Shown here: positions 1 to 26,198 of the stretch, one piece after another
Position numbering within the stretch: position 1 is the stretch's first letter
Layout: each line of letters begins with the position of its first letter
Origin: Gemmatimonadota bacterium
GTDB lineage: Bacteria; Gemmatimonadota; Gemmatimonadetes; Gemmatimonadales; Gemmatimonadaceae
DNA length: 26,198 bases
Reading direction: 5' to 3'
Assembly (NCBI GenBank): GCA_031372565.1
Contig: JANMLN010000037.1
Location: 1 to 26,198, forward strand
The notes under the pieces: model-generated
Told to the model about the DNA's origin: nothing
What the model saw: only the letters and a program-made list of their open reading frames with translations
Database searches by the model: none
Made by a program: the position numbers and the translations under genes

Positions 1-875
1 CGTGCCGCCCCGGCACCGACGGCTGCGCCTTCGAGCGTGGCGAAGGCCGCCAGAAGGGTGGCACTCTCGAGTGGTCGCGGCTCGAGCGCGAGTTCGAGGG
101 CGCTGAACAGGGTCAGCGTTCCCTCGCTGCCCACGAGCAGGTCCACCAGCTCGCCCGACGATTGCCACGCGGCCACGGCATACCCGCTCGAGTCCTTGCG
201 GAGCCCGCGCTCGGCAAGGCGGGCCGCCCCCTCGCCGTGGGCGCGGCCCCAGCGCACCAGGCGCTCGACGGCGCCCAGCGGCGGCAGCGGCTGGCCGCGC
301 CGGATCCACCCGCGCGTTCCGTCGGCGAACACGCACTCGAGTCCCGTCACCCACTGGCGCATCGCGCCGCACGAGAGGGTGTGCGGGCCGGCCGCGTTCG
401 TGGCCGCCATGCCGCCAACCGTGCAGTAGGCGCCCGAGCTCGGGTCCACCGGGAAGCGCAGGCCATGGGCGGCGGCGGCCACGTCCACCGCGCCCCGCAA
501 CGCGCCCGGTCCCACGACGATCGTGTGCGTGGCCGACGGCGCCAGTCCCGCGGGGACGCCGGCGCCACGCGGGGCGATGTCGCCCACGCTCGCGAGTCGC
601 GAGAGGTCGACGATCACGCCATCTCCCACCGCGCCGCCGCCCATGGAGCTTCCCGACCCGCGCGCAATCAGCGGCTGGCCGGTGGCGGCCGCCCAGTGCA
701 CGAGCGTGACCACGGCCTCCGCGTCGGCCGGCACGGCGACCGCTCGCGGCCACGCCTGCGCCACGCCGGCGGCTTCGCTGTACGCGGCCCGTGCGTCGTC
801 GTCCGTGCGGAACACCCCGCGGAAGTCGCGCGGTGCGGCGATCGGCGCGCCGACCGGGGCGGCGTGGACCGTCAT
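1..875 (-). CDS. FAD-binding (PCMH-type, GlcD/D-lactate dehydrogenase-like) oxidoreductase, 3' end runs off the window
   Basis: Not in the ORF track because no stop lies in the window. Manual translation from the ATG at 875 gives MTVHAAP...PRAVAVPADAEAV...PLIARGSGSSMGGGAV..GVIVDLSRL...VGPG...LRFPVDPSSGAYCTVGGMAATNAAGPHT, the typical FAD_binding_4 motifs. Confidence 0.85.
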   Translation of the reverse strand, partial: MTVHAAPVGAPIAAPRDFRGVFRTDDDARAAYSEAAGVAQAWPRAVAVPADAEAVVTLVHWAAATGQPLIARGSGSSMGGGAVGDGVIVDLSRLASVGDIAPRGAGVPAGLAPSATHTIVVGPGALRGAVDVAAAAHGLRFPVDPSSGAYCTVGGMAATNAAGPHTLSCGAMRQWVTGLECVFADGTRGWIRRGQPLPPLGAVERLVRWGRAHGEGAARLAERGLRKDSSGYAVAAWQSSGELVDLLVGSEGTLTLFSALELALEPRPLESATLLAAFATLEGAAVGAGAA

Positions 876-882
876 CCCGCCT

Positions 883-1416
883 TCAGCGCCCGGTCGCGGA
901 CGGCTTCGCTCGCGCCGGAGCGGGCGGCGGGGGCAGCGCTCGACCCAGCGTGTCCACCATCGTCGTCGACATCGGGCCCACGCCGACCACGTGCTCGATG
1001 GTGTCCTCGTCGAACCACTCGTAATGCGGGACCCCGGCGGGAAGCACGATGTAGCCGCCGGCGCGCACACGGATGACCGCACTCGAGTCCACCGTCGTGC
1101 CGAAGCCGACCGTGAACGTCCCCTTGATGATCGTGACATAGCCATCGATCGTGTGCGTGTGCGGCGGAGCGCTGAACCCCTTCGGGAACAGGACCCGTTC
1201 GATGAAGAGGCCCGCGTTGCGCTTGTCACCGAGCAGCTTCTGACTGGCGCGGCCCGGGGCGCCCGGGGCCGGCACCCACGGCGCGATGCCGGTGTCGAGT
1301 GGCACGGGGTTCTGCGCCCGCGCCTGCTGCGGCGTGAGCGTGATGGCCGCGAGGGTCAGCCCGTACGTCATGGAGCGCACCGCGCCCCTGACCGCGTGCT
1401 GCGCCGCACCCCTCAC
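883..1416 (-). CDS. Exported cupin-domain protein
   Basis: Signal-peptide-like segment (LTLAAITLTPQQARA/Q) and cupin motifs FPKGFSAPPHTH...IIKGTF and AGGYIVLPAGVPH. The start overlaps the stop of the upstream ORF at 1413-1416; the true start may be the later ATG (MTYG). Confidence 0.75.
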   Translation of the reverse strand: MRGAAQHAVRGAVRSMTYGLTLAAITLTPQQARAQNPVPLDTGIAPWVPAPGAPGRASQKLLGDKRNAGLFIERVLFPKGFSAPPHTHTIDGYVTIIKGTFTVGFGTTVDSSAVIRVRAGGYIVLPAGVPHYEWFDEDTIEHVVGVGPMSTTMVDTLGRALPPPPAPARAKPSATGR

Positions 1417-1880
1417 GGCGCCGCTGCGCGAAGCCGATCCGCCACGCGCGTCATCCGCGCGCGATTCACTCCCAGATCGCTCTCGCCGATGCGCGAGGCG
1501 GAGCGGAACCGGAACTGCTTCGCTTGGGCGTCGATCACGATCTCCACGTCATCGACGAAGCGGAACAGGAGGCTCGTCGCCTCCGCGCGCAGGTACCCGG
1601 CCGCTTCGAGTGTGACGGCGGTGCGCGGCTCGGCGAGCAGCGCCGCCTTGGCACGTCCCTGTGCGGCGACCGGTTCGTCCGTGAACGGAATGGCTGGCAT
1701 GGCATGCTTCGCGTCGGAGGGCAGCGCGTCGCTGGCCACGCAGTTGGGCGACGCCGGGCAGGGCGCGAGCGGCTGTCCCGGCGCGACCACCTGGCCGAGC
1801 GAGCCGCTACAGGCGGTGAGCGGCATGAGCGCGAGCGCGAAGGCGGCGGCGCGACGGGCCCTGAGTGTTGTGGATGGCAT
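1413..1880 (-). CDS. DUF1499 family lipoprotein
   Basis: Lipobox LTAC, plus CPASPNCVAS, LFRFVDDVE and RSASRIGESDLGVNRAR, which are characteristic of DUF1499. Confidence 0.85.
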   Translation of the reverse strand: MPSTTLRARRAAAFALALMPLTACSGSLGQVVAPGQPLAPCPASPNCVASDALPSDAKHAMPAIPFTDEPVAAQGRAKAALLAEPRTAVTLEAAGYLRAEATSLLFRFVDDVEIVIDAQAKQFRFRSASRIGESDLGVNRARMTRVADRLRAAAP

Positions 1881-1945
1881 CTCGCAACTTACCCGACGCC
1901 GCGCTCAGAGGTGCGCATACAGGTGCGCTCGCGGCCGCGGTCGTG

Positions 1946-3046
1946 CTACGTGGCGCCGACAGGCTGCGCGACCGGGACGGACACGCCAAGCGTGAACGGC
2001 GCCTCGCGCACCTTGGCCACGAGCCATCGCAGCCCGGCGTTCGACCAGATGAGCATGGGCCCCACGACCAACAGCACCTTCACCTCGGCGCGCGAGATCT
2101 TGACCTGCCCGCCGCGCCGCAGCATCGCGCGGCTTGCCATGAGGTCGCGCAGGGTCGCATGCGCGAAGAGCAGCGGGAGGATGCAGAAGGCGCGGATGGC
2201 GAGCGCGCGTCGCGGAATGGTCAGCGTGTACTCGAGGGCTTCGTCGAGATCGCGGCCGGCCATCGCGATGAAGTCCGCGATCACTGCGTGATTGGCCGCC
2301 TGCCGCTCCGGTGCCGGCGAGAGGATCTCGTCGTGACTGGAGCCGAGCGCACGCAACGCCTGTCCCGGGATGTAGATGGCGTTCTCGTGCTCCGCGTCCC
2401 AGGCGATGTCCTTGAGGATGTTCACCGTCTGCAGCGCCTCGCCGAACTCGCGGCACTTGGCGCGCAGCGCCTCGTAGCGCGCGCGCCCGATCGTCACGGG
2501 GCGGTGCTCATGCCAGAGATCGGTGAGCATGAGCCCGACCGTCCCCGCCACGTAGTAGCAGTACTCCTTGTACTCGGCCAGCGTCTCGATGCGGATACCG
2601 CGCGGGTAGAGCTGCACGAACTTCTTCATGCCCACGACCATCTCGGTGACCCAGCGACGCACATGCTGTTGCGATGCGGCGGGCAGGGACCGGAAGAGCA
2701 CGAAGACGCGGCTCGTGTTGCGCAGCAGTTCGACGTGCGCCGCCTCGCCCTGGATATCGACGGCCTCGGCGTCGTATCCGTCCGCGACATGCGGATCGTC
2801 GAAGCTCTCGAGGAGGCGGTCGAGGAGGTGGGCCTTGCGCGAGACATCCGCAGAACCGTCGTCTTCGACGGTATCCGCGATGCGGCAGAGGAGGTACGCC
2901 GCGAGCACCGAGCGCCCGAGCGGCCCCGGCAGCCACTTGATCGAAATCGCGAAGGTGCGCGAGACGCGCGGGAGGATGGCCGTCGAGAAGCGGCCGGCCT
3001 CTTTCAGTCGCGATCGGTCGTTCGCGGGGCGGAGTGGACTCGACAT
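1946..3046 (-). CDS. Squalene/phytoene synthase family protein, most like single-enzyme squalene synthase (farnesyl-diphosphate farnesyltransferase)
   Basis: VSRTFA, YLLCRIADTVEDD (first Asp-rich motif), YCYYVAGTVG, LQTVNILKDIAWD (second motif), RAFCILPLLFAHATL and VKISR. Confidence 0.85.
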   Translation of the reverse strand: MSSPLRPANDRSRLKEAGRFSTAILPRVSRTFAISIKWLPGPLGRSVLAAYLLCRIADTVEDDGSADVSRKAHLLDRLLESFDDPHVADGYDAEAVDIQGEAAHVELLRNTSRVFVLFRSLPAASQQHVRRWVTEMVVGMKKFVQLYPRGIRIETLAEYKEYCYYVAGTVGLMLTDLWHEHRPVTIGRARYEALRAKCREFGEALQTVNILKDIAWDAEHENAIYIPGQALRALGSSHDEILSPAPERQAANHAVIADFIAMAGRDLDEALEYTLTIPRRALAIRAFCILPLLFAHATLRDLMASRAMLRRGGQVKISRAEVKVLLVVGPMLIWSNAGLRWLVAKVREAPFTLGVSVPVAQPVGAT

Positions 3047-3179
3047 GCCAGAGAAGCGGAGCGTACGATCCGGGAACGCCTGACGAACTCAGGCGTATGT
3101 TACGAACTTACACGACACACACGCGGCGCGGGACAGCGCCCCGAGCCTCTTCCCGCAGCAAACAGCCATCAAGCCTCCC

Positions 3180-4298
3180 GTGGTTCCCGTCACGCACTCC
3201 CCGCCCACCAAGACGGCCGCCGGCCGAGCCCCGACCGGGATCGTCTTCCTGAACCTCGGCGGACCCGAGACGCTCGATCAGGTCGAGCCGTTCCTGCTGG
3301 CGCTGTTCGATGACCGCGAGATCATCAAGCTGCCGGTCCAGTCGATTCTCGGTCCCCTGATCGCGCGTCGCCGTGCGCCGATGGTGCGCGAGAACTATCG
3401 AAAGATCGGCGGCGGATCGCCCATTCTGCGGCACACGCGCGCCCAGGCGGCAGGGTTGATCGAGCGTCTCGATGCGCGCTTCCCGAACAACGCGCCCCAC
3501 AAAGCCTACGTCGCGTTCCGGTACGTGACCCCGACCGCCGACGACGCGCTGAAGCAGATGGCGGCCGACGGCGTGCGACGCGCGGTCGCCTTCTCGCAGT
3601 ATCCGCAGTTTTCGTGCACGACGACCGGGTCCTCGCTCAACGAACTCTGGCGCGCCGAGAAGCGGCTCGGGCTCGAGGGGCGGTTCGACTGGTCGATCAT
3701 CGATCGCTGGCCGACGCATCCCGGCTTCGTGAAGGCGATGGCCAACACGGTGCGCGATGCGATTGCCTCGCTTCCCGAGGCGCATCGCGACACCGCGACG
3801 ATCCTGTTCAGCGCTCATTCGCTGCCGCTCTCGGTGATCGACAAGGGCGATCACTACCCGCAGGAGATGGGGGCGACCGTGGCCGCCGTGATCGCGGAGC
3901 TCAAGCTCAAGAACCCGTACCTGCTCTCCTACCAGTCCGAGGTTGGACCGGTCAAGTGGTTGGGGCCGAGCACGGAACGCGTCATTCGCGAGTTGCCGCT
4001 GCAAGGGGTGCGCGACGTGATCGTCGTGCCCATCGCATTCACGAGCGACCACATCGAGACGTTGAGCGAACTCGATCTCGAGTACGGCGAAGTGGCACGG
4101 CATGCGGGCTATCGGCACTACGTGCGTGCGGCCGCGCTCAACGATCGTCCGGATTTTCTTGATGCGCTGGGCGACATCGTCGCCGAGCACCTGTGCTCCG
4201 GCGAGCGGAGCAGCGTGCGCTACGCGCTCAAGTGCCCCGGCTGCTCGAATGCGGGATGCCGTACCATGCCCAAGCGGGTGGGCGTGACGGTCGGCTGA
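3180..4298 (+). CDS. hemH: Ferrochelatase
   Basis: LNLGGPET, YRKIGGGSP, AFRYVTP, YPQFSCTTTGSS, LFSAHSLP, QSEVGPVKWLGPST, VPIAFTSDHIETLSELD and a C-terminal CxxCxxxxC. Confidence 0.96.
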   Translation: MVPVTHSPPTKTAAGRAPTGIVFLNLGGPETLDQVEPFLLALFDDREIIKLPVQSILGPLIARRRAPMVRENYRKIGGGSPILRHTRAQAAGLIERLDARFPNNAPHKAYVAFRYVTPTADDALKQMAADGVRRAVAFSQYPQFSCTTTGSSLNELWRAEKRLGLEGRFDWSIIDRWPTHPGFVKAMANTVRDAIASLPEAHRDTATILFSAHSLPLSVIDKGDHYPQEMGATVAAVIAELKLKNPYLLSYQSEVGPVKWLGPSTERVIRELPLQGVRDVIVVPIAFTSDHIETLSELDLEYGEVARHAGYRHYVRAAALNDRPDFLDALGDIVAEHLCSGERSSVRYALKCPGCSNAGCRTMPKRVGVTVG

Positions 4299-4413
4299 AC
4301 GCGCGGCGAGCGCCTGTCTGTTGCAGAGTCGCAAACGAAGGAAGGGTGCGGCGGGTTCACCCGGTGAGCGCAGAAGCTTACGCGTGCGCTTCGCGGATCT
4401 CCGGCATGCTGCC

Positions 4414-4458
4414 TTGGTCATCGAAACCCTCCGACTCGGAAGGTGTTTCGACGACCGA
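4414..4458. other. Imperfect intergenic hairpin
   Basis: TTGGTCATCGAAAC..CCTCCG-ACT-CGGAAGG..GTTTCGACGACCGA forms a stem of about 19 bp with bulges. Confidence 0.5.
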
Positions 4459-4653
4459 TCAAATCCAACCAGTGCGTAGGCGCTAACACGAACACGCCGT
4501 ACACGCTGAGGACGCCGGAATAGGGCCCCGGAGTCTCCGGTGCATCGAACCCGAGCAATGGAGTCGTTGCGCGACCACGGGTGCGCGTCGTAATCTTTAG
4601 CGCCGACTTGGACCTCCCACCGAGGGGACGCGATGGATCGCTAGCGGCTCAGG

Positions 4654-5751
4654 ATGTTCATGCGGATCGCAGCCCTTGTGTGGTGCGCGCTCGCCGGACT
4701 TCCGCGAACTCTGCTCGCTCAAGTGCCGCCGGCCGGGGGTGCCGCTCGCCCGAATGGCGCCGTGAGCGGCGTCGTGCTGGACACGGCAGGGCGTCCCGTG
4801 GCGGATGCGGACATCGTCGTGCTCGGGTCGGCGCGTCGCACGCGGTCCGCGGCCGACGGCCGCTTCGCGCTCCGGAATCTGCCCGCGAGCGACACGGAGT
4901 TCCTCTTCAGGAAGCCCGGGTACGAACCGGCGCGCTTCCGGGTGTCCGTGCCGGCTGGCGGTGACGTCGCCCTGCGCGTCACGCTTGGTCCCGCCGTGCG
5001 CGAGCTCGAAGGGGTGATCGTGATGGCGCAGGTCTTCAATGAAGTTAGGGGCATCATCGTGGACTCTGCAGGCGCCCCGATCGAGGACGTGGAAGTCTCC
5101 ATGCTCGGCGCGCGATTCGTCGCGCGCACCCGCACCGATGGTGCCTTCCTCTTCGTGGACATCCCCCCGGGGCGCTATCTGCTGACGGCGCGAAAGATCG
5201 GGTATCGCCCCCAGCGGCTGTCGGTTGCGATGGAGCGACAGCTTGAGCGGGAGATCACCGTGCGGCTGCGCGCGCTGGCGCAGGGGCTCCCTCCGGTCGA
5301 GGTCACCGCGCTGAGCGGCTTCAGCCCTGCCGACAGCCTTGCCCGCGTCGAGTTCGAGGAGCGGCTGGCGGCCAAGGGACACGAGTCGGACCTCCTCACC
5401 GGCGCGGAGCTCGCCAAGGCAGGCAAGGATCGGCTCGATTTCGCCATCCGTGAGCAGGCGGTTTCATGGGTGAAGGGTGGAGGATCGTATTCTTGCGTGC
5501 TCGTGAACGGCGTTGAACCGCTCGAAGACGACGCCACCTTCCGCCGCCTCAGCAAGATCGACTTTGCGCTTCCACCTGCCGAGCGCTACACGCTGATGAA
5601 GAAGCTGACCGCGGAGCAGGTGGACGCGGTGGAGATCTACGCGTCCGGCCACGAAAGGTCCCGCACGGCGTGCCGCAGGTTTCCGCTCGTCTCGCAGTGC
5701 TCGTGCGCGGCGAATCCGCCGGCGATCGTCGTCCTCTGGCTCAAGCCGTGA
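4654..5751 (+). CDS. Secreted protein with two carboxypeptidase-regulatory-like (CarboxypepD_reg) domains and a C-terminal TonB plug-like segment
   Basis: Signal peptide (RIAALVWCALAGLPRTLLA/Q). Two repeats of G.V.D.AG.P..D..V...G...TR..DG.F....P.......RK.GY.P. C-terminal EQVDAVEIY...AIVVLWLK. The start may be the ATG at 4660. Confidence 0.7.
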   Translation: MFMRIAALVWCALAGLPRTLLAQVPPAGGAARPNGAVSGVVLDTAGRPVADADIVVLGSARRTRSAADGRFALRNLPASDTEFLFRKPGYEPARFRVSVPAGGDVALRVTLGPAVRELEGVIVMAQVFNEVRGIIVDSAGAPIEDVEVSMLGARFVARTRTDGAFLFVDIPPGRYLLTARKIGYRPQRLSVAMERQLEREITVRLRALAQGLPPVEVTALSGFSPADSLARVEFEERLAAKGHESDLLTGAELAKAGKDRLDFAIREQAVSWVKGGGSYSCVLVNGVEPLEDDATFRRLSKIDFALPPAERYTLMKKLTAEQVDAVEIYASGHERSRTACRRFPLVSQCSCAANPPAIVVLWLKP

Positions 5752-5819
5752 GGGGAGGGCGTGCGCCGCCGCGCCCCCGAAGCGTGCCGTGATCGTGATC
5801 GCGACGGCAGGGCCTCAGT

Positions 5820-6026
5820 GGCTGAGCGCGTCGCATACAGCCGACAGGCCGCAATGTCGTCTGCCTCGTGGTTCGGATAGTCGCCGGGGAAGTGCGCTGA
5901 CGTCTCGCCGGCCGCCAGCACCTCCAGCACGTCGATCACGCGGATGCGCATCCCGCGAAGACACGGGCACCCCCCGCGCTGCTCGGGAGGGACGGTGACG
6001 CGCCGCAGGAGCTCGGTGGGCGTCAC
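5820..6026 (-). pseudogene. Degenerate DUF433 (antitoxin-type) gene
   Basis: RVTVPPEQRGGCPCLRGMRIRVIDVLEVLAAGET...DYP....DDIAAC..YA follows the DUF433 pattern, but conserved hydrophobic positions are replaced (AHFPGDYPNHE). No stop occurs at the expected place, so the frame runs into the convergent gene. The 3' coordinate is approximate. Confidence 0.6.
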
Positions 6027-6301
6027 GGGTGTGGAGTGAAGGCTGGAACAAGGTACGCGAGCTCGTCACGACGGGAACAGCTGATCCCGGTGGAGGCACG
6101 CAGCGCCCGCGACGCGGAGGATCCAGCACCCTCGCCGCAAGGGCCCGCAAGCGCCATACTAAGCGGACCCCGATTCGGCTCCGCGCCCGGCAATAGGACG
6201 CTACCGGTTCGTGATGTCCAAGGAGAAGCGTTGAGACGTGGATCGAGTCGACGATGCGCCACCCCGATGCTCCACGCCACTGAGCCCGCGAACTCGCCGC
6301 C

Positions 6302-7774
6302 GTGAACTACGCCAGCCTCTCATCCCAGCGCGACCGGCACCCCGCCTGGCGGCTGCTTGCCTCGCCGCACGCACCACTGGTGGCCAGCTTCCTGCACCAG
6401 GTTTTCGTAGCACCGAACGTGCGCGTGATGAGCGAAGCGGACCTCGCGGCTGCGCTCGACGACGCCCTCTTCGCCCTGCGCGAGCAGATCGGGGCCGACG
6501 CCTACCCTCAGGGTGCGACCGAGTATCTCAACGACTGGGCCGCGCCCGACAAGGGCTGGCTGCGCAAGTTCTACAAGCCGGGCACGGACGAGCCGCAGTT
6601 TGACCTCACGCCAGCCACGGAGAAGGCCCTCGCCTGGCTGTTGTCGCTGACCGAGCGACCCTTCGTGGGTACCGAGTCGCGGCTGCTGACGCTGTTTACG
6701 CTGCTGGAACAGATTGCTGCCGGCACCGAGGCCGACCCGATCAAGCGCGTTGACGACTTGCGCAGGAAACGTGACGAACTGGACGCAATGATCGCGCGCG
6801 TGCTGGCCGGCGATGTGCCGCGGCTTGACGACACCGCGGTCAAGGACCGCTTCCAGCAGTTCCAGCAGCTGGCGCGCGAACTGCTGGCCGACTTTCGCGA
6901 GGTGGAGCACAACTTCCGACAGCTCGACCGCAAGGTGCGCGAGAAGATTGCGCTGTGGGAAGGTACCAAGGGAGCGTTGCTCGACGAGATCATGGGCGAG
7001 CGCGAGGCCATCGGCGACTCCGACCAGGGCCGCAGCTTCCGCGCGTTCTGGGACTTCCTCATGTCCAGCCGCCGGCAGGAAGAACTCTCCGAGCGGTTGG
7101 CTCAGGTCCTCGCGCTGCCCGCCGTCGTGGCGCTCAAGCCCGAGCCGCGGACTCGTCGTGTGCATCACGACTGGCTGGAGGCCGGCGAACACACGCAGCG
7201 CACCGTGGCACAGCTATCGCAGCAGCTGCGCCGCTTCCTCGACGACCGGGCCTTCCTGGAGAATCGGCGCATCCTGGACCTGTTGCACGGCATCGAAAGC
7301 AAGGCGCTCGCGTTGCGCGAGTCGCCGCCTTCGACGTCCCTGATGGCAATCGCCGAGATGGGCGCGGACGTCGACTTACCGCTGGAGCGACCCCTCTTTG
7401 CTCCGAGCACGAAGCCGCGCCTGGCGGAATTGACGCTCCTCATGGGCGACGACGGCACGGACACCGCTCGATTGTTCGACCAGGTCGTCGTGGACAAGAC
7501 ACGCCTCCGCTCGAACGTCCAACACGCCTTGCGCCGTCAACCGCAGATCACGCTGCACGAACTGCTCGATGCCGAGCCGCTGCGGCAGGGGCTGGCTGAA
7601 CTGGTCACCTACCTGGAGCTGGCCCACGCCGGTGACGGCCGCGGCGCTCCCGACGACCTGCGCGCCGTCGTGGACGAGGCCGTGGAGGAACCGATCCGCT
7701 GGCAGGCTCGCGACGCAGCGGGCGAACCTGTGACGCGCGAGGCTCGACTGCCCCGCGTGATCTTCACGCGCTGA
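6302..7774 (+). CDS. jetA: Wadjet JetA (DUF3375, kleisin-like)
   Basis: HPAWRLL.SPHAPLVASFL, YLNDWA..KGWLRKFY, FVGTESRL, SDQGRSFRAFWDFL and GLAELVTYL. First gene of a four-gene coupled operon. Confidence 0.92.
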   Translation: MNYASLSSQRDRHPAWRLLASPHAPLVASFLHQVFVAPNVRVMSEADLAAALDDALFALREQIGADAYPQGATEYLNDWAAPDKGWLRKFYKPGTDEPQFDLTPATEKALAWLLSLTERPFVGTESRLLTLFTLLEQIAAGTEADPIKRVDDLRRKRDELDAMIARVLAGDVPRLDDTAVKDRFQQFQQLARELLADFREVEHNFRQLDRKVREKIALWEGTKGALLDEIMGEREAIGDSDQGRSFRAFWDFLMSSRRQEELSERLAQVLALPAVVALKPEPRTRRVHHDWLEAGEHTQRTVAQLSQQLRRFLDDRAFLENRRILDLLHGIESKALALRESPPSTSLMAIAEMGADVDLPLERPLFAPSTKPRLAELTLLMGDDGTDTARLFDQVVVDKTRLRSNVQHALRRQPQITLHELLDAEPLRQGLAELVTYLELAHAGDGRGAPDDLRAVVDEAVEEPIRWQARDAAGEPVTREARLPRVIFTR

Positions 7775-7778
7775 GATC

Positions 7779-8504
7779 ATGGCCAGACAGGGAGAGACGC
7801 GCATGGACGACGGGCGACACGGGAACGATCCCGCCGAGGCCTCGCCCAGCGCCCTGCCACCGGTGCCTGAGCTGTCGCAGCTGCTGGTGCGCCTGCTCAA
7901 GGGGGTGCTCTATCGCGAGGATGACGAGCGCCTGTGGGCCAGCCTGCTGCGCCTGCAAGCGCGCGTGAGGGAGCAGTCTGCCGTGCTGCTGCTCGATCTG
8001 ATGCTGGACGAAGCCGAGGGCCACGCCTTCCTGAAGAGCCGTCCGGACCAGGACGATTCAGAGGATGCCCCACGCCTGCCGCGACTCGTCGCACGTCGCC
8101 CGCTGTCGTATCCCGTGAGCCTGATGCTGGCGCTGCTCCGAAAGCGCATGGCCGAGTTCGACGCTGGTGGTGGGGACACTCGGCTGGTGCTCGCGCGTGA
8201 TGAGATCGCTGAGCTGGTGCGGGTGTTCCTGCCCGATGCCACGAATGAGGCGCGGATCATGGACCAGATCGACGCGACGATCTCCAAGGTGGTTGAGCTG
8301 GGCTTTCTGCGCCGGCTCAAGACCGTCGCTGGCAACGGACAGGAACGGAGTCACTTCGAGGTGCGGCGCATCCTCAAGACGTTCGTCGATGCCGAGTGGC
8401 TGGCCGAGTTCGACGCGCGTCTGGAAGGCTACCGGACGGCGCTGTCCACTGCTCCGGTCGACGCGACCGGCAAGGCGACGAACCGGGGGGCCGTCGATGG
8501 CTGA
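7779..8504 (+). CDS. jetB: Wadjet JetB (DUF4194, kite-like)
   Basis: LLKGVLYRE, LDEAEGHAFL, PRLVARRPLSYPVSLMLALLRK and FEVRRILKTFVDAEWL. Lies between jetA and the SMC ATPase. Confidence 0.9.
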   Translation: MARQGETRMDDGRHGNDPAEASPSALPPVPELSQLLVRLLKGVLYREDDERLWASLLRLQARVREQSAVLLLDLMLDEAEGHAFLKSRPDQDDSEDAPRLPRLVARRPLSYPVSLMLALLRKRMAEFDAGGGDTRLVLARDEIAELVRVFLPDATNEARIMDQIDATISKVVELGFLRRLKTVAGNGQERSHFEVRRILKTFVDAEWLAEFDARLEGYRTALSTAPVDATGKATNRGAVDG

Positions 8505-11500
8505 GGCACCGCCGCTGGCCCTCGACTTCGTGAGCGACGACAGCCGCGCGGGCTTTCGCCTGCATCGTCTGGAAGTGCTCAACTGGGGCACCTTCGACAA
8601 GCGTGTCTGGCGCTACGATCTGGACGGTCGCAACGGCCTGCTCACGGGCGATATTGGTTCGGGGAAGTCCACGCTGGTAGACGCCATCACCACGCTGCTG
8701 GTTCCGTCCCATCGGGTGGCCTACAACAAGGCGGCTGGGGCCGAAGCCCGCGAGCGCAGCCTGCGCTCGTATGTGCTAGGCCACTACAAGAGCGAGCGCA
8801 ACGAAGTGACCGGGAGCGCCCGCCCGGTCGCTCTGCGCGATGCCTCCAGCTACGCGGTCATCCTCGGCGTCTTTCGCAACGAGAGCTACGGCCAAGTAGT
8901 CACCCTCGCGCAGCTGTTCTGGCTGAAGGATCCGCAGGGACAGCCGGCCCGCCTCTTCGTGGCGACTGAGCGGGCGCTGTCGATTGCCGATGACTTCAGC
9001 GGCTTCGGTAGTGACGTGACCACCCTGCGAAAGAAGCTGCGCACTTCGGGCGCCGATCTGTTCGACAGCTTCCCACAGTACGGGACGTGGTTCCGCAGGC
9101 GGTTCGGCATTGAGCACGAGCACGCGCTCGAGCTGTTTCACCAGACGGTCTCGATGAAGTCGGTGGGCAACCTCACGGACTTCGTGCGCAGCCACATGCT
9201 GGAGCCCTTCGACGTGGGCGACCGAATCACCGCCCTGATTCACCACTTCGAGGATCTGGATCGTGCGCATCTTGCGGTGCTGAAGGCCAAGCGCCAGGTG
9301 GAGCTGCTGTCGCCGCTGGTGGAGGATGGACACCGCCACACGGCGCTGATGACGGACATCCAGCGCTGGCGCGATGGTCGCGACGCGTTGCAGCCCTACT
9401 TCGCCCGCCTCAAGGGTGAGCTGCTGGAGCTGCGGCTCGCGTCGCTCGCGGACGAGGCGACCCGACTCCACACGCAAATCGAGCGCCTCGATGCGCAGTG
9501 CGACGCTCAGCGCACCGAAGTCGGCCGGCTGGAGCGTGCCTTGCGGGACAACGGTGGTGACCGACTTGAGGAGCTGGCCGCAGAGATTCGTCATCGGGAA
9601 GGCGAGAAGGCGCAGCGTCAGACGAGGGCCGATCGATTCAGCGAGCTTCTCGCTCGCATCGACGAGGCGGTACCTGCGGATGAAGAGGGCTTTCTCCGGC
9701 AGCAGGCCGCCATCGGCCAACGTGCGGACGGGTTGCGCGAGCGCATCGCTGACGTGGACAACCGCAAGCGCGAACTGGAGTTCACGTTCGGAAAGGAGCG
9801 CGAAGAGCACGCCGCCTTGACCGAGGAGATCGAGAGCCTGCAGCGACGCCGAAGCAACGTGGACGCCGCCCAGGTCCGCATCCGCGACACGCTGTGCTCG
9901 GCGCTCGGTATCGGGGAGGATGCACTGCCATTCGCCGGCGAGCTCATTCGAGTGCGCGAGGACGAACGTGATTGGGAAGGTGCCGCCGAGCGTCTGCTGC
10001 GCGGATTCGGCCTCGCGCTGCTGGTGCCCGACGCGCACTATCGGACCGTCGCGGCATGGGTCGACCGGCAGCATCTGGGTGCGCGACTGGTGTACTTCCA
10101 TGTCCGGCAGCGGAAGCCTGGACAGGGCACCAGCCTGCACGTGCACTCTCTCGTGCGAAAGCTCGAGATCAAGCCGGATTCGCTACACTCCGGGTGGTTG
10201 GAGCAGGAGATCAGGCATCGCTTTGACGTTGCCTGCTGCGACACGGGCGAGCAGTTCAGCCGCGAGCCCCGCGCCATCACACGCGCCGGTCAGATCAAGG
10301 AGCCGTCTGGCCGGCACGAGAAGGACGACCGCAGCCGCATCGACGATCGCAGCCGCTACGTGCTCGGTTGGAGCAATGCCGAGAAGCTGCGGGCACTCCG
10401 CGACCATCGGGAGCGTCTTGAGGGGACGCTGGCCGCGCTGGGGCAGCGAATCGGCGAGGCACAGCAGGAACGTGGGGAGGTGGACGGTCGCCTGATCACC
10501 CTCGCCCGGCTGGAGGAGTTCACGCGCTTCGCGGAGATGGACTGGATGAGCCTGACGCGCGAGATCGCCGCGCTCACCGAAGAGCGCACGCGACTCGAGA
10601 CCGCGTCGAACACCCTCCAGGAGCTTGGCCGCCAACTGAAGGAGGTGCAGGAGCGGATGGGCGAGGCCGATCGCAGGCGGACCGACGCAGTGGACAAGCG
10701 CGGCCAGGTCCGGGCCAAACGGACGGATGCGCAGGAGATGCGAGACCGGGCCGCTGATACCTGGAATGCCACTCCGTTGGACGACGCGCAGCTCGCGCGA
10801 CTGGATGGCTGGCGTGCAGAGGCGCTGGGCGAGCACCAGCTTTCGGTGGAATCATGCGAAAACCGCGAGAAGGAGATGCGGAAGTGGCTGCAGGATCGGA
10901 TCGACGCGGAGGACCGACGGCTGGCCCGCCTGGCGGAGCGGATCATCAATGCCATGCGAGGATTCAAGGAGGAGTTCAAGGCCGAGACTGTCGAGATGGA
11001 CGTCAGCCTTGCGGCACGGTCAGAGTATGAACGGATGCTGGGCTCCCTAAAGGGCGATGACCTGCCTCGCTTCGAGGCGCGTTTCAAGGAACTGCTCAAC
11101 GTCAACACCATCAACGAGATTGCAGGCTTCAACGCCCAGCTCGCCCGCGAGCGGGAGACCATCCGGGAGCGCGTCGAGCGCATCAACCAGTCGCTCGAGG
11201 CCATCGACTACAACCCGGGCCGCTACATCAAGCTGGTGGCATCGAATAGCCTGGATCCCGAGATCCGCGATTTTCAGCAGGAGCTGCGCTCGTGCACCGA
11301 GGGCGCGACCGGTGCCGCCGATGATCAGTACTCGGAAGGCAAGTTCCTGCAGGTCAAGGCCATCATTGACAAGTTCCGCGGACGCGAAGGACTGTCGGAC
11401 GCCGACCGGCGGTGGACTGCCAAAGTCACCGATGTGCGCAACTGGTTCCTCTTCTCGGCCAGTGAACGCTGGCACGCCGATGGTGCCGAGTTCGAGCACT

Positions 11501-11871
11501 ACTCGGACTCGGGCGGCAAGTCGGGGGGCCAGAAGGAGAAGCTCGCGTATACCGTGCTGGCGGCGAGCCTGGCGTACCGCTTCGGGCTGGAATGGGGCGC
11601 CGTGCGCTCGCGGTCATTCCGCTTCGTGGTGATTGACGAAGCCTTCGGACGCGGTTCGGACGAGTCGGCGCAGTACGGGCTGAGCCTGTTCCAGCGACTC
11701 AATCTGCAGCTGTTGATCGTCACGCCGCTGCAGAAGATTCACATCATCGAGCCCTTCGTGGCCAGTGTCGGCTTCGTTCACAACGAGGGAGGGCGTGATT
11801 CGCGACTGCGCTGCCTGACGATCGAGGAGTACCGGGCACAGAAGGATGCGGTGGGCGGAGTCACAGCATGA
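8497..11871 (+). CDS. jetC: Wadjet JetC, SMC-family ATPase (1124 aa)
   Basis: True start placed at ATG 8497, overlapping the jetB stop and in frame with track ORF 8167. Has LEVLNWGTF, Walker A GDIGSGKST, long coiled coils, hinge region LPFAGELI, signature KSGGQKEK and Walker B VVIDEAF. Confidence 0.93.
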   Translation: MAEAPPLALDFVSDDSRAGFRLHRLEVLNWGTFDKRVWRYDLDGRNGLLTGDIGSGKSTLVDAITTLLVPSHRVAYNKAAGAEARERSLRSYVLGHYKSERNEVTGSARPVALRDASSYAVILGVFRNESYGQVVTLAQLFWLKDPQGQPARLFVATERALSIADDFSGFGSDVTTLRKKLRTSGADLFDSFPQYGTWFRRRFGIEHEHALELFHQTVSMKSVGNLTDFVRSHMLEPFDVGDRITALIHHFEDLDRAHLAVLKAKRQVELLSPLVEDGHRHTALMTDIQRWRDGRDALQPYFARLKGELLELRLASLADEATRLHTQIERLDAQCDAQRTEVGRLERALRDNGGDRLEELAAEIRHREGEKAQRQTRADRFSELLARIDEAVPADEEGFLRQQAAIGQRADGLRERIADVDNRKRELEFTFGKEREEHAALTEEIESLQRRRSNVDAAQVRIRDTLCSALGIGEDALPFAGELIRVREDERDWEGAAERLLRGFGLALLVPDAHYRTVAAWVDRQHLGARLVYFHVRQRKPGQGTSLHVHSLVRKLEIKPDSLHSGWLEQEIRHRFDVACCDTGEQFSREPRAITRAGQIKEPSGRHEKDDRSRIDDRSRYVLGWSNAEKLRALRDHRERLEGTLAALGQRIGEAQQERGEVDGRLITLARLEEFTRFAEMDWMSLTREIAALTEERTRLETASNTLQELGRQLKEVQERMGEADRRRTDAVDKRGQVRAKRTDAQEMRDRAADTWNATPLDDAQLARLDGWRAEALGEHQLSVESCENREKEMRKWLQDRIDAEDRRLARLAERIINAMRGFKEEFKAETVEMDVSLAARSEYERMLGSLKGDDLPRFEARFKELLNVNTINEIAGFNAQLARERETIRERVERINQSLEAIDYNPGRYIKLVASNSLDPEIRDFQQELRSCTEGATGAADDQYSEGKFLQVKAIIDKFRGREGLSDADRRWTAKVTDVRNWFLFSASERWHADGAEFEHYSDSGGKSGGQKEKLAYTVLAASLAYRFGLEWGAVRSRSFRFVVIDEAFGRGSDESAQYGLSLFQRLNLQLLIVTPLQKIHIIEPFVASVGFVHNEGGRDSRLRCLTIEEYRAQKDAVGGVTA

Positions 11872-13079
11872 GCTGGACGACGGCGGCGGACCTGCGTTCG
11901 CAGGTTCAGCGCTTGTGGGACAACGGCGAGCTGTTGCGCGCCGCGGTTTCGGATGCCGTCGGTTGGCCCGTCCGCCTGACCCTCAAGTCACCAATCGCAG
12001 CCGATCTGTCCGACCGGTTCGAGGCGGTGCGCCAATGGGTGAGTGCCGTGGCCGACACCCCGCATGTGCGGATCGAGTGGCGGGACCGGAACCATCGGGT
12101 TCAGGGGAAGCAACGCCTTCCAGCGGCTATCTGGGTTGACACGTTGCCGGCGGCCCTGGCCTTCATCGGCATGGAGCGCGACGTCGAGCGCTTCGAAGTG
12201 CTGTGGCAGCGGACGGCTGCGGTACACCCAGCGCTGCTGACGTGGATGTCGAGACACCCGCTTCAGGGCCTCGCCCTGGCCGATCGGTGGGACCGGCTGC
12301 TGGCCGTCGTCTCGTGGCTGCAGGCTAACCCCCGTCCGGGGGTGTACCTGCGACAGGTGGATGCGCCGGGAGTGGACAGCAAGTTCATCGAGGCCCACCG
12401 AGGCGTGCTGGCCGAGCTACTGGACCTGGTGCTGCCGCCCGAGGCAATCGACTCGAGCGCGAAAGGGGCGTCGCACTTCGCCCGGCGCTATGGCTTCCGA
12501 GACAAGCCGGGGCGGCTTCGGTTTCGATTGCTCGATCGCGCGATGCCCAGCTTGCCTGGCTGCGAGGGGTTGCCCGACATCACGGTCGACGCGGCCAGCT
12601 TTGCGGCCCTCGTGCTACCGATCGAGCGGCTGTTCATCACCGAGAACGAGACCAACTTCCTCGCCTTCCCGGCGGTGGCGCGGGCTATCGTCGTCTTTGG
12701 TTCCGGCTACGGGTTCGAGAGCTTGGCAGGCGCCGCTTGGCTCGATCGCTGTCGAGTGTACTACTGGGGCGACGTTGACACACACGGATTCGCCATCCTT
12801 GACCAGCTACGAGCCTACCTTCCGCACGCGGCGTCGTTCCTGATGGATCGGGAGACGCTGCTGGCGCATCGTGCGCAGTGGGGTGAGGAGCCCGAGCCCG
12901 CTCGCCACGACTTGAGTCGGCTGACGACTGAAGAGGCGGAGGTGTACGACGATCTCAGATTGGATCGCCTTCAGCGTGGACTGCGCCTGGAACAGGAACG
13001 GGTCGGATTTGGCTGGGTTCGCGCCCGCCTGAGCGCCCTCGCCCCGGAAGCGCCCGACGGACCACCCGAGCGCGCGTAG
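11868..13079 (+). CDS. jetD: Wadjet JetD, Toprim nuclease (DUF3322 + DUF2220)
   Basis: ATGA overlap with jetC. Has YLRQVDAPGVDSKFIEAHR, Toprim motifs ITENETNF and YWGDVDTHG (DxD), and RLEQE. Confidence 0.92.
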   Translation: MSWTTAADLRSQVQRLWDNGELLRAAVSDAVGWPVRLTLKSPIAADLSDRFEAVRQWVSAVADTPHVRIEWRDRNHRVQGKQRLPAAIWVDTLPAALAFIGMERDVERFEVLWQRTAAVHPALLTWMSRHPLQGLALADRWDRLLAVVSWLQANPRPGVYLRQVDAPGVDSKFIEAHRGVLAELLDLVLPPEAIDSSAKGASHFARRYGFRDKPGRLRFRLLDRAMPSLPGCEGLPDITVDAASFAALVLPIERLFITENETNFLAFPAVARAIVVFGSGYGFESLAGAAWLDRCRVYYWGDVDTHGFAILDQLRAYLPHAASFLMDRETLLAHRAQWGEEPEPARHDLSRLTTEEAEVYDDLRLDRLQRGLRLEQERVGFGWVRARLSALAPEAPDGPPERA

Positions 13080-13112
13080 GTTCATGCCGTTCAATCTGCA
13101 GTGGCCGGCCAC

Positions 13113-14309
13113 TCATCTGGACGCGCCTCCGTCGGGTGCGAGCAGGTGCTCCACCTCACGCCACGGAAGCAGCTGCGTGGTGCCGCGTGTCTGCGGGGCA
13201 ATTCCACCGTAGATCACCCGTGTCTCCACGGCGAGCTGCGGGGCGCGCTGGTGAATGCCCTGAGCCAGTCGGTCCACCGCGTGCGTGAAGTCGCTGGCGA
13301 TCGTCGCGCCCGATTTCGCTTCGATGAGCGTCACGGTGCTCGCGTCGGTCGCGATCAGGTCCACCTCGAAGCCAGCGGCGTCGCGATAGTGAAAGAGGTC
13401 GCTCCGCGTGCCGCGATGCGCGCGCTGCTTGACGAGCTCCGATGCCACCCAACTCTCGAACAGGGCGCCGCGCAGGGGGTGCGTGCGCAGTTGCTCGGGC
13501 TCGCGAATGCCGAGCAAGTAGGCGACCACCCCCGTGTCCACGAAGTGCAGCTTGGCGGACTTCACGACTTGCTTGCGAAAGGTCGGATGCCAGCCTGGCA
13601 ACCGGAACACGAGGTAGCTGGCTTCTAGCACCGAGAGCCACGCCTTGGCGGTGTTGTGCGAGATGCCGGCGTCGGCGCCCAGCCGCGAGAGATGCGTTTC
13701 ACCGGCGGTGCTCCCGGCGCAGAGCTGCAGGAAGGTGGTGAAGGCGCGCAGGTCGCCGACGTTGAGCAGTTGGCGGACATCGCGCTGCACGTACGTCGCC
13801 ACGTAGTCGGCCAGCCACTGATGCGGTGGAATCTGTCGATCGAAGATGCGCGGATACGCACCGGTCCAGAGCACCTCGAACAGATCGCTCGGTGCGGACG
13901 GGAAGCGCTGGAGCTCGGCCCAGCTCGGGGGATAGAGTTCGAGCAACCCCGTGCGCCCCGCGAGCGACTGCGTGACCGACGCCGTCAGCGCGAGCTGCTG
14001 TGACCCGGTGAGGATGAAACGCCCGGGCGCCGGGTGCTCGTCCACGTCGGCCTGGAGGTAGCTGAACAGGTCGGGCGCGCGCTGCACTTCGTCGATGATG
14101 GCGCCATTGGGGAGCGAGGCAAGGAACCCGCGCGGGTCGGACCGTGCGAACTCGCGCACGTCGAGCGGCTCCAGGCTGACATACGGCAGTGCGGGGAAGG
14201 TGGATCGGCAGAGCGTGGTCTTTCCCGACTGACGGGGGCCCGTGACGCTCACCACGGGGTAGTAGCGGGCGAGTTCGGCGAGCCGGCTGGCGGCGTCTCG
14301 GGTGATCAC
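13113..14309 (-). CDS. AAA+ ATPase (AAA_14) with DUF4143 and C-terminal PD-(D/E)XK-like domain
   Basis: Walker A GPRQSGKTT, Walker B IIDEVQ, FILTGS, SLAGR, KLHFVDTG, GALFESWV, and YRD..GFEVDLI...LIEAK. Confidence 0.9.
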   Translation of the reverse strand: MITRDAASRLAELARYYPVVSVTGPRQSGKTTLCRSTFPALPYVSLEPLDVREFARSDPRGFLASLPNGAIIDEVQRAPDLFSYLQADVDEHPAPGRFILTGSQQLALTASVTQSLAGRTGLLELYPPSWAELQRFPSAPSDLFEVLWTGAYPRIFDRQIPPHQWLADYVATYVQRDVRQLLNVGDLRAFTTFLQLCAGSTAGETHLSRLGADAGISHNTAKAWLSVLEASYLVFRLPGWHPTFRKQVVKSAKLHFVDTGVVAYLLGIREPEQLRTHPLRGALFESWVASELVKQRAHRGTRSDLFHYRDAAGFEVDLIATDASTVTLIEAKSGATIASDFTHAVDRLAQGIHQRAPQLAVETRVIYGGIAPQTRGTTQLLPWREVEHLLAPDGGASR

Positions 14310-14315
14310 GAGTGG

Positions 14316-14344
14316 ACGTTACACTCCCCTAAACAAATTGTCAA
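14316..14344 (-). promoter_or_regulatory. Sigma70-type promoter for the AAA/DUF4143 gene (probably leaderless)
   Basis: Minus strand TTGACA (14344-14339), 17-nt spacer, TAACGT (14321-14316), then 6 nt to the GTG start at 14309. Confidence 0.7.
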
Positions 14345-14361
14345 TCGAATTGCCAATTTGT
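14333..14361. promoter_or_regulatory. Palindromic operator-like site overlapping the -35 box
   Basis: ACAAATTGTCAAT-CGA-ATTGCCAATTTGT has 12 of 13 arm positions complementary and is AT-rich in a high-GC background. Confidence 0.6.
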
Positions 14362-14505
14362 GGAACATACCATAAGTGGTTGACAGACAATGCATTACAC
14401 CCATGGCCTCCTCTCCGCGCGGGAACCGGTCAGCCGCCATTCCCCGGTGAAGTCCCGGCGGAGATCACCGCGGCAATCCGTGAGCGCAGCGACGCATCCG
14501 CTCGT

Positions 14506-14539
14506 GATCGACGTCGCGGCGTTGTTCCGCGACGCGATC
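14506..14539 (-). terminator. GC-rich hairpin downstream of the minus-strand gene run, possible terminator
   Basis: GATCG-A-CGTCGCGG loop CCGCGACG-CGATC gives 13 bp with one bulge, about 35 nt past the stop at 14576. There is no U-tract. Confidence 0.35.
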
Positions 14540-14575
14540 GACCCCGTCCCGTAACGCGCGCGCAGCGCCGCTGCG

Positions 14576-15379
14576 CTATCGCGGCAGCTTGCCCGCGCCC
14601 AGCATGTCCAGCAAGCTGGGTCCACGCTTCGGATCGCCGTGCTCCAGCCGATCGAGGTAGTGATCGAGCATTACCTGCGCACGCGCCACCGGCGCGCGAA
14701 AGCTGCGCGCCACCGCCCATGCGGCGACGGGCGAAATCGCCGCCGGAATCACCCAGAGCGGCGGAAGCACGCCCACCAGCACCAGGATGCCGCTCAGCAC
14801 CACCCCGGTACCGATGGTGCCGCCAGCGCCGCCCAATCGCTCGGTGCGCAGGCCCGCCAGGTTCGCGTCGAGCCGTACCAGCGTGCGATCGTCGGACAGC
14901 GGTTGGACCGTGGCCGATACCTCGCCAGCGCGACCGAGCGCATAGCCACGCCCACCCAACTGGAACGTGCGTTGCATCGCGCCGAAGAAATCCTGTCGCG
15001 GCTCCCACACCAATCGCGTGGGAGTCCGGCGCTGCACCGTGAGCGCCTCCTCGCGCGTGAACCAGCCGTCGAGCGCGGTGAGCACATCGGCGGGTTTGCG
15101 ATTCACCGTGCGTGAGGCGCTGACCGTCGCCGAACCGAGCAGGCGTGCGGCCCAACCCGTGTCGGCTGGCACCAGCGACCGCGTCCGCTCTTCGGCGATG
15201 GCCAACCGCAGATGGTCCGCTGACAAACCCACCTCGGCGCCGAGCGCGATCAACTCCGACTCGCTCAGCTGGTCCGGGGTCTCGCCCACGCTCGCCTGCA
15301 ACTCCGACGCGCGCGCGAGCACGCGCTCCATGGCCGAACGGTCCAGCGGCTGCCCGGATGGAACAGGTACGTCAGCCAT
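14576..15379 (-). CDS. Hypothetical membrane protein
   Basis: Good ORF, 2 nt from the upstream gene's stop. Helical N-terminus (MERVLARASELQ...LSESELIALGAEVGL) and two hydrophobic segments near the C-terminus. Confidence 0.75.
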   Translation of the reverse strand: MADVPVPSGQPLDRSAMERVLARASELQASVGETPDQLSESELIALGAEVGLSADHLRLAIAEERTRSLVPADTGWAARLLGSATVSASRTVNRKPADVLTALDGWFTREEALTVQRRTPTRLVWEPRQDFFGAMQRTFQLGGRGYALGRAGEVSATVQPLSDDRTLVRLDANLAGLRTERLGGAGGTIGTGVVLSGILVLVGVLPPLWVIPAAISPVAAWAVARSFRAPVARAQVMLDHYLDRLEHGDPKRGPSLLDMLGAGKLPR

Positions 15380-15381
15380 GC

Positions 15382-16473
15382 TCAGATGCCACCCAGCAAG
15401 ATGTCCACCTGCTTCTTCATGCCGTCGAGCACGGCGTCGGGCACGGGAAACGTCGCATTGAAGAGCGCACCGGGATTGCCAGCCGGTGCGACGACGCCGG
15501 CGACCCGCAGGTAGAACCGCTGAAAGGCGGGCATCAGTTCCGGGGCCGCGGCCGCGAGCAGCAGTGCGCCGCCGCGCACCGTGGCCATGGCAAGCAGCTT
15601 CTCGGCCACACCGCTGCGCTTCTCGGCCGGCGTGGTCTGGTCGCCCACCTGTCCGTCTGCGAGTGTGGCCACCGCCTCGTGCACGAAGCAGAAGAGCGCG
15701 TCGCTCGCGTTCGCGGCGGTGGATGGCAGCCCGACCGCGATCACCTGCTGCCCGTTCTCCCTGACCGTGCGACCCTCGCCGGAGAGCGGGAGCGAGAGCA
15801 GCAGGTCACCGGTGGGCTGCTTGGTGCCCGAGAGGAACGGTTGCAGCTTGGGTCGGAGCGCCATCCACTGCTGGTCGGCGGCGGTCAGGGCGGCGGCGCG
15901 CTCGCGCTGCTGCACCATCCACCAGTCGTGGTAGAACTTCTGCTGCTCGTCGGTGAGGGCGTCCAGAAAGAGCTTGAACCACTCGCGATCCGCCTTGTTG
16001 GGAAAGAAGGCGTTGAACAGGGTGAAGATCGCCTGCGCTTCACGCGACGTCGCCTTGCGCGGGTCGCCGTCCATGGTGACCGCGAGCTGTGCTGCGGTCA
16101 TGAGCTCCGGCAACGAGCCGAAATAGAGTGCCGCGAACTGTGCGCCCTGATAGGCGGGATTCGCCTTGTAGCGACGCGACAGCTCGGCGCGCCCCTCGTC
16201 GAGCCTGGTGAGCAGCCCGCGCGAGTTCTTGGTGACCGTCATGGCGTCGCGATAGCCGCGCTCGAAGAGCGGCACGGGCGCATTGTCCTCGGTCACCATG
16301 GCGAAGCCATGCAGCCAGAGGTCCACGTGCTCGCGGGTCTTGATGGGCCAGGCGCGCGTCGCGGCGCTGTTCGCGGCGGCCGGAACCGGCACGGGCGGCG
16401 TGGCAGGGCGCACCGGTCCACAGGCCGAGAGGGCCGGGAACAGGCAGAGGCAGGACAGACGAACGAAGCGCAC
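15382..16473 (-). CDS. Hypothetical lipoprotein
   Basis: GTG at 16473 (in frame with the track ORF) gives VRFVRLSCLCLFPALSAC with an LSAC lipobox and a Pro/Ala linker. Confidence 0.7.
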   Translation of the reverse strand: MRFVRLSCLCLFPALSACGPVRPATPPVPVPAAANSAATRAWPIKTREHVDLWLHGFAMVTEDNAPVPLFERGYRDAMTVTKNSRGLLTRLDEGRAELSRRYKANPAYQGAQFAALYFGSLPELMTAAQLAVTMDGDPRKATSREAQAIFTLFNAFFPNKADREWFKLFLDALTDEQQKFYHDWWMVQQRERAAALTAADQQWMALRPKLQPFLSGTKQPTGDLLLSLPLSGEGRTVRENGQQVIAVGLPSTAANASDALFCFVHEAVATLADGQVGDQTTPAEKRSGVAEKLLAMATVRGGALLLAAAAPELMPAFQRFYLRVAGVVAPAGNPGALFNATFPVPDAVLDGMKKQVDILLGGI

Positions 16474-16585
16474 GGCGCGCGGTTTGATGAGGAAGTGGTT
16501 CACGCAGTCAGGCCCACGGTGCACGGGGCCTGTGGCAGGGCGTTGGCGTACCCCGGCGCGGTGCCGGCAGGTCCAGCCCCGGTCC

Positions 16586-17353
16586 CTACGAGCTGGACTG
16601 GGTGGGAGTGTCGCTCGGCGTGTTCCCCGTTGGTGACCGCCCCGCCATGGTGCGGCCGCAGGTGACGCAGAACTTCCAGCCCAGCTCCAGCTCGGTTGAG
16701 CACGCCGGGCACTGCGTCATCGTCAGGTCGTGTCCGCAGAAGGGACAGAAGACAAGCTTGCGACCGTCGGGAAGGGTCGAGGCACAGTAGCGGCACTTGC
16801 CGCCCAGCGACTGCGCCGTGACGGAACGGATGGGTACGGCAGCCATGTCGGCCTCGGTGTCAGTGGGCGGATCCACGTCCGCGAATGCCATGGAGACGGC
16901 CGAGACGCGCCGCGGAGGCGCGTCGGTCGGACCGATCGGAATGGTGGGCTGCGCCACCTGCACGTCATCGGGACGTGCCACGGCCGTGGTGCCCTCGTCG
17001 AAGCCGTCGGCGGCCGCGATGCCGACCTCGGTGAGCACCACGTGGTTCCGCGCAAACTCGCGGAACAGCGCGGTATCCGGGTTCTTCGAGGCGAGTTCCT
17101 CGCGCAGCACCTGCTGCATGCGGTTGTCGCCGTGAACATAGCCACGTTCACCGCTCAGCAAGCGCGTGAGCGCGTGCTCGTAATCCTCGTTGGTATCGAA
17201 GCCGCCTTCCCGGCGCAGCACCCGATACGGAATCACGTCCTGTGCGAGTGCGAGCACCTCGCACGGGCGTGCGGGTTCATCCGCGCCACGGGCGCGGAGC
17301 GCCCGCACGAGGCGCACGAGCATGCGATCGAGATCGTCGGCAGTCGGAGCCAC
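16586..17353 (-). CDS. Double zinc-ribbon domain protein
   Basis: Four C-terminal CxxC pairs (CRYC, CPFC, CPAC, CVTC) joined by a low-complexity linker to a helical N-terminal domain. Confidence 0.8.
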   Translation of the reverse strand: MAPTADDLDRMLVRLVRALRARGADEPARPCEVLALAQDVIPYRVLRREGGFDTNEDYEHALTRLLSGERGYVHGDNRMQQVLREELASKNPDTALFREFARNHVVLTEVGIAAADGFDEGTTAVARPDDVQVAQPTIPIGPTDAPPRRVSAVSMAFADVDPPTDTEADMAAVPIRSVTAQSLGGKCRYCASTLPDGRKLVFCPFCGHDLTMTQCPACSTELELGWKFCVTCGRTMAGRSPTGNTPSDTPTQSSS

Positions 17354-17356
17354 GGA

Positions 17357-17548
17357 TCAGCGCTTGGTCGCGGGATCGGAGGTGGCGCTGGCCAGCGAAT
17401 CCGCGTCGTTCTTGAGCTTGTCGCGCGCCACGCCGCCGGCGCGATCGACGAACCGCTCGACGATATGCTTCTTGTTGATCTTGGCGTCATTCCAGCCGAT
17501 GAAATAGCCGGCGCCGAGACCGATCGCGAGAGCGAAGATGAAGCGCAT
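17357..17548 (-). CDS. Small hypothetical protein with N-terminal membrane anchor
   Basis: MRFIFALAIGLGAGYFIGW, with a strong upstream RBS (AGGGGAG) and 3 nt to the next gene. Confidence 0.75.
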   Translation of the reverse strand: MRFIFALAIGLGAGYFIGWNDAKINKKHIVERFVDRAGGVARDKLKNDADSLASATSDPATKR

Positions 17549-17584
17549 GCGAGATTCTCCCCTGAGGAGCGAAAGGGTCCGTGA

Positions 17585-18202
17585 TCAGGGACGGCTCGGC
17601 GGCGGCGCAGGTAACGCCTTGGCCGCGCGAAAATCGCTCGGGAACCCTTCGGGGGGCGCCACGCGCGCGCCCGTGCGTGCCGACATCCATGCGTCGAACC
17701 CGCTCGAGAGCCAGCCGTCGCTCGCGTGCTGCTCCTTGGCGGCCCGGACGGCGAGGTCGTTCACGTACTCGTTCTGCGCGTGGCCGTTGTGGCCGCGGAC
17801 CCACCGCCAGTCCACCGCGCTGCCCTCGACCGCGCGGATCGCCTCGAACCAGAGTTCGAGATTCTCGATCGGGCCCGCCGCGCGCGTCCACCCGCGGCGC
17901 GCCCACCCGTGCACCCACTCCCGCATGCCGTCGATCAGGTAGCGCGAGTCGCTGGTAAAGGTGACCCGGAAGCGGCTGCCCTTCGCGTGGAGCGCACCGA
18001 AGCTCGCGATGACCGATGTGAGCGCCATCCGGTTGTTGGTCGTGCCCGGCGCGCCCACCCACAGGTCGCGACGCACCAGCACTCCGTCGTCGCGGCGGAA
18101 CTCGAGCAACGCGCCAGCGCCGCCGGGGTTGTCTCCCTCGCGGCCGTTACCAAGGCATGACTCATCGGCGTAGATCGCCACGTGGGCGCGCTCGTCGCTC
18201 AC
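17585..18202 (-). CDS. rnhA: Ribonuclease HI family protein (non-canonical active site)
   Basis: IYADESCLGN...PGGAG, TTNNRMAL, FTSDSRYLIDGM.EWV.GW.RRGW, IENLELW and WRWVRGHNGHAQNEYVNDLA. Confidence 0.88.
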   Translation of the reverse strand: MSDERAHVAIYADESCLGNGREGDNPGGAGALLEFRRDDGVLVRRDLWVGAPGTTNNRMALTSVIASFGALHAKGSRFRVTFTSDSRYLIDGMREWVHGWARRGWTRAAGPIENLELWFEAIRAVEGSAVDWRWVRGHNGHAQNEYVNDLAVRAAKEQHASDGWLSSGFDAWMSARTGARVAPPEGFPSDFRAAKALPAPPPSRP

Positions 18203-18414
18203 GAGACCACATCCCAGCGGTCGAGTTCGTCGATCCAGAACCTGATGCCGTCGCCCGTGGTGGGGTGCGTGGCGTCGAGCGCTTCGCGTCCGCCGACCAA
18301 CCGAATGGCCGAGGGGACGACGAGATACTCCGTGCCACGACGCCGGATGGCGACGCGGCGACCGCGCTCGATGGCCCCCTCGAGCCGGTCATAGTCGCCG
18401 GGTGAGAAGCTCAT
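18199..18414 (-). CDS. Small hypothetical protein, possible stand-alone WYL-like (SH3-fold) domain
   Basis: ATG at 18414 overlaps the upstream stop (ATGA) and its own stop overlaps the rnhA start (GTGA). Pattern LE.AI...RRV.I......VVP..I...GG...L.A......IRF.IDEL. Confidence 0.65.
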   Translation of the reverse strand: MSFSPGDYDRLEGAIERGRRVAIRRRGTEYLVVPSAIRLVGGREALDATHPTTGDGIRFWIDELDRWDVVS

Positions 18415-19565
18415 CGGCGGCCCCATCCGCGCACGAGCGTCTCGAGCACGTTCGTGGCACGGTCGATCTCGTCGAGGGGCACGTACTCTTCCGCAGCGTG
18501 CGCGAGCATGATGTCACCAGGTCCGTAGCAGATGGCGGGAATGCCGGCGTCGTTGAACAGCGCGGCGTCGGTCCAGGCGGACATGCCGCCGATGCGCACC
18601 GTTTCGCCGCGCTGCTCGATCGCGCGCGCGAGCGACCTGACCAGCGGCGCGTCGGTGCGCACGTCGCTCGGCGATTGTGAGAGGTCGAGCGTCGCGGTCG
18701 CGATCAGCCCCGGCGTGGCGCGCACGACCTCGGCGCACGCCGCCTCGACCTCGGCAAGTGCGTCGGCCGGGTGTTCGCCGGGCAGCGTGCGCCGTTCGAG
18801 GCGCAGCACGCAGCGGTCGGGATAGGTGCTCCACCCGGAGCCGCCCTCGATGGTGGCGGCGTGGAGCGACGCGTGCCCGAGGAGCGGGTGCGTGCGGGTC
18901 ACGAGGACGGTGGCCTCGAACTGATCGAGCGCGGCGAGGATGTGCGCGGCACCCGTGATCGCGTCGATGCCGATGTCATAGCGTGAGCCGTGGGCCGCAC
19001 GCCCCGTGACCGTCACGGTGATCCAGGCGAAGCCGCGGTGGGCGGGCATGATGGCGAGCGCCGTCGGCTCGGTGACGATGGCCGCGTCACCCGTGAGTCC
19101 GCGCTCGAGCAGTGATCGCGTGCCCGCGCTCGCGAACTCCTCGTCGGCCACGGCCGTGATGACGACCCGCGGCGCATCGCCAGCGGCGAGCGCCCGTGCC
19201 GCAGCGGCGCACATCGCGGCCACGCCGGCCTTCATGTCGCAGCTGCCGCGACCGTACAGGCGACCATGCCGCTCGGCGGGATCATGTGGCGGGTGCGACA
19301 TCCCCTCCACACCGACCGTGTCGAGGTGTCCGTTGAGAATGAGCGTTCCACGTGCGGCATCGCCGGCCGTCGCCATGAGGGAGGGTCGACCGGGCAGTGC
19401 GTCGACCAACTCCGTGACGAAGCCCCACGCCGACAACACGGTGGCGAGCTGCCGCGCCGCGATCGCTTCGCCCGGGGCGCCCGGGGCGAGCGATGGGTTG
19501 CGGGAGTCGATCGCGACGAGCATCGCGGTCAATGCGCGCGCGTCGGCGAAGGGAAGGTCCGTCAT
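18411..19565 (-). CDS. M20 family (ArgE/DapE-like) deacylase
   Basis: Start placed at ATG 19565 (MTDLPF). Has LNGHLDTV, GRLYGRGSCDMKAG, ADEE, VTEPT, GRAAHGS, WTDA and YGPG..AH..EE. Confidence 0.92.
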   Translation of the reverse strand: MTDLPFADARALTAMLVAIDSRNPSLAPGAPGEAIAARQLATVLSAWGFVTELVDALPGRPSLMATAGDAARGTLILNGHLDTVGVEGMSHPPHDPAERHGRLYGRGSCDMKAGVAAMCAAAARALAAGDAPRVVITAVADEEFASAGTRSLLERGLTGDAAIVTEPTALAIMPAHRGFAWITVTVTGRAAHGSRYDIGIDAITGAAHILAALDQFEATVLVTRTHPLLGHASLHAATIEGGSGWSTYPDRCVLRLERRTLPGEHPADALAEVEAACAEVVRATPGLIATATLDLSQSPSDVRTDAPLVRSLARAIEQRGETVRIGGMSAWTDAALFNDAGIPAICYGPGDIMLAHAAEEYVPLDEIDRATNVLETLVRGWGRR

Positions 19566-19594
19566 GGATCGGGAGCGGGAGACGCGCGGCGCGC

Positions 19595-20536
19595 CTAGCG
19601 CGCGACGGTAATCTGCACGCCGGTGCGCGCGACCGTGAACGGCAGCACTTCGCCCATGGTAGCGGCGGTGCGACGCACGGCGTCGACGTCGTCCTCGGCG
19701 GCCAGCAACAGCACACAGCCGCCGCCAGATGCGCCGAGGGCCTTGAAGCCGAGGGCGCCCACGGATGCGGTTGCGGCCATGAGGGCATCGATGCGCTCGG
19801 TGGTGATGTCCTCGTGCAGGGCGCGTTGCCGTTCCCAGTGCGACCGGACCAGGTCGGACAGCGTGTCGAGGGCGCCCCGTTCGAGTGCCGCTTCCATGAG
19901 TTCCGCCAGGTCGCGCATGTGCGCGAGGTGCGCACGCACGTCGGCGCGCCCTTCGCGCCACGCGTCAAGGACACCGGTGATGGTGCGGGCCGAGAGGCGC
20001 GATTCGCCGGTGTAGACGATCACGGCGCGCCGCTCGAAGCTCGCGATGGTCTCGTCGGAGACCGCGAGGGGGCGCACGGTCGGATGTCCCGCGCCGAAAC
20101 GCATGCCGAGCACGCCGCCGTAAGCGGCCGCGCAGTAGTCCTGCCACCCGCCGGCGACCTTGAGGTCCTCCGTCTCGACCACGCGCGCGCGGGCGACAAG
20201 CTCCATCGGGTCAATGAACTCGCCGCGCCACGCGGCGATGGCACCTTGCAGCGCCACGCCGGCCGCTGCGGAACCGCCGAGTCCGGCGGAGACGGGGAAG
20301 TTCGAGTTGATCGTGGCGTGGACGGTATGCAGTCCGGCGCGGCGCAACGCGGCGCGCGCGAGGGGGTCCATCGCGAGGGGGGCACTCGTCCCGTCGCGCT
20401 CCTCGAGCGTGACGGTCGCGTGGCGCGCAATGGCGATCGAGGTCACGGCCCCGAACGACTCGAGACAGACGGGCGGGACATCGGTCCAGCCCCCGCCGAG
20501 ATCGAGGCGGGTGGGCGCGCGGGCGATTACGCGCAT
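19595..20536 (-). CDS. GHMP-family sugar kinase (HddA/fucokinase-like)
   Basis: ARAPTRLDLGGGWTD, PVSAGLGGS (GHMP P-loop), GGWQDY..AAYGG and KALGASGGG. Confidence 0.88.
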   Translation of the reverse strand: MRVIARAPTRLDLGGGWTDVPPVCLESFGAVTSIAIARHATVTLEERDGTSAPLAMDPLARAALRRAGLHTVHATINSNFPVSAGLGGSAAAGVALQGAIAAWRGEFIDPMELVARARVVETEDLKVAGGWQDYCAAAYGGVLGMRFGAGHPTVRPLAVSDETIASFERRAVIVYTGESRLSARTITGVLDAWREGRADVRAHLAHMRDLAELMEAALERGALDTLSDLVRSHWERQRALHEDITTERIDALMAATASVGALGFKALGASGGGCVLLLAAEDDVDAVRRTAATMGEVLPFTVARTGVQITVAR

Positions 20537-20591
20537 GGTACCGACGCAGCGACACGCGCGCCAACGGCGGCGCGCGGACGCTGCATGGCGG

Positions 20592-21083
20592 CTACTTCTT
20601 CTTGGCCGGCTTGGCCGCGGGCTTCGCGGCGGGCTTCGCAGCTGGCTTGGCTGCGGGCTTCGCTGGCTTGGCCTTGGGGGCGGCCGCTGCCTTGGGCGCT
20701 GTCGGAGCCGCAGGCTTGGCGACTGCCTTCTTGGGTGCCTCGTCCTTGGACGCGGGCAGCGCCTTGATGGGGCGCTTGTGCTTCGCAGCGTGCTCCTCAG
20801 CTTCCCTGATGAGCTTGTCGGCCTCTTCCTGCGTCATCTGGCCACGGCGCACCATGAACTGCGCGAGATCGCGCGCGCTCTCGGCGGCGAACTGCGAGAT
20901 GCCGGCAGCGGCGTGAATGACCTCGCGCATGGCGGCCGACATCTTGGAGCCTGCCTCCAGCGAGATCTCGTGCGCCTTCGCCGTCATTTCGGCTACGGCA
21001 TCGCGCAGGTCTTGGCCGCGGTGGCCGGGACCGCGACGCGGCGCAGGCGGAGCGGCGGGCGGAGCATCATTGTCGGGCGTCAT
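20592..21083 (-). CDS. PhaF/phasin-like protein with histone H1-like AKP tail
   Basis: Likely start is ATG 21083 (MTPDND), with GGGAG upstream. Amphipathic helices with FMVRRGQMTQEEADKLIRE and a C-terminal (KPAA)n...KKK. Confidence 0.65.
   Translation of the reverse strand: MTPDNDAPPAAPPAPRRGPGHRGQDLRDAVAEMTAKAHEISLEAGSKMSAAMREVIHAAAGISQFAAESARDLAQFMVRRGQMTQEEADKLIREAEEHAAKHKRPIKALPASKDEAPKKAVAKPAAPTAPKAAAAPKAKPAKPAAKPAAKPAAKPAAKPAKKK
20604..20673 (-). repeat. Degenerate 12-bp coding tandem repeat (KPAA units)
   Basis: Encodes AKPAKPAAKPAAKPAAKPAAKPA, with synonymous variation between units. Confidence 0.8.
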
Positions 21084-21194
21084 ACGTGTAAACTCCCTGC
21101 CCACTGAAGGGCGCGAGACGAAGAACGAGCTAGAACGTTGTGCGGCTTGGATTTGCGCGATTTTCACTTCGCGCATCGTGTCAGTCGGGGGGTA

Positions 21195-21222
21195 ACTATA
21201 TGATTTTCAGTCACGTACGCAA
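21195..21222 (-). promoter_or_regulatory. Putative sigma70-type promoter for the minus-strand gene run
   Basis: Minus strand TTGCGT, 16-nt spacer, TATAGT, inside an AT-rich divergent intergenic region. Confidence 0.45.
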
Positions 21223-21338
21223 GGTGTGACACCAAAGCAACCAAAAGGTGCATCTTGCGACAAATATAGCTAACCACGAACAGAAAGTTCGCTTTTAGAG
21301 ACACCAGCGAGCCATCAACGAACCACAATAGCCATACT

Positions 21339-22430
21339 ATGCTCGAAGGAATTCGTGTACTCGATCTTTCACGAGTGCTGGCAGGGCCCATCTGCGCCAT
21401 GACGCTCGGCGATTTGGGCGCACACGTGATCAAGGTCGAGAGGGCCGGCGCAGGCGATGATACGCGTGCGTGGGGGCCGCCGTTCGATGCGGACGGCGAG
21501 AGCGCCTACTACCTGTCGATCAACCGGAACAAGAAGGGCATCGCACTCGACTTCACCCGCGACGACGACGTTGCGGTGGTGCACACGCTGCTCGCGACGG
21601 CGGATGTGGTCGTCGACAACTTCCTGCCGGGTGCCCTCGCGCGGCGCGGCATCGATCCCGACGCGCTCGTGGAGGCGCACCCGGCGCTCGTGTGGTGCAC
21701 GATCGGTGGCTTCGCCCGTGATCCACAACGACCGGGCTACGATCTCGTGGCGCAGGCCGAGTCGGGCATGATGGCGGTGACGGGTGAGCCGCAGGGAACG
21801 CCGATGAAGCACGGCATCGCCATCGTCGACATCCTGGCCGGCAAAGACGCGGCGACGGCCATCTGTGCGGCACTGGCGGCGCGCGCGCGCGGACCGCGCC
21901 CAGCCGCCGAGCGGCGTATTCACATCACCCTCATGGAAACGGCGCTCGCGGCCATGTCGTATGCCATGCAGAACGTGATGGTGAGCGGGCGCGATGCCGC
22001 GCGCGCCGGCAACGGCAACCCGAATCTCGTCCCGTACCAGCTGATCGACGCGCGCGACCGTCCCTTCATCCTCGCTGTGGGCAACGATCACCAGTTCGCG
22101 GCCTGCGCGGCGGCCCTCGGTGTTGCAGCGCTCGCGACCGACGCGCGCTTCGCCACCAACGCCGCGCGCGTGATGCACCGCGAGGCGCTCATCGCCGAAC
22201 TCACCGCGGTACTCGCGGCGCGCGACGCCGACGCCTGGATTGCCGTGCTCGACGCGGCGCATGTGCCGTGCGGTCGCGTGCATTCGGTGCGCGAGGCGTT
22301 GACGACCGCGGGGGGGTCGCCGCGCACCGGCATGCCGCCTTCCGTGCCCGGCTCCGTGCGCCTTCCGCCGCCCAAGCTCGACGAGCACGGCGCCGCCATT
22401 CGCGCGCTCGGCTGGGAGGTCTTCGCGTGA
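21339..22430 (+). CDS. CaiB/BaiF family (class III) CoA transferase
   Basis: LEGIRVLDLSRVLAGP...LGDLGAHVIKVE..GDDTR.WGPP, NRNKK, DVVVDNF, RPGYD...QAESG (catalytic Asp) and PPKLDEH. Confidence 0.93.
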   Translation: MLEGIRVLDLSRVLAGPICAMTLGDLGAHVIKVERAGAGDDTRAWGPPFDADGESAYYLSINRNKKGIALDFTRDDDVAVVHTLLATADVVVDNFLPGALARRGIDPDALVEAHPALVWCTIGGFARDPQRPGYDLVAQAESGMMAVTGEPQGTPMKHGIAIVDILAGKDAATAICAALAARARGPRPAAERRIHITLMETALAAMSYAMQNVMVSGRDAARAGNGNPNLVPYQLIDARDRPFILAVGNDHQFAACAAALGVAALATDARFATNAARVMHREALIAELTAVLAARDADAWIAVLDAAHVPCGRVHSVREALTTAGGSPRTGMPPSVPGSVRLPPPKLDEHGAAIRALGWEVFA

Positions 22431-22530
22431 CGCACTCGGCGCGCGCTGCGTCCATTCGTGACCGGAACCGGGCGACGAATCGTCGTGCGGGGCTGTCCCG
22501 TGCGCGTTCGCGACGTTACACTAATCGCGG

Positions 22531-23094
22531 ATGACGACGGCCCAGCCCGTAATGACAGACCCGGCCGAGGCGGATCAGGAGCTCATCAATCGGATTCTCG
22601 CCGGAGAGTCCGAGCTCTTCTCCACTCTCATCCGCCGGTACAGCGATCCCCTCTACCGTCATGCGCTGGGCATGACCGGGTCGCCTGACGTTGCCGAGGA
22701 TATCCTCCAGTCGTCCTTCATCAAGGCGTTCAACCACCTCGCGGAAGTGCGCGGCCGGTTTGACGCCTGGGTGTTCCGGATCGTGGCCAATGGCTGCAAG
22801 GACTGGCTCAAGAACATCCGGCGTACCCACCTCAGTTACGATGAGGACGATCAACCGTCTTCTTTTGCGACCCCCGAAGAAGATCTCGACCGGACAGAGC
22901 TCCGGACCGATCTCGATCGGGCCCTGGCGCACCTCGCGCCGAGTTTGCGGGAAGCCTTCGTCATGAAGCACGTCGAAGGGCGGTCGTACGAGGAGATGGC
23001 GGAGCTGCTGCACACGACGGTCGGAGCGCTGAAGATGCGCGTGCATCGGGCACGGGAAGCGCTGCAGGCCCTGTTGGAGGAGAAATACGCGTGA
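22531..23094 (+). CDS. ECF (sigma-70 group 4) RNA polymerase sigma factor
   Basis: Region 2 AEDILQSSFIKAF...FDAWVFRIVANGCKD and region 4 REAFVMKHVEGRSYEEMAELL..TVGALKMRVHRAR. Confidence 0.93.
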   Translation: MTTAQPVMTDPAEADQELINRILAGESELFSTLIRRYSDPLYRHALGMTGSPDVAEDILQSSFIKAFNHLAEVRGRFDAWVFRIVANGCKDWLKNIRRTHLSYDEDDQPSSFATPEEDLDRTELRTDLDRALAHLAPSLREAFVMKHVEGRSYEEMAELLHTTVGALKMRVHRAREALQALLEEKYA

Positions 23095-23393
23095 ACACGA
23101 ATCGTGACCTGACCGAGGGCGCTCGTCCGGCGACGCGCCCGACCACGGAGACCACCCCGCGCGCCCAGCTGGCCGACGGCGACGCACTCGAGCCGCGCCT
23201 GACGAGCCCTGCGCTGCACGCCTGGCTCGACGGCGAGATCACCGACGCGTCGCTCGCGGTCAGCGAGCGCCCGCAGGTGATCGCCATGTGGAAGGCCCTC
23301 GGCAGCGACGCCGAGAAGCTCCGCCACATGACGACGCCCAAGAGTGTCGAAGCCATCGTGATGTCCAAGATCCGCGAGACCCGCAGCGCGTAA
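23091..23393 (+). CDS. Putative small soluble anti-sigma factor
   Basis: GTGA overlap with the sigma gene. LHAWLDGEI resembles the anti-sigma domain helix, and there is no transmembrane segment. Confidence 0.6.
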   Translation: MNTNRDLTEGARPATRPTTETTPRAQLADGDALEPRLTSPALHAWLDGEITDASLAVSERPQVIAMWKALGSDAEKLRHMTTPKSVEAIVMSKIRETRSA

Positions 23394-23430
23394 CCACACG
23401 CGCGCGTTCGCAGCGCACACGCGGTGCAGA

Positions 23431-23464
23431 AAGGCGGGCCGACACACGGGTGTCGGCCCGCCTT
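23431..23464. terminator. Intrinsic, probably bidirectional terminator hairpin
   Basis: Perfect 15-bp stem AAGGCGGGCCGACAC-ACGG-GTGTCGGCCCGCCTT between convergent genes, followed by CGTGTTT. Confidence 0.85.
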
Positions 23465-23506
23465 CGTGTTTGGCACCCTGCGAAGCGCCGACCGGCGGCT
23501 CGGACG

Positions 23507-24058
23507 CTAGGCCGAGGGAAAGCCGGGCAGCGCGCGCAGCTCCGCCATCTGTACCAGGTGGCGCGCGCCGTGCTCGGCGCTGAACAGCGCCCACTGCAAG
23601 CCGTCACAGGTGCCGAGCACCGGGTGCGGTGCGGAGCGCTCACGGAGCGCGTCGCCCTTCGTTTCGACGGCGCCGGCAATCGCGTCGCGCGCGCCGAGCA
23701 GCGTCTCCATGCATTCGGCGCGCGTGCCGAAGCGGCCTTTGGGGCGCACCGTCTCGGGCGCTTCGATTTTGACCCCGCGATTGGCCACGTGCACGGGGAT
23801 CATCGCGTCCTTCTTGGCACGCTGCTCCGCGGTGAAGTTCGCCGGTTCGAGCGACGGGAACTTCTCGGTGATGAGCCGCGCGGTACCGCGATCGACGACC
23901 GCCAGATGCTCGGCGATGTGCGCCGCGCTCCAGGTCACGTCGTCGGGCGCCCATGTCCATTGCGCATCTGACAGCGGCTCGAAAGCGGCGCGCACCTCGG
24001 CGCGCGCCTCGGCGAGGCGGGCGAGGACTTGGGCGGGGGTCAGCGGAACGGCGCTCAT
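23507..24058 (-). CDS. DinB family protein
   Basis: LSDAQW.W.P...WSAAHIAEHL and C-terminal EHGARHLVQM (His triad). Confidence 0.85.
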   Translation of the reverse strand: MSAVPLTPAQVLARLAEARAEVRAAFEPLSDAQWTWAPDDVTWSAAHIAEHLAVVDRGTARLITEKFPSLEPANFTAEQRAKKDAMIPVHVANRGVKIEAPETVRPKGRFGTRAECMETLLGARDAIAGAVETKGDALRERSAPHPVLGTCDGLQWALFSAEHGARHLVQMAELRALPGFPSA

Positions 24059-24137
24059 GTGGAGGCGAGTGACTGCGGTGGGAGAGCGGTGAGGACAACG
24101 CGCGGGAGATGACGAATCCGCGAGGGGCGCACAAGGG

Positions 24138-25544
24138 CTAGATGTGAATGCTGCGCCCCATCACGGCGAGCGCGGCTTCCTTGACGGCTTCGTTGAGCGT
24201 CGGATGCGAGTGCACCGTGATCCCGATGTCCTCGCTCGACCCGCGCCACTCCATCGCGAGCACGGCCTCGGTGAGCAGGTCCGCCGCGTTCGCGCCGATG
24301 ATGTGGCAGCCCAGCAGTTCGTCGGTGGTGGCATCAGCGATGAACTTCACGAAGCCCTGCGTTTCGGCCATGGTGCGCGCGCGGCCGTTGGCGCTGAACG
24401 GGAACTTGCCAACCTTGTACGCGCGCCCTTCGGCCTTGACCTCGTGTTCGGCCATGCCGCAGCTCGCGATCTCGGGCCACGTGTACACGACGCTCGGCAT
24501 CGTACGGTAGTGCATCTCGCTGTGGTGGCCGGCAATCACCTCGGCCGCCACCACGCCCTCTTCCTCCGCCTTGTGCGCGAGCAGCTTGCCGCCGACCGCG
24601 TCACCAATGGCGAACACACCGTCGAGGTTGGTGCGCATCTGGTGATCGACCACGATCTCGCCACGCTTGCCGAGTGCGAGACCCAGCGCAGCGGCATCGA
24701 TGCCGTTGAGCGCGGGCTTGCGGCCCACCGACACGAGCACGTAATCGGCGTCGATCGATTGCGCGGTGCCGTTGGTGTCGACGTGCACCTGCACGCCGCT
24801 GGATGAGACGTCGGCGCCGGTCACTTTGGTGCCGGTCATGAGCGCGAGGCCCTGCTTCGTGAAGATCTTCGTCGCTTCCTTGATCACATCCTCGTCGTTG
24901 CCGGGGAGAATGGTCGGCATGAACTCGACGACGGTGACCTTGGCGCCCAACCGGCGCCAGACGGAGCCGAGCTCGAGACCGATCACACCGCCGCCGATGA
25001 CGACCAGATGCTTGGGGACCTCGGGGATCTTGAGCGCGCCGACGTTCGAGAGGACGCGCTGCTCATCGAACTTCAGGAAAGGCAGCTCGACCGGCACCGA
25101 GCCGGTGGCGAGGATCACGTGCTTGGGTGTGTACGTCGTGACGGTACCGTCGGCGGCGGTGACGTCCACCACACGATTCGCCTTGAGCGTGCCGCGCCCC
25201 TTGGCCCACGTGATCTTGTTCTTCTTGAACAGGAACTCGACCCCCTTGGTGTTCGCGGCGACGACGTCGTCCTTCCGCTTCATCATGGTGGGGAGGTCGA
25301 GCTCGGGGCTGACCTTGACGCCATGCTCGGCGGCGTGGAGGCGCGCGAACTCGAAGTGCTCCGAACTCTGCAGGAGCGCCTTGCTGGGGATGCAGCCGAC
25401 GTTCACGCAGGTGCCGCCGAGCGTCTTGTCGAGCTCGACGCAGACCGTGGCGAGTCCGAGTTGGGCCGCGCGGATGGCGGCGACGTAGCCACCAGGGCCG
25501 CCGCCGATGATGAGGAGATCGGGGGTCAGGTTGGCGTCAGGCAT
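24138..25544 (-). CDS. lpdA: Dihydrolipoyl dehydrogenase (E3)
   Basis: IIGGGPGGYVAAIRAAQLG, redox disulfide GGTCVNVGCIPSK, NAD-binding IGGGVIGLE, LAHKAEEEG and HSHPTLNE. Confidence 0.97.
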   Translation of the reverse strand: MPDANLTPDLLIIGGGPGGYVAAIRAAQLGLATVCVELDKTLGGTCVNVGCIPSKALLQSSEHFEFARLHAAEHGVKVSPELDLPTMMKRKDDVVAANTKGVEFLFKKNKITWAKGRGTLKANRVVDVTAADGTVTTYTPKHVILATGSVPVELPFLKFDEQRVLSNVGALKIPEVPKHLVVIGGGVIGLELGSVWRRLGAKVTVVEFMPTILPGNDEDVIKEATKIFTKQGLALMTGTKVTGADVSSSGVQVHVDTNGTAQSIDADYVLVSVGRKPALNGIDAAALGLALGKRGEIVVDHQMRTNLDGVFAIGDAVGGKLLAHKAEEEGVVAAEVIAGHHSEMHYRTMPSVVYTWPEIASCGMAEHEVKAEGRAYKVGKFPFSANGRARTMAETQGFVKFIADATTDELLGCHIIGANAADLLTEAVLAMEWRGSSEDIGITVHSHPTLNEAVKEAALAVMGRSIHI

Positions 25545-25624
25545 GGCGTGAATCTAGCCGGGGCTGCGTGAGATTGGTTGTGTGGTTCTCTGGAGGGGTA
25601 TGGAGATTGGGAGAGGGGCGGGGG

Positions 25625-25658
25625 GGGAGACACAGAGCACACAGAGAATCACAGAGGG
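25625..25658 (+). repeat. Left inverted-repeat arm flanking the GxxExxY gene
   Basis: GGGAGACACAGAGCACACAGAGAATCACAGAGGG, 30/34 identical to the reverse complement of 26024-26057, with three CACAGAG units. Confidence 0.85.
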
Positions 25659-25664
25659 ACTGCC

Positions 25665-26033
25665 ATGTTGGATGCGCGTACGGATCGGATCATCGGGGCG
25701 GCGATTGCGGTGCACCGGGGGTTGGGGCCCGGGTTGCTTGAGTCGGCGTATGTGGGGGCGCTCGCGGTGGAACTCGCCGCGCGCGAGATCCCGTTTCGGC
25801 GCGAGGTCGCGCTGCCGGTCGTGTATCGCGGCCAAGCGCTGCACGTGTCGTATCGCCTCGACGTCCTGGCGTTCGAGGCGGTGGTGGTCGAGATCAAGAG
25901 CGTCGAAGCCATCCACCGCATCCACGTCCAACAGACGCTCACTTACATGCGGCTAGGCCAATTCCCCGTCGGCCTGCTATTGAACTTCAATGTCCCCATT
26001 CTGAAAGACGGCATCACCCGCCTCTCTCTGTGA
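25665..26033 (+). CDS. GxxExxY protein (PD-(D/E)XK nuclease-like)
   Basis: ATG 25665 with GAGGG upstream. IIGAAIAVHRGLGPGLLESAY, YRLDVL...VVVEIKS, Q.LTYMRL...VGLLLNFN...LKDGI.R. Confidence 0.92.
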   Translation: MLDARTDRIIGAAIAVHRGLGPGLLESAYVGALAVELAAREIPFRREVALPVVYRGQALHVSYRLDVLAFEAVVVEIKSVEAIHRIHVQQTLTYMRLGQFPVGLLLNFNVPILKDGITRLSL

Positions 26034-26057
26034 CCCTCTATGTGCTCTGTGTCTCCC
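26024..26057 (-). repeat. Right inverted-repeat arm flanking the GxxExxY gene
   Basis: CTCTCTGTGACCCTCTATGTGCTCTGTGTCTCCC overlaps the gene's TGA stop and is the reverse complement of the left arm. Confidence 0.85.
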
Positions 26058-26198
26058 AACCCCGCCCCACACCCCAAAAAAAAACCCCTCCCAACAGCTC
26101 AAACCACAAACATCGCAAACGGCTATTAAAACAAATAATTCACCCCCAACAAAAAAAACACCCAAAACATAAAATACATAAACAGGATATAGTACGAA

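Follow-up and report, generated by a model that had tools for sequence, protein, structure and literature searches.

The GxxExxY gene at the end of the contig and the inverted repeats on either side of it form a discrete cassette, and arms built from the same kind of 7-nt word flank GxxExxY genes in bacteria and archaea. The best reading of the cassette, put forward tentatively, is that of a self-recognising unit of nuclease gene and repeat, analogous to the REPIN-RAYT systems but with a PD-(D/E)XK enzyme.

The cassette upstream of lpdA

In the window, which is the whole stretch of 26,198 nt analysed here, the cassette lies upstream of lpdA (start codon at 25544) and its gene is divergent from lpdA (Table 1). 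An earlier note on this DNA had described CACAGAG inverted repeats enclosing the gene, and this description was borne out. The repeat search gave full arms of 45 nt each, 82% complementary and 363 nt apart, and in a pair-by-pair check (i+j=51682) 31 of the 35 positions of the arm core formed Watson-Crick pairs. The arms also reach into the signals of the gene, as had been stated. The GAGGGA sequence in the left arm is 5 nt from the ATG and may serve as the ribosome-binding site, and the right arm covers the last three codons of the gene together with its stop codon TGA.

Table 1. Features of the cassette, with positions in the window.
Feature	Position	Strand	Basis or remark
GxxExxY / PDDEXK_3 gene, 122 aa	25665-26033	+	ORF and profile matches
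Left arm of the inverted repeat, three CACAGAG words preceded by a G-rich outer extension	25615-25659 (core 25625-25659)	+	Repeat search, pair check
CACAGAG words of the left arm	25631-25637, 25640-25646, 25650-25656	+	
Right arm, words followed by a C-rich outer extension	26023-26067 (core 26023-26057)	+	Repeat search, pair check
CTCTGTG words of the right arm	26026-26032, 26045-26051	+ (complement of CACAGAG)	
Degenerate middle word CTCTATG of the right arm	26036-26042	+	
Shine-Dalgarno-like GAGGGA, made by the innermost left word	25654-25659	+	Read from the sequence; putative function
Stop codon TGA of the GxxExxY gene	26031-26033	+	Inside the right arm
Weak outer extension of the left arm	25592-25623	+	72% complementary to 26060-26091; doubtful significance
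Weak outer extension of the right arm	26060-26091	+	Pairs with 25592-25623 in the repeat search

The number of CACAGAG words in the window is at the level of chance (5 versus 3.2 +/- 1.9 in shuffled sequences, with at least 5 in 22 of 100 shuffles), and hence only the clustering of the words is informative. No second element of the same kind was found in the 26-kb window, and a scan of the window revealed no sigma-70-like promoter for either the GxxExxY gene or lpdA. The end of the contig beyond the cassette is oddly rich in A and C.

Folding predicts a long-range stem from which the gene is looped out, as the earlier note had supposed, on both the plus strand (z -7.5) and the minus strand (z -9.4), none of 100 shuffles being equally good in either case. 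A long-range stem was likewise predicted by RNAalifold for six Terriglobia elements, in which each of the three units shows GC-to-AU double changes at one and the same position of the word.

The same note had placed the cassette antisense in the lpdA transcript, looped out by a minus-strand stem that G-U pairs stabilise. The slightly better folding of the minus strand agrees with this proposal, as do three of the four core mismatches (25642/26040, 25647/26035 and 25648/26034), which are A/C or C/A and become G-U on the minus strand. However, the fourth mismatch (25657/26025, G/T) is G-U on the plus strand, the resulting 3:1 split is not significant, and the relatives show the opposite tendency, leaning weakly to the sense strand of the gene. 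All four mismatches are transitions. The proposal further needs an lpdA promoter located over 500 nt upstream, within the A/C-rich end of the contig, where no promoter-like site was found. With the cassette upstream of the lpdA start and divergent from lpdA, and with the co-directional placement of its relatives given below, the antisense arrangement is most improbable, and the claim of a minus-strand wobble bias was not upheld.

The encoded protein matches the profiles PF13366 (PDDEXK_3; E 2.6e-37, 128.2 bits versus a cut-off of 22) and TIGR04256 (GxxExxY; E 4.8e-38, 130.1 bits versus a cut-off of 35). Its motif residues are G23-L-L-E26-S-A-Y29, D66 and E76-I-K78, and G23, E26, Y29, D66, E76 and K78 are present without exception in all 83 copies. 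As judged by its sequence, the nuclease gene is predicted to be catalytically intact. The AlphaFold2 model (pLDDT 95) shows the order alpha-alpha-beta-beta-beta-alpha-beta, and a restriction-endonuclease-like fold is indicated by its best matches among PDB structures, Cas4 SSO0001, lambda exonuclease and Hjc, all of which are weak (E 7e-3 and worse, TM 0.4-0.5); a sequence-profile search of the PDB gave no match at E up to 1. Purifying selection on the protein is strong, with a dN/dS of 0.04-0.18 in those 6 of 15 pairs that had an unsaturated dS. The family comprises 15,810 representatives of 50%-identity clusters (E up to 0.001). Two-domain fusions of 240-295 aa are the best-scoring library representatives, and the second domain lacked the ExK motif in all three fusions inspected. 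As judged only by these fused relatives, the ~120-aa nuclease is probably dimeric.

Word arrays around GxxExxY genes

The flanks were surveyed for 80 gene copies, out of 83 that include the copy in the window, three with a flank of less than 60 nt having been dropped; the closest protein relatives (P0002-P0008, 66-73% identity) lie outside this DNA-level survey. The hosts belong to many phyla, at least a dozen, including archaea (L048, L050 and L055), and among them are gut Bacteroides, soil Acidobacteriota and methanogens. The clades of the protein tree mix phyla and do not follow those of the hosts.

In 51 of the 80 copies the inverted repeat had at least 16 pairs and outscored each of 20 shuffles by a margin greater than 6. 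The median score was 44, as compared with 24 (shuffle maxima) and 19 (same-orientation control). Two or more clustered words in the correct orientation were present on both sides in 49 copies, on the left only in 14, on the right only in 10 and on neither side in 7, and a word cluster in any orientation was absent from only 4 of the 80. The typical arm consists of three 7-nt words with the consensus CRCNRAG, spaced 8-9 nt apart (2 to 4 units were seen), and lies at a median of 15 nt before the estimated start or 4 nt after the stop of the gene. TTCAC and GTGAA are the commonest ends of the element. In the cultured, RefSeq-annotated Bacteroides finegoldii, the order is radA - TTCACCACAGAGG...gene...CTCTGTGGTGAA - next gene, all co-directional, and this next gene is an FAD-dependent one. 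Two gene copies occur within 10 kb in L012 and again in L052; L012 has a CACAGAG and a CACCAAG element. Flanking repeats with covariation were the point on which the reading of the earlier note could have failed, and it survived their examination.

The word differs between elements (CACAGAG, CGCAGAG, CACGGAG, CACAAAG and others), but within an element both arms and all units change word together. The majority word on the left is the reverse complement of that on the right in 36 of 49 elements, whereas 10,000 permutations gave 9 such elements on average and never more than 19. Among 152 paired units (56 elements), the pairs are A-T 92 and G-C 40 at word position 2, A-T 67, G-C 31 and C-G 6 at position 4, and G-C 109 and A-T 22 at position 5. 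At the three variable positions, the likeness of units is the same whether they are paired (2.56), non-paired (2.55) or in the same arm (2.56; 36 elements), while between elements it falls to 1.68 of 3, versus ~2.56 within an element. The spacers are far less conserved than the words, 27 of 72 pairs of them being identical. Homogenised words beside much less conserved spacers point to the word as the part under constraint, which is what a factor that reads the sequence would bring about, and, given hosts that include archaea, no factor other than the encoded protein is known to accompany the arms. Slippage of tandem units combined with selection for pairing could also produce homogeneous words without any specificity of the protein. 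The arms themselves are under purifying selection, being nearly identical between L015 and L046 at a dS of 1.15.

The words cluster on the protein tree, with 36 changes versus a mean of 49 in shuffles and none of 200 shuffles as low. Words ending in ...AAG are accompanied by L102 in 10 of 10 cases versus 9 of 66 elsewhere, and by a residue other than T6 in 9 of 10 versus 5 of 66. Co-evolution of protein and word at residues 6 and 102 was considered as the source of this link and set aside, as the link is inseparable from shared descent, with two independent pairs on supported branches. In an AU test, a single clade for the proteins with ...AAG words was not rejected (p 0.357), and the link of these words to L102 and non-T6 may go back to a single ancestral event.

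Arm pairs without a gene, less than 80 nt apart, number 29 in 682 kb of related loci, with tandem arrays in addition, and their words are the same as those of the cassettes. The loop of L014 holds ~16 nt that resemble the 5' end of the neighbouring gene in a weak alignment (12 of 16 identical), and that of L078 holds 20 nt of the 3' end of a gene; as a whole, 1 of 25 stand-alone loops was identified as a gene remnant by blastn-short and none by blastx. At L073, the arms bracket another ORF of 363 aa, which is HEAT-repeat-like by eye. Such loci, together with the tandem arrays and the absence of one or both arms from 31 of the 80 copies under the strict criterion, would be expected if the hairpins were REP-like elements serving the host as an mRNA stabiliser, an attenuator or a nucleoid-protein site, and GxxExxY genes merely lodged in or near them, with the arms not read and the function of the protein unrelated. 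However, the same arms accompany the gene in at least 12 phyla and in archaea, which requires co-transfer and joint selection; moreover, the words cluster on the protein tree, and the arms border on or extend into the signals at which translation of the gene starts and stops. An association of this passive kind is therefore improbable.

Operon sites, movement and the transcript

For the 72 cassettes with both neighbours called, the direction is the same as that of both neighbours in 45 and opposite to both in 5, and the cassettes are tightly packed between the genes of operons (trpE/trpG, carA/carB, radA/next gene). The orientation relative to the neighbours is the same in 12 of 12 syntenic relatives, seven of them at the trmH-like/rarA-like site, three at trpE/trpG and two at carA/carB. 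This constancy speaks against a DNA segment inverted by recombination between the arms, another of the earlier suggestions, which has nothing in its favour besides the inverted repeats around the gene. None of the 18 large ORFs scanned in the window encodes a recombinase, and inversion hardly deserves consideration.

Consistent with what had been noted before, no known transposase was found among these 18 ORFs, nor within the element, where PF13366 is the sole Pfam match, and no integrase was found in the window. Close paralogues occupy different sites, and the cassette moves between sites as a unit. L041 and L045 have close relatives at the trmH-like/rarA-like site but are themselves found at different genomic positions, and the similarity starts and stops at TCACC...GGTGAA; at L029, partial duplicated copies surround one full copy. 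Direct repeats of 4 nt or more, as a target-site duplication would leave, bounded 5 of 49 elements on both sides (control mean 2.6, maximum 6), and none was evident on inspection by eye. The selfish or mobile origin raised by the earlier note remains plausible in view of the paralogues at different sites and of the traces of gene ends kept by some gene-less hairpins. Frequent mobility is argued against by fixed operon sites that have long been held vertically and by the finding of homologues in none of 50,697 phage records and in 8 of 72,556 plasmid records. PD-(D/E)XK enzymes are not known to form a covalent intermediate with DNA, and transposition by such an enzyme on its own would therefore be without precedent.

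The placement in operons speaks for the chief rival explanation, in which the arms pair in the sense transcript of the operon and act as a stalk for RNA processing or as an insulator, like the stems around 16S/23S rRNA or the rRNA intervening sequences, for which an ORF in the loop has a precedent (PMC4990558). Cleavage of the stalk would be due to RNase III of the host or to the GxxExxY protein itself acting as an RNase, a stabilised monocistronic mRNA would be released, the flanking genes would stay functional, and the gene-less hairpins would act on mRNA in the manner of REP sequences. The predicted long-range stem agrees with such a role, and the variants in which the gene stands between two hairpins (L008, L078, L080 and L081) would yield the same protected mRNA ends. 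Across the relatives, G-U pairs are in excess on the sense strand (90 versus 59, p 0.014), and this excess is also seen outside the words (37 versus 15, p 0.003) and per element (22 versus 8); the stand-alone hairpins lean in the same direction, not significantly (14 versus 9). The excess outside the words is no less compatible with an RNA role than with a reading at the level of DNA.

On the other hand, inside the words there is no strand preference (32 versus 35, and 9 versus 7 in a second count), and outside them the bias could equally be due to deamination of the coding strand during transcription. Structure alone leaves unexplained the conservation of the words and of the TTCAC ends from Bacteroides to archaea, as well as the equal likeness of non-paired and paired units. 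Furthermore, to our knowledge most archaea lack RNase III, and the copy in the window lies outside any co-directional operon. An RNA stalk is considered somewhat less likely than the preferred reading and is the rival to be taken most seriously.

Recognition of the repeat by the nuclease, and related systems

According to the preferred reading, in which the nuclease recognises its own repeat, the element would be a compact cassette of two parts, with the GxxExxY gene nested between inverted CRCNRAG arrays that are capped by TTCAC and GTGAA. The nuclease would recognise the word arrays, both in its own flanks and in the gene-less copies elsewhere in the genome, and would act on them as DNA. Arms and gene would persist together and now and then spread as a unit, either by a homing-like process of cutting and copying or through maintenance of the REPIN-RAYT kind. 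Having no evident promoter of its own, the gene would usually be expressed by read-through from a co-directional host operon; this is not applicable in the window, where the gene is divergent from lpdA. In its widest form, the proposal is of a pan-prokaryotic partnership between GxxExxY and CRCNRAG hairpins, in which a minimal dimeric nuclease reads an evolvable 7-nt word, changes of the word are matched in the protein (e.g. at residues 6 and 102), and host operons have come to depend on the cassettes or to tolerate them. This extension is speculative and, taken as a whole, doubtful.

The enzyme of the REPIN-RAYT systems is an HUH/Y1 (IS200/IS605-like) transposase, whereas that of the cassette is a PD-(D/E)XK nuclease. 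The cassette differs further in that its gene is usually nested in one hairpin rather than located beside complete hairpins, its repeat is an array of 7-nt words rather than a single REP palindrome, several gene copies per genome are possible (L012 and L052), and its distribution extends over many phyla and archaea. Like the cassette, REPIN-RAYT has one small enzyme gene with inverted copies of a short repeat on either side. Its repeat is also dispersed as intergenic, hairpin-forming doublets, for which the gene-less arm pairs of the related loci would be the counterpart. Also shared are mostly vertical inheritance, purifying selection of the enzyme and a repeat variant particular to each enzyme lineage. 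Systems of this kind, which combine REP sequences with REP-associated tyrosine transposases, are the subject of PMC3116915, PMC3337134, PMC5581495 and bioRxiv 10.1101/2022.05.22.493013.

The 23S rRNA intervening sequence of Coxiella burnetii has an ORF in its loop that encodes S23p (PMC4990558). The cassette resembles it as an insert of ~400 nt with stem-forming inverted repeats and a small ORF in the loop; the intervening sequence is regarded as selfish and as looped out at the RNA level, as the cassette may be. However, the cassette lies between protein-coding genes, its ORF belongs to a different family, and its arms are arrays of conserved words, whereas the arms of the intervening sequences are lineage-specific extensions of a helix. 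No rRNA match was found at the locus or in 14 related loci.

Like pairs of MITEs and autonomous elements, the cassette has terminal inverted repeats, gene-less copies with the same ends (two of which keep traces of gene ends), and tandem and partially duplicated copies. Unlike them, it lacks a DDE or other known transposase and a target-site duplication, and its positions within operons are strongly conserved. The likeness to homing endonuclease genes lies in a free-standing nuclease gene exactly between two halves of a palindrome, in 'empty' palindromes in the same genomes and in a protein tree that mixes host phyla. Nevertheless, no intron or intein is involved, the arms offer only ~30 bp of homology per side, and the cassette shows long vertical persistence and strong purifying selection. 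An integron gene cassette, which carries a single 3' attC with GTTRRRY cores and lies near an IntI integrase, was considered and rejected, as the element has arms on both sides, its commonest ends are TTCAC and GTGAA, and an integrase was not found in the window.

The locus matches no Rfam family (one chance-level match, E 1.3), and the 14 related loci gave only miRNA-like generic hairpin matches below the threshold. Among the papers searched, none of those that name GxxExxY deals with repeats, and the matches listed for 10-mers of the arms were primer noise only. Hence, this looks like a widespread partnership of nuclease and repeat, with no Rfam family, solved structure or paper among those searched describing it.

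The function of the PF13366 family is given as unknown in a published survey (PMC3424549), and the conserved, co-varying repeat provides the first concrete, testable hypothesis for its substrate. The arms also explain odd N- and C-terminal extensions of predicted proteins, which look like translated arms, and they draw attention to intra-operon hairpins with a possible influence on mRNA processing in hosts as diverse as gut Bacteroides, soil Acidobacteriota and methanogens. Should the words indeed be read by the protein, this would constitute a new minimal system for the recognition of nucleic-acid sequence and a second, independent and long-lived partnership of enzyme and repeat in prokaryotic genomes.

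The cassette of the window and its relatives

The earlier note had described a GxxExxY gene bracketed by CACAGAG inverted repeats, and this anatomy was borne out by the arms, the words, their overlap with the start region and stop codon, and the long-range stem, which folds far better than shuffled sequences on either strand (z -7.5 and -9.4). The cassette begins ~50-80 nt upstream of the start of a divergent lpdA-like gene, and the contig ends 140 nt past its right arm. Neither a sigma-70-like promoter nor a terminator was found at the cassette. The terminal stretch of this single contig (26,198 nt, ~65% G+C) may be promoter sequence, an artefact of assembly or a neighbouring element that has degenerated.

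Features of the window, with the evidence for each
Feature	Position	Strand	Remarks
GxxExxY ORF, 122 aa	25665-26033	+	Profile matches PF13366 PDDEXK_3 (E 2.6e-37) and TIGR04256 'GxxExxY protein' (E 4.8e-38)
Inverted-repeat arms	25615-25659 / 26023-26067		45 nt, 82% complementary (repeat search)
Arm core	25625-25659 / 26023-26057		31 Watson-Crick pairs in 35 positions (pair-by-pair check)
Left-arm CACAGAG, three copies	Starts 25631, 25640, 25650		Read from the sequence
Right-arm CTCTGTG, two copies	Starts 26026, 26045		Degenerate CTCTATG at 26036
GAGGGA from innermost left word	5 nt ahead of ATG		
Stop codon	26031-26033		Inside right arm
lpdA-like gene	24138-25544	-	
Four consecutive ORFs	6302-13076	+	DUF3375, DUF4194/MksE, SMC-like ATPase (AAA_29 + SbcC Walker B), DUF3322 + JetD_C; gene order of the Wadjet (JetABCD) anti-plasmid system (profile matches)
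ECF-type sigma factor, then overlapping ORF	22531-23393	+	Sigma70_r2 + r4_2; the 100-aa ORF (23091-23393) occupies the anti-sigma-factor position, a candidate anti-sigma factor
Terminal 140 nt	26058-26198		A/C-rich, nearly without G and T, low G+C against 65% for the genome; two imperfect direct repeats (34 nt, 71% identical); further TTCACC at ~26139

The GxxExxY/PF13366 family is very large, with 15,810 50%-identity cluster representatives at E ≤0.001, and 7,883 of 8,000 scored candidates in the 90%-identity protein collection lay within the same threshold. A scan of species-representative genomes with a profile of 16 sequences (A1) gave at least 601 matching stretches, at least 571 of them encoding relatives, and the best 80 of these were analysed. 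Their hosts include Acidobacteriota, Chloroflexota, Planctomycetota, Verrucomicrobiota, Pseudomonadota, Bacteroidota, Cyanobacteriota, Gemmatimonadota, Myxococcota and other phyla, as well as archaea (Methanothrix and Methanophagales contigs). Nearly every flank shares one design, in which a left arm of the form (a/t)TTCAC-C[AG]C-N-[AG]AG, with about three repeats at 8-9 nt spacing, is followed after ~15 nt by the ORF and then by a mirror-image arm ending in GTGAA. In the cultured, RefSeq-annotated Bacteroides finegoldii, with an AT-rich genome, the cassette lies between radA and a gene for an FAD-dependent protein, all on one strand, and its ends read TTCACCACAGAGG... and ...CTCTGTGGTGAA.

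Of 83 gene copies, including that of the window but leaving out a partial second copy in locus L029, three were dropped for a flank shorter than 60 nt. That homologues also carry flanking inverted repeats was upheld in the remaining 80, both by score (51/80 beat all 20 shuffles by >6 score units while forming 16 or more pairs) and by two or more clustered words in the right orientation on both sides (49/80; left only 14, right only 10, neither 7). The inverted repeats scored 44 at the median, the shuffles 24 and the control in direct orientation 19; only four copies had no word cluster whatever. The strict word pattern undercounts, since the window's own right arm was scored absent owing to its degenerate middle unit. 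The commonest number of units per arm is three (36 left and 31 right arms of the 49 elements), and the start-to-start spacing of words is 8 nt in 109 cases and 9 nt in 65.

Covariation of the words and the strand of the stem

The word varies by element (CACAGAG, CGCAGAG, CACGGAG, CACAAAG, CACGAAG, CGCAAAG, CACCAAG, CGCCAAG and others). The left majority word is the reverse complement of the right one in 36 of 49 elements; 10,000 permutations averaged 9 and never exceeded 19. In a set of 152 paired units, drawn from 56 elements, both bases change together at the variable positions: A-T 92 and G-C 40 at position 2; A-T 67, G-C 31 and C-G 6 at position 4; G-C 109 and A-T 22 at position 5. For six Terriglobia elements, RNAalifold predicted a long-range stem of 30 pairs, in which double changes from GC to AU recur at one and the same word position in each of the three units. 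The word covariation is not pair-specific, as judged by the likeness of units over the three variable positions in 36 elements, which is the same for pairing (2.56), non-pairing (2.55) and same-arm (2.56) units and falls to 1.68 between elements. Hence, each element carries its own word six-fold. The spacers are far less conserved than the words (identical in 27/72 when paired, 11/72 crossed and 9/72 in the same arm), and the outer cap (a/t)TT(C/A)AC is conserved whatever the word. The homogeneity of the word fits a factor that would read it; alternatively, slippage of tandem units, of which two to four occur, could produce it if selection also kept the arms complementary.

An RNA stem on one strand was probed by counting G-T against A-C mismatches. 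In the window's core, 25657/26025 is a G/T mismatch and the other three are A/C; as all four are single transitions, this 3:1 split carries no meaning alone and gives no evidence for the minus-strand wobble bias previously claimed. Across the family, G-U pairs numbered 90 on the sense strand vs 59 on the antisense strand in a permissive alignment (p 0.014). In a strict alignment of 39 elements, the counts were 9 vs 7 inside words and 37 vs 15 outside them (p 0.003), with 22 elements leaning sense and 8 antisense (p 0.016). A unit-anchored count gave 32 vs 35, and stand-alone hairpins between co-directional genes 14 vs 9 (not significant). Where present, the signal favours the GxxExxY sense strand, the opposite of what the earlier note had inferred, and the window's copy is among the minority leaning antisense. 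The sense-strand excess could alternatively reflect coding-strand deamination. An RNA stalk or insulator, the reading on which the predicted stem and these counts bear, is considered rather unlikely; it ranks close behind action on DNA, and the two are not exclusive.

Genomic sites, mobility and rearranged copies

Many cassettes lie within operons, as read by eye from flanking ORFs. Where both neighbours were called (72 cassettes), both run in the cassette direction in 45, both opposite in 5 and mixed in 22, the call being the longest flanking ORF, a crude rule with some errors in high-GC DNA, mostly against the trend. Named by eye from translated flanks, the sites include trpE/trpG (L012, L060, L069), carA/carB (L006, L013) and, in seven Terriglobia contigs, a TrmH-like methyltransferase gene/rarA-like gene (L014, L015, L027, L046, L047, L067, L077). 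The word at the last site is CACGGAG in four of the contigs and in the other three CACAGAG, so the units switched in concert, the site itself being vertically inherited. L041 and L045, which encode close relatives of these proteins, occupy other sites; in the alignment, similarity opens at TCACC and closes at GGTGAA plus a few bases, so the gene travels together with its arms. No target-site duplication was detectable at element ends. Of 50,697 phage records none held the gene; of 72,556 plasmid records only 8 did, all typed non-mobilizable and six of them >400 kb.

Arm pairs <80 nt apart number 29 in the 682 kb of fetched loci, with stems of ~30 bp and loops of 3-78 nt; arm pairs with longer loops and tandem arrays also occur (L063, L056, L078, L034). 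The arrays at L063 2014-2242 and 3349-3520 and L056 5409-5770 consist of complete hairpins with regular 20-21-nt spacers. By reading, uncounted, the gene-less hairpins mostly share the word of the neighbouring gene's arms. Two loops keep ends of the neighbouring gene (L078, 20 nt; L014, 12/16 nt), as would be expected of internally deleted derivatives, and, with 25 loops tested, the remaining 23 showed no gene traces.

In L008, L078, L080 and L081 (Gemmatirosa), the gene has a complete hairpin on each side rather than being nested. In L081 (G. kalamazoonensis plasmid 1, three matching places), a homologue at 2330-2965 lies between an upstream right arm and a downstream complete CGCAGAG-type hairpin and, matching in two pieces, may be frameshifted. 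L001 and L002 (~5366-5447) lack the left arm ahead of the gene, which is followed by the right arm, 11 nt and then the left arm, so that the usual order is circularly permuted and the outer ends GGTAAATATCACC abut. At L029 4880-5600, a second left arm with the first ~8 codons lies ahead of the full cassette, and a C-terminal piece of the gene (residues 80-122), which has a right arm of its own, lies behind it; this is a nested insertion or partial triplication. At L073 9005-10140, the arms (left of CGCAGAG type, right of CTCTGYG type) enclose a 363-aa ORF, HEAT-repeat-like by eye, with no GxxExxY gene between them.

The encoded protein and the class of the cassette

Residues E26, D66, E76 and K78, as well as G21, G23, Y29, N107 and F108, are invariant in 83/83 copies. 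The dN/dS ratio was 0.04-0.18 in the 6 of 15 pairs with unsaturated synonymous divergence, the misaligned pair L048/L055 being disregarded. At a dS of 1.15, L015 and L046 differ at only a few arm positions, so selection acts on the arms as well. The confident AlphaFold2 model of the window's protein (pLDDT 95) resembles only generic PD-(D/E)XK cores (Cas4 SSO0001, lambda exonuclease and Hjc; E 7e-3 and worse), and no solved structure related by sequence was found. The top-scoring 50%-identity representatives (P0121-P0133 and others) are fusions of 240-295 aa with two GxxExxY domains, the second having lost ExK in the three read (P0121, P0122, P0123), a hint that the single-domain protein may work as a dimer. 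Odd ends of P0009, P0010 and P0122 (MHHRGTEGTE..., ...VLCAPSASSAS, ...SSVVSSVSS) look like translated arms and, as judged from the proteins, probably reflect mis-set starts or read-through. Where an element has ...AAG words, residue 102 (window numbering) is L in 10/10 vs 9/66 others, and the near-invariant T6 is missing in 9/10 vs 5/66. A single clade for them was not rejected, and this raw association, inseparable from common descent, is suggestive of a link between word and protein.

The protein would read the words of its own arms, given that word and end cap persist in bacteria and archaea alike despite saturation at synonymous sites, and that it is the sole factor known to travel with the words. 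A self-recognising nuclease-repeat unit acting on DNA is put forward tentatively as the reading of the cassette.

None of the known classes fits by membership. REPIN-RAYT, the REP-derived hairpins with their tyrosine transposase, was ruled out as having an enzyme of the wrong kind, an rRNA intervening sequence because the cassette is not in rRNA, and a transposon or MITE for lack of a transposase and target-site duplication; integron cassette and invertible segment were also rejected. REPIN-RAYT is the closest likeness: there too, inverted copies of a dispersed hairpin repeat flank an enzyme gene, selection is purifying and inheritance is mainly vertical. Homing endonuclease genes and intervening sequences also have some features in common with the cassette. 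A 2012 superfamily survey (PMC3424549) lists the function of PF13366 as unknown and its clades as mixing bacteria and archaea. The repeats have no matching family in Rfam 15 and no description in the literature searched by family name, accessions and arm sequences, subscription journals and database comment fields lying outside the search. The cassette belongs among the enzyme-repeat partnerships, a known kind; it may, though this is judged improbable, represent a distinct word-reading nuclease system.
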